From positions 26,600,001 through 26,664,000 of the forward strand of contig NC_087245.1 in NCBI RefSeq assembly GCF_037042905.1: 64,000 nucleotides of DNA, given 5' to 3'. This document shows, piece after piece, positions 1 to 64,000 of this stretch. How positions within the stretch are numbered: the first letter of the stretch is position 1; every line of letters starts with the position of its first letter. A program made the position numbers and the translations under genes. The DNA comes from Lytechinus pictus. Lineage: Eukaryota. Under the pieces are notes generated by a model. It had not been told where the DNA came from, searched no databases, and saw only the letters and a program-made list of their open reading frames with translations.

Positions 1-1855
1 AGAGCCATACATTATCTTGATAGAGTTAACATCTGGAAAAGCTGAGTGTAGGGCATCTCTGACCACCTTTCTCATGCCCTCCAGTGCATACATACTCTTC
101 TGTATGATAACTTTGTGGGCCAGTTGGTAGATTGTGGGCCGGACATTTTCCCCTTTAGGGATAGAGTGACATCCCTCACGGTCTAGAATGTCTTCAAATA
201 TGTCTTGCTCGTCATCTGACAGAACATCTCCTTGTAGAGCCTGCTTCACTGTAGCTCTTTCAAGTGGACTAAGAAACAGGAGGAATGTTTTAAGTAAGTC
301 CTCAGTTGACACTGTCTCCTCTCCAAACATGACGGCTATTAGAAAGGCTGGGGCCAATTGCACAGGGAAAATGTTATGGTCAGAGTATCCCTTTGACAAA
401 ATCCTCCCTATGGACAGCCATTCCTCCAAACCGTATTCAGGGTTCAATGAAGGCACCCTGTAATCCTCGCCATCTGCAGATGTATTAAAAAAGGAGTTCC
501 AAAATGCACTATATGCTTCTCTAGATACTCCTCTGGCATCCACTCCTAACTCCTCTACAAAAGTTACCTTCAACTGGATACTAAGGATCTCAGGCGTCTT
601 GAAAAGTGCAATCATTTCAGCTTGGATATTGCTTCGATGTAAACGGATTTGCAGAGCTTTTGTATCTGAAGGAATTCCCGCATCATCTAACTGAAGATCA
701 TAATCTATGGCAGCTTGTTGAGGGTTTGCACGTTGAATTTGAGCATCAGCTTGTTGTTGGCTTCTTGGTTGAGTGTGATCGCCATTTTCAGTAGCTTGAT
801 GTAGGTTTCCTGGTTGAGTTTGAGCACGATTGTCAGTGGCTTGATGTAGGTTTCCTGGTTGAGTTTGAGCACGATTGTCAGTGGCTTGTTGTAGGTTTCC
901 TGGTTGAGCTTGAGCACGATTGTCAGTGGATTGTTGTAGGTTTCCTGGTTGAGTTTGAGCACGATTGTCAGTAGCTAGTGTTTGGTTTCTTGGTTGAGTG
1001 TGAGCACCATTGTCAGTGGCTTGTGCTTGGTTTGGAGGTTGAATTTCGGCACTAATATTAGTGGATCGTTGTGGGTTTACAGATTGACCTTCAAAGTCCG
1101 AGAATCCCAAATGTATTGGTGGTAATTCACAATCATCATCTATCATGCAACCTCCAACATATTCAAGGTTTAATGGTAATGTTTCATCTAGCTGAGATTG
1201 TGTGCCTTCATCACTTTTTCTCCCAAACTGGACAACATAACAGTCACTTGAATCACTTTCTTCTTCTGGCTGGTTTTCATTTTGATTGTCTGAAGAGGTT
1301 TCTGTCGATGGTTGGTCTCTATTTTTTTTTGGGGTGCACATGTATAGTCTCAAAACACGTGATTTCGCATTTTCATACAGTTCGCCTACAGTGGAATTCC
1401 CCATCTCACATCCTCTAAAATCTTGAATGTCCACTTCGTAGTCTTCAAATTTTACCCCTTTTGGATTTACCATCAGGGAAAAATAGCCCTTTTGCAGTTG
1501 CAAGAAGGTTGTCTAGTCCTTCGCTCTTGTTTGCTCTTATTTCTCTTGTCCCTCCTCCGCCTTGACTCCTCACTTGCTTTAATTCCTTTGTTGCATAGTC
1601 AAAATCCATCCACCCTACTTCTAATTTTCGTGTATCTTTGTGTGCATTGTTACGTTTTTTTGAGGGGGGATTGTCATCAACTGACTTTTTTTTTCTTGAA
1701 AGTCTTGTTCTCAGCCTTTCCAGAAGGCTTGACAATGGTTTTTCGTTTTTAGTTTGACACCTGCAGAATGCCCTTGCAGCGAGTCTATCACCGAAGGCAG
1801 GGAGGTAGTCCTTCAAGCATTCATCATCCATTTCAAGCAAGGCATGGCAGTCAAT
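1..1855 (-). pseudogene. Large exon of HECT-type E3 ubiquitin ligase-like cargo gene (G2E3-like), one frameshift near 1450; runs off the window edge
   Basis: Acceptor ttccttctcag|ATT at 1855. First frame reads IDCHALLEMDD...LFFPDGKSKRGK. After a 1-nt shift, the frame FEDYEVDIQDF... stays open from ~1449 to base 1 and contains IRLHRSNIQAEMIALF...LKVTFVEELGVDARGVSREAYSAFW...WLSIGRILSKG, resembling the HECT N-lobe (E-x-G-x-D-x-x-G-V-x-R-E). Confidence 0.75.
745..1030 (-). repeat. 45-bp coding tandem repeat (15 aa, TDNRAQTQPGNLQQA), ~6 copies
   Basis: ACGATTGTCA recurs at 826, 871, 916 and 961 (45-bp period), in frame with the HECT-like ORF. Confidence 0.9.
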
Positions 1856-2240
1856 CTGAGAAGGAATTAAAAAAAAAACACATCTTTCAGATGGGAGATT
1901 AGAAGCGAATGCTCTTCTATAATACACATGGTAACCATACTTCAATAAACCCCAAATTACTCTTTAACAAGGGCAACGCAAAGCGTAGCATCCTCTAGCC
2001 TGGTACAAATTTACATAACTAGCAATTATTGCAATTTAATGAGCTGTGACCTTTGACCTTTGACTTATATACTCAACAACATTACTTACGTTATCGAATG
2101 GAAACCACATTTTTGCATATATAATTAGCTATTTTGCATATTTGATGAGCAATGACCTTTGACCTACATACATAAGATCATGGGTGAACTGAATAAATTA
2201 TTTGCCCATTGAACCACTGCTGTTTTTATCTGTTCTTTAA

Positions 2241-2954
2241 CCCTAACAGGGCCGGGGGACGTTTCGTGCGATATGTCTGCAACGCAAACAAATTCTACCG
2301 CGAAGTTTCAGGACTTTTTTCTTTCAAACATCGCGCATCTTTTGACACCAAATTTGCAATGCCTGGGCGCACGGTTCCGAAGTTACACAACATTTGGCAC
2401 TTGCACGTCGGACCAAAAACTGCTTTAAAAAACGTGATTTCATGTACATTTTCAATACAAATTGTGTTTTCAGAGAAAATTCATAGATGTATGAATATTT
2501 TTACTTCTATTGATTAAAATTAATTAATTTTATGTTGTTTATGATCGCAAAAGTGTCACCGACAAATTTTGTCGAAAAAAACAATAAAAAAACAAAAGGT
2601 CAAAAAACAAAGAAATACATAAGAAATTTTAAAGACAATAAAATACACAAGAAATTCAGATTGATACGGGAATTTTTTTCAAGTTCATTTGCTAAAAATA
2701 CTACGTAGAGTGTTTAGACAAAAATTAACACTTTTGGACCTTTAAGTGATTTAGAGCAAAATGTCTGATTCCATGCATAAATTAGCATAATTAATTAATA
2801 TAAAATAAAATTCAATAAATTCAGAAAAATTAAATATACAATTTTGTAGATTATGTCACAAGCATCGTGTGCACGCCGATTTTTGTGGCGATTGCGCAGT
2901 TGACCCCCCCCCCCCCTGCTGTGAGATAGCCTAAATAACTCGGCCTCTTTAGGG
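2241..2954. mobile_element. piggyBac-type non-autonomous element (MITE)
   Basis: TTAA|CCCTAACAGGGCCG ... CGGCCTCTTTAGGG|TTAA: inverted CCC/GGG termini with TTAA duplication. Confidence 0.8.
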
Positions 2955-3922
2955 TTAAGCCTAAATATTTGCCTGTCTGTATGTAAACTTACATTACATT
3001 ACTTACAACACATAAAGACTGGTACATTTCTTGGAATATCAGCAAAATATCTTGATTTTTGTAAATATCTGGAAAACAGACATCCTTCACCAAAGTTGAG
3101 TGATCTATGACATTGACTTTTACATATTGGACCAGCATCACATGTAAGCATTGGCTATCAATAAAATTCTCATCAAAATGAATTACTACAATGGAGTCCC
3201 TTACCTCACCTTATAGCTATAAATTGTCGATACCACTTAGGTTTTTTGTTCTGTGAGATTTTGGGTGTAGTTTTATCATTAATTTTCAAGTTTTGATTTC
3301 CAATTTGCCCTTAAAATCTTTGTTTAATTAGAGAATTTTCATCCATCTACTTAAAGAAGAATGTAGCAACATCAACCCTACCTAAAGTACTTGACAAAGT
3401 GCTCGATGTACATGTACATAAACCTATGGTACTATTTTCGAGATGCCCCCTTGGAAGTACCCTTTTTTGCTAATTTCACCAAACAAGGGGGTTGAGCAAC
3501 CACTAGGCTCACCTGATCTCACTTTGCTTTTAAAAACTTCTAAAATTTATACCAAATGGTCACATATCTTTCTACCCATAACAATGGAATATGCAGAGGT
3601 ATAATACTGCAATCACCAAAAGAAATAGGATGCTTGACTTTCTTGTGACAAATCTCCATAGCTAAATGTTTATCTCTACACTTCAACATATGACAGTAAG
3701 CACATTTACATGCAGAGCACTTTCTTTTGGCTTTGGTATTACTTTTGAAAGAAACAAACAGACATTAGCCTGCACACATGAAATCTGTTTGCAGCACTGG
3801 AGTATTATAAAGGCATAACCAGTTTCTTACATCATTTCTGTCACATAATAATGTGCCTTTTCCAATACTTTTGATTCTTTTAAAAAAGGAGATATGAACA
3901 GTATGTATACACAAAGAGCTAC

Positions 3923-4027
3923 CTTATCTTTTTCCATGGCTCTGAGCAAAGCTTCCTCCACTTGTCGTTCCTTCAGGAAATCTATTAAGGATTTCTGTCC
4001 ACCTTTCGCCATGTTTTCGGAGTCCAT
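3923..4027 (-). CDS. First coding exon of the HECT-like cargo gene (N-terminal part of a SAM-like domain)
   Basis: Acceptor cccctgcag| at 4051, ATG at 4027 (alternative 4012), MDSENMAKGGQKSLIDFLKERQVEEALLRAMEKDK, donor AAG|gtagc at 3923. Phase 0 join to IDCHALLEM at 1855 gives LIDFL...EKDKIDCHALLEMDDECLKDYLPAFGDRL, a SAM-like pattern. Confidence 0.7.
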
Positions 4028-7000
4028 ATCCTTAACACAATCTGTAGCTATCTGCAGGGGAATTAAAAAATAAGATTTATAAATATTACATGCAAAAATC
4101 AGGAAGTTTACAATCAATGAAGAAACATAATGTCCAAGTCTTAATTTATCCTTCTCACAAATCTTCAAACATCTAACTAATAAAGAAAGAATGCTTATAC
4201 ATCTTCCAAAGATAGAATGGAAAGAGAATTTGGTAAGATGCATCATGAGTTTTGAGGGGCATCTCAAAAGAAGGAAAAGTCTCATTTAAAAAAAAAAGAA
4301 GAAGAAGAAGAGGACTGTAACTGTAATAGTTGCCATGTGCATTCCATGTTTCCAAGGAAACAATTCAAGTGTGCACATGTGCACTGGGAAAAATAAGGGG
4401 ATTAATGCTCACCTGAGCTTACAGATGAATTCACATGCTCCCTGTGGAGCTGCTAAGGATATGGGACCTCATTGGGGCCACATTACCATTTGCACAACCT
4501 TGCATTACCTATCTCTACAATAATAACACATTTAATTCAAATAACCCCCCCCCAAAAAAAAAAAGAACAACGACAACAAAAACAAAACAAAACAAACAAA
4601 CAAAAAACTGTTACCCAACACGAGTCCATTGGGCTACTCTGGGAACTGTCATGAACAAGTTTTATTCTCCACTTGTATAGGTATCTAAACACTGTAGTAA
4701 TGTTATATTGAATGTTTCAGTTCTGGAACCAAATAATATGCTTGAAATTGCATGACCAAATTCTTGTTTCTCTGGGAGAAATATATATGACTGGAAAGCC
4801 AATACAAAACTAGACAACTTTGCTGGACACAATTTTTCTTCATAACGATTGCAGAAAAAGTTACAGCCCTTTGAATTAGGAGTGTCTGGCAGAATGCGGC
4901 AAAATTGTCACTCCCTAAAATAATGGGGCACACAGGGGTTTCATGGTTGGTCGCACAAAGAGTTACAAATGTGGAAGATGTAAACATGGCCATGAGGATG
5001 GAAAAAGCTGCAGAGGATCCAAGAAAAATCATTCAGGAGTGCATGGAGGCATGGCAGAGAAAGATGGGACATTGTGTAAGACTCCAGTGGGATTGCTTCG
5101 AAAGGGAAAACTCAAAGTCTGTAATTTGGGTATATATTTCTTTTGTGATATCAGTCCTGGAACTTTTTTGACACACCTCGTATATCTGTTCCACTTACTT
5201 GGCATCTGTGGATAGCATCCTTGAAGAAAATGCCTAAGAGCAGGTTGGTGAGTTGAAGGTTAATTCTTCTCAAATGCTGCCCCAATGTTGCCAAGGAAAA
5301 TGCTGAAAATGAAAAAAGGAGGGAACAGTGACGACTAATGATGCATTTTTTTTTGGGGGGGGGGGGCTTAGGTAGTGACTAACAATTACCTACATTTCTT
5401 GAAATATAATAAAATGTTTAGTCTTTCTGTTTTTTGAAGAGGTACATGTATGAACTTACTATAATATGCAACTTGTGAATAATTTACCTGTTGCTGATTC
5501 TCACTTGCAGAGAGTTTGAATTAAGTTACATTGAGCTCCTATCCTCATGGATGATTCCTATAGTCATACATATATCGGTTACAATCTGAAAATGCATTTT
5601 TTTTTTAAATACATGAAACATTTCATTATTTACTTCAATCGCATTATGGTTAATGTCACCACTCCAAGCACTGCCATTTATTTCATCATTGGCATTGAAT
5701 TGCCAGTGACAGCTTACCATTTCCATAGTCTAGTGCCATAGACTTTGTACATGGTGAAGGTATACACATGGAATGAGAGGTGAATCGAACCACACTTTAG
5801 CCCCCTTCTTTTATCTTTAGAACAATCTTAAGACATTTATTGAGTTACATGCATGATTAAAAATTGTACATCCATGGGTAGAATTTTGAATGATTCCTGC
5901 CAAGTTTGGTTACATGTGATCATGCATTTTGACCAAAAAATTGATAAATCCGTTCCCTTTTCCATTTAGCCCCCACCCCTGATCCTAATGAACCCACCCC
6001 TGATGAAGGTGACAATAGCTAATCTTGAGCCTTCTGTTCATTGAGCTTCAAATCAATCCCAGAAAGTCATACCTGAATGAGATTAGCTGGGTGGTCAATG
6101 CTGTGCTGGAGGCTAGGGTGTGTATATATGCATGGGTCACAGCTGCAGAAAACACCCTACAAAAATTGTGCCTAAAAAGAGAATTTAAGAAAAAGTCAGT
6201 AAGTGACCTGTGCAATTAATACCCATATCAGGGCTGCACAAGAATTAGGTCATAAGTTTCAAGAATAAGGTTATGTGCCAACTAATGCCCAGAAAATTGG
6301 ATTGTTTAGGTCTATCCTAAAGGTACGCTACAGCTCTAAGAGTCTATCAGTTCAGTACGTACCATCTACAGGTCCTTTGGATTCAAAATTACTGAGTCTG
6401 TACTCTAATAAGTAATCAATAGTCTGTCCATCATCAAAGGTGTTCAAGTCTAAGATTGAGAAGAGCCACCTACGATTCAACTATCTATTCTTTGCGCCCT
6501 CTCTCATCTGCTGCAATCATATACCAACTGGTCCAGCATCGTATACATCCAGATCCAGAAATCGTTACAAGCGTTTTCAAAACTTTTTCCTAGAACTTAC
6601 ATTCCATTACCCCTCATCTTGCTGCCTATTCTTCTATCTAATTTAATTTCTTATTTCAATTCAGTTTCTTTTTTTAACACTTACACTGAATAGGATTATA
6701 AGAGGAATTATCTTACTTGGAAACTCTGGATAGAACCCTTGTCCTTGTCCTTCAATTGGTGAGCTGAGCCTGAGGGATATTTCTTCTCAAATGCTGCCTC
6801 AGTGTTGCCGAAGAACACGCTGAAGACAGAAAACAAAGAAGCAGTGATGATTAGTGAGGCAATTTTTTTGTTACCAAAATCATTAGCTATTCTTTTTTGG
6901 AAGATGGGAGATGAGTATATGGTCCATGCATGGATGGACCATATACATACATGTATGATATAGGGTCTAGAGTCTACTCCCAACTAACTTATATAGATGT

Positions 7001-7439
7001 AGATCCTACACATGTATTAACACTTATGTATGACATTAGTTTAAGTTTGTCAATGTTTTAGCCAGGCATTAAGTTACTGAAGAAATACAATGAATACAAA
7101 ATTAAAATATTGAAAACACAATCAATAATAATAATAATCCGCTTTTTTATAGTGCTTAAGAGTAAGACATAAGAGGAAGGCCCCAGAACAGGGCGCTTCC
7201 GATGGGGACTGCAGTCTGCTAATTGAGCAGTCTTAAAATTAACGTTACACAGATCTAGAACTGATCGCGAAAAAGAGCAAATCTGTTAAATTAGCTGTTT
7301 GTTCACTTTTACATTGAATGACCCGGCCATAAATAAGTAAAAGAAGTGAACTAACCTTCAATCCATCGCGATTGCAACCGGCAACTTCTGGTTGAATTCA
7401 GTCGATCTACCGTAGACGTAACTTAGTAGTACATACGTA

Positions 7440-7560
7440 CAAGGCCTGGCATGGCATGGCCGCCTGGCTATATACGCTATTACTGCATTAAGCAGCGAGC
7501 GCGCTAGCGCCAGCGCGCGCAGTCTAGTCTAGCCTCGCGGGTATTATGTTGTTAACCCGT
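7440..7560 (-). promoter_or_regulatory. GC/CpG-rich patch, candidate promoter of the cargo gene
   Basis: Local CpG cluster (GCGAGCGCGCTAGCGCCAGCGCGCGC) just inside the subterminal repeats; a minus-strand donor GAAG|gttagt lies near 7355. Confidence 0.35.
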
Positions 7561-7632
7561 GGACTACTGAATTCTCTCACTCCCATAGGCTTAATACAGG
7601 GACCACCCGGTTCCAGTATGCAATGGACTTAT

Positions 7633-7957
7633 ACGAGATACTATCTCATTAAAACGAGATACTATGTCGTTTTAACGAGATACTATCTCATTAAAACGAG
7701 ATACTATCTCATTAAAACGCGATAACTATCTCATTAAAACGAGATACTATGTCGTTTTAACGAGATACTATCTCGTTTTAACGAGATACTATGTCGTTTT
7801 AACGAGATACTATCTCATTAAAACGAGATAACTATCTCGTTTTAACGAGATACTATTTCGTTTTAACGAGATACTATCTCATTAAAACGAGATACTATGT
7901 CGTTTTAACGAGATACTATCTCATTAAAACGAGATAACTATCTCGTTTTAACGAGAT
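7633..7957. repeat. Subterminal tandem array of ~15 imperfectly palindromic 21-bp units
   Basis: ACGAGATACTATCTCATTAAA / ACGAGATACTATGTCGTTTTA repeating at 7633, 7654, 7675 and onward; no unique spacers. Confidence 0.95.
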
Positions 7958-8165
7958 AAAAATATTTTTACCATGTCCCTTCCCGGGCTCCGTACATTAG
8001 GCACTATGTAAGCGAGTATAATTATTTTCTATTGTATAATGAGAACGAATTGTATAAAAAATTTGGATATATACATATTTTTTTTGGTCAAACCACAAAT
8101 GTGCCTAATGGACATCTTGATGCATAGCAAGTAAATTGGCTTGAATTGAAGTAGATGTGATTTAA

Positions 8166-8565
8166 AGATAAAAGATAGTAGTTGCAGCAAATAATTATTT
8201 TATGAGAAAGTCTTTAAAATCAAGGTTAATAGTCACCATATTATCATATATCTAGATCTGGTGCATTATTGTAAACTTATCTTTGTGAATTCATGAAATC
8301 TTGGCTCAAAACCGATGATTCTGATGATTACTAACACAGAAAAGCATATGCGGGAGAGTGTATTAACATTGCTTGGAAAATACCCGACATTTGATGGAAT
8401 CCTGTGCTTATTTTGCTCATTTCAAGAAATTTCACATTTTCTTCTAGAGCCACTTGCCACATATTTTTTATTCATACATAGTAACTTACAAACACTTGGG
8501 TGGTAAGTTTATTGGATTCTGTTCAAACTCATTTTGAGATCGTCACCACAACTGGTATTTATCTT
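8166..8565. mobile_element. Degenerate TTAA-flanked (Kolobok-like) MITE
   Basis: TTAA|AGATAAAAGATAGTAGTTG ... CAACTGGTATTTATCT|TTGA inverted ends. Confidence 0.5.
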
Positions 8566-8613
8566 TGATATTTGAGTGCACTATCCAACTTGACCTATTG
8601 CTCTGTGTTATAG

Positions 8614-8801
8614 ATGGTTATTACAGGAGGTGGAGCTATTATTCACAGAGGCTCAGTGGGGTTATTACCTATCACTTTTACGTGATCTTCTATGGCCTGG
8701 TGGTGTATTTAATCCAAAGGAACGAGAAACTAAGACACCGGACGAGATCAATCAAACCAAGGCAGATGCACTCCATGAGCTTACTCATAATCCTGCTGCC
8801 G
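8614..8801 (+). CDS. SNX19: Sorting nexin (SNX19-like), antepenultimate exon, Nexin_C/PXC domain
   Basis: tag|A TGG...GCC G|gttagt; WLLQEVELLFTEAQWGYYLSLLRDLLWPGGVFNPKERETKTPDEINQTKADALHEL. The W-x-x-Y-L...WPGG motif is typical of SNX13/14/19/25 C-termini and closest to SNX19 as I recall it. Confidence 0.85.
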
Positions 8802-8816
8802 GTTAGTTTGGAATTC

Positions 8817-9040
8817 TCATTTCATTTTATTTCATCTTGTTCCATTTCATTTCTTTTCATTTTATCTGATTCCTTTCCATTTCAATTTGTTTCATTTCAT
8901 CCATTTTCAATTTCACTTTCATTTATTTTATTTTGTGTATTTTCATCTTCATTTGTTTTCATTTTCAATTTAATTTTTGCATTCATATTCATTTTCGTTT
9001 CCACTTTCATTTTCATCTTCATTTTCATTTGTTTTTCTCA
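8817..9040. repeat. Low-complexity (TTTCAT)n-like tract
   Basis: Degenerate TTTCA/TTCAT repeats in the intron. Confidence 0.85.
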
Positions 9041-9214
9041 TCTCTGTTTTGCTTAGAAGGACCTATGACTGTATCTGTTTGTGTTAATACATGTAGGAAC
9101 TCATATTGTGTTCTACTTCTATGAATATTTTCTGTTAGTGAATGTTACCAATGGAAGACAAATCCATAATTGCTCATGAAATCAGGTACAACTATAGCAG
9201 CTTTGATCAAAGCA

Positions 9215-9390
9215 CATGAGGTAAACGTGTACCTGGCATGAATGCATTCCTTCAAATACTTCCGTGCTGTACAGGCCTTGCTGGGCTATAGCCAGGGTAA
9301 TAATATCCAAGTATCTTTGAAGGCATGTGCTGATGTCAATCTTATGCGATATACTCTAAACAAGAACTGAATATCATCATTATTATCATC
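9215..9390 (+). mobile_element. Degenerate SINE 3' fragment
   Basis: GTAAACGTGTACCTGG core resembling the SINE at 45820-46162, ending in an (ATC/ATT)n tail. Confidence 0.35.
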
Positions 9391-9418
9391 ACAATGCTCT
9401 TTTGTTGTTATTTTGTAG

Positions 9419-9506
9419 CTGTTCTGAGTGTTCTCCTTGGAGAAGACCATCTTCGTGAAGGAATCTCACTGATCCTGGACTCCCTGCAGGACCAAGCACT
9501 CAACAA
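9419..9506 (+). CDS. SNX19: Sorting nexin (SNX19-like), penultimate exon
   Basis: ttttgtag|CT...CAA|gtaagt; phase-compatible; AVLSVLLGEDHLREGISLILDSLQDQALNK (LQ-x-x-x-LNK motif). Confidence 0.85.
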
Positions 9507-9880
9507 GTAAGTTCCTAATTCATCTTCTGAAATAACACGACTATTTACAGATGTTGATTTCTCTGATCATGAGCAGCATGTCTGTTACTATCGTGTATAA
9601 GAGCGCGAAGTGTAGCATGTTTATCATTTTATTTCCAGTAGAAAGAATAAAGTTTCACCACAGGCAGCAATTTGACTTGGTCGGTAAAGATTTGAATATT
9701 GAACCAAAGAGAATGGTTTGAGTCCTACCGTCCTAACAACAATGATGATGGTGGTGATGAATATGTGACGATGATGATAATAAAATACAATTATGGTAAA
9801 GCGATTTTTTAAAATTGAATTCGGATATAGTGATCTGTATCTCTCACCCTCTCCCCCTCTCTCTTTTTTTCACTTTGCAG

Positions 9881-9977
9881 GCATCTCCTATTCACCATCT
9901 TAGATCATGCCATGGATCAGCTAGTACCAGAGATACATGATGCTAAGTTTCAAGACCTTTTAGCTGCTATGCCATGA
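9881..9977 (+). CDS. SNX19: Sorting nexin (SNX19-like), last coding exon
   Basis: Strong pyrimidine tract + gcag|G; HLLFTILDHAMDQLVPEIHDAKFQDLLAAMP-stop (TGA 9975-9977). Confidence 0.85.
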
Positions 9978-11182
9978 TCACCACATGAGTAAACTATCAT
10001 CATTTCAATATTATCTCTTTTTTTTTTTTTTTTTTTTTTTTGGGGGGGGGGGTTCCGTGGAGTTGACAAATTGTTTCAAATCAAACATTTATATTATCTA
10101 GTGCCTTGTATCAGAAACAAAGTCAGTAAATTCTGCAATCGATTGCAAGTCTCTGATACATGGTTTGCTATAGATATATGAATGATATCAATCATTAAGA
10201 ATGATTACATTTTATGCAATCACTGGGATTATTTACATCTTTGTGCAAATCTGATTTACCTGGTAGTGAAAAGTAAATTGACTCTCATTCAAGAGAAAAA
10301 AAAAATCTCAAACATGAATTTGTACAAACAGTGAGAGGTGGTATGTGTGGGACCAATATATCTTCAAAGAGAGATTTCTGGGGAGCGTTTCGTAAAGAGT
10401 TTATTCAATAATTTTCTTTTTTTTAACAAACAGGGTGTGACTCGCGTTCACAAAATGTTGCATAATTTCGAGCCTGTTGCCCAGCCTCGCAAATCGGTAC
10501 CCAAAGTTGCGCAAGACGAGTACAAAGAAAAAAAATCATGAAGCGACTTGACACAAATTTATTGCAAAATAGTGTCAAAGGGCTAAATGCTCATGCAATC
10601 AGGCTAATCTTTTGTAACTGTGAATGTATGATTGAACATTTTGAGCACATACCAAAGATATACTTTGTGCCTGATTTTTATATAACTTACAGGGTTTAGT
10701 TTGGTTTTATTCCGTTAACTACTGCAACATGTCATTCCCATATGCTTTTCACAGGGGCCATCAGACTCCAGTGGGCAATGGTTTAAATGATTTTCTAAAT
10801 ATGTTAACATTCCAAAGATTCCTACTACACATGAAATTCCATTGGAATACCATTCAACCAGTTTTGTAATATTATTTTTGCCTCGTACCAACACTAACTT
10901 GAAACATACATCTATATGGTAGAGAATGTTGCTGCCATCAATTCCAGTCTTGAGCAGTGCGACTGCACATTTGGCAAACACTAAAGAAGTACTCTTTCTT
11001 CTTCATTCATCACCAGTAGATAAGATATTCCTTTTATGGAGCATCTGAAAAGTGATGCAACTGGTAGTTAGATACACTCCCAAAGTCATGTGGCTTATAA
11101 CATCAGTTCATCTGAATGTTCTCCATCTGATATAGTTCTGCAAGCCTAACAATATAAATATTTCAGAATGCAACTCAGCTTA

Positions 11183-11708
11183 AAGGCCAGTATAAATAAT
11201 TGAAATTAAGATAACAAGTAATTTTACTCACGTTATTGGGCTTATATCATGAAATGAACCAAAACAAAATACAACTCGTAGCAACACTAGTAAAATATAC
11301 TAGTAAAATATTATATTTAAAATTAGCAAGATGCTAGTGTGAAATAAGAACATTTCCAATTTTCAATATCTGACCAATAAAGGAAACTCTTTATTGAATC
11401 ATAATATGTTGCAATGATTTAATCTCTTCAAGTTCAGTGAGGGATCAAACTTTGCTCTCATTACAATGAGGAGAAAAAAAAAAAACTTCATATTTCATGT
11501 CATAGAATGCGAAGTAATAACGAGTGGGTGACATCTTTGGTGCTCTCATTTGCGTACTGACCAGGATGCGCATATAATAAATTATTTGTGAAAATAAGTG
11601 AAGCGTTAACATATCGTATCTTATATTAACGTATCTGATTTTGATGAAATTTTCAGGGTTATGCTTGGGTTTTTTTTTTCATAACAAGTCTGTTGGGGTG
11701 TTTACCCT
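11183..11708. mobile_element. Degenerate Kolobok-like MITE
   Basis: Begins TTAA|AGG and carries the GATTTTGATGAAATTTTCAG subterminal motif shared with 32402-32997. Confidence 0.5.
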
Positions 11709-14017
11709 TTGAGTATGAAAATAGAGTGTGATTTACATAGTTTATTTACTCAAGTGAATACACACAGTCCCCATTGTGTCACAATTTGTATCTATTTCTA
11801 TCAAATAGAAAACATCTGGCACTATTCCATTCTTTACATTGAACATTAATGTGCAATTTTCTTTATTATTATTTCTATACTCATGTGTCATTGGTGCAAT
11901 CATTTTCCAAATTTCTTTTGAACTATTATGAAATTCCCTTTTCCATTTATATTTTGCCTCTGAATGCATTTTGGGGTCCCTTGTCAACCAATCCATTGTG
12001 CTCATTTTCTTGATAAATTTAGACCATGTGTCACATGGACTTCAAGCTTCTCTCATGTATGCAGGCAGGCCTTCAATTTAGATATTCCTGGCACCAGGTC
12101 AATTTTGCCAGCATTAGAGGGCAAATGTATTTATTACAGCATAAATGGGGAATTTTTTTTAAAAAGCACAAAATATCCAAGACCAATAAGAAGGGGCACT
12201 GAGGCCAATCAGTAGGGCATCCAAGTCCATGGCCTTGTTGGTCTTGAAATTTATGTCCTGTTGATGCATTTAAAAAGAAAATTATCATATTGTCGGAGAA
12301 TCAAGGTCAAAGTTGTGTGAGGTTTTAATACTAATCTAGAGGTAAATATCTTATATTGATTATATCTGACAATGTTGTAGGCAAAATTTCTGCTAGCATT
12401 TAAGAATATATTAACTCTTCTTATCTTTTATTATTTTCTGAATTTTTATGCCTTAATTTTATGCTTGAGGTATATTTAATGAGCTTATAAGGAACATCTC
12501 ATTAGTGAATATAGTGTAGCTAGTACCATATCATTGCCCATTGCTTGTATAGGTAACTTTGCTTTGAGACCAGAAAAATCTGTTCAACTTTGGAGAAATT
12601 CGACTTGGAAGTGGTACAACTCATGTTTTGTATAATCTATTCTCAGAATTGCTTTGAATGATGTATGGTTGAATTATAAATACTTATATGTATACCTTTT
12701 TTCAATTCTAAAGATCATTCTAATTTTGACTATGAAAGTTAAAGAACTTGATTATAACAAGGAGCTTGATTATAAACATTGTATTTATCCCGTCTTTTGA
12801 CATTTTTATTTTGTAGGTGTTGATTTTTAGGGCATTTATTTTTTCCCCTTTAGTTCCCTTTTACAGTATTTCATATATTGTTTTTTGAAACATTTTGTAT
12901 TTCACCAACCTTATACAGAGTATGAAATTACTTGTCTTGATCTAATCAAACAAAAAGTATACAAGAAAAAAAGGTGAAATGTAGTCACCATTTTCTCAAA
13001 TCTCATTACTTTTTCTATTCAAGGTACTTTAGTCTTTTGTTTCTTTCCCAATTTTTAAGAGTAAAGCTATCTAAATGTTTACAAGAAATGTAATCAAGGA
13101 TAAGAGATAGTAAGCATAGTATCATTTTGGACCAAATTTGCCACATTTTATCCATGAATTACCATTTTTACAATGGGTTGGCTAGAATTGATGTCTTAAA
13201 AAAGCATGTTTAGCATCAATTGTCTTATTTGAAGTGGCTTCTTATCCTGGTCAATTTGAAAAGAGAAAGATAGAAAGAAAAGTGAAGGAGATAAAGTAGA
13301 GATATGGAAGGGAGATATTAAGGGGAAATAGCGACCATCTTGGATATTTTTTCTTGCACCTTTATTAGATCTTTCATGGACCAAAGAACCTTTTTTTCAT
13401 CTTATCTTGTGCTTGAGATGGATAATACTGTTTAAAAGAACGTAAGCAAAATCCCCAAATCGTCATTTTAGCCCATTCATTCCTATTGTCATTTATTCTT
13501 GGCATTTTTGTATGTTGATGAAGGAAAATTCTTGAAAATTGATTGTCATGATTCATATAGATATATATATTTTTATTATACACTTAGTATTAGACATATA
13601 ATAAAAACAAACTCATTTTGGTTGTCATAAGTGCCTTATCGTATGTACTATTTTTAGCTGCATATTTTGACTCATTCCATGCTGTCACCAAAAATATAAT
13701 TATGTATGCATGTATTTTGTAGTTATCCAAATTACTGCATTTTATCGATTTTTTTCTGAAATCTGAAATAAAAGAATTTAATATATAATGGAACCTTTTC
13801 AGCGTATTTTTCAAATGTGTTTCTTTAATTAATCTAAGTTGGTAGAATTAGTTGAGTAGGAATTTGATCACAATGGATGATTGAGTGTGATTGTACAAAA
13901 TGACTAACAGGCTTGTTCAATATGAGGATATTGACGTGGTTGTAGGTGTTCCGATTACATTATGGATATTTTGCTTACACCTCTTTCTCTCTTTCTATTT
14001 AGCTCCCCTTTTTATCG

Positions 14018-15392
14018 ATTGATTGATTGATTTTATTCGTCAAGAATATCACAGGAGATTACAATGAAATTTAAGAATACCTTGACAGGATAGCCCATGA
14101 AAGCCGAAAGGCTTATTTCCAATGGGGTCCTATAGTTAGTATAAAACATTAACATATTGTAACAAAAAGTATAAACTACGACACGTACTGGAATATGGGG
14201 GAAAAATAATAAAATACATACATATCAATCAGTCAAATAATATGCAAACATCTGAAGCAAACAACAATCTTCCTAATATATGAAACAAGATTATATTTTA
14301 ACTTACCCTGCATTATCTACAATACTAGAAACCAACTGTACAAAGTGTGTTATTTTTACTGGTAATACTGCTCTCGAGTAGCTTCCAGTTTTAGGTGCTT
14401 CTTTAATGCACTCTTAAATTGAGAAAATATTTTAACTGCTTTTACTTGGTTAGGAAGAGCATTCCAAGATTGGATGCCATTAAAATAAAAAATGTTCCCT
14501 ATATGTCCTTCACGTTTTGGTAAAACAAAATTTAATTACTATTTCGAGTATCGTACCTATGGATATTTGATACACGGGTGAAATTATTTGCTATATAATG
14601 ATCTAATGTATCCGAATGGAATATTTTATGCACGTGGTGTAATACTAATTGTTGTGATCTGTGATCTACATGAAGTAATCCTGCCTTTTCAAGTTCATTA
14701 CATCCGACATGTGCTCTTGGTCCTAAAACATTTATGTATCTCACAATTTTATTTTGAATTATTCTTAGCTTTTTCTTATCCGTAACACCCAGACTACCGT
14801 ACCAAGCCGCATTAGCATAGTCGAATAGACATTGTATTAAAGCAAAGCATAAGATACGTCTAGACTTCATATTCAAACAGGTTTGATATCTATACAAATT
14901 TTTTAAGCGTATATTTGCCTTTTTGACGATTGAGTCTACCAAACCCGTCCATGATAGGTTACTTGTTAAATTAATTCCCAAATATTTCACAGAATCTTTT
15001 CTGTCAATTACCTGATTATTATATGAAACCTTGAAATCGTGTGTATATCTTAACTTCCGTTTTGAACAAAATAAAATGCTTTCTGTTTTCCCAACGTGTA
15101 AACTAAGCTTGTTGTCAGACATCCATTCAATGCAATTTGCCAAATCTGCACTAAGTTTTTTATCAATTATCTTGGGATTTGTATCTGAATATAGCAAGAC
15201 ACTATCATCAGCATATAAAATTAATTTAGATTCGTTAATACAAGTACACATATAATTGATGTAAGACATAAAAAGAATGGGGCCTAAAATGCTTCCTTGA
15301 GGGACTCCGCATTTAATAGGCAGTGAATCAGAAAGAACCGTCTGCATGGTAAATACTTGATGACGGTTAGATAAATATGATCTAAACCATGT
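14018..15392 (-). mobile_element. 5'-truncated LINE (L2/Crack/CR1 group): reverse transcriptase C-terminal half, 3'UTR and (ATCA)n tail
   Basis: ORF 14532-15431 has WFRSYLSNR, GVPQGSILGP, YADD, KYLG. It continues after a frameshift as FVLPK...WNALP. Tail AATAAAATCAATCAATC at ~14018-14037. Confidence 0.92.
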
Positions 15393-15403
15393 CACACATA
15401 ATC

Positions 15404-15655
15404 TTCCTCTCTTTCTAATCCCTCCTCTCATTTTCTATACATGTATAGCCCTCCCACTTCTCAATATCTTTCTTTCTTTCTTTTTGTTTCTTTTTCTTTC
15501 TTTCTTTCTTTCTTTCTTACCCCTTTGTGTTTCTATTCAGCTCCTTCCTTTCTCCTTCTTCTGTTTTACTCCCTCCTATCCCTTTTCTTTCTCTTTAGCT
15601 TCTCCTTTATCGATCTCTCTCCGAAATCCCCATCTCCTCTATTTTCTCTCTTTTA
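15404..15655. repeat. CT-rich low-complexity tract
   Basis: (TTTC)n and related pyrimidine runs. Confidence 0.8.
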
Positions 15656-16566
15656 TATATCCCCAAACGAGTAGAATGTGAAGGTTTGGCCTGTACACAT
15701 TTATCGTTGACGCGCCTATTTTCCATCTCCTAAAAACTTGGTATGTACATTGTGTAGTGATTCCAAGGTAACGAAGTCATTGGAGGAAGTAAGCTTGAGT
15801 GAAAGTAGAAAAATTATAAAAAAGAATATGATCAACGTAAATTTGTGTAAAATTAGACAATAAGAAAGTTATAATCATTTGATTGTTGAGAACACTAATC
15901 CTATGGAGATCCTTTCATTGGCAATGCGAATAACATATTGTTACACATGAATCCCCCGCCCCTTCTTGGACATTTTATGATAGGGAAAGTACTTCGTCCA
16001 TGATATCATGTTTTTGAAACTTGTAATACATGTCCTCTCATTAAAAAAAATATATATCTTGCGATAGACTAGATGAGAGAGAATTTTGTTCTAAAATCCA
16101 ACTTTCAGCTGGTTTCAAGGTTTCATTATTTAAAAACATTTCTGTAGATTTTCGCCAATGATATCTTTGAATTTAATTCATTATGTTTCCTAGTGCCTAC
16201 AGAGGCCAATGTATGTTATTGTTTTCTCTCTTGAATGGCAAAAACTCGCCTTCCCTGCTTTTATTTGATGAATACTAATTAGACAAGCCCATTGTGAGTT
16301 GTTGGGTCTATTAAATCTTTATTTCAAATTCATATTCAATATTTGTTTTATCAAAGTAGCAACAAAACATTATACAAAATGTGTTATTAGAATTACTCGC
16401 CCAAACATGATGAAATTTTGATCGAAAAATGCAACTCGAATTAAAAATCAAACTTTGAGAAAATCTTGTGATCACCCGTTAGATCAGTTGGCTCTCACTT
16501 CCGTGTATCAGATGAAAACATTCACTTGATTCAATTTGAATTGAACAATATTCAACAGTCACTAAT

Positions 16567-16785
16567 GGGGCATTGCAAGAAACTTGCGATCAATTGCAAG
16601 TCTATTTTTGGTCTCTAAATCAATCATATGTCTTGTAGTTAATTACAAATTGGTGATTGATTGCTAATCTGCTCCTTGAAACAAGAAGTTTAGTCTGACT
16701 TGCTACAGCTAACTTTGATCTATCAGTTGTAAAATTGCAACAGAATATTTGCAATTGATCGCAAATATTTTCTTGCAATGCCCCC
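16567..16785. mobile_element. Short fold-back MITE
   Basis: GGGGCATTGCAAGAAA..TTGCGATCAATTGCAA and its reverse complement TTGCAATTGATCGCAA..TTTCTTGCAATGCCCC. Confidence 0.75.
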
Positions 16786-18509
16786 TGAGGCTTATTGGAG
16801 TTATCTATAATATGGAATTGGGTAACAGTTTTGCTGGATTTAGAATTTGATAATCAACGATGTAAATTTTAAAACTTCTTGCAATTAAAACGTAATAAAA
16901 TTCTCAACATAACACCAAGTAGACTCTACTGAAATCGAAATGAACTTTTATCAAAAATTTTTGCAAATTTAGCACTTGCGCCTAACTTTTAACTTCTGTG
17001 TTTAAAAAAATAAATGACATTTAAATCCATCGAGTCGCGCATCAGTAAACACATTAAAAAAAAAACTGATAAAATATAATTTGCGTTTTCTAATGTCATT
17101 TCATTTTTTTTTATATAATCTGATGGATGGGTTAATTTCAAATTTTCAACGGTTGAACATCGCTATATAGATCCTTTAAACCGTGCTCATTGTTACAGGC
17201 TAAATACAACTAATAGCACTGATTAAAATTGTTGTAGAAATAGGTGCGATACAGAAGTTACACATTCACCTGAAAAATAAAACAAAATGAATTCTGAAAA
17301 TGAATTTCTTACTTTTTTAAGTTACAACTTTGTCATTTGATGTATCTACACTCGTACATTACTACTCAACTAATATCATTTAATTGTTTTACCTTTTTAG
17401 CAAAATGTAATTTTGCTTGCTCTTTTTAGTAAAAGGCGACTTTATTTTGATAAGGGATAACTTTCCATTTGTGTAATGATTACCACTGAAATAAGAAATT
17501 TATGTTTTACAATTCCAAAAAGTAAAAATATTACTTAAGTGACTTTCTCATATAAGAGATCATAATTAAGCTGCATAAGAACAATTAAAATATGATTATA
17601 ATGAAATAATTAAGCATAAAATAAGCATACTGCAATATGCTTTGCAAAATATATAGATATTGTTATTGCCTGTCGCGATCATTCATCGATGAGTCATCCC
17701 ATATAATGGGATTGTATGATTGTATAGATAACATAATAGAATGATGATAAAAGTTCCCCCTTAATCAAAGTAGCATAACACTTTTTGTAATAAAGTTGAA
17801 TGGAGTAATATAATATGCTGGAAGTGCATAAAATAATGATTTGTGCATTTTCTGATGAAAAGGCGCTACCTACACGAACGACAATAACAAGGAGCATTAT
17901 CATAGTTATATCTACAAAAAAGTATGAGAGAGTATAGTTTCAGAACAACTTTCGTTTAAAACAAAATTGATTAATCAAGTCATGCATGAATGAGCACATT
18001 CAACTCTGTCCAGGATTCAAAATCAAAATCACTATTCCACCTACTGTTCTCTTCATGGTTGCAAACTTTAGGCCTCAATATGAATCGCATGAGCTTTAAA
18101 GACTTTTACTTTCATTTTCTATAAAACTTTCAGATATTGCTGATTATACACTCGAAAATATACCTTATAAGCCCATCTCTTATTCTGTCATTAGCAAAGT
18201 TGCCTTATTCCGACGAAGTCTTTTCATGGCGAAATGTCACTTTCAAGTTTTCAGGATACATGATTGCGTAATTTAATTTAAGCATTTCTCAAATTACCGG
18301 TTATGTGCCCGCTCAACTGAGACATCAAAACTACCTCTTGTGTTTATTCAACAAATTTTTACAATACGCTTCTGTTGAAATGTGTTTTGATTATTTTGTC
18401 AAAGATGTGGATAAAAAGGGTTATTCCAAATTTTGGAATTTTGAACATCAGAAATTCAGCACTGAATTGTTTTCACTGCAAAATATAGGTTGTCAGGAGA
18501 GGTGTCATG

Positions 18510-18706
18510 CAAAAACTCCGGTGTTGATTTAACACCAGCCTGGAATCTATATATGTTCACACCAGATAGGTGTTTATATTAACATCAATTAGTATTAAAA
18601 CAGTATCGGTTTGATTCCAAACTGGTGTTGTTTAACTACTTCTCTGGTGTGGACATAATAAGATTCCGGACTGGTGTTAAATCAACACCGGAATTTTTGA
18701 AGTGTA
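18510..18706. mobile_element. Short fold-back MITE
   Basis: AAAACTCCGGTGTTGATTTAACACCAG ... CTGGTGTTAAATCAACACCGGAATTTT inverted arms. Confidence 0.7.
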
Positions 18707-19379
18707 GTAATGACAACCACAGTACTTTCTACTCCAAAGATAACTTGTGATTTATTTTGGAAAAAATGCAAATTTGCGTGTAATAATGTAAGTTTCACCA
18801 TGACATGGCTCAACGAACCGATTTCATTTTTCGCAGATATGAGTCGACGCATAATGAATACTCTAACCAATTAATATCACTTAAGTATAAACGTATACAG
18901 AAATAGTTTTTTAAAAAGCCGTTTTAATTAAAAGTTGCCAATTAAATGGAAATTCATAAACACAGAACTATTATACTGTATATGCCCTAAAAGTTCTGAA
19001 ACATTCCTCCCAAACAATGGGATACATTTTTTTTTGTGGTGTATGTTTGCGTTCGGACAGTCGGGAGGTATTCTTTGCAGTGATGTAAATTTTGTAAAAT
19101 TCTATTTCTGCCAAAGGTATGATTGCAATGAATGAGTCAGAATTTCAGACGTTTATAAAGTCAAAATCCTACAGGAGTTGCCGTTAACTTCTTTCAAAAT
19201 ACCTTTTAAATTAAACTTACATAACACAATTTATACTAAAAGTATTTATCAACAATACTCCTTATTTACTTGAAAAGGACATTTCATAATGGATGCTACT
19301 GGTTTGACACGATCGAATTTACATCACACCAAAGAATGCCTCTTGGATCATGATATCTAAGCGTAAACATGCACCTTAA

Positions 19380-20024
19380 AGGGGCCATTCCACAGAGAGC
19401 AAGACCGCTGAAAGACCTTTCAAAGACCATGAATTTTGGTTGATCTTTCAGAGGTCTCTCAATTAACCTACAATGGTCTTTCAGGTCTTACACGGGTCCT
19501 GACCAATCTTTCAGTGGTCTTCGTGGTCTTCAGGGGCTCCAAAACTTTTTGAAACTGTTCAAAACAGTCTTACAACGGTCTTACAGGAAAATTGTCTTTC
19601 AGTGGTCTTTCAGCAGTCTTTCAGCGGTCTTCCGATGAACTTACAAAGGTCTTTATAGTCTTTCAATGATCTTTTGGCAGTCTCTCAAGATTTTCGCGGA
19701 GATCACTGTAAGACTCATGAGAGATCATTGAAAGATCATTCAAAGATCATTGAAAGACCAGGCAAAGTCCATGGAAAGAATTCTGAAAGATCACTTGTTG
19801 CATAAAAGATCTCTGAAAGACCATTGAAAGATCTCTATAGGACTAGTCTAAGACCAGTAAGACAAGGAATATCCATCAGTCTTTCAGAGTTCTTTGAGGG
19901 GGTCTTTCTGAGCCATTCCACAGAGATGAAAAATTTCAGTGATCTTGAAGACCGCTGTAAGACCTCACCAATTTTCAGTCTTTCAGTGGTCTTTCAATGG
20001 TCTCCGTTCTGTGGAATGGGGGCC
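19380..20024. mobile_element. PIF/Harbinger-type non-autonomous element
   Basis: TAA|AGGGGCCATTCCACAGA ... TCTGTGGAATGGGGGCC|TAA (3-bp TAA duplication); interior built from AAAGACC/GGTCTTT motifs. Confidence 0.75.
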
Positions 20025-21411
20025 TAAAATGGTATCAAATTACTCGGGGAAGATATGCTTTAAAGCAAAAATATACATAACAATTTTGTATTTATAATGA
20101 CGAGTTTCATCATTAAATTGGTATTTGTGAGGTCTAAAGTTACTTCCGACTCGTTCGGTAGCTTAGCGCTTACATTCTTTTGATTGAAGATGGAATTTAT
20201 GTGTGTGTTATGTTTAGATTAAATATATCATTCTTACATTAGTGGTGCATCTAAATAGTAAAATTTGTTGTTGCAAAGTTTATAGCCCTCGCTACGAATA
20301 ATGATCAATATAGTATAACTAATTTTGCTATACTTTAATGCGAATTTCCTATGATGGACATAGACAAATAAATGATGCTGGATACGGTACAGAAAAAAAA
20401 CCTTTCGCCCAAGCCCAGGCGGGCAACATTACAGTATATGATGCTTATTTGATCTAAGTTTGCGGACAGTAAAAATTTTCGCCATCACCCAATCTTAAAA
20501 TTTTATAACATTCTCTTTATAAAAGTAAAAATAATTATAACGAAATTTCTCTCTATACAGTAATACAAATCATACTTAAAAATGTCTATACTGTACAATA
20601 TATAAAACTCTGTAAATATTGAATATAGGTTTGATATACTAATTTCAATTCGTAAAACTGCAATTGCATTAGAATACACAAGGCAGTATTGTATTTTCTA
20701 CAATTACGTAATAAACAATTGAATTGAGATGTAATAAAAATCAAATTTAATAACTATAGTGGTGCAATATACCCAATTGATTTATGTTTTTTTGGGGGGA
20801 TGAAGTTCTGAACACGGTTCATCGTCATATCTAAGATATACGAGAGAGCGAATCAAGCAATGAAAGAATAAACACTTTGAATAAATCAATTTTGCAATAT
20901 ATTTCATGGATGATATAATTTGATTCGCCCTTGGCATTTAGTGAAAGACCGAAATAACTGAGGTAAAGATAAAAAGAGATATTATAATATATATGTTTAT
21001 ACTTGAAAGACTTTTTTTATTTAGGAATTCAGCCCAAAATAAAACAAATACATGCAAAATAAAAGCCCACCGGTACGTTTACTGTGAAACTATATATGTA
21101 TCACATCCATCCAGCCTACAGACAACTTAATGAGGTCTGCTTATGCTTAAAAAAAACCCTGACTGGATCGACCGTGAATGTTCAAGATTATTTAATTGCC
21201 TTCTGTACCAAAGAATCCATTCCTTTAAAGTGATCGATTAATTAAAGGTTTGCTGCATGCTCTTCTTAAGGAAATTAAGTTGATGTATAATGTTTGCTGA
21301 CAATTGCAGCCACACATGATACGAACATCGCATTTGCTGAGAAGGTCCATTGTGCCGATTCGGTTGGGGATGATTCCTGCTGTTAACAATTCAATTTATC
21401 GAGAGCGGCTG

Positions 21412-21536
21412 TTACCGACGAACCGAGACCGGGTAGTTCTGCATCCGTTTCTCTCTGGATATCCGACATGCGAAACAGCAGAGGATGATGCCAATGAGCA
21501 TGAAAACGAATGCTAGAAATCCGATAACAGCAAATG
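21412..21536 (-). CDS. Two-TM membrane protein, last coding exon (second TM helix)
   Basis: ttttctgtgcag|CA; AFAVIGFLAFVFMLIGIILCCFACRISREKRMQNYPVSVRR-stop; phase 1 matches the previous exon. Confidence 0.85.
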
Positions 21537-21926
21537 CTGCACAGAAAAGGGAAAGAATATAGAGATTTAATGGTATATGATTTCACTATAAACCTGCAGC
21601 AGGGGCGGATCAAGCATTGTCCCTAAATTTCATCCACACTTTATCCCAAACAGCCTCTTGAAGTGCTGAAAGATAGGTGTTTTTTTTGGGGGGGGCTCAC
21701 TAGATCCGTGTATAGACTGTATGAAATGATTGATTGAATTAACCAACATACAATTGTGTTGCACTATATAGTTTCAAAGAAAATCGAAAATGATTGGGTT
21801 TACGATCTTACTTATGATCCTATTCAAGACCCGACTTCAACAGCAGTCGCATTCAGGATCGTAAGATGACAAGTTAACGAAGATTGGGGATAAGTGGGTA
21901 AATGATTTTTTTGAAAATTAACTTAC

Positions 21927-21992
21927 CGACGATATATCCAATTGATGGTTCCTCGCACGGTCCAGTACTTAGACAGTCTTTACCCGGTCCAG
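21927..21992 (-). CDS. Two-TM membrane protein, 66-nt loop exon
   Basis: cctgacag|CT...GTCG|gtaagt; AGPGKDCLSTGPCEEPSIGYIV; phase 1-1. Confidence 0.85.
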
Positions 21993-22480
21993 CTGTCAGG
22001 AATTTGATAAAGAAAGAAATCAGAATACTATAAACATTGCCAAATTCATCGTCTATATTAATTAACTATAGGCCCATTTTCTCTTTGAAATTCATAACTA
22101 TTTGGTGTGCTTTTGGACCGCTTTTCTTTCCAAAGTTTAATGTGCGTAGAACATGGGGAGTGCTTCATGAAACAGATTGTTATAAGCTACTTCAAACCCT
22201 TGCATATCTGATTGACTGAAAGAAAAAAAAACAATGAATCAAACTTGTTCATAAAACGCTTCCTGATTTGAGTTCGTAGACAACGCTCTCGGCAATCGGA
22301 ATGCCATTTTCTTTATTTTACAGTTACATCTATTAAAGGATTATAAATAGAGGAGTTTCAAGAAGTAAAAATCGAGTGTCCCAAATAAGACATACCTCCC
22401 TGTAAATGTAGACCCACAATATTATTCGACCTACAATCAAGCTTGGTTATTCATATTGTCACTGTGTGTCATCAACTTAC

Positions 22481-24203
22481 CAGTAAAATAAAGGCAGACA
22501 ACGACGACCAATCCCAAAAGGAGAAGGATGCACAGTAAGAGCATGACGGCAAACACAACCCGTGTCCGTTGCGTCCATCCTGTAGTAATGGTCGAAGATC
22601 TGTCACTATCACCTGCTAGCCAACTTCTTCTTCTACTTGATCTACCCAAAGGATGACCAGTCGATCTTCCAGCAGACCGAAGGTTTGGTGGTGAAATATC
22701 TCTTTCGGTGTATGGCGGAGGTGGAGGAACATTGAAGCCTTCATTCAATGCCGTTTGACCGGAAGGCATCCTTGTAACCTCAGGACGTCGTCGTTCTTCT
22801 GGAGGACTCACATCATAACCTTGGTTTGTCCTCCCCCTTCGTCCTGTCACTTCACCAGGCATGTAACCGTAGCTGTAGTCGTCTCCAGCGTCCGTGTCAG
22901 TTTCAATACCTGCCACAATGCCAGTAAGATCCAAATTTTCATTTCCATCACGCGGGGACCATTGTCGATGCGCTTCACCAAATGGTCCCCATCCGCGAGA
23001 TCTGCGGCCACTTACACGCACGGAGTTGTTGTAGACAATGTTAGGTCCTGACTGGGGTCTCGATGGCGGATGCATTGGTACTGATTCAATTGGGTGACCA
23101 GAAGATGGATCGATTTCTCTTGTGATTATGATTTTTTCGATTATTCGTGAAGATCGCCGAGGGAAGTCGTCGGTTTCTACTCGCGAACGTGGTCGCGATG
23201 GCTGGTAGCCTTGGGATGAGTGAAAATCATCCGAATGAAATCTTGGCCCAAATACATTGTGTTCAAACGATTCACTATTGCGATTGCCTGACCTTCTCTC
23301 TGCCTCTTGATTTTGTTGTGATCTTTGATCCATGCCCTTACTTGACCTTTTGGTATTCTTAAGATTGTCCGATTGTCGTTCATTTGTGTCCCCACGACGA
23401 GAGGGTCTTTCAAGTGTAGTTTGTACTTGAGTTGACTGCAGTGGGTCGTGCCGAGTTTGTGTAAAACTAGAAACTCTCCTCGGTTCCTCTCCTTGCGATC
23501 GGTCAGGTTCGTCTTGATTAGGTTGAGTTGTATCAAAGTTCCTTGCAAGTGCTCGTCTGAGAACTATATGCAGTCCTTGATTTTCAGGATCCTCTGATAT
23601 ATTCCCTTCGGGCGGTTGTGTACTGGGGGCATTCTCGGATTGTGCTTGGGGAAGAGGTGGAGGAGGCGGTGCAGGTGGTGGAGGTGAGGATGTAGGGATA
23701 ACCGTTACCCCAGGAGGATCTCCCTCATCTCCGGCAGTCAGATTCACACGATGGATATCCGGTCTGCTGTCGCTGTTAGGGTGATAGTCCCTGTCCGGTA
23801 ACGATGGTCCAGTGTCAACCGGCAGCGTCGGATACCCAGTATTTCGACCAGCCCTTTCAGGTTCGGATACTGGGTAATCCGGGCTGGTGATGCCTCGACC
23901 ATCGCCATCCGCTTCATCCAATTCTTCAATCCCAGTAACCTCCACTATCCTTGGTCGTTCTGCATCCCGTGGAATGGAATTAAGATGCTGGATGATAACA
24001 CCACTCCTTGGGTTGGTATTCCAAGAACTTGGGCGTAAGTCAGAGTGTGGTCTCCTAGCTGCATTGTTGATGATGACACTGCGTGTCTGGGAAGGTCTAT
24101 GAGGAGATCTACCTGGTGCACCAAGATCAAAGTTTCTGCTGTTTCTTGGAGAAGGAAAGATGATACTTTCGTATCCAGTCATATGATCTTCCTCTTGCTG
24201 CAT
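22481..24203 (-). CDS. Uncharacterised membrane protein, large exon: disordered Pro/Arg/Ser-rich region, PPPPY motif, first TM helix
   Basis: 588-codon ORF in AT-rich DNA; TM VVFAVMLLLCILLLLGLVVVVCLYF; donor ACTG|gtaagt at 22481. The start is uncertain because ATGCAG at 24203 overlaps an acceptor-like site (exon may begin at 24197, next Met at 24182). Confidence 0.88.
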
Positions 24204-24728
24204 GTAAGAGGAGAGAGAGGGAAGAAAAAAGAAGAAAACACAACACTGTTAACGAAAGTGCTTATATGTGCATTTGTCTAGGATATAGTAGCTCTGATCT
24301 CGTGTGTTTGCGAAAAATATCAAAATTAGACGAAGTAAAGATTAGAAGTGTAAAGACAAAATGAAAATGTACTGACTGAGACTTGACCAAATGGTAATTT
24401 TGGACACAGTGAGTAGGCTGTAGCCAAATGTAGGCTGAAACAAAAGTGGAAATTAGACAGAAACTGCCAGTTTGGCCAAGTAGTTATCACAAGAACTTGT
24501 TGAAGAAAAGGAGCATTAGTCAACGTGGATGTATACCAAGCGGCAATTTGCCATATTGATGGAGTTCGTGCATTGGTATTCCCCGTTTTACAGTATCTCA
24601 ATCATAATCATAATTTCTGAACGTACACGTGCGCTACCCTTTTACTATTCGTTGTTTATGTTTTAACATTAACAACATATTTGTTTGTAACATATTTGTT
24701 TATAAATCAGTTCATGACATGTTGTCTC

Positions 24729-25494
24729 CAGAGGCGTCGATCCTGGGGGGGGGGGGCGATCGCCCTACCAATGAAAATATTGGTGGGTAAACATATCGTT
24801 TTGCCCCCCCCCCCCAAATAATTCCGCATGTGCAAAAATAAAATAAGATTGTAATTATTATTATTCATTTGACCAATATAAAAAAAATATTTAAAAAATG
24901 TTACAAAGAAATCAGCAAGCGAGATTGATATACACAACTCGTTCTTTATTTAAAATCGTGCTCAAAATGTCCGCTTTTCAGATTGGAATATAAAAATTTG
25001 CAGCTCGCGCTTGCATCATTTCTGTAGCAAAAACCCATACTTTTCATGATTAAATAGGTGCATAGAATGTCCCGTTTTCAGTTCTAAACCTCAAAAGAAT
25101 TCCCGCTTCGATCTGCAATAATCTTTATTTGTTGGATATATATCTTGTTCCTTATTAAAAACGTCCATTAAACTTTAATTTTTTTTTCAGATCGTAATAT
25201 CAAAATTCTCAGCTCGCGCTTCGCGCTTGCATCTATTGTTCTTTTAGACCCCATCTTAATCATTGGTACCAAAAATGCTTAGAATATCAAGCTTTCAGGT
25301 CAGAATATACATTTCAGCTCGCTCTCGGCACTCGCATTATCTGTGTAGTGAGATATGTATCCTCCTCATGAGTTACTACAAACAGTCCTAAACTGGTACC
25401 TTCTTCCTGTTTTCAGTTCAGTATACTAAAAAATTTCAGCTCTCGCTTCGCGCTCACATTAATTTGTTGGTGAGATATGTCTCTTTCTCATGTG

Positions 25495-25593
<99 letters not shown>

Positions 25594-25695
25594 TTTGTGG
25601 GTGAGTTTGTTTGTTTTGTGTGATCGAGCGCCTTTGGAACGTTGAGTCATGATTTTGCCCCCCCCCCCAATCTAAAAAATGTATCGACGCCCCTG
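24729..25695. mobile_element. hAT-type non-autonomous element
   Basis: CAGAGGCGTCGAT ... ATCGACGCCCCTG with perfect 8-bp TSD GTTGTCTC (24721-24728 and 25696-25703). Confidence 0.88.
25497..25592. repeat. Compound (TA)n(TG)n microsatellite
   Basis: Direct reading. Confidence 0.97.
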
Positions 25696-26764
25696 GTTGT
25701 CTCCAATCATGTCCGATATGTTTCAACCATCTTCTCGTCATTATTCACTACGTAATTCTCATAACTTTGCTTTACCCAAACCCAAAACAGAATACTCTCG
25801 TCGCACTATCCAATACAGAGGTGCATCTCATTATAATACTCCGTCCCCATCACATGAAATTATTGGAAAATATCGATGCATTCAAAAAGGCCTTAAAAAC
25901 ATTTGTCCAGACTTCTTGTAATTTTTAGTTCAGATCCCTCATTCTTACTTTCTTACTTTGTTATCTTGTATATATATTGTAAATACGTTTTTCTTACTTT
26001 TTCACATTTTATCAACGTCTTTATCGTAAGTCAAGTAAGTTTTTCTTTTCCTGTATTATTTTTACATGTATATATATATGTAAGGGACCCCTCTGTAAAA
26101 CAGCGTTGATATGTTGTCACCGCTGAGTAGGGCAATCCCTCCGTCATTTTATAATGATCATTTCTTTGTAATTGTAAATATATCTATCGTTGTTATAATT
26201 TTTAATTGACGGAGAATGAATACAATACAATACAATACACCTCTTCCAGGAAGTGCAAATCGATTTTACCTGTTTAAAGATTCTATACTGAATCCTGGAC
26301 AATACTCAACACTGCATGGCGTATAGATAGGGTCTTGAGGCCATGCCCCCGCCCCCCCCCCAAAAAAAAAGAATGTTTCACGACCAAGAAAATAAGTAGA
26401 AATAAAGAAAATGGCAAGGAAAGAGGGTGAAATGTGACACTATTTTTGTTTTGATACATGTATTCTAAATCTATCAAAAAATAAGTTTTTTCGTATAAAA
26501 ATTTGATTTTTTTTTCTCGCTCGCAACTTTGAAAGAAATATTGTCCCATTCGGCGTGTCTGACCCTCTCAAATTTGTTGGTTCACTCGACTGCTTATTCT
26601 CAGACTCAAATCGCCCGGGGTACATGGTGCCCTCCTAAACAAATGTCAAGGTCTGTTCAAATTGTATTATTATTGCTTCACACATTCGCCATAACTTGAT
26701 TTGCATTCTCCAATCATCATCGATCATTTCACCTTCTGCATACAAAGCAAATTCGGATAGGGGT

Positions 26765-26950
26765 ATCTGGAACCACCCAATATTGGGTAGAAAAGGAACA
26801 TGCATGTTTGCTGGGTATCTTTTTTTACCCCATATTGGGCTATTTCAACACAACGTTGCGTAAAATTTACAAAATATTGGGTATCTTTTTACCGAACCAA
26901 CATGCATGTTCCCATTTTACCCAATATTGGGTAAACTTTTTTTAGAGTGT
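26765..26950. mobile_element. Short palindromic MITE remnant
   Basis: Repeated ACCCAATATTGGGT palindromes in inverted arms ending TTTTTAGAGTGT. Confidence 0.5.
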
Positions 26951-27192
26951 TGCCATATACTGCAAGGGGCACGGGGTCAGGGTAATATACTGCTCATATC
27001 TTGTTTGCTACTCAGCCAATAGTGCCAAATTACCGAGTACAAGTACATACCAATCATTTCATGTTATCCATGTGACTCCTTATCCTATTAATTGTATATA
27101 TCATTTATAATTATGTTCGATTATAAATGCCAAATAAATTATAATGATAAAAATGATAATATATGAATGAAATGTCCCTTTACCGGTCAGTA

Positions 27193-28189
27193 CAGTGCGT
27201 CCCCTCTGACACCGGGCTTAATTAATTCCAAAATGTGGTAGCATTCTCAATTAAATGTACAGAAGTAGAAATCTCATTTCATGTTCTAACTTCCATGAAA
27301 TTTCATCCGTCTCGCTTCAGTGGTTTTGAATACACATTCTGTTACGTAACAGTGGTACACTTCAGCCCATTCCAAGTTTGCAGCACTGCTGTATTTCTGC
27401 ATTGTCTTTAGCATGTTAAAATTTTACCATCCAGTATCTGAGCAGGGACATTTCCCTGATCTATCAGGACTCATCAAATCACAAACATGGGCATGTTCAG
27501 AAGGGTAAGAAACATAAAGAAATGAAGTTTTGTATGATTAATAGGAGAATCAATGCAGCAACTTAAAGAAAATATAACAATAAGCTGAACAATGAAGAGC
27601 ATACCACAAAGTGTATCACACTTTGCGAAAGCGAATATTTCCAGTCGATATTGACTTTTTCTTATTCAAAAAGGTACAGTGAACTAACTTTAAGAAGTAT
27701 TATTTGAAAACAAGAATGCAATATTGTTTGAATTTGGCATATGAAACGTGATCTGTTGCCTCCATCATTGTATATATCTTATTATCAAACTTGAAATGAA
27801 CTGTATACTGTTGTTGCCGTTCTGAACATGCTCAAGTTTGTGATTTGATGAGCCTCGTTAGATCATGGAGATTTCCCTGGTCAGATCAGAGAATTTACTG
27901 GTCAGATTCTGAATGATCTAAGGGGGTTAATATGCTAGAAAGTGCAGAACATACAGCAGTAGTAGTAGTGTTGCATGAATGGAAACTTGGAATGGGCTGA
28001 AATGCACCAATTGTGTTACATAAAAGACTGTGTATTCAAAACCACTGAAGCGAGACCAATGAAATCTTTATAGAAGTTAGGACATGAGATGAGCTTCTTA
28101 CTTTTAAACATTTCATTGATAATGATTTTCAATTTTGGAATTAATTCAGCCAAATATCAGAGAGACAATTTTTTTGGGGGGACGCCCTG
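27193..28189. mobile_element. Tc1/mariner-type fold-back non-autonomous element
   Basis: TA|CAGTGCGTCCCC ... GGGGACGCCCTG; long inverted arms, e.g. TCTCGCTTCAGTGGTTTTGAATACAC (~27310) vs GTGTATTCAAAACCACTGAAGCGAGA (~28030). Confidence 0.8.
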
Positions 28190-29212
28190 CGCACAAATAA
28201 AAATTCAGCTCGCGCTTTAGCGCTCGCATAATTTGTTTATAATTTTTAGTTAGCTCGCTCGCTTTGCTCGCTAGCAAAATCAGAAATATCAAATTTGGAT
28301 CTGTGCAAATGAGATATGCATGTGTATATTTGCATATCAATACTCTATTCCTGATGTGTTATATCATGTATGCATTTTGGAGCCCCTATGAAATCTCCTG
28401 AAGAGAATCAGCTCCTGTTTGTACCCCCCCCCCCTTCTCCAAAAAAGGAAACACTAAATCGGGCTAGGGCTACGGGCCTGTCAATAATCATGTACCAAAC
28501 CAACTTCCAAACACACATAGCTGTTTTAAAAGTAATTTCCGAATTGGAATTTTGTACATTGAAGTTGAAGAACATCATTATCCTTTCAATTGATACATAA
28601 TGTTCCTAAATACTTTCAAATTAACCCGGTTTTTTTTAAAGTAGGCCTATACTATCATTTCTCAGAGCATTGCGATTGTCTTGCTGCGAATCTTGCACTT
28701 TTCTTTGAAATACCGTAAAGGGATACATAATCGATGACAGATATTTCATAACCTTGATTTATACTTCGAACGTTTTTTTTTATCACCATCGTTTTCTTTC
28801 TCGGTGAAATCGAGGTCGGTTGAAACACAATGACATCGACGCTGTAAGTAAGGACTTCCCATCCAACTGCTACAAAATACCCGCTTCATACACCATACGA
28901 AATCACACACAACAAAAAAACCTGATAAGCTCTGTTCTTCCCATTCCATCGCTGTGTTTAATTTTTTCATTCATATTTGTATTGTCCTCAGCTCGACAGT
29001 GCATCGATTTCTATTCAATATAGTATTTGTCATGCACATTGATATTAGCTCCATGACGGCAAAAATCACAACGATTATTTGTTTGAAATGTACCCTGACC
29101 TCGCATACCGGGTGGGTGTAAATTATAAAATAGGTGTGCCCTTCATCCGATACCAAATACATATTTCTTTCTTTGATACCAAATAGAATGTATTAGGCCT
29201 AATATCGTTTAT

Positions 29213-29811
29213 AGGGGTATTCCAGGCTGAACATGGTATGATTTGAACAGATAAAGTAAAACCAGACAAACGAAACACTGAAAGTTTAATAAAAATCGGA
29301 CAATGAACAATAATAAAGTTCTGACATTTTAAAGTAATGAATTATTTCGGTGAAAACAGTTCTATGAATTTCTTCATGAATATGCATTGAACAAGCTGAT
29401 GATGTTATATCCCCACATATTATTTTGCACTTTATATGACATTGTGTTTATTAAAATTTTGTCCACCAAGAGTGAAAAAAAAATTGGATTGACAACTATA
29501 TAGTTTATACGTGTAATCATTGCTGCAACTTATTTTGTAACCAGGGAGACATATACATGTGTGAAAATATGAAATAATCATGATTTCATGTAATAACATA
29601 TTATAAGAAGGAAAATTTGGACATGATATCGTCAGCCCGCTTATTATCCATGGCAGTGTGTATATAACTTTTCAAAAAATATTGCTACACTAGCTTTAAA
29701 AACCAAGAACTTTGTTATTTCTTTTCCGATTTTGATGAAATTTACAGCATTTTGTTTAGTGAATTTTACTCCATTTATTCAGATATAATTATTTTCAGCC
29801 CGGAGTGCCCT
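29213..29811. mobile_element. Kolobok-like MITE, same family as 52079-52602
   Basis: AGGGGTATTCCAGGCTGAA ... TTCAGCCCGGAGTGCCCT; degenerate TTAA flanks. Confidence 0.75.
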
Positions 29812-29910
29812 TTCAAAATCCCTTACGAGCCCCTGAAGTTATATGACATGTTTATATTTTCAAAACTTGTTTCCAACTTTCCTGACTTCCTAACCCATTC
29901 CCTCGTTTAA

Positions 29911-30303
29911 TAACTCGTTCTTGAGAACTAAAATCGATTCCATTCGACTTAATTACTAACTCGGGTTCTCCTTAGGAATTAACACCATCCCACGACTTAT
30001 AATTTGTCGTAGACCAAGAGAACGAGTTATTGGGAACGAATCAAGTCGAAGGACCACATTTTCAGTAAGTAGAGGAACGAATATAAGCACTAGCGTACCT
30101 ACGGGGGGGGGGGGCAGGGGGGCACTCTGCCCCCCCCCTGACGAGCCACACCCCATACAAAATACATATCACTGCCCCCCTGACGAGCTTGAAAGACCTT
30201 TAACGCCCCCCTGACGAGCTTGAAGACCTTTTTTTTTTTTTTTTTTTTTTTTACTTGTCAATTTTTTTTCTGGTACAATATAACCTTTATTTTTTATTGA
30301 AGA

Positions 30304-30345
<42 letters not shown>

Positions 30346-30393
30346 TGTCAATTATTTTTCTGGTACAATAACCTTTATTTTTGATTGAAGACC

Positions 30394-30424
<31 letters not shown>

Positions 30425-30541
30425 TGTCAATTTTTTGGGCGGCCGATTTTGCCCCCCCTGTGGAAAATCTTAGGTACGCCACTGAATGTAAGTCTATTTA
30501 GTCAAGGGAACGGAGAGTAAGTATGTCGTGAGAACGAGTTA
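29911..30541. mobile_element. MITE with TAACTCGTTCT/AGAACGAGTTA ends, interrupted by a hAT MITE
   Basis: Inverted terminal sequences flank 30088-30484. Confidence 0.55.
30088..30484. mobile_element. hAT-type MITE with internal poly-T tandem units
   Basis: CACTAGCGTACCTA ... TAGGTACGCCACTG; TSD AATATAAG/AATGTAAG (7/8); three GAAGACC(T)n..CTTGTCAA units. Confidence 0.8.
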
Positions 30542-30915
30542 AAAAACACTCGTCTCGTCACATTATCGGTTCATAACCTTATAAAGTCATTTGTGAAAGA
30601 AAACACGTAAAGCAAATTGGAAAGACGGATTTTGAATCAAAAATGATTTCTTGAAATGTATACCTTTTTTATCGTAGTATAGCCAATGCAAAAGGAGGCC
30701 CGTGGAACAATAAATGTCTCTTACAAACCAGCATTGCTCATCGAACTCCACTGATTTCGGTGGCTTGTTATCCTTTGAGCACATTAAACAATGCATATTA
30801 AATCGCTCTTTTGAATATTTTCCAGTTTATTGGCGATAGACTTGATGAGAAGTTGAACAAATATTTAGGATGAATATTAACACGATTAAAATGTTGACGG
30901 AGACGTGTTCATAAT

Positions 30916-31642
30916 CAGTGGCTGCACCAGGATTTTTTTTAATTAGGGGGGGGGACAAATGGGGGCAAAGGCGGACACAATTTTTTTACATGTTTCAAAA
31001 AAAAAATCGAACGCGAAGCACGAGCTACAAATTTCAATATAAATCTAGGCACTACTGACTTTAAAAGGAACCTGTTAAGGACTGTTTGCAGTCACTCGTG
31101 AAGATTATATTTCGCCAAATAAATAATGCGAGCGCGAAGCGCGAGCTAAAATATTTTAGCATCCTGAGATGATAATTGGACGTGTGTAGCTCGAGTTGAC
31201 AAAAATTATGATTTTCAGCAGGTTTTTTTTATTATGACATACACGATGCATGTCTTGCTAAAATGAATAATGAAAATCACGAGAAGAATAATTTGTACAT
31301 ATTCACTTGAACACTGGATTTTTAGCCCCATGTCATCATATTGAACAGATCATTTATTTATCTCAATCAACAGTCACTGCGAGCGCAAAACGCGAGCGAA
31401 ATTTTGAATTTCATTTAATGACCTGAAAATTTATGTTAGTGACTAATATTGTTGGGAGCTAACAGTGGGTGGATGAGAAAATTTTCAATTTCACAGCTTT
31501 ATAGTAGGATGCTTATGACAGCATTTACTATACATTTTTTCAGTTTTCAACATTCTGGGGGGGGGGGGGTAAGTGGGGGTAAGGCAACGATCCTGACTGG
31601 GGCAAGTATCCCCTGTGCCCCCCCCCCTTGGTGCTGCCACTG
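30916..31642. mobile_element. hAT-type MITE
   Basis: CAGTGGCTGCACCA ... TGGTGCTGCCACTG with perfect 8-bp TSD TTCATAAT. Confidence 0.88.
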
Positions 31643-32401
31643 TTCATAATTATGATGAACAAAATAATCATGATTAAATGGCAATCAATAATAGGTCCGT
31701 GATTATGCAAACACCTAAGAATGAATATCGCTTACCTCTCCAGTCCACCAGGCATCGCTATACGATCGTTCGATTCGAAACATGTCAAACTTTTTGACAA
31801 TAAAAATGAAGAAAACAAACATAGAAATTGGAGGAAGGGGAACAGGGTATGTACTCCCTTCCACTGGTCAAGATCAAAGTTGTCCTACAAAATCCAATGC
31901 ACTGTTCAAACCCCAAATCCAACATACTTTCTGTACTCTGTCCAGACATTGCAATACTCTCTTTGTGATTAAAGTTAAAGAATAGTATTTGCAGACCAAT
32001 CCAATTCAATCCTAGATCTGTATAAAGCACCACTATCTAGTTAAACCACCCCTGTCATCTCACAGAAATGCAAATATTACTTTTATTTGGAGTTTGCTAA
32101 AGGGGCGTCGAGTGTTATAGGGAAAAAGAAGTTTTGTTATAATATTGTTTTCATTGTGAGAGATGAGAACACTTCTATCAATATTTAGACTTCTATATTC
32201 AAGCGGCAGGGTGTGTATTCAGTGTATTTTTCCCCTACACTTACGTCAGTGATCATTATTTTACTGAAATTGTTCATCAGACTTTAGGATATGTCCGTTT
32301 ACTCAAGTTTTCTTGATATCCATATAAAAAAGTTTTCTTGATATTGTATTAATCGACTTATGGAATGCCATCTTGCATATAGGGAGGAAAATACACATTA
32401 A

Positions 32402-32997
32402 AGGACAAGTGCACCCCAACAAGAAATTGATTTGATTAAAAAGAGAAAAATCCAACAAGCATAACACTGAAAATTTCATCAAAATCGGATGTAAAATAAG
32501 AAAGTTATGACATTTTAAAGCTTCACTTAATTTCACAAAACAGTTATAATATTCACATTCTGGTCGGTATGCAAATGAGGGAACTGATGACGTCACCCAC
32601 TCACTATTTTTTTGTATTCTATTATATGAAATATGAAATATTCTTATTTTCTCCCCCTTTTCATGTGAAATCAAGTTTTATTCCTCCCTGAATATGTGGA
32701 ATTCACATTTGTTTAACATTATGTGGTTCTGTCAAATTATACCTTATTGTCAATTCTGTAAAACTTGAAATATTGTATAATTCAAACAATAAAAAACAAA
32801 AGAAATAGTGAGTGATTGACATCATCAACTAGTATCACTGAGTTGTGCATATAACTGTTTTGAGAAAAATAAGCGAAACTCTAAAATGTCATAACTTTCT
32901 TATTTTACATCCAATTTTGATGAAATTTTCAGCGTTATGCTAGTTTGATTTTTCTCTATTTATTCAAATCAACATTTTCCTAGGGTGGACTTGACCT
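32402..32997. mobile_element. Kolobok-like MITE (TTAA TSD)
   Basis: TTAA|AGGACAAGTGCACCC ... GGGTGGACTTGACCT|TTAA; long inverted arms; closely related copy at 42233-42836. Confidence 0.88.
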
Positions 32998-33088
32998 TTA
33001 AAAAAAAAAGATAAAACCTCTTAAGTGTGAAAATACATGTATTGTAATGCAATGTCAAGCGGATAAGGATCTGACATAATCATGGATC

Positions 33089-33679
33089 TATGGATGCCTG
33101 AGGTACATGTACGTACTATCCAGATGTCCAGATAATCATCTTACCAATCTACATCTCATGGAAGAGATGAATTGATGACAAAATCTGGATCTTATAGATC
33201 TTGTCATGTCTATATCTTCGAGAAGTGAGGATGTAGAGATGAAGAGATTCAAAACCTTGTCATTTGAGCTTCTCTTCTAAGGGATGTAGACATGATGATT
33301 CCGAGATCTTGTCATCTGATCATTTGTAATGATAAAGGATGTCGATATGATCATTTCCGAGATCTCATCATCTGATCAAGGCTGTCGATATGATCATTTC
33401 CGAGATCTCATCATCTGATCAAGGCTGTCGATATGATCATTTCCGAGATCTCAACATCTGATCAAGGCTGTCGACATGATCAGATCCAGATATCATCGTC
33501 CGATCGTCTCTTCCACGGAATGTAGACGGAACGAGATCCGGGATCTCATCATCCGATCATCTCTTTTAAGGGAGACATAGCATGACGAGATTCGAGATCT
33601 TGCTATATGATGATTCCTTCTTCTACGAGATGTAGACATAATAAAATTTGATTCTGTGTGGCATCCCAAAGCTTCCATA
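33089..33679. mobile_element. Degenerate IS3EU-like non-autonomous element with a 43-bp tandem repeat
   Basis: TATGGATGCC ... AGCTTCCATA ends; 43-bp unit starting at 33341, 33384, 33427, 33470. Confidence 0.5.
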
Positions 33680-33686
33680 ACAGATT

Positions 33687-34662
33687 TATGGGAGCTTATA
33701 AAAGTGCCACGAAGATGTTTAGATAATCACCTTGTCATGTCTACATCCCGTGGGAGAGATGATGAGATGACAAGATCTTGGATCTCGTCATGTCTATATC
33801 CCATGGGAGAGATGATTAAATGACAAGATCTTAGATCTCGTCATGTCTACATCCCGTGGGAGAGATGAACAGATGACAAGATCTTAGATCTCGTCATGTC
33901 TACATCCAGTGGGAGAGATGATGAGATGACAAGATATTGGATCTCGTCATGTCTACATCCAGTGGGAGAGATGATGAGGTGACAAGATCTTGGATCTCGT
34001 CATGTCTACATCCCGTGGGAGAGATGAACAGATGACAAGATCTTAGATCTCGTCATGTCTACATCCAGTGGAAGAGATGATCTGAAGTCATGATCATGGG
34101 TCCAATATCTTGTCTTCTTATTATCTCTCCCACAGGATGTAGACACGACGAGATCCAAGATCTTGTCGTCTTATCATCTCTCCCACAGGATGTAGACTTG
34201 CGCAAGATCCAATATATTGTCATCTTATCTCTCCTACAGGGTGTAGACACGACGAGATCCAAGATCTTGTCATCTGATCATCTCTCCAAAATAATGTTGA
34301 CATGACGAGATCCGAGAACTCGTCATCTTGTCAGGGATGTAGACATAACAAGATGATTATCTGAACAAGATTAAATGATTGCTAATGTAAGTTTATAACG
34401 TTCTGATGGCCTTTGGCCCACAAGCTAAGCTTCTTAGTAGGTCACCACGTTTCATTTCCATCTTTTCTCATGGGTGTTACTAATGTTCCATAAAAAGTAG
34501 TGCATGTATTATGTATTTTATCCTGTAATTATTTACTTTTGTTCTTTTCTTTTCAACTTGTATCGCAATCATTTACTGTTGTTGTTGTTTAATATCGGAA
34601 TTGAAACGAAATAAAGATTCATTCATTCATTCACATCTTGGTGGCAATTTTAAGCTTCCATA
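33687..34662. mobile_element. IS3EU-like non-autonomous element with head-to-head 53-bp repeat arrays
   Basis: TIRs TATGGGAGCTTATAAAAGTGCCACGAAGATGT / ACATCTTGGTGGCAATTTTAAGCTTCCATA; ~7 copies of a 53-bp unit from 33734, inverted copies ~34100-34350. Confidence 0.7.
34368..34632 (+). mobile_element. LINE 3' UTR fragment with (ATTC)n tail inserted into the right TIR of 33687-34662
   Basis: AATAAAG(ATTC)n tail; splits GATTATCTGAACA|TCTTGGTGGC. Confidence 0.6.
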
Positions 34663-36478
34663 CTGTGTGGCATTTCAAATCTTCAATTGCAGATTATTTC
34701 CAAAATAAAGGAGCACAGCATATCGCGTTCCCCGGGGATGGATGCAGAGATGGGCTTTTTTCTCTGGATTCCCCTTCGTGTTTCATTACAGCGAAATAAT
34801 TATGTGGTATCTTCATCTACTCTTATGAAACTATACTGCGAGAAATAATACCAATTGATTGGTCTGCAAAACACGGGAGGAGAGCAACGTGCATTTTGGG
34901 GAATTGGACAATCTTGCTAGTTTGAATGCTTTAATTGCAATAGAAGTGGGATTCGAAAGAACAGACTTAATATGTACAAATTTGATCTGAAAAATGTGGA
35001 ACTTTTGAAAAATAAAGAATATAAGCTTGATCATGTTCTCAAATGGGGCGTTTTACTTTTCAGTAGATCTACCCCCCCCCCCACATACCCACACTTCTAT
35101 TAATGTACCAACCTCGTCGGAATTCAGTATAAAAGGCATATCCGCATAATTATTCATGGAATATAATCTTATCATATGTCTTTTCGGATCAACAGAGACT
35201 ACCAACATGACCCTCTTTACAAACAATGCTGAATATGAATACACACGTAGTTTAGCTGTCATTTTTTTCACATCATGCCAAGCTTCGCCCAACCATTATG
35301 AAAACATACTTCAAAAAGTCAACCTATCAATGGCGCCACTATATCATGCAGTGCAAACATAATACACTTCATAGATTCGTGGGAAATAATGGAACACATA
35401 CCAGAGAATAATCGACCATTGGAATGGTAGGATAGCGATCCGGATCCATGTCACTCGATGGCAGCTACGGATAGCCTGATATATCACCAGAAATTAACAA
35501 CAAATCATCCGCTTTTTCATCCTGATCATATTATCCACACGCCCTCAAAATATATTACGAAGATCCTCGCTCACTGCATTAAACATGTTAAAAACTTAAC
35601 AGCACTATATTTCAATGGCCACGATCAGATATACAGTGAAAACCCTTTCGAACTTACGGTCCAGTGCCTGCCTTTAGGTACCACCCCCATCATTCTATTC
35701 TGTCATCATCAATACATGGGGAAACTAAATCCTTAAAACGGTATCACACGAACAAAGCTTTTTTACAGTTTGTCTATTGATGTAACGATCTCTCTTTATT
35801 CAGTGAGGTTTACTTCCCCCTTTTACACTCATAGCGAAAGGGGGGGGGGGGAGGGGGGGGGGGGTTGAGCGACGTCACAATCTTAAGTAACTTTCTTCTG
35901 GAGATGGAAAAGTAATCAGATTTACTTCCGAATTAACAAACGACCAGGTTAAGGTCATTTTTGACGGAAATGCGCGCTCATTATTTGGGATTTTATCATG
36001 AAAAATTCTTATTTTTTCATTTAGTCACGGGCGTCATAGTTAGGCCGGGGGCATATCACTTGCTGTATTGATTTGGATATTACAAGCGAGCGGTGCAAGC
36101 AAGAGAGTGTAAAATTGTGTGTAAATCAGATCTACGTCAGAAGTATTAAAATATAATCGATTCATGATCAAAATATACATTAATATGAGTCGCATATCCG
36201 GTAAGATGTAAGACTGACATTCAGTCTAGCTGCAGAACATTTCTATACCGTGTGAGTAAAAAAAACCTGACACCTCATAAATTTGCCCCCCAAAATAATT
36301 GTCAAAAATTGCCATGAACACATGATTATTGTTTATGGTCTGAAAGAGTATGTTCTCCCAAATAATTGATCCCATATTTATGTGGTACGTGTTAACGCTT
36401 CGATGACCAGGAGGTATTCTTTGCAACAATGCAATTTCGATTTGCGCCATATTACGGCATGACTGCAATGAATAAATC

Positions 36479-36756
36479 CAGGGCCCCGTCTTACAAAGAG
36501 TTACGATTGATCCAATCAATCGTAACTCTCTATGGAAATCTATCAGTGTCATATTTTTTTGCTACAGGGAATTCGTACAATTTCCTTAAAACAAAGAGAA
36601 TCACACTGAATCTTCAAGAGAACGATAAATGTATGAATGTACATCATATCTAGAAAATATTTTGAACAAATTTGCATTTTTAGATGTTGACGTTGCTGGC
36701 CGTCCATAATTGTGATTGATCGGATCGATCGTAACTCTTTGTAAGACGGGGCCCTG
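36479..36756. mobile_element. MITE with ~30-bp perfect TIRs
   Basis: CAGGGCCCCGTCTTACAAAGAGTTACGAT ... ATCGTAACTCTTTGTAAGACGGGGCCCTG. Confidence 0.85.
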
Positions 36757-37009
36757 ATGTCATAAACCTACAAGGGTTGCATTAAAATCTTATTTCAACA
36801 CACCTTTTCAGTAATTTACATTACGATTGTTTAATAAACACATTTTAGTATTAATTCTTACGTTAATTTCATTGAAAATGGATTAGCAAATATGTTTGCT
36901 AACATGCTAGTAGGATTTTGACTTCGTTGGCATCTGGGTTCATTAATTGCTGTCTTGCCTTATACTTTGGTGCAACTCCAAATTTACATCACTGCAATAA
37001 TTACCTACT

Positions 37010-37896
37010 AATTATCCAAGCGTGAAGACTTGCAACATGAATTGGAATCAAATTATTTGGGAGAAAATACTCTTTCCAGACATATAAATCTGTTTGCGCA
37101 GAAATGCTCGTTTTCACGCTGTGTCAAGGGGAAAGGGCGAAATCAAACTTACCCTGCGAAACATTTCTCATACATTTCCCATTGCACTTTTTGTCAATTG
37201 TAATAAATAGAAACATTCAAGCATTTTGTAACAATTTTGTCACCCAAATTGAAATTTCAACACTTAGTAAGCACAACCTTTACCCTTTTTGTGCCAGCTG
37301 GATCTGAGGACATAACTAAGTCTGAACAAAAGTTTATATCAGACTGTTCAGACATCTCCAGCATTTTTTATCATTTAAAGTGGGTTTACATTTCATTTTT
37401 CATTTAATACTTGTTTCTCCACACTTTTTCCAAGCTTGACAATGATTAACAAAATGAAAATCAAGCCTAAGCCATTTCATGTAAATCACAGCTCAGTGTA
37501 AAGCAAATATCATCACGATGGCCTCGGTGTGTGGGGGAGTGGGGTGGGGCGCAATGCACTCTTCGAAGTGTTTTGGGCAAGGAAACAAGTTAAAAAGGTA
37601 AAAGATATCTTCAAATCAATTTTACTAGCTAAATTCAACGTGTTCTTCATCTTCATGATTAAGGTCTACTTTTATTCGCATATTAACTATTTCAAAGTTC
37701 TGCGCAAATCATTTTTCACTAACTTTTCAAAAGTAAGTGGTGCTCACTCAAGCGGAAATATTTTTCGACAGTTACATCGTCATTTGCTTAAATGGATCTG
37801 TACCAATCTTAAAATGTGGAAAAATCTTCAGGATATTACTAATGAATAATTTTACAGGATTTTTTCTAAGTGTAAACATTTTTTGATACGCACTGT
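37010..37896. mobile_element. Tc1/mariner-type non-autonomous element, one terminus recognisable
   Basis: Ends TTTTTTGATACGCACTG|TA; left boundary approximate. Confidence 0.45.
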
Positions 37897-40351
37897 ATAA
37901 GGCCTAAATGATTCGGCAAATCAACGAGATAAATTTTTATTGTATATTGATGTAATAATTATTCTCAATGGACGCTCCTTGCTGCCAAAATGTTAATACA
38001 CTTTAAAAACACTGTTTGATTTTTTAAGCACGTTGTTTAAGCCCGGCACTCTAACAACTATTGTTTAAAAATTTTAAACAACTGTTTAAACTTTTAAAAC
38101 AAGTTGTTTGAAAAGTTTAAACAATTACAAACAAAATAGCCGACATCTATTTGCTAGAATAAGGTCTATCGTTGCCTTAAACCATCCTAGTTTAAGATTT
38201 TACGAGCGAGGATAGTGAGCGAGAAAATTTATTTTTAAACATACGATAACAATCAAGCAAGCTGTTTATGATTTGCATTCCGATATCATGATTTTTAATT
38301 CCTAAAATATAATCACATTTACAAAAAAAAATGTAAGCATTGGATGAATTCTTAAGCAATGTTTACATTTTTTACGTCTGAAATTTTGCGGTGGGGACAA
38401 AGTAAAAACTTCAAGTTGGTCCCAAAACACATTATTGGTGGTTTTACTTCATGAAACAACCATAATTGTTTGCCAGATTTTTTCTTGAGAATATAGATAT
38501 TGGCTTTTGAGTGACATTACTTTCCGAAGCTCTGCTTTTTCGGAGGTATTCCGTCTTTCTTGTTCACTCACATAATTTACCACATGCATTACATTTCCCA
38601 TGTTATTTTGTATGACGTGTCCTATATTATTTTACCAATATTAAAGCAACTTCTGTTCATACATGTGGCCTCATACTTGCATGTGCCATATATATGCCAC
38701 AAAGCAATATGTTCAGTATATACTGCACGCACGTATCCATGTTAAGTCAAACAAAAAAGTTGAAATTTAACACGAACTTGTTGAAGAGATGAAAGCACTA
38801 TATAGCGTACCGGGGGGGGGGGGGGCAGAGTGCCCCTGACACTGAGAATTGCGGTGTTTTTTTTTTCAGTGCTCGTTTAAATGATAAACAGGGGACCTAT
38901 CCCTGTTTAGCCGGCCATCGTGGATGTTGAATCGTGTGCTTTATAAAGTATTCAATTATTATAATGATCGTTTTTAATGACGAATTTACTCACCTCGCGA
39001 ATGGAAGTCATCATGTTTTCCTCATTTATTGTTAAATCTTTTCCTTTTGATCCTCACATGCACGGATGTAAAGTTTAGTATCCGCATTCACACGATTCGA
39101 TAAAAGTAGGCCTATATACTAAGCGATATCATTAAGCGTTATTTTGCTCACAAAGTTATACTTTTTACGACAGATTTCACATTTCCAATGGAAAATGTTA
39201 ATCGAAGTGAATTACAGATACAAATAAATTGATCATGAACTCGTAGACTTAGAGCATATTAGATGTCGCGAGGGAACTATTAGCTCGACTTTATTTAAGC
39301 ACAGAAACCAAAATTGAAACGCGAAACGTTAGCACAATCAAACTTAAATAGTCATCATCATGCAGAATGACTGTTTCAAAAACGATCATGACGATAGAAG
39401 CAGAGAAATGAAATACAGGTATGAAGCGATAACGACTCTCTCAGAACAAAATAATGTCAGGTAGAACCTTCCGAGGATGAATCGTATACCAGAAGATATA
39501 ACCGGTCCAAAGAGTCAAGCTATCATAATAATACCTGAGTCATAATACAACAACAATATTTTACAATAACGTGCTCCGTGTTCATACAAAGAACTCTAAA
39601 TTTGGGCACAGACTTAAGCAAACACACCTCTTTTGACACTCCCATACATGTTAGAATAGGTATATACAAAAGGCTGAGAGTCCTGTTGGCGCTTGGTTTG
39701 CTCAGAGCCAGACTTTTCTATTGTCATGAACTTGCCCTCGAATAATTAATTCTTCGTCGTTTTCATAATTTGTCATGATTCAAAACATTACTCACTCAGC
39801 TATTTGGCCATGAATTTTGAATATAACATTAGTTTCACAATTATATATATATTTCATGCAAGGTCTCCTTTAAAAATATTGATTTCTAAAATATCACAAA
39901 TTATTATTGGTCCACCTGCGTGTTGTAACCTTGTCCGTTTCTTCATATGCCAATTAAATTAATGGAAGCAGGAACGGATACAGGGCAAAAGGGAAGTCTC
40001 TCCCCTCCTTCGCCACACTGAGTTGTACGTGATTGGTAAATGAAGGTTAGTGCCTCTTCTCGTACACACGTTTGGAAGTCAATCAAGGTGGTCCCTTTTG
40101 CAGTGTAGATTTGAAGAAGAAAAAATAGTTGTCAAATTATTTTGATATACGTGTATCTCACAAATGATTTTTACATTGGCCGAGGCGTACTGATTGAAAA
40201 AAAAAATCATTTTCAGCCAAAGGACTATTCTCACACATATACTGCTACAATGCGAGTGCGAAGCACTAGCTGCATAACTGAACTGAAAAGTTAACATTTT
40301 GAGAGTTGTTCTCACCGAAAATACTTGTTCGAGCTGAAATTTAGGCCTATA

Positions 40352-41163
40352 CAAAGGGCGGATCCAGCTTCCGCCAATGGGGGGGGGGGGGGGGGGGGGG
40401 GCGGTCACCAATATTTTCCCTATCGACCACTCAAATCTGAAAACTGGATATTTTAAGCATTTTTGTATATATGAATAGGATGTATGGGTTAATATATTTT
40501 TAACAATTAATGTGAGCGCAAATCTCGAACCGACATTTTTTTTTATAAACTGTCATGAAAAGGGAGATTTTAAATAGTTTGTTATAGAATTAATATAAGG
40601 ATATAAACAACTCACCAATCAAAATGCGAGCGCTCAGCGCTAGCTGATAGGTTTTGACAGTCAGACCTAAAAAGAGATATGTTGAGAATTTATGAAATAC
40701 ACGACGACTAGAGAAGAGGTACTTGACAAATATAGCGAGCGCGCAGCGCGAACTGATAATGTTGATATTTAGACCATAAAACGGACATTTTAGCTGCACT
40801 TAAAAAAAATAATAAATTTTTTAAACAAACAAAATAATGAAATCTTGATGTCCGAGGTGAAATATGTTTTGTATGTTGATTTCAAAACTTGATTTTTAAA
40901 GCTCCATATCAGCCTATTGAGCAAGATATGTATCTCAGACATCGAACATGCAATGCAAGCGCGAGCGAAAATTTTATATAGTGATATGAAAGATTCTTTT
41001 TTGTGTTAGTATTTTCCAAGTCTTCCCCTTACCTTATTTCATTCACTCTTCTTCATCCTCTATTTTCCTCTTCTTTTTTATCTTCTATTTTCCCTTTTTT
41101 CTTTTGTTTGCTCCGCAATAAGGGGGGGGGGGGCGGGCCCCTCACCCCCTGGATCCGCCTATG
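40352..41163. mobile_element. hAT-like MITE (GGCGGATCCAG termini); related copy starts at 62976
   Basis: GGGCGGATCCAG ... CTGGATCCGCCTATG; internal GCGAGCGCNNNGCGCGAG motifs. Confidence 0.75.
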
Positions 41164-42232
41164 CATATAGGAAATTATAACATGCGCGATTCCATACGTT
41201 TTGTAAGGGACATTTCGACAACAGTTTCTACCCTGTAAGCTGAATGCTTGAGCAATACAATTGTCTTTTTGTTCATGATAAAGATATACTGTATATCTAG
41301 TTGGAAGTTATATGAAAAACTGATAACCAACGAAAAATGTTTGGTAATGGGTCAATTAAAGGTGAAACTTTACAGTTGTATGTCGCCCCGGTGTGTCGTA
41401 GGGGACTCGGAAATGTCCCGTACGACACGCGACATTTTCTCCTCTATCTAATTTACCCATGAACAGCATATTTTTGTCGGTTGCCTTTTTTTTACATGAC
41501 TATACCCAGTAGTTCTTTATTATTACCACAAAACAAAGTCCCTTGTCTGTTTGAACAGAAGGTTGAAAAATGTTGTGAAAATTGCTCATTTTTCTAGCAT
41601 TGTATGTGCGGTACGGGGGCGGATCATTCCAGCTTTCGCCAATATCGGGGGGGGGGGGCGAAAAAATATATAACTTAATCATTACTGCGGATCGCGAAGC
41701 GCGAGCATAATTTTGTTTTAATATACGTTGTGGCCTGATAGAGGAGGGACCTGGTTGCAGTTAGATATTCATATTTTAACAATCAAATAATGCGAGCCCG
41801 AAGCACGAGCTGAAAATTGTTGACATTCCGACCTAATAAATGGACATTCTAAGCACTTTTTGTAATCATTTTGATTAACAAGATAGGTATATTACTGAAT
41901 TTCTCATTCCTTCTCATTCTCCACCTCATCCTCCTTCTTCTGCAACTGGCGTAAATCTGGTCCGAGCAGTGGGGGGAATGACAGCAATATATTGACCTGA
42001 TCATTTTTGGGACACACCAAGGGCTATTATGTGACCGTGTATATAACTTTTTTTTTTGTCGATGGCTATATTGTAATGAGTTTGTTGTGAGACAAAATGG
42101 TGTCCAAAGGCCAGCCCCCTTTCAAGTGGTGTGTAATTATCACATCCGTCTATACTTCAAACGTGTATACAATATACTGCATCTTTCAGTGAAAGGTTTA
42201 CTAGTATCACGATTTTACTGTCAGCCCATTAA

Positions 42233-42836
42233 AGGACAAGTCCACCCCAACAAAAAGTTGATTTGAAAAAAAGGAGAAAAATCCAAGAAGCAAAATGCTG
42301 AAAATTTTATCAAAATCGGGTGTAAAATAAGAAAGTTATGACATTTTAAAGTTTCGCTTAATTTCACAAAACAGTTATATGCACATCATGGTCGGTGTGC
42401 AAATTGGCAGACTGATGACGTCACCCACTCACTATTTCTTTTGTATTTTATTATATGAAATATGAAATATTCTATTTTTCTCCTCCTTGTCAAGTGAAAC
42501 AAAGTTTATTTTCTCCATGAACATGTGCAATTACCATTATTTTAGCAGTTTATGGTTAAGTTAAGTTGGTCCTTATTGTCAAATCTGTAAAATTTGAGAT
42601 ATTGTATTATTCAAACAATAAAAAACAAAAGAAATAGTGAGTGATGGACATCATCGACTCTCTCATTTGCATATCGCTGAGTTGCGCATTAAACTGTTTT
42701 GTGAAAAATAAGCAAAACTTAAAAATGTCATAACTTTCTTATTTTACATCCGATTTCGATGAAATTTGCAGCGTTATGTTTGTTTGATTTTTCTTTATCG
42801 ATTCGAATCAAAAATTTTCTGGGGTGGACTTGACCT
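42233..42836. mobile_element. Kolobok-like MITE (TTAA TSD)
   Basis: TTAA|AGGACAAGTCCACCCC ... GGGGTGGACTTGACCT|TTAA. Confidence 0.9.
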
Positions 42837-43879
42837 TTAAAGGTCTATCACGATTTTTGTTTTGATGGCTATATTGTAATATCCTGTTGGGATATAAAAT
42901 AATGAATTACAGTAAATATCGATGAGCGAGCAAACCTTTAATAGTTGAAAGACAGAATGAAGACCAAATCGTATTTCAGGGATGTGTAATTATTGGAGAA
43001 ATGGCAAGTGAGCGTAGTGAGCGAGCCATGAAAAAGTTGCTTCAGTCATTTAAAATGATACAAAGGATGATAGAGTTCGCAATATATTTATAAGAAAAGG
43101 AAACAGAAATATAAAGAGCAAGTAAGGATTAAACAGTCATTATTTTGTTCAATCAAGACTCATTTGCTCACTGGTTAAAGGTGAGATGAAAATGAAAAAA
43201 AAAGGATTAAGTGATTATCAGGATTAAGGGCCTTATGAAATGGTTAAAGGCCATCACTGGCCACAATTCAACTTCTAAAAATGTGAAAATAGCACAATGA
43301 TGCAAATTTGAAGGAAGCCTATCTCAGAAAGGAAAGATTCCAAATAATAATTATTATATTTCTAGGAGATGATGCAACATTGAAAATTTTGAACAAAATT
43401 CATGTTTGAAATATTTATTAGATCGTTATGGAATTAATGTGTTTTAAAGTCTCCTATATAAATAAATGAAATTTTGTGTGCGAAATAGGCCTATTGCTAT
43501 CCTAATGCTGTTTTAAGATAATTCTGACCCCCCCCCCCCCGCCATTCACGCCAGTGTATTCAAAGGATATTTTGATTGGTTCATGATTAAAGTTTAGACC
43601 ATATTTTTAAAAAGTCATCATCATCATTATATTATCATCTGCTATAATCTTCAAAGGGCTCTGAAGCCTAGCTATCTCGAAGCTAGATGAGTATACAATT
43701 CATATGACGTATACATAAACATAAATCCCAATTTAAGCACTATAATAAGCTTTGACTGCATTCAAAGATTAACAGTACACTAACCATTTAATGATTATAT
43801 AAAAAATATCGTTTCTGACTTTCTGTCTTGAAAAGTTGGGGGATACATCGCCCTTATTGCCCCTTATTGTCTTCCCCTC

Positions 43880-43990
43880 CCTCTGCATGCGCCGCGCCGC
43901 CAAGGGGGACCGCCTAGCGCGCGCTCTAGCCTAATGATCTATATTTAACCACAGACGTCGTCTTTGCTTGCCTGACGAAAGCAAGCTCTT
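43880..43990 (+). promoter_or_regulatory. CpG-rich proximal promoter candidate of the Rab20-like gene
   Basis: GCGCCGCGCCGC..CTAGCGCGCGCTCTAG cluster 100-200 bp upstream of the ATG at 44090. Confidence 0.5.
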
Positions 43991-44089
43991 TCACTGTTTT
44001 TATGGTATACCTGTTTTTATTTCCATCATCACTTTCAGCAAGATGATTAGAGCTGTTCTTTCTTACCGTTGCTTCATTTTGAACTGATC

Positions 44090-44118
44090 ATGGCTGCAGC
44101 AGTAGAAAAGAAAAAAGC
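44090..44118 (+). CDS. RAB20: Rab20-like GTPase, exon 1
   Basis: ATCATGG context; MAAAVEKKK + GC|gtgagt; phase 2 matches the exon at 47036. Confidence 0.75.
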
Positions 44119-45819
44119 GTGAGTTATTCGCAGATTCACAAAAATGATTAGCGTCTGTAATTGTGACACCATCAGTCCCATACACTGGGATTCATGTGTC
44201 GCATGGCAGGATATTGAGTCGTGAATCTGTGAGCTGTGTTATTTTTTGAGCAAATAAAATCAATACTAACTTACTAGACAACAAGATCTGATCCTGAAGT
44301 CCTGCCCCAAATTGCTCAAAGGGAAACAATGAGTAACTTAGATTTATTGAGTAGACAGGGGTAAAATACTTGTTTTAATTTTGATCATTGAATGAGTGGC
44401 TCATGATTGATGTTGATAAAAATTTCAAGAGCCATTTTCTGTTTTCTAGAGCCATTCTTTTTTTTCAGGATTCAGAGCATACATGTAGTTTTGCAATGAA
44501 GTTTGTCCTGCTTGTTTACAAATTAATTTCATGTTTAATATTGTTTATTTATTTTTTCTTCATTATTCTTAATCAGATCTAAGTAAATTGGGCCCATTTG
44601 ATTTATTGTTGATTGTTTCCGGGATTTTTCATGTTTATTTTTTGTAAGTAATAACTTAACCTTAAGTCTAACTTAAAATCGTCCATTGGTATAATTTAAC
44701 GAAGGATGAGGTTTATCATACTACTCTAGGATTGGAACTTGAACTTTGAAGGAATCTTTTTCATAATTTTCAATTTCTTGATAAACTGCTCACTTGAAAG
44801 TTGAAAATAATTTTTTGAATAATTCAATGGATTGCCATCTGATAAATTTAACATGTCAACTTATTTCACATTCTGCGCCAGCACAGTCAATCACTGCAAC
44901 ATAATTTCGCCCTTGAAATTGTATCCGCGCCATATTTCCAAAATATGCAGCGGTTATTTCAGATTTAAGGAGCTAGGTCACAAAAAAATGCGCTGAAAAT
45001 GAAAAAAATCTGTGGGTTTTTTCAGAGTTTGTGAATTTAGGATGGTATCTTCAAAATGAAAAATCCAAAACACAATACGAAAAACTCAACCACATTGAAT
45101 TTGCATGGAAAATTTTCTGTACATCAAAGTTACAGCGAGATCTGGTGCCATTGTACCTCAGGCGATGGTTCGTGTAGGCTCCACTACACTTCAACACCTA
45201 CCCAAACCCTCGGGCAACAAATAATACTCACTCTAAAAAACCAGTGACAAACTGTGTTACTTTTTGGTATTAAAGAAAGGCAACACGTCATGTAAAAAAA
45301 AGACATTAAGCATAGGCCTACTCTACAGTGACTAAACCTACTCTCGGACACAGACTTACTCCTTGCCTTTTCTTGTAAATGTCTCCAAATCAGTGATTTG
45401 AAGCAGGTTCCCAGTTCCCCACATGTATTAATTCACTGCGGCATCCAAAATGGTGAACGCGAATTGAGCGCGTGTCATGTGTGTTTGATTTTTTTTCTCT
45501 TGTTATTCAAATCAACTTTTTGCTGGGTCGGGCGTATCCAATAAAGACAGATCTAACTTCTACCAAAACTATGTTACAAAAGTGCTTGTACCTCTATTTT
45601 CTTGGTTGTTCGCAGGACTACGTCTTGACAGTTGAAATCCATCTGTTTGGAGGAGCTTTTAAAACATTTACATGTATATGAATTTTGGGGGGCTTCTCCT
45701 ACACAGACAGCTAGCCATTTTACAAACAGTGTGATGACACGGACCTATCCCCCTTTGGCTTGAACAATGTATTATTGCCCCAAAATAGGGGTCTATAATT
45801 TGTTATGATTGTTACAAAT

Positions 45820-46162
45820 TTAATAATAGATAATAGTAACATTTATATAGCACTTATCACTTTGTGTCTCTAAGTGCTTTACATACATATGATTACCCCG
45901 GTCACCAGATCCTGGCACGCCCACACACAATATATGCACTTTCTCCACTCTCCGGGGAGCATTCCAACAAGAGTTATAACACTCAATTGCTAGGCATACC
46001 CCATAGGCTTTCGCTCCAGGTACCCATTTAACACTTGGGTGGAGAGTGGCAAAGTGTTGATTAATGCCTTGCCAAAGGACGCTAGGCCATGATGGGATTG
46101 AAACACACGACCCTCTGATTTCAAGGTGAGAGTCAGAACCACTACACCATGACGCTTCCACA
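45820..46162 (-). mobile_element. tRNA-derived SINE
   Basis: Minus strand has an A box-like TGGTGTAGTGG, a B box-like GTTTCAATCC, a CTCCACCCAAGTGTTAAATGGGTACC core and an (ATT)-type tail. Confidence 0.85.
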
Positions 46163-46334
46163 TCAAGATGGTATTTATTACGATATTCTGATTATTTTCA
46201 GAACTTTGGTAATCTATAGACTTATACTTAATAGTCTAAGAATAATGTTGTTTTATCGGTAAAAATCAAGATTTAATTTTTGGGCATGCCATAGGTTCCC
46301 AGTATAGAAGAATGTAAGAATTACTTCAGTCTAT

Positions 46335-46785
46335 GGAGGAGGTGTAGTGAAGCAAGACATACATGTAGTCCAATGGAATAGTCCGACGAAACAGAGACTG
46401 ATGATGTTTGAAGGTTTGCCTGGTGGTATGAACAATCGCGGAAGAGGGTTACTGTACACCATGTGTAAAGTCCTGGAAGGACTCAGATAAGAAAAGTGGA
46501 TAGAATTGGAGGTGAATTGGACAGGCGAGAAAGTGGAGGTTTGAAAGTAGAGTATTCTTTTCAAAATGAGTGTAGTCCTTAAAAGGACTGTAAACCAGAA
46601 GGAGTGGAAAGCTGATATATTAGGCAGGCTTGTGTAGAAGGCTTGAGTGTATGAGAGAAGGCTGGCTTGAGTCGGCGATTAGAGTGGTAGCAGGAGCAAA
46701 GAGAATAGACTCTATGTTTCGGGCAGGTTGACTGTCCTTCTTCAGGAGACTGAAGCTTTTGGTCTAGCCTCACTACACCTCCTCC
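46335..46785 (-). mobile_element. Penelope-like retroelement remnant with inverted ends
   Basis: 24-bp inverted repeat GGAGGAGGTGTAGTGA(A/G)GC(A/T)AGAC at both ends, plus a CTGAAGA..GAAAC hammerhead-type motif. Confidence 0.55.
46707..46751 (-). ncRNA. Minimal type I hammerhead ribozyme-like motif (probably degenerate)
   Basis: Minus strand AGTCTC-CTGAAGA-A-GGACAG-TCAAC-CTGCCC-GAAA-CATA-GAGTCT: core CUGAnGA and GAAA, imperfect stems I and II. Confidence 0.5.
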
Positions 46786-47035
46786 AGGATTAAAAAAAAA
46801 AACTGTCTAAAAACTCCAAACAGACCGCTTTCAGCTGTCTAAATCTAAAATTAAATCCTATGACGATATAGGTCAAAGGGTTTTGCCAACTAACGTTACC
46901 GGTACATCATGGTTCCCAACTTTATCAAAATCATATCTGTATAATGTACAAACTTCAGTGGACTTTTACATTTAAAATTGACCTAACATATGAATTCATT
47001 TTCTATTTTAATGTCTTTCCTGTATATCAAACCAG

Positions 47036-47129
47036 TGATGTGAAGATTGTCATTGTTGGTGATGCCACAGTTGGGAAAACAACTTTTATTCGACGATATA
47101 TGGATGGAGTTTTCACAGACAATCCTGGT
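47036..47129 (+). CDS. RAB20: Rab20-like GTPase, exon 2 (P-loop)
   Basis: accag|T...GGT|gtaagt; DVKIVIVGDATVGKTTFIRRYMDGVFTDNPG. Confidence 0.92.
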
Positions 47130-47568
47130 GTAAGTATGCCTGTTTCTAATTAATTGCTACAAATGAACCATCAACATTTAGTTTTTTCTCGAGGTCCACT
47201 CTTAAAATCCTTGATTTGATTGAATATATAAAAATCAAACAAACAAGCTTAAACCCTGACCTAAATAAAAGTAATAAAAGTCTAATGTAGAATAAAAAGA
47301 TGTGGCATTTGATTTTTCACTTAGAATTACAAAACAGTTTGCTTATCCTGGTACTTCATACATGTATATAAAATATGTTTGTGTTTCTTACTAATATTAT
47401 TGTGTGAAACAGTATTTCATTCCTCCATGAAAATGTGATATTTCCATTGCCATAACCTAGAATGAAAAAAAAATGAGTGATAAAAGATGAATTATAATGC
47501 TTAATGCTTACTCATGTTTGAAAACTAAATTCTGTATTTTCTTCCTGCTTCTTGGTTTACCATTACAG

Positions 47569-47628
47569 CAAACTGTTGGGGCATGTTTCTTTCTGAAACA
47601 ATGGGGGAACTGCAATATAGCCTTATGG
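47569..47628 (+). CDS. RAB20: Rab20-like GTPase, exon 3
   Basis: ttacag|CAA...TGG|gtaagt; QTVGACFFLKQWGNCNIALW matches the Rab20-type short interswitch (F-x-LKQW...N-I-x-x-W). Confidence 0.92.
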
Positions 47629-47919
47629 GTAAGTGTACTGTAATAAGTTCAAGTGTCGATAATTCAATGTTGGATTAGAGTTAAAAAAGGTTTGACAGTA
47701 TCTTGCACACATCTATCATGCAGTTACCTGCAGAAGCGCAAGCAAGTCAGATTTGCACGCAGAAAAGTTTTGGACATGCTCAAAACTCTGTTGCTGGGGA
47801 GTTTCAGGCAATCACCCGCAAGGTTTGCATGGAACGATGTGACAGGGCCTTTAGCATTGAACAACAATGTATTGCCATAGTCTAAACAAGAAATAATGTA
47901 TAAATCTATAACAGATTAA

Positions 47920-48500
47920 AGGAAAATGAAACCCTTGAAACCAGCTGAATCCATATCAAAGAGAAAAATCAAAGAAACATATTGTTGAAAGTTTGAGGAA
48001 GATTGAATGAATAATAAGAAAGTTATGAGCATTTGAATGTCGAGATCACTAATGCCATGTAGATCCTCCCATTGGCGATGCAACCAAGATCTGTGATGTC
48101 ACACACGTACAACTCCCTCATTACTTTAGTACTTATTTCACTTATATTCTCACTTTTATAGAGTCTATCACAAGGTGAGGTGTTCTCTTTATGAGAGGAT
48201 AAGTACAGAGGTTTCACAACATTATATCATTGATGAATCGTTTGTCATATGATTAGAATGAGCAAAAAGATATGTTTTGGGGTGTATTTTCAGTGTCCAA
48301 AAGGGGAGAGTTGTTCATCTGTGACATCATAGATCTTGGTTGCATTGCCAATGGGAGGATCTCCATAGCATTAGTGATCTCGACATTCAAATGCTCATAA
48401 CTCTTCTATTGCTAGTCCTATTTTACTCAAACTTTTGTTTATCTTATTTGATTTTTCTGCTTTCACAAAAGCTTACTTGCTCCAAGAGTTTCATTCTCCT
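47920..48500. mobile_element. Kolobok-like fold-back MITE (TTAA TSD)
   Basis: TTAA|AGGAAAATGAAAC ... GTTTCATTCTCCT|TTAA; ~80-bp near-perfect internal inverted repeat (48022-48102 vs 48320-48401). Confidence 0.88.
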
Positions 48501-48789
48501 TTAAGTTGCTTTTGCGGTCATGGATTTTCTAACGCTATTAATATTACAAATTTGGAAATACAAATTTCTACATGTCAAATTCACATGGAAGCCATTGAGA
48601 TCTCAGAATCAAATTGAACCCAAGGTCCCGTACGCTGGGCTTTGCATCAATAAGAGAGTTACCACCATACAAAGATCAACACTGAATTTTGGACATTTGA
48701 TTACGTGACGTAATGATAAAAAACAATTGAAAAACTGTAATTTATTACAAATCATCCAAGATTTCATTTCTGATGTCAACTACTGGTAA

Positions 48790-49900
48790 TGAATCGTACT
48801 CATCAAGATCTGTAGAAGGGTGAAGGACTAAATCTGAAGATTATAGAGCGTCCTTGAAGGCATCACGATCGATAGATTTGAGCTTCCAATTCCCTTCGAC
48901 TTGGAAAAGGTTTGCGAACTTTCAAGAAGCAATGTAGAGCTGCATGGTCACTAAGATATGTGGTAGCATCCACGGACCTGACAATATTATCACCATCCCT
49001 AGTAAGCACATAGTCTAACGATGTGTGACCATTTGTGTGAGTAGCATCTTGGACATGCTGGACAAGACCAAATAAGTTATCAAGGGTATCAGCAAATCAT
49101 TGAGTATCTGTGTTTGTCTTATCATCCCAGTGGTTATTAAAATCCTCCACATTGAGAAGTCTGTTTAGCATATTAGAGAGCAACTCTGCAAAATCCTGGA
49201 GAAAACTAGACATTGTAACTCCTGTTCCTTTGACTGTATTGCGGTCGATAAATGACAAGGAGCTTAACTGGGACACAGGAATTACCACTGGGCAGGAAGT
49301 CACAACAGAAGTATTCAAAACTGGCATACTTTGACAACTTTGAGGGAAACAGCTAAAAGCGACTCACGATTGAGACTGCCCACTCCATCTCCCTGACGAG
49401 TTGGACGTGGGACATGCTTGAATTCGAAACCAGGAAGTGTCAAATCTCCAATCACCTTCTCATGTCTGTTACCAGATGATAGCAAAGTTTCAGTTAAGCA
49501 AACGATGACCAAGTCGTGTTCAATGAAATGATCAGTTAGTAGATCGACTCTACTGCAGAGTGACTGGGCATTAATAACTCCCAGCTTACAGTTGTATCTA
49601 AGGTCATGTGATGAAAGCCTAATAGTTGTTGGTTCTGACAAACAAGGTACAATTTGATGATTCGGTGAATGGCCGATGTCCAAGTCCCTAGTCCTTTTTT
49701 CGGTCCCCTCTGGTTCTTAATTGTAGGATTCCTACATTGAGTCCCAAGGATTGATAGTGGCCCAAATTTTTTTGGTAAGGTGATGTTTGCAGTTATATGT
49801 ACACACTCTTTAACCAGATCAGCCTTGTAGAACCTGGTCCTGGATTTAATTCAAGTCAATCCAGGGAGATGAATGTTCAGTCCAGCATCACCAGTGATTC
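48790..49900 (-). mobile_element. Decayed CR1/L2-group LINE ORF2 fragment (AP-like endonuclease) in Rab intron 3
   Basis: INAQSL..IVCLTET..GDGVG, (G/E)DFN, HTLDYVLTR and SDH motifs spread over frameshifted minus-strand frames. Confidence 0.8.
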
Positions 49901-50598
49901 GAAGGTGACATTCATAGAGTTCTGGCATATCTGGGAAAAATATTGAGCTTGTTAAATAATTCATCCCAGAGCACATAATACAGGTGACCCCCTGCTCGAA
50001 ATGTGGCTATTATTGCTTGCCTGCACAACCAATCCATTGTTTTGACCACATACACTTTTCACATGTAAATGAATTAAAAAAAAAAGCAGTAATGCCCTGG
50101 AGATATTCTAGTAGAGAACATGAATCTCCATGAAAAACTGCGTAAGGGCCGGGTAGCACCTATGATCCTCCATATATTTAATGTTTGCTCCTGGAGTTTC
50201 TCCTGTTCTCCTGCAGGATCCTCATTGCTACCTTGTCTATCCATGTAGACACCATTCTGTTGGTATGCTATCCACATTGATACTTCAAGAAAATTATCAG
50301 TGTTGCATCCCAGATCACCAGGGATCCACATCAGGGATTATTCATGTTGCGATCCATGAAAGTGTAAAAGCCCCCTTAGACCCTAGCGTGACATATTACA
50401 TACAAAACATACAGCAGCTCTATAGATTAAGAGGATGTTGTACATTCAAATTTATTGCTTTTATTAAATAAAATGTAACTGACACTTTTTGTCATTTTGT
50501 GATTGGATACTCTGGAAAAGTGATATAATTCTGATCTTTGTTTTTTTCCCTCATCTTTAATGTACATTTACTGAATGTTTTATTTTTGAACCATGTAG

Positions 50599-50804
50599 GA
50601 TACAGCTGGGGAGGAACGGTTTTCTGGTCTGAGTTCGTTCTACTGCCGTAATGCATCTGCTGCCATCATAGCCTATGACATCACAAGAAAGAACTCCTTT
50701 GAACTGTTACAGGAGCGTTATATTCCACTCCTTGAATCTGCCAAAGAAGACTGCCTTCTCTGCTTGACAGGAATGAAGAATGACCTTGTCACCAGCAATA
50801 CCAG
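50599..50804 (+). CDS. RAB20: Rab20-like GTPase, exon 4 (G3, G4)
   Basis: tgtag|GAT...CAG|gtagg; DTAGEERFSGLSSFYCRNASAAIIAYDITRKNSFELLQERYIPLLESAKEDCLLCLTGMKNDLVTSNT. Confidence 0.93.
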
Positions 50805-51353
50805 GTAGGAAGGTCTATCTACCTTCATGCTGTTCTGCAAGCACAGAGTCTGAAGTATGAGACTAGATTGGCTCATATGTTGTAAATGCTGTCGGGTCGG
50901 GAGTCCAGTCTCCACCCCAGGCATGATATAATTTGTTGAATTGTCAAATTTGAGTCTGCTTGCAGACTATTCTGATATCAAGTTGGTTTGGATATTATTA
51001 AAAGAAAAGTCATACTTGCATTTCTTTAATTTGCAAAATGTCTGCAGCACTGCCTGCCTTAAGAACGGGTGCAGTTTATAGAACTTTCCATTTTCACTGA
51101 CAGTCAACCAGCAATGCTAGTAAGTTGTGAATTGGTGCAGAGATTTGAGGTTCTAGCTCTGGTCATGTCTTTCTGATGGTGAGGTTAAAGGTCGGTCCCA
51201 AACATAAACAATCATATCTCCCTGATTCACGAGTGCAAAAACTCAATCACATGCTTGTTAAGCCTATTTTAATTACAGAATTTGGTAGTCTATAGATTAA
51301 ACTGATAGTACTGTGAGATTTGATTGTTCTGTTTTTTTTTCATTTTACTACAG

Positions 51354-51633
51354 ACAAGTAGCACATGGTGAAGCCAAGGAGTTTGCTTGTAGACTCAACG
51401 CAAGTCGGTTCCAGGAGATCAGAAGAAACAATCCAAATCAGAAAATCCAGGCCCCTTTCTTCGAGACCAGCTCCAAGACCGGTGCAAATGTGGACCAAGT
51501 GTTTGAATATATATTCAGCAGTATCTTGCCAAGGACAGGGGGAAATATGGCACAAAAGAAGGACACAGTTGATATGAGCGGTGACTCTGGGAATTCTAAA
51601 GAACAGCTCAAAAAGAAAGGGTGCTGCAATTGA
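51354..51633 (+). CDS. RAB20: Rab20-like GTPase, exon 5 (G5, C-terminal prenylation signal)
   Basis: ctacag|A; FFETSSKTGANVDQVF, ends KKKGCCN-stop. The five exons total 669 nt = 222 aa + stop. Confidence 0.93.
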
Positions 51634-52078
51634 CACACATCTCGCGTCATGTATTTTTCAGATAGAAATGTTTAATATAAGAAGTTCCAGCACAGCATCC
51701 AGACAATGTGGTAAGAAATGCGTGTTTGTCCTGTCCTTGTTCTTGTGTTGTTAATATTATGGTATTTCATGAGAAATTCCTTAATTTTCTATATACACGT
51801 AGTATGATATGGCATGCAAAGTATTGATTTTAATGAAAAATGCACTGTTCGTGTGATAACTCAAGAAACCTTTGACGGATGAACTTCATATTTGGATCAT
51901 GTATGCATAGGGGAATGACAATGATTGATTTGTTTTGGGGCATGGAGGTCAAATGTTGAATGTCACAGAGTTTTAAATACCTTAAATGCCTTGTTCTTGT
52001 AATAACTCAAGTACTGTTTGACATATCATCTTCAAACTTTGGTCATGTAAGCATATTGGAGTGATGGTGATCTGTTAA

Positions 52079-52602
52079 AGGGATACTCCAGGCTGAAAAT
52101 AATATGATTTGAACAGATTAAGAAAAATCATACAAACAAAACACTGAAAAGTTGATCAAAATTGGACAAGGAATAACAAAGTTATGGCACTTTAAAGCTT
52201 TGCATTTTTCCGATGAAACTTTTCTAGGCATGTCTTCATGAATATTCAATGAGCAAACTGATGATGTCATATCCCCACTTGTTCTTTTGTATTTTATTAT
52301 ATGAAATTAGGTTTATTCAAAAAATTTCTACCAAGAACTAGATTAATTGAATTGAATAATAATTAAGTGCAATAATTATTTATTGCTGCAACTTATTTCA
52401 TCATAATGGAGACACATCATTTACACATTAATTAAAAAATGAATTAATTTTAATATCATGTAATAACATAAGAAAAATGGAAATCTTAAACATTCAATAA
52501 CTTTGTTATTTGTTATCCGATTTGATGAAATTTTCAGCACTTTGCTCTGTAAATTTTACTCTATTTCCTTAGATACAAATATCTTCAGCCCGGAGCATCC
52601 CT
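52079..52602. mobile_element. Kolobok-like MITE (TTAA TSD) downstream of the Rab stop codon
   Basis: TTAA|AGGGATACTCCAGGCTGAA ... TTCAGCCCGGAGCATCCCT|TTAA. Confidence 0.88.
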
Positions 52603-55600
52603 TTAAGTTTTGCAGATCACAATGTCAAAGGTTCAAATTCAGAGATCATTATACCTGAAAATGCATGCATTGTACATGTACTTATGATAGCTGATTAACA
52701 AATTTGAGGTATCAACTTCAAAAGTTGAAAATGATCTGATTAGTTTTGGGAAGCAGAGATCGAAGGTCACAGAGGTCATACATCTTGAAATACATGTATA
52801 TAATTTTCATGATAATTCAAGAACTGTTTGATGGACTGACTTCAATCTTCGACCCCATTCTCATCTATGTTGGTAAACTAGTTTAGTGGAACCAGTTTAG
52901 TGGGAACTAATTTAATGTGTAATGGAGATGCTTGAAGCAGTCTTGGAAGCGATCTTAAGTGGTCTTCCAAACCAGTTTGGAAAACCACCTTGTGATGTGG
53001 CTTTCAAAACTGCTTTGCCTTTTTAAACTGGTTTAAGTGTAGGTGAATTATACACAACTGTTCTTCAGGAAGCTATCTTCGCACAGAAGTATGAGACTGT
53101 GCAAACTCAGTATACAATGTGTGTAGAATGTCTACGTTGCGGTTTCAAATTTCACATGAGACAATTGACTCCACTGAGATCGTTCCCCAGAGCAACAAGA
53201 GCACTTTACCAATTTATCCTATCAATGCTAATGAAACTTGTTACTCACATTGGTCATGGAGTAAAGAGTGCAAGATACATTATTTAAGTGTGTCAGAAAC
53301 TGTTTTGCCATAGTAATTATGATGGTGTTGCCATTTCCTCACATAAGACCATGGTGACCGCCAGGCTGGGGTAAAGATCAACTTCAGTTTTATCATGATT
53401 TCAAAAGTATTTGATGATCAAAATTTTTAATTAATAGCTATTGTGTTTTAAAAAAACCTTGTATTTGAGGATTATCTAATTGAAAATTTATTTCACCATG
53501 ATACGTGTACATTTTCTTACATGTAAATTTGTTTTAACTCATAACATATTCACAGTTTTGACAAGCTCAATGTCAAAAAGTCATCACGGCTGCTTTATGG
53601 AGTTGCATGTGCAGGCGAGGGTGCCAGGGGCATTCCACCAATATTTAACTTACTACTAACATTATCTGATGTGTTTGTGTTTATATGTTGTTACTCAGTG
53701 ATTCATTGTTTGCTTATTTTGTTTGATATCAATTAGTTATAATATATAAGAACTGCATTTTTCTCACTTTCAGTAACTTTTTCCTTTGAAAATACTTTTA
53801 CCTCAACTTTTTAAACATCTTTTTATATCTAATGTTACTTCATATATACTTCACGTAATGAATTAACCATGTGACTTTTTAAAATGACAATTACACCCTC
53901 AATGTATGCATCACCCATGCATGACTTGATACTGTATATCAAAATATTTTCCTAAAAAGTTGGTCAGTGGGAGTGACACTCCACTCTTGCCTTATTATTT
54001 CGCTAAAGCCTGTTTTGTTTGATAAACAGAGAATATTTTAAAGGGGATGATGTTCTTTTTGCTGGTTTTTATGAAGGATTAAAAATCAATGTGAATCTGA
54101 TTATTATTATTACTATTGTTAATGTGTACATGTTATTTTACAACCAAGCTACATATATACCCAACACTGGTCTCTAATAATAATGATTAATAGAACATTA
54201 TAAAAGAAGATAAATACACAATATAATGATTTGAGAAAATTGGTAGTGTACAATAAGACCAGTCATTATAGGTATATACCTGCATAATAGTTATGATAAA
54301 TTATGAAGTATCATTAAAAATCAGCTTTGATGGAGATATAATGAATTTGTAAAGCTAAGACTGAGAATAATATTGAAATAAAACGAAAACATGGTTTGAC
54401 TGTGCAGGAAAAATGTTGTTTTAGCTTAGCATGAATTTTACAGTTTGTAAACTACATGTAGGTATACATTCAAAAATGAAATTAGAGATAAATTAAAGAT
54501 AAATTTAAAGCAGAGAAAATGAATGTAGACATGATTGATAATGTGGGTTAAATATAACTTGACCATTTCATGGTAGAGTAAACAAGCCTTCTAGGCTTAT
54601 TGTTCATGTCTATAATATAAAAAATACTTTTACTCGTAATCATATCTCTGTGTTTATTACTGATATACTTCCTTTAAATTCACAGAGTGCCAAACAGATT
54701 CTAGTTGAACACATGTCTTTCATTAGAACTAACTAAAAAAGGAATATGATGTAATAAGAGTATTTCATAGTTGAAATCAATGTGGCTCTTTTAAGCACTC
54801 TGATTTGATATACAAACTGACCTGATTCAGTGATTCTACATCCACTTCCCTACAAGGACCAAAATTGTATTTTTTTGTAAAATTATTACTTAGTTATATA
54901 TTTCAAGACAATCATGTCCCAATTCATTTATATAAGCAGATATTCATGTATGTTCAAAATCAGTATGATTACCTGTGCCATCAATATTACCTTTCTACAA
55001 CTGTATTGATTGAAGCTCACCTTGTAACAATTTACTCTATTTTTCACTGGATATTTTTGGGAATAGTTGTTTTTTATTCTAAAAAATGCTGTATGGGTCA
55101 AAATCCTGGCCTTCCTTTTAAGTGTATGGACCTCTGATTAGGTACCCATTTCATTACTTACTATTATGGCAAGTATATCATTATGAAAAATACCATAGAG
55201 ATTTGAGTTTAGTGGCATGCTGCTAAGTCATGTTACCATGGCAATTACAGTATGGTAATGGCAAAGCAACCACAACCATGAGTTCTGTGCGAAATGGGCC
55301 CCTCATGAATTCAACAATCATGGAGTCACAAAAAGGGGGCGTTCAAATTGGTGTTCATGTTTTCAAGGGAAGTGCAGTCAAACTCAGTGGTTTTCTCATG
55401 GCATTGATCTTGTTAATCCTAGGCTAACTCAAGGTTAACTAAGACTACACTTTTTATAGAATGCCAGCCAGTTCATTTACATACTAGAAGTACAAATTGT
55501 CAAATTTTGTAGAGATCCCCCTCCCCTTAGAGAAACAATTATTTAATGAGAAGAAAACTACCATTTGAGTACAATCAAGTTTCAATGAATATTTTGATGC

Positions 55601-55727
55601 ATTACGGTATCCTATTTCATGAATATTGAATGAGAAAGGCAAAATATAGCATTCCATAGAAGTCTTGACTAAAATTCTTATTCAGTTCCACTCGCATCCT
55701 TTGGAAAAGTGTTATCTTCTGTATTTG

Positions 55728-55758
55728 TTAATTATTATTAATATTATTATCATTATCA

Positions 55759-55803
<45 letters not shown>

Positions 55804-55865
55804 TTATTATTATCATTGTTATTGTTCATTATTATGATTATTAATATTATGGTTGTTGTTATCAG
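55728..55865. repeat. (ATT)n microsatellite
   Basis: Direct reading. Confidence 0.95.
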
Positions 55866-58800
55866 CATTGTTGTTAAAAGCACCATTGTTATTATCTTCT
55901 TCATTCATCTACACTACAGCACGTTATAGTAGTTAGCTAGTTTTAGTAAATCATCTACAGGGTCCCCCCAAAGCTAGACTGGATCCCATCGAGTATATTC
56001 TATTTGTGCATTATTGGGTCATGTGATATGCAGATAATATGCAGTCATGTAATATACATGCTGGATATCTCTGCTCATTTACAGAATGTATTAATGGTAG
56101 AAAATGGGGGGGGGGGTATTCTTCTCTAGATTAAAAGTAGTAATGAATCACCCCTATCACTTTGGTAATCAATGCCGAGACTCTAGATTTTACTCTGGGG
56201 AAATCTTTGTAATATGGGGGGGGGGTATTTGGGGCTAAGTTAATGACTAATTTATTGTATGTAATCTAATTCTTCCTATCAATGTGAATATATTTTCTTA
56301 AGCAAGAAGCAAGAATTATCATGTATGCCATTATCCTTTTGACAAAAATGGACACAATAAATGAAATGAATGATATGAAATTATATGTTCCATCTTCCAG
56401 CAAAGACAAGCCTTTTCAAGTCACTCTCATATTATGTTAACAACTTTCTGAAATGATTGCTCATGGTAGTAAAATAAAGGAACAAATGTATTTCAGCAAT
56501 GTAGATTTTAACAAAATTTGTAAAGTACTTATATAAAGTATTTCCATTTGCAAGATTTTATCATGAGAGATTTATGCAGATTTTATGATGAGCAAGATGT
56601 GGAGAGGTGAAATGTTAAAACAATAAAGGAGCGAATATTTTCATCCAGTTAAGTGGTGTGTTGAAATGATTTCTTTGACTTTATCTTCTTGATAAGTACT
56701 TATTTTGTTTATAATTTTTTATATGAAAGTTTAGATAATTTTTGAAGTTAAGGGCCCTCATGCGAACCCATTATCAATGAAGATTATATTCATAACATTT
56801 TGTTTCTCACCCCCTTGAATATGTTACATTTGTCGTATTTGATTATGTTTTAATTTATTATCTCATTTTAATCTTCTCCTAAAAATGAGTGCTAATTATG
56901 AATAATTTCGTCTCATCCCGAATATTCCTCTCTTACAGTCGATTACTTCAAGTCGTCTAAGGGCTTGTTCAATTTTGATTTTCAAATTTAAACAGCAACG
57001 TGAATCACGATTCAAAACGAAATTACACAACCCAGATATAATGAGAAACGAAAATAGTCGAACATGTCTAAATATACCACCCAGAGTTCAGTACGAGTTT
57101 AACCGTATGCCTTACAGTCTTCAAATTGGAGCTAAGAAAAACAGAGGAGCAATTGTATCTCTATACTTTACCAGTTCATATTACATAGTTTACATTTCAC
57201 AAAGTTACAATGCCGATATTCATTCGGGCAGTCAAATATCAACATCAGCATGTAAAATAGAGAGCATTCAACGGAAAATGGAATCGACCCAATTCGATTC
57301 TGACCTTAGGCTTTTCTTTCGTTCTGAGCCGTCACAATAACAACAAATATTTATGCATATTATAGGTATAGTTGGTTTTGGAGTTGGAATTACCATGGTG
57401 GAATATATAGCCATGATAGTTTGCGATTTTCTTGTTCAAATTATTTTTTCGACGACATTGTCGACAAAGTAAACTTAAGATGAGTTGAAAAAGCCCCTGA
57501 CAATCTATAGTTACTTTTATGTGGCCCTCAAAATGGGTAGAGTTCGGACGTTTTGACAGTTACTACTCGTAGATCAACAAACATTGTATTGATCTTGTTC
57601 AGACTCTATAGAAAAGTGCATGGATATTCTCACGAAAAATAAAATTGAGGTAATTCACCAATCGATTTAAATTCTTATCAAATTCAATATTTGTTTAGAG
57701 TGTTGGCCTACGTGAAGTTGCATTTAAAGAAAACTCATTTGATAATTTGTTCCGATTGAGAGTATGATATAATTATGAAATGTTAATTGTAAACGACGAT
57801 TTAACATGATTATGGTGGTAGCCAGCATTCGAAAAACGTATTGCATTTAAGATTGTTTCAGCAATATTATATATTAAATGAGAGAGGGGAGGGAGGGGAG
57901 ATGAGAAAGAAAGAGGGGGAGTGGACATGATGGAATAAGATGAGAAGGGTGGTGGATGGAGAGCGTGAGGTTTTAAAATGGATCCACCTGTCCGTCAACG
58001 GAACCTACATGTATGTTCACGAAGAAAATAATGATCTCTGACGCCATTTCTTTCGATATATATATAGAGCACACTGATGACATGCTTTGAATAACAATTA
58101 AGTTTGTGTTCGCCCATTGTTTCCTTAAAAGCATTTGTATACTCGCTTGAAGGGCTTGTAAGAGAATCTCTCGCACTCTCATCCTGTTCTCCTTGAGTAT
58201 GTATTCTTGCTTGAGCAAACAATCCAATGAGAAACGGAATCCTGACAAGTTTGTTGGAGAGCTCCCGAGTTGGTGCCTTTGATCAATCAAGCACGGTCAC
58301 ACCAGCACAATAGGCGCCAAATCGACAACCGTCCGAGCGAAAATATCGCCTTACGTCTGTGGATAGTCGAGTATCGATTGCGTTGAAGGTTGTCTGGCTG
58401 TGTGACTTAATATCTGAGTGTATTTTTATCATCAGGAGGCAAGGTCTGATGGGTATGAAGCGTAATATCAAATCACTCTAGATTTCTTCCCTCGACTGTT
58501 CACAACTGGTAATGAAGTCTTCTCTTCCCTTCAATTAGTAGTCTTAATGGATATTTTGAGATAGCTTGAAACTGTTTTATTCTGAAAGCATGATTTTCAG
58601 AAACTTGAAAAGGAGATAAATGGGTCTAGTTTTCTGTATGGTTATTCTGACTCTTCATTTTGCTGAATCGTCGGATTTTTGTTCAATATTGTATGGCAAG
58701 AGCACATTACTCTGGATGTTCGTATTCAACCTGAACAATGTGATCTGTAAACGACATCAATTAATTCAGGAAAATTCCACATCGTGCCACAAACTCCAGT

Positions 58801-59086
58801 TTGCAGAGTTTAAATTTCTTCATTTTGGACAATTTTAGTGCATAAGAGAAATGCACTGGACGCATTGTGTAGAGGATGTGAATCAAATTACTGATACAAA
58901 TTCGCTTTTATGCAACCATCAACTTTTCACTTCATTCATTGTTTTATTGAAATGAAAATACAATAAACAATCTTGAAACTGTAACCGAATCATATACTTT
59001 GGAACCTTGAATACAGATGGAGATCTCGATAATGGCGTTTGTAGCAATGAAGTATTCGGAAAGCGCATAAGATTTTACTTTTTAGG

Positions 59087-60196
59087 ATGGGAATTTCTGA
59101 TATGACATCGTCATCTTTGCAAGCAACTCGGACCCATAACCCTAGCCGACGAGCTAGCGAGGGTATGATCGACCTCAGAAGACCAACACTTCCCCCGCTT
59201 CCCAAAAGCAAGAATTCAACTTTAAAAGGCCCTAAGTCACAGCAGCAGAGTGTCTCCCCCGTCATCACAGTGGTGGTCACCGATGACGAACCGATATCAA
59301 GTTCTCCGCAAAGACTATTTAGACGTCGGGGTTCGTCACCGTGGAGTAAGATTAGCTCCCCATCGAGTCCCCAGTCTCTCTCGTCATCGTCTCATCATAT
59401 TCTCGCTCCTTCACCTCCGCCACGGTCGTCATCGCCCTTCACCTCGTCCCAAAACATTCAGCAAGCGCGAAATGGACGATACCGGAGGGGGTCGTTGCCC
59501 GCAAGTACCCTGAGTCCAATTTTGCCGAACTCGTACTCGGACTGGAAAAATGTACTATCAGTTCCGAGTCAAAGTCGGCCTAACCGCACTGAACTGTCAT
59601 CAGAAAGAGATAGGCCTGGATTGGATCATAATTCAAACGCACTTCAACAGGAAAGTCTACCCCCGAGTCTATTTTCGAAGCAGCGATCGGTGTCACCTAA
59701 CCCTGAAAGATCGCGCCCGACTGTACATCGACGTCGAAGTGACGGAGCAATCTACTCCCATACTGACCGTCACCATGGGGAAAAATCAGTAATTGGTAAT
59801 CGAAGTCGGACAATCAGTGAATCTCAAAATAAAAACAGTTCTTTTAAGTTAGAGAGCGATGAACAATTTCGACGGCACCGAAAGCCGAAACATGAAGTAA
59901 CCGTCGACGAAACACCTCAAGAGACACTTTGTCTGGAGCACAAAAGGGACGATTGTGCGTTTATTCCTATTACTAACGACGGACACTTGGTAGGAGATGA
60001 TGACGAGTGTGGGCATGATTTCGACGATGATCAGGATGCGGATACACGTCAGTGGATTCTTCATTGGTTAGAGGGTGTCGAAAAAAGTTCAGAAAGAACA
60101 CCAGCTCTAGCCCTTGATGATGTTTGTCGTTATAATGAGGTCCGAGAGACAGCAATTAAGGTTTACTATGATGGCAAAGAACAATCGGAAACATGA
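59087..60196 (+). CDS. Uncharacterised single-exon Ser/Pro/Arg-rich protein (369 aa)
   Basis: Long, GC-enriched ORF in AT-rich context, AGGATGG start context; disordered composition with an acidic C-terminal segment and a WILHWLEGVE helix. Confidence 0.75.
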   Translation: MGISDMTSSSLQATRTHNPSRRASEGMIDLRRPTLPPLPKSKNSTLKGPKSQQQSVSPVITVVVTDDEPISSSPQRLFRRRGSSPWSKISSPSSPQSLSSSSHHILAPSPPPRSSSPFTSSQNIQQARNGRYRRGSLPASTLSPILPNSYSDWKNVLSVPSQSRPNRTELSSERDRPGLDHNSNALQQESLPPSLFSKQRSVSPNPERSRPTVHRRRSDGAIYSHTDRHHGEKSVIGNRSRTISESQNKNSSFKLESDEQFRRHRKPKHEVTVDETPQETLCLEHKRDDCAFIPITNDGHLVGDDDECGHDFDDDQDADTRQWILHWLEGVEKSSERTPALALDDVCRYNEVRETAIKVYYDGKEQSET

Positions 60197-61565
60197 AACC
60201 AAAAAAATCATAATAAACCAAGCAACGAAACGTACCTGGTTTTATTTAGTTGCTAAGCACTGTAACGTAAGCTTATGAGCCCATCTTGGCAATCACTGTA
60301 CTTTAATTGTGTTGATAAGGGGTAAATGATGACCATTTGCTAAGTCAAAATATTATTTATTCATCGTCCTTCACATTGAGGTAGGGGACGATATAGGACA
60401 TGGGCTACCAATTTTCAAAAGTTTTTTTTTCACAAACAAAATCACCCATGAAGAGTTTGCTTCGCTCTCTCTTGTTGGATATTCTAACTTTTTCTCCCAG
60501 ATCCTCTCGTAACGAAACCACGTGCCCATGGCTGCCAAAAACAATAGTTTTTAATCATTTACATGTATAGAGTTTTTCTAATTAATATAGACCGAACTTT
60601 CTTCCATGCAGGCCATAATAACCGACTTGCAAACCAATAGATAATAATTTTGTATAAAGGCTTTTATTGACAAAAAGTGTCATCCCAAGAAAAGCGTGAG
60701 ATAAGAAACAGTATGCTAATGACATTGATAAAAAAAGGTGTTTCAAAATATTGTAAACGATACTTTGCATACTATGCTTCTCTGGGAGTGGTGCCACCCG
60801 ACCGTCAAAGAACTATTCTGTTCCTTTTGCAATACTTTTTCTACAATTATGTTTTCTATATAATATACATGTGGCACAATTCAATCTTATTATAATAATA
60901 AAATTAGAATAATATTTTTGGTTACAATTAATGGCCAGAAGCTAGGCCATGCAGCAGGGGAATACAAGATATCTTATCATGCTTATAGATTGTGTCCGAA
61001 GTATTATGTAAAGCAGTTTTTGACCATTAAAGAAATTGGGGGGGGGGTTGATAAGTGTTGGAGACATGAAATACACCCCCCCCCCTCTGGATAGGCCTAA
61101 ATGTAAAATGAAGAAGCACCCAGATTTAAGAGACTTTTATCAGATAAATCTCTTAGCGAAACTGTAAAGTGTGTAAGTTAATTTGCATTTAAGGGGCCAT
61201 TTGACACTCACACCAGCAAAACCGACTCCAAACTGGCCGATATGTGAATGGAAATGAAAGATTGATTGGATTTGGACGTTGTGGATTCGGATTCGCTGGC
61301 TTGACTGCGGCGTGATCCTACAGTGTTGGTTTTACAAAATAATTTTTAAAATAAGATTTGCGTGTGATTATTTTTTGTAATGAAATTGGTAATGAAAATT
61401 ATTGTGTCTAAATAAATGATAAATATTTGAGGAGATGTTTGAAAATGATTCATTCTTTTTTTATTTCTTTCTCCGAGGAATGTGTAAACACTTTTTACAG
61501 TAATAATAATATACTTTAAAAGCTTATACAACATGTATATGACATTAATTCCTCATTGATACAAA

Positions 61566-62231
61566 CAGGGGCAGCGTTAGAGTGATATATTGTCAATTCG
61601 TCCACTGCCAACTCGTCCACTCACCACATGGTCTACCTTCATTTAGTCTAATGCCATTCCATCCTTCAACATTTCGTCTAACAACCATTTGGTCCAATAA
61701 CCATTTGGTTTAATCATCACTTCGTCTAATCATCAGTTCGTCTATAACCATTTCTTCTAATAACCACTTGGTCTAATATCAATTTTCTTTTCATTCATTT
61801 TGCACAATTAACACTTAAGTTTAATTAGACCACATGGTATATGGACTAAATGGCTACTGGACCAACTGGTTATTAGAAGGAATGGCACGAGAATAAATGG
61901 GAGTGGAACATTGTGGTGAGTGGACGAACTGATGGTAGACCAAATGATAGTAGACGAGTTGGTAAATGGACGAATTGGCATTAGACGAATTGGAGATAAA
62001 CCGTTAGAGGTGGCAGGGGTGGCCGCACCCTGTAGTATTTCAAGTGGTGAAAAAGAGGAGAAAAAGAAGGGGAAAACAGGAAGAAAGAATGAAAAGGTAT
62101 ATATATATATAGAGAGAGAGAGAGAGGCATGAGTAGTGAAAAATTATATAATATATTACCCCTATTGAAAAAATATGACGTCACCTGTAGACCCCCCCCC
62201 CCCCAATCAATCTATGCTAGCGCCGCCCCTG
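61566..62231. mobile_element. hAT-type MITE containing a nested MITE
   Basis: CAGGGGCAGCGTTAG ... CTAGCGCCGCCCCTG; TSD GATACAAA/GATAAAAA (7/8). Confidence 0.75.
61582..62003. mobile_element. Nested MITE built of inverted short repeats
   Basis: CAATTCGTCCAC/TCGTCTAA units on the left arm, TTAGACGAATTG/GTGGACGA units on the right arm. Confidence 0.7.
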
Positions 62232-62975
62232 GATAAAAAAATAATTGAACGCAAGAGAAAAAGAGGGGGCGGGAGCTTATTAAGTGCATTAAAATTGCAG
62301 GCCTTATTGAATTTATTTCATGAAATGCAATTTGATGACGGATAAATTCAATAGAGCCTGAAATCTTGTTTCCTTCGTTTTATTTTCACCCCCTCCCTAT
62401 TCGTTATTATTCATGGTGGAGGAGGCGCAGGACCGTTTCGGCACAGCCTCCTCCCTTCTTCATTTTCATTTTCCCCTCTTCAATAATGTCCCTCTTCCGT
62501 TTTATTTCTTTCACTTTTTTGTTTTGTTTTGTTTTTGCTTGGGGTCAGGGGAGGGGAGCAAGTCCCCCTTGCCACCCTTGGTCATAGCCTGTTGAAGACA
62601 ATGTCCTTTGGCAACCTGAATTACCCTTTTCCCTTCTTTTATTCCGTCATGTGGAAAGAAAAAAAAACTATTCAACTTATACGCGTATGGGCAGAGACTG
62701 TCTTATTTTTCTTCAATTTCCATTTTCTCCATGTTGGGGGATTTGTGGTATTGTCATAACTCATAACTTTAAAATTTTATGGATCTAGTTTATGAATCTT
62801 GGACATAAGAGCAATCAAGTATCCCTAAACATCCTGTCTGAGTTTCAGGTCACATGATTAAGATCAAAGGTCATTTAAGGTCAATGAACTGTGGCCGTGT
62901 GTTGGGGGTATTTCTTGAATTGCCCTCATAACTTAGAAATTCTGAGCAAGTTCATGAAACATTTTGGGTCAATGG

Positions 62976-64000
62976 CATAGGCGGATCCAGGGGGGCCGAG
63001 GGGCCCGGCCCCCCTATTGGCGGAGCCAAAAAAAGGAAAGAAAGGGAAAAAAGAAAGAAAGAAAGAAAAAAAAGGAAAAGAGCGGAGAAAAAAAGAAGAA
63101 GAGGAAGACGAGTGAATAAAAATATTGAAATGAGGGGAAAACTTGGAAAATAAAAAGAATCTTTCATGTCACTGTATAAAATTTTCGCTCGCGCTTCGCG
63201 CTCGCATTGCCTGTTAGGTGATTTCCATAACTTGTTCAATATTGAGCTTAAATACCAAGTTTGGAAGTCAATATATAAAACATATTTCAACTCGGAAAAT
63301 CGAACTTTCATTATTTTGTGTGATTTACAAATTGATTTTTATAAAGTGCTATGTAAAAATGTCAGTTTTATGGTCTGAATATTAACATTTTCTGCTCGCG
63401 CTGCGCACTCGCAAATTTTGATTTATCAGGTACTTACTATTTTCGTGTGTACCATAAAGTTTTCAAAATATCCCTTTTCAGGTCTGCTTGTTAAAACGTA
63501 TCAGCTAGCGCTGCTTGCTCGCATTTTGATTGGCGAGTTACGTTTGTGTCAATATTGATTACACAACAAACTACTTAAAATCTCCTTTTCACGACAGTTT
63601 ATCAAAAATTTTGGCTCGCGATTTGCACTCGCATTAATTCCGCGCCCTCATTATGCATTGGTAAATAAGATATAAATTTATTAATTTAATTGTCCCTTTT
63701 GTTTCATCTCGCGCTTAGCAAGGACCCCATTGGAAATAAGCCATCTCGGCTTTCATGGGCAATCCTGTCAAGGTATACACTTCTGTTCATATTTTCTTGT
63801 ACTTGTTCATAGTTACCTGACAAATAAAATCAATCAATCAATCAATCAAGCAAGAGGAATAGAAAAATAGTCATCATTTTCATATGATGACATGTCCTAA
63901 GGATGTCCCGGTCCTATGTCAAAACTAAAAAAATGATAATGATGAAAAACATCGGCCCTTTATTAAGTGCGATCCATATCCACCTCACAATTTTCCTACA
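62976..64000. mobile_element. hAT-like MITE, inverted relative of 40352-41163; runs off the window edge
   Basis: Starts CATAGGCGGATCCAGGGG; interior colinear with the reverse complement of ~40500-41163. Confidence 0.75.
63721..63849 (+). mobile_element. Extreme 3' end of the LINE family seen at 14018-15392
   Basis: AGGACCCCATTGGAAATAAGCC..CGGCTTTCATGGGC.ATCCTGTCAAGGTAT is the reverse complement of ~14077-14131; AATAAA(ATCA)n tail. Confidence 0.85.

Follow-up and report, generated by a model that had tools for sequence, protein, structure and literature searches.

Positions 1–7994 of the window (the 64,000-nt stretch of Lytechinus pictus contig NC_087245.1 that was analysed) belong to a cut-and-paste DNA transposon of the IS3EU/GingerRoot type and form its right part; the element, 19,946 bp in length, spans contig positions 26588049–26607994 (~20 kb) within an intron of a sorting-nexin gene. 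It is bounded by TIRs of ~2.06 kb and encodes an intact DD37E transposase and, convergent with the latter, a gene with SAM-like, ubiquitin-like and HECT domains. Its boundaries, transposase and flanking exon are as follows (window coordinates unless marked as contig).

1..7994, no strand: right 8 kb of the IS3EU/GingerRoot element (TIRs, TSD, transposase, HECT gene)
5935..7994, no strand: right TIR, ~2.06 kb, tip TACGGAGCCCGGGAAG
7633..7958, no strand: subterminal array of 15.4 x 21 bp, near-palindrome ACGAGATACTATCTCGT
7995..8000, plus strand: 6-bp TSD CATTAG; a second copy abuts the left end of the element
contig 26588049-26591763: left TIR, which also holds an additional segment of 1,440 bp and a dispersed repeat of ~290 bp
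contig, plus strand: transposase, ATG 26592303, exons ..26593124 and 26595115.., stop 26595444, 383 aa
8614..8801, plus strand: host sorting-nexin exon, Nexin_C (Pfam E 1e-8)

The right terminus, ...GGGCTCCGTA, ends at 7994 and is followed by CATTAG at 7995–8000, just where an earlier note, made from the sequence alone, had placed them. As that note predicted, a left TIR, TACGGAGCCC, starts at contig 26588049 with CATTAG immediately before it; the chance of a 6-bp TSD match is ~4e-4. The terminus described in the note is present, but the TIR comprises much more than this tip: over its ~2.06 kb, three blocks align with the left arm, of 131 bp (97.7%), 615 bp (96.9%) and 1,236 bp (99.1%). The termini, TACGG...CCGTA, fit the TAY..RTA pattern of IS3EU/GingerRoot. 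The 16-mer end occurs in 113 copies in the genome (reversed control, 0), and 10 of the 11 short copies of this family that have two ends carry a 6-bp TSD. The subterminal palindromic array seen earlier is a 21-bp near-palindromic repeat in 15.4 copies and consists of probable transposase-binding sites; where this family (family A) has the 21-bp array, sister family B carries an unlike unit of 20 bp. There was no Rfam match in the five loci examined.

The host exon at 8614–8801 joins in frame (phase 2) to a host exon ending at contig 26587700, across an intron of ~961 bp without the element and ~20.9 kb with it. The host gene has the domains PXA (E 2.5e-30), PX (a fragment, E 8e-4) and Nexin_C; no RGS domain was found among the 41 of 46 ORFs scanned, a search that short exons can escape. 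Because this PXA-PX-Nexin_C gene also extends to the left of the element, the element is intronic, and the exon previously called internal and SNX19-like is indeed internal to such a gene.

The transposase, a DDE ORF that had been expected to the left of the window, has the catalytic residues D131, D190 and E228, an N-terminus resembling a Clr5 HTH and a match to Pfam rva_4 (E 6.6e-27); the Pfam profile search found no HHCC family match in it. Compared by eye, its motifs WH[IV]D[GS]YDKLKP, CIDG[FY]SR, GTEN and NQRIExxW fit the printed IS3EU-1_DR1p and IS3EU-1_CGi_2p proteins. IS3EU/GingerRoot elements are described as having TAY..RTA termini, a 6-bp TSD and an IS3/integrase-like DDE core without HHCC (Kojima & Bao, 2023; PMC10045372), and GingerRoot, described by Cerbin et al. 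(2019), as having TIRs of 100–150 bp (PMC6839031). The sea urchin element shares the TA..TA termini, the 6-bp TSD and the integrase-like DDE core; unlike GingerRoot as presented there, it is 20 kb long and has ~2-kb TIRs, spliced TIR leader exons and a HECT second gene. Neither such a HECT gene nor ubiquitin is mentioned in the searched text of either paper, and the label 'IS3EU-1_CGi_2p' implies another protein in the corresponding Repbase entry.

The second gene is organized as follows.

3923..4051, minus strand: first coding exon (ATG 4027 or 4012), first half of the SAM-like domain
1..1855, minus strand: second coding exon, extending to contig 26599665
1754..1855, minus strand: remaining half of the SAM-like domain, including the P-x-[YF]-G-D-R motif; transposase-docking surface predicted by a sister-family model
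1333..1630, minus strand: ubiquitin-like (beta-grasp) domain, RKLEVGW...RLYMCT, within which the frameshift lies
1447..1449, minus strand: frameshifting insertion of 1 nt in the assembly, absent from the contigs of 4/4 public runs
749..1024, minus strand: 45-bp (15-aa) repeat x 6.1, Gln/Thr/Asn-rich linker
1..660, minus strand: HECT N-lobe, in-window part
left of the window: HECT C-lobe, catalytic Cys codon at contig ~26599770-72, stop 26599665

Both coding exons have AG/GT signals and phase 0, and the second encodes the rest of the SAM-like domain, a basic helix, the ubiquitin-like domain, a low-complexity linker and the HECT domain, in this order. The exons proposed earlier (4051–3923 and 1855–<1) are both present, but the second is broken in the assembly by the insertion at ~1447–1449, which cuts the product to 171 aa; family members in other animals keep the frame open. 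Of the 10 listed coding differences between the assembly copy and the runs, 8 are non-synonymous. The proposed HECT N-lobe was borne out by a PF00632 match (39.7 bits, cut-off 23.9, E 6e-10) once the C-lobe was added to the sequence, whereas the in-window part alone had no Pfam match. The C-lobe, ...AHTCGPMLELP...MDIA*, supplies the anticipated catalytic Cys in an AHTC that aligned with the AHTC of NEDD4L. HECT ligases as a rule have a hydrophobic residue at position -4 from the C-terminus; among the aligned homologs, the catalytic Cys is found in 80 of 86 and Met, Phe, Ile or Leu at -4 likewise in 80 of 86. The HECT profile matched 58 of the 61 members of set A3, and the AF2 model of a sister-family protein (pLDDT 83) retrieved the HUWE1 HECT domain in Foldseek (E 4e-12).

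The N-terminal domains are more divergent. The SAM-like N-terminus suggested earlier did draw SAM matches, but all of them fell below thresholds: ANKS4B (E 0.025), SANS (0.092) and tankyrase-1 (0.77) in a PDB profile search whose top hit was the repeat protein E8 and in which 5 of 11 hits were apparently SAM chains, and Pfam SAM_2 in 1 of 19 sequences (E 0.041). The N-terminal 178 aa had no Pfam match, and an atlas search with the N-terminal 215 aa returned only unnamed eukaryotic clusters; atlas SAM clusters scored 0.81–0.82 for the SAM-like domain, a lead only. In homologs, the two halves of this domain are contiguous. The next domain, previously described as possibly ubiquitin-like, has a predicted ubiquitin-like fold in the sister-family model (pLDDT 88.5). 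Its best structural match was the Polycomb ULD 5fr6 (Z 9.0, rmsd 2.4, 79 aligned), Ring1B RAWUL scored Z 7.8, and ATG12, NLE1 and other ubiquitin-like domains were tied within 1 Z of the top; nearly all of the matches listed were ubiquitin-like folds, and the best Foldseek hit was LC3A (E 2.4e-3). The Gln-rich repeats of the earlier note are the 45-bp repeat at 749–1024; in the model of the sister-family protein, the corresponding linker is disordered, and the repeat is not conserved among homologs.

The right arm of the element also carries non-coding exons.

7356..7560, minus strand: CpG-rich promoter-like region and non-coding exon U1 (donor 7356/7355, provisional 5' end; spliced contig of public run X15)
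6717..6819, minus strand: non-coding exon U2 within the TIR (AG..GT; X15 spliced contig)
6075..6171, minus strand: non-coding exon U3 within the TIR (X15 spliced contig)
5199..5302, minus strand: U4, a further non-coding exon predicted in the right arm alone, duplicating U2 at ~79%

The transposase mRNA begins within the TIR, which encodes its first three exons; these are spliced onto the transposase in a contig of one public run (X15), the left-arm copy of U3 being connected to the transposase exon acceptor. The promoter-like region (7380–7620) has a GC content of 52% and a CpG o/e of 1.05; no read support was seen for U4. Both arms have the same leader exons, and the identical promoter in the right TIR would drive the HECT gene, so that the HECT gene and the transposase would be co-expressed. 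No spliced HECT joint was among the matches listed for the four runs, only one of them RNA-like, which has no bearing either way; among the data sets listed as containing the HECT stretch, none was marked as RNA.

Analysis of the distribution of the two genes showed that they recur together. Each of the 15 other HECT N-lobe matches in the L. pictus genome lies no more than 22 kb from a transposase, the orientation being convergent in 14; three of the four further, C-lobe-only matches have none nearby. Transposase loci in the genome number one for family A and 14 for family B, of which 13 family-B loci retain the HECT gene. In the sister family, both ends were found in 11 of 13 regions examined, with a perfect 6-bp TSD in 10 of the 11. 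At other loci, sister elements with TIRs of their own enclose the same HECT gene, and their TSDs differ. A resident host gene is ruled out by the TIRs, the TSD and the dispersed copies with differing TSDs; the earlier note had likewise preferred a mobile-element gene, and both TIRs, the TSD and the transposase have been found. In metagenomes, a convergent transposase accompanies 12 of 45 HECT loci (12 of 19 among those with at least 1.9 kb downstream), and one locus, L090, represents an entire element of 6.05 kb flanked by a TSD. A TIR and TSD search found no ends at C13, C11, C4, C1c and C8c, so these five pairs rest on proximity. Three other transposase families that were checked, one of which keeps the docking motif discussed below, have no HECT gene within 13.5–34 kb downstream; the ligase is therefore not universal.

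The HECT and transposase trees share the same five sister pairs. The grouping of families A and B is weak in the HECT tree (88/71) and falls within a four-member clade, not separated, in the transposase tree; deep HECT branches are poorly supported, and deep HECT and transposase distances are not correlated (Mantel rho 0.04, p 0.32; the near-duplicates L090 and L097 were left out here, and C4 as well in the trees). Between families, dS is saturated and dN is 0.48 for HECT and 0.41 for the transposase; two closely related pairs gave omega values of 0.31 and 0.37. Relatives of the HECT gene are conserved in fish, mollusc and echinoderm, and the family comprises 1,201 clusters at 50% identity (E<=1e-10). 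These comparisons show a HECT gene that has been co-inherited with the transposase under purifying selection. The 'cargo' of the earlier note does lie inside an IS3EU element but is a long-standing second gene rather than a recent capture. Were it instead an inert passenger, a captured host HECT gene hitch-hiking like the gene fragments in Pack-MULE or GingerRoot, one could point to the frameshift in the window copy, to the omega of ~0.75 among family-B copies and to a 6.9-kb family-B copy that has a perfect TSD and no HECT gene. Such near-neutral drift among inserted copies is, however, equally true of the transposase (0.67), no resident parent gene is among the HECT matches and the catalytic Cys is conserved; the purifying selection between families largely refutes this explanation, which is very improbable.

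A link between the two proteins is suggested by a complex model of sister-family proteins (the SAM-like domain being modelled without its first ~25 residues), in which the GDR helix of this domain is docked on the C-terminal helical region of the transposase with an ipSAE of 0.64. The best of three controls gave 0.00, the runs share at least 71% of contacts and partner pLDDT is at least 69. The mark applied is reached by 51/78 solved and 2/108 mismatched pairs (39/65 and 2/126 in eukaryotes), and 7 of 44 blind neighbour pairs pass it. Interface columns on the SAM side are more conserved than the remainder (0.52 vs 0.39), and those on the transposase side show no extra conservation over their neighbours (0.61 vs 0.61, 0.67 vs 0.63). 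Across 17 two-gene loci, presence of the SAM domain goes together with presence of the matching motif at the transposase C-terminus; in 13 of these loci a SAM of this type was undetected (L084 ends at a contig edge and C4 is partial). Because the co-occurrences fall in one clade, relatives of which also supplied the profiles, they represent one event and are partly circular. The passing prediction suggests that the ligase binds the transposase and lends support to the earlier idea that it may regulate its own transposase.

We favour, with a probability of about 0.6, a two-gene IS3EU transposon whose HECT protein serves transposition as a dedicated accessory factor; on the modelling evidence, the ligase probably functions as a component of the transposon and is not just carried along. 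The SAM-like domain would dock it on the transposase C-terminus, so recruiting it to the transpososome, where it would ubiquitinate the transpososome or whatever adjoins it. The complete scheme for animal IS3EU, with a dedicated HECT ligase binding its own transposase via the SAM-like domain and ubiquitinating the transpososome and, in this family, a single promoter, duplicated in the TIRs, driving both genes, we put at somewhat below even odds. The likeliest step, itself doubtful, would be that ubiquitination causes the transposase to be stripped from the completed integration complex, letting the host repair the 6-nt gaps, by analogy with the action of ClpX on MuA and the proteasomal removal of retroviral integrase.

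The predicted docking would also suit a self-limiting switch in which the ligase degrades free transposase, capping copy number and host damage, and the shared TIR promoter sets the protein ratio; the same leader exons in both arms and the few transposase loci (one family-A, 14 family-B) agree with it. Yet faster-moving deletion variants should drop a pure repressor, and both its retention in 13/14 family-B loci and its conservation across fish, mollusc and echinoderm relatives would make such a switch improbable. The same docking could also tether the ligase for counter-defence, TIR-bound transposase serving as a landing pad from which host chromatin or silencing factors are ubiquitinated at the element or target. 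The SAM domain and RAWUL-like fold could then mimic Polycomb PRC1 modules, in line with the Polycomb matches, and the TET/JBP genes of fungal IS3EU elements are believed to work against silencing by methylation, according to the text available (PMC12730594). The Polycomb scores are nevertheless tied within 1 Z with those of ATG12, NLE1 and others, and a common fold proves no function; we consider this alternative possible but unlikely.

Known systems offer partial parallels to the favoured two-gene transposon. As far as the accessible text goes, fungal TET+ IS3EU elements (Kojima, 2025; PMC12730594) share the TAYGG..CCRTA ends, the 6-bp TSD and a protein-modifying enzyme gene opposite to the transposase, but their accessory enzymes are an alpha-kinase and TET/JBP rather than HECT; 'ubiquitin' is absent from that text and 'HECT' from the supplement. 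Maize MuDR, with two genes, TIR promoters and a helper, MURB, needed for insertion, is alike in layout only; its transposase belongs to an unrelated superfamily and MURB is not presented as an enzyme in the part seen (PMC10401008). Helitron-encoded VTD/OTU deubiquitinases, as described in the portion available (PMC9741609), also put a ubiquitin-system enzyme into an animal DNA transposon, but remove ubiquitin and lie within the Helitron reading frame, whereas the HECT protein is a separate gene product predicted to add it. With cellular HECTs (NEDD4L, HUWE1, UBR5 and E6AP; for classification, see PMC2837046, consulted in part) it shares the bilobed fold, AHTC and the hydrophobic residue four from the C-terminus; it differs in its 13–19% identity to solved HECTs, its SAM-like and ubiquitin-like N-terminus, and its very large, fast-diverging family. 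Among the publications, outside Repbase, that literature searches brought up, none concerns an IS3EU-HECT pairing as judged by its title or the start of its abstract.

To our knowledge, both the disassembly of very stable post-integration transposase complexes in eukaryotes and the ways in which transposons handle host protein quality control are little studied, and an element with its own E3 ligase bears on both. The predicted docking surface, the GDR helix on the transposase C-terminus, could be tested by a few point mutants, and, since some sister copies have moved recently and have open frames, transposition could probably be assayed with two components. If the proposal is true, thousands of 'uncharacterized' HECT genes of fish and invertebrates would be transposon parts; it would provide a functional lead for this large unannotated HECT family, and what look like 'expansions' of HECT genes to many copies in aquatic animals may in fact belong to transposons.

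The first 7994 nucleotides of the window, which occupies G000:C1:26600001-26664000 of the 812-Mb Lytechinus pictus genome, are the right part of a two-gene IS3EU/GingerRoot transposon of 19,946 bp. The earlier note had predicted that a leftward extension would reveal a left terminal inverted repeat (TIR), a DDE transposase and the catalytic Cys of a HECT C-lobe, and all three were found. In the 40 kb scanned to the left of the window, the sole TACGGAGC starts at 26588049 and is directly preceded by CATTAG, which also directly follows 7994 (chance of a 6-mer agreement ∼4e-4). The transposase gene lies on the + strand in two exons, encodes 383 aa without a stop, carries D131/D190/E228 (DD37E) and matches the Pfam families rva_4 (E 6.6e-27) and Clr5 (E 5e-5). 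The element has the TA..TA ends, 6-bp target-site duplication (TSD) and IS3-like DDE core listed as hallmarks of IS3EU/GingerRoot in PMC10045372, and its transposase motifs agree with the reference IS3EU motifs as printed. The HECT gene is convergent with the transposase and ends in AHTCGPMLELP...MDIA*, with its Cys aligned to that of NEDD4L. The right terminus, the subterminal array, a 45-bp Gln-rich repeat and the Nexin_C exon all lie where they had been placed from the sequence, as do both coding exons of the HECT gene (junctions AG/GT, phase-0).

Features of the right arm (window positions)
7633-7958: subterminal array of a 21-bp unit
7356, reverse strand: donor of non-coding leader exon U1
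6717-6819, reverse strand: leader exon U2
6075-6171, reverse strand: leader exon U3

The TIRs are ∼2.06 kb long and 97–99% identical between arms, the left arm having two additional segments. One, of ∼290 bp, is a dispersed repeat that contains an AAT tract and interrupts the left array (G000:C1:26588180-26588466); related copies occur at window ∼46016-46161 and within the host intron. The other is a 1,440-bp segment in the U1–U2 intron (G000:C1:26589093-26590532), which is not a dispersed repeat among the fetched loci; loose ends matching it in sequencing runs X2 and X18 indicate that the asymmetry is common to other animals. The host gene is a PXA-PX-Nexin_C sorting nexin, and since its exons on either side of the element splice in frame, the insertion enlarges a host intron of ∼961 bp. 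An ordinary CATTTT-type simple repeat occupies 8820-9030 of this intron.

The element is mobile. A copy-number check of the terminus found 113 occurrences of the 16-bp end of its family (family A) in the genome and none of a reversed control, and among dispersed short copies with two ends, 10 of 11 have a perfect 6-bp TSD, every one different. Most of the 113 ends lie on contigs C27 and C104 in tandem arrays with a period of ∼4–8 kb, always flanked by CACACA and TTTCTC; these are satellite-like amplifications of non-autonomous family-A copies, and an Rfam search of the array loci gave no match. Another locus with family-A ends (G000:C3:48991850-48996627) encloses rearranged, 99%-identical copies of the element's intergenic segment, and ∼25 degenerate integrase-like fragments lie on one strand within 35 kb at G000:C4:22365000-22399500. 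The family-A transposase occurs in the assembly at this locus only; the next matches, 54% identical, define a sister family B, with a nearly identical tip, a different 20-bp array and TIRs of 350–430 bp, so that the 2-kb TIR duplication is a family-A feature. Family B comprises 14 loci, of which 13 were fetched; 11 of these have both ends, 10 of the 11 with a perfect TSD. Two of these ten (G000, C28:649481-662300 and C29:110702-123525), with reverse-complementary TSDs and the same C-lobe stop, are probably one insertion assembled twice. All family-B loci except a 6.9-kb copy on C15 contain the HECT gene (13/14). Family-B proteins match entries of the sea urchin Lytechinus pictus at 99–100% identity.

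The TIR is a promoter, from which the transposase mRNA is initiated and spliced. In run X15, one spliced contig (depth 110; its RNA status is a software guess) shows three GT-AG introns: 7356 is joined to 6819 and 6717 to 6171, and 6075 continues into a loose end that corresponds to the transposase exon's acceptor. The inner TIR sequence is confined in the assembly to the two arms and one truncated copy on contig C19; the CpG-rich region of the TIR is therefore where the transposase mRNA begins. The same promoter and leader exons in the right arm face the HECT gene, which is thus likely to be co-expressed with the transposase; no spliced HECT joint was among the matches listed for the run contigs. 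The same TIR-promoter logic is described for MuDR in part of PMC10401008. Run X15 also shows 34 A>G differences versus 4–6 in the other three runs (window 5935-6811 and beyond; fetched locus L062:7035-7911), and 32 differences fall in a single contig within the TIR, a hint that the 2-kb TIRs could pair as dsRNA in host pre-mRNA and undergo ADAR editing.

In the assembled copy of the HECT gene, a 1-nt insertion at ∼1447 shortens the product from ∼764 to 171 aa. The extra base is absent from contigs of all four runs (four studies), and 8 of 10 coding differences between reads and assembly are non-synonymous, with at least two changes restoring the family-consensus residue (among 40 of 76 difference rows). 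Other animals thus hold an open frame, and the assembled copy is either a decaying allele or carries local assembly errors. In an AF2 model of the intact family-B protein (pLDDT 83), the helical N-terminus is followed by a beta-grasp domain, then by a linker that is disordered, and finally by a HECT fold that matches HUWE1 (E 4e-12); the catalytic Cys is retained in 80 of 86 homologs. The middle domain, earlier called possibly ubiquitin-like, is indeed ubiquitin-like in this model (best Z 9.0, rmsd 2.4, 79 aligned residues; several others tied). As for the profile checks, HECT was recovered, C-lobe included (Pfam E 6e-10). Every SAM score fell below threshold, and the N-terminal domain is best regarded as a probable SAM.

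The HECT gene is a fixed, conserved partner of the transposase and is under selection. All 15 other HECT N-lobe matches in the genome have a transposase within 22 kb (14 convergent, one on the same strand, on C11), and one of four further loci with a C-lobe only has a transposase nearby; three other transposase families here have no HECT within 13.5–34 kb downstream. Among metagenome HECT loci, a convergent transposase follows in 12 of 45, or 12 of the 19 with at least 1.9 kb downstream (some loci being near-duplicates), and one of these loci, L090, is a complete 6.05-kb element (TATGG..CCATA, TSD CAAATG). By distance, the same five sister pairs are found for HECT and transposase. Four sister pairs are starred in both trees; the A–B pair is weak for HECT (88/71) and not resolved for the transposase. 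HECT occurs in both deep transposase clades, its own deep branches being unresolved in the tree, and a Mantel test between the two distance matrices was null (rho 0.04, p 0.32). The protein family is large, comprising 1,201 clusters at E<=1e-10; the named matches include fish, and the atlas has clusters from molluscs and chordates. When family A is compared with family B, synonymous sites prove saturated and dN is 0.48 for HECT and 0.41 for the transposase; HECT omega is 0.31 and 0.37 in two close metagenome pairs. Inserted family-B copies show near-neutral drift of both genes (0.75 and 0.67, respectively). Given constraint between families and drift among inserted copies, selection appears to act during transposition rather than on resident copies. 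That the HECT gene is an inert passenger is, against this record, highly improbable.

Modelling supports binding of the SAM-like domain to the transposase. A complex of the 392-aa transposase of family B and the N-terminal 178 aa of its HECT protein (SAM without its first ∼25 residues) scored ipSAE 0.64 (0.65, 0.64, 0.64) versus 0.00 for the best control, with at least 71% contact agreement between runs and partner pLDDT of at least 69. The same mark is attained by 51/78 solved versus 2/108 mismatched pairs (eukaryotes, 39/65 versus 2/126), and also by 7/44 blind neighbour pairs. In the model, a P-x-Y-G-D-R helix and the following basic helix would contact transposase residues 266–286 and 343–370; we know of no solved complex resembling this interface. 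In the window's own proteins, each of the two surfaces is conserved. Conservation of the SAM-side columns is 0.52 versus 0.39 elsewhere; the transposase-side columns are no more conserved than the rest. Of 17 two-gene loci, 13 have neither the SAM nor the matching C-terminal motif in the transposase. Three loci have a clear SAM together with the motif, and in a fourth, which has the motif, the contig ends within the SAM. This co-occurrence lends weak support to docking because the four loci form one clade and the profiles derive from their relatives. One transposase with stops and without a HECT gene retains the motif. In a sub-lineage (loci L091, L095, L096 and L097; homologous proteins P0008 and P0010), the ubiquitin-like domain is kept and a different N-terminus replaces the SAM-like domain, possibly as an alternative docking module; the transposases of L091, L096 and L097 have a diverged C-terminus.

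We therefore favour, at a probability of roughly 0.6, a mechanism in which the HECT protein, co-expressed with the transposase and docked on it through the SAM-like domain, would be recruited to the transpososome and ubiquitinate targets there. Its likeliest single purpose, tentatively and by analogy, may be to clear transposase from the finished complex. The same tether could instead direct an attack on host silencing factors, which we consider rather unlikely, and self-limitation of the element is less probable still.

Helitrons carry deubiquitinases (PMC9741609, in part). Alpha-kinase and TET genes are carried by fungal IS3EU elements (PMC12730594, in part). The word 'ubiquitin' is absent from the examined parts of a DDE survey (10.1101/2021.09.26.461848). 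None of the papers covered by a literature search links IS3EU with HECT; from the label IS3EU-1_CGi_2p, it seems that Repbase curators list a second protein. The two-gene IS3EU element with a HECT gene is real, and what this locus adds is a predicted docking surface and a TIR-encoded leader.
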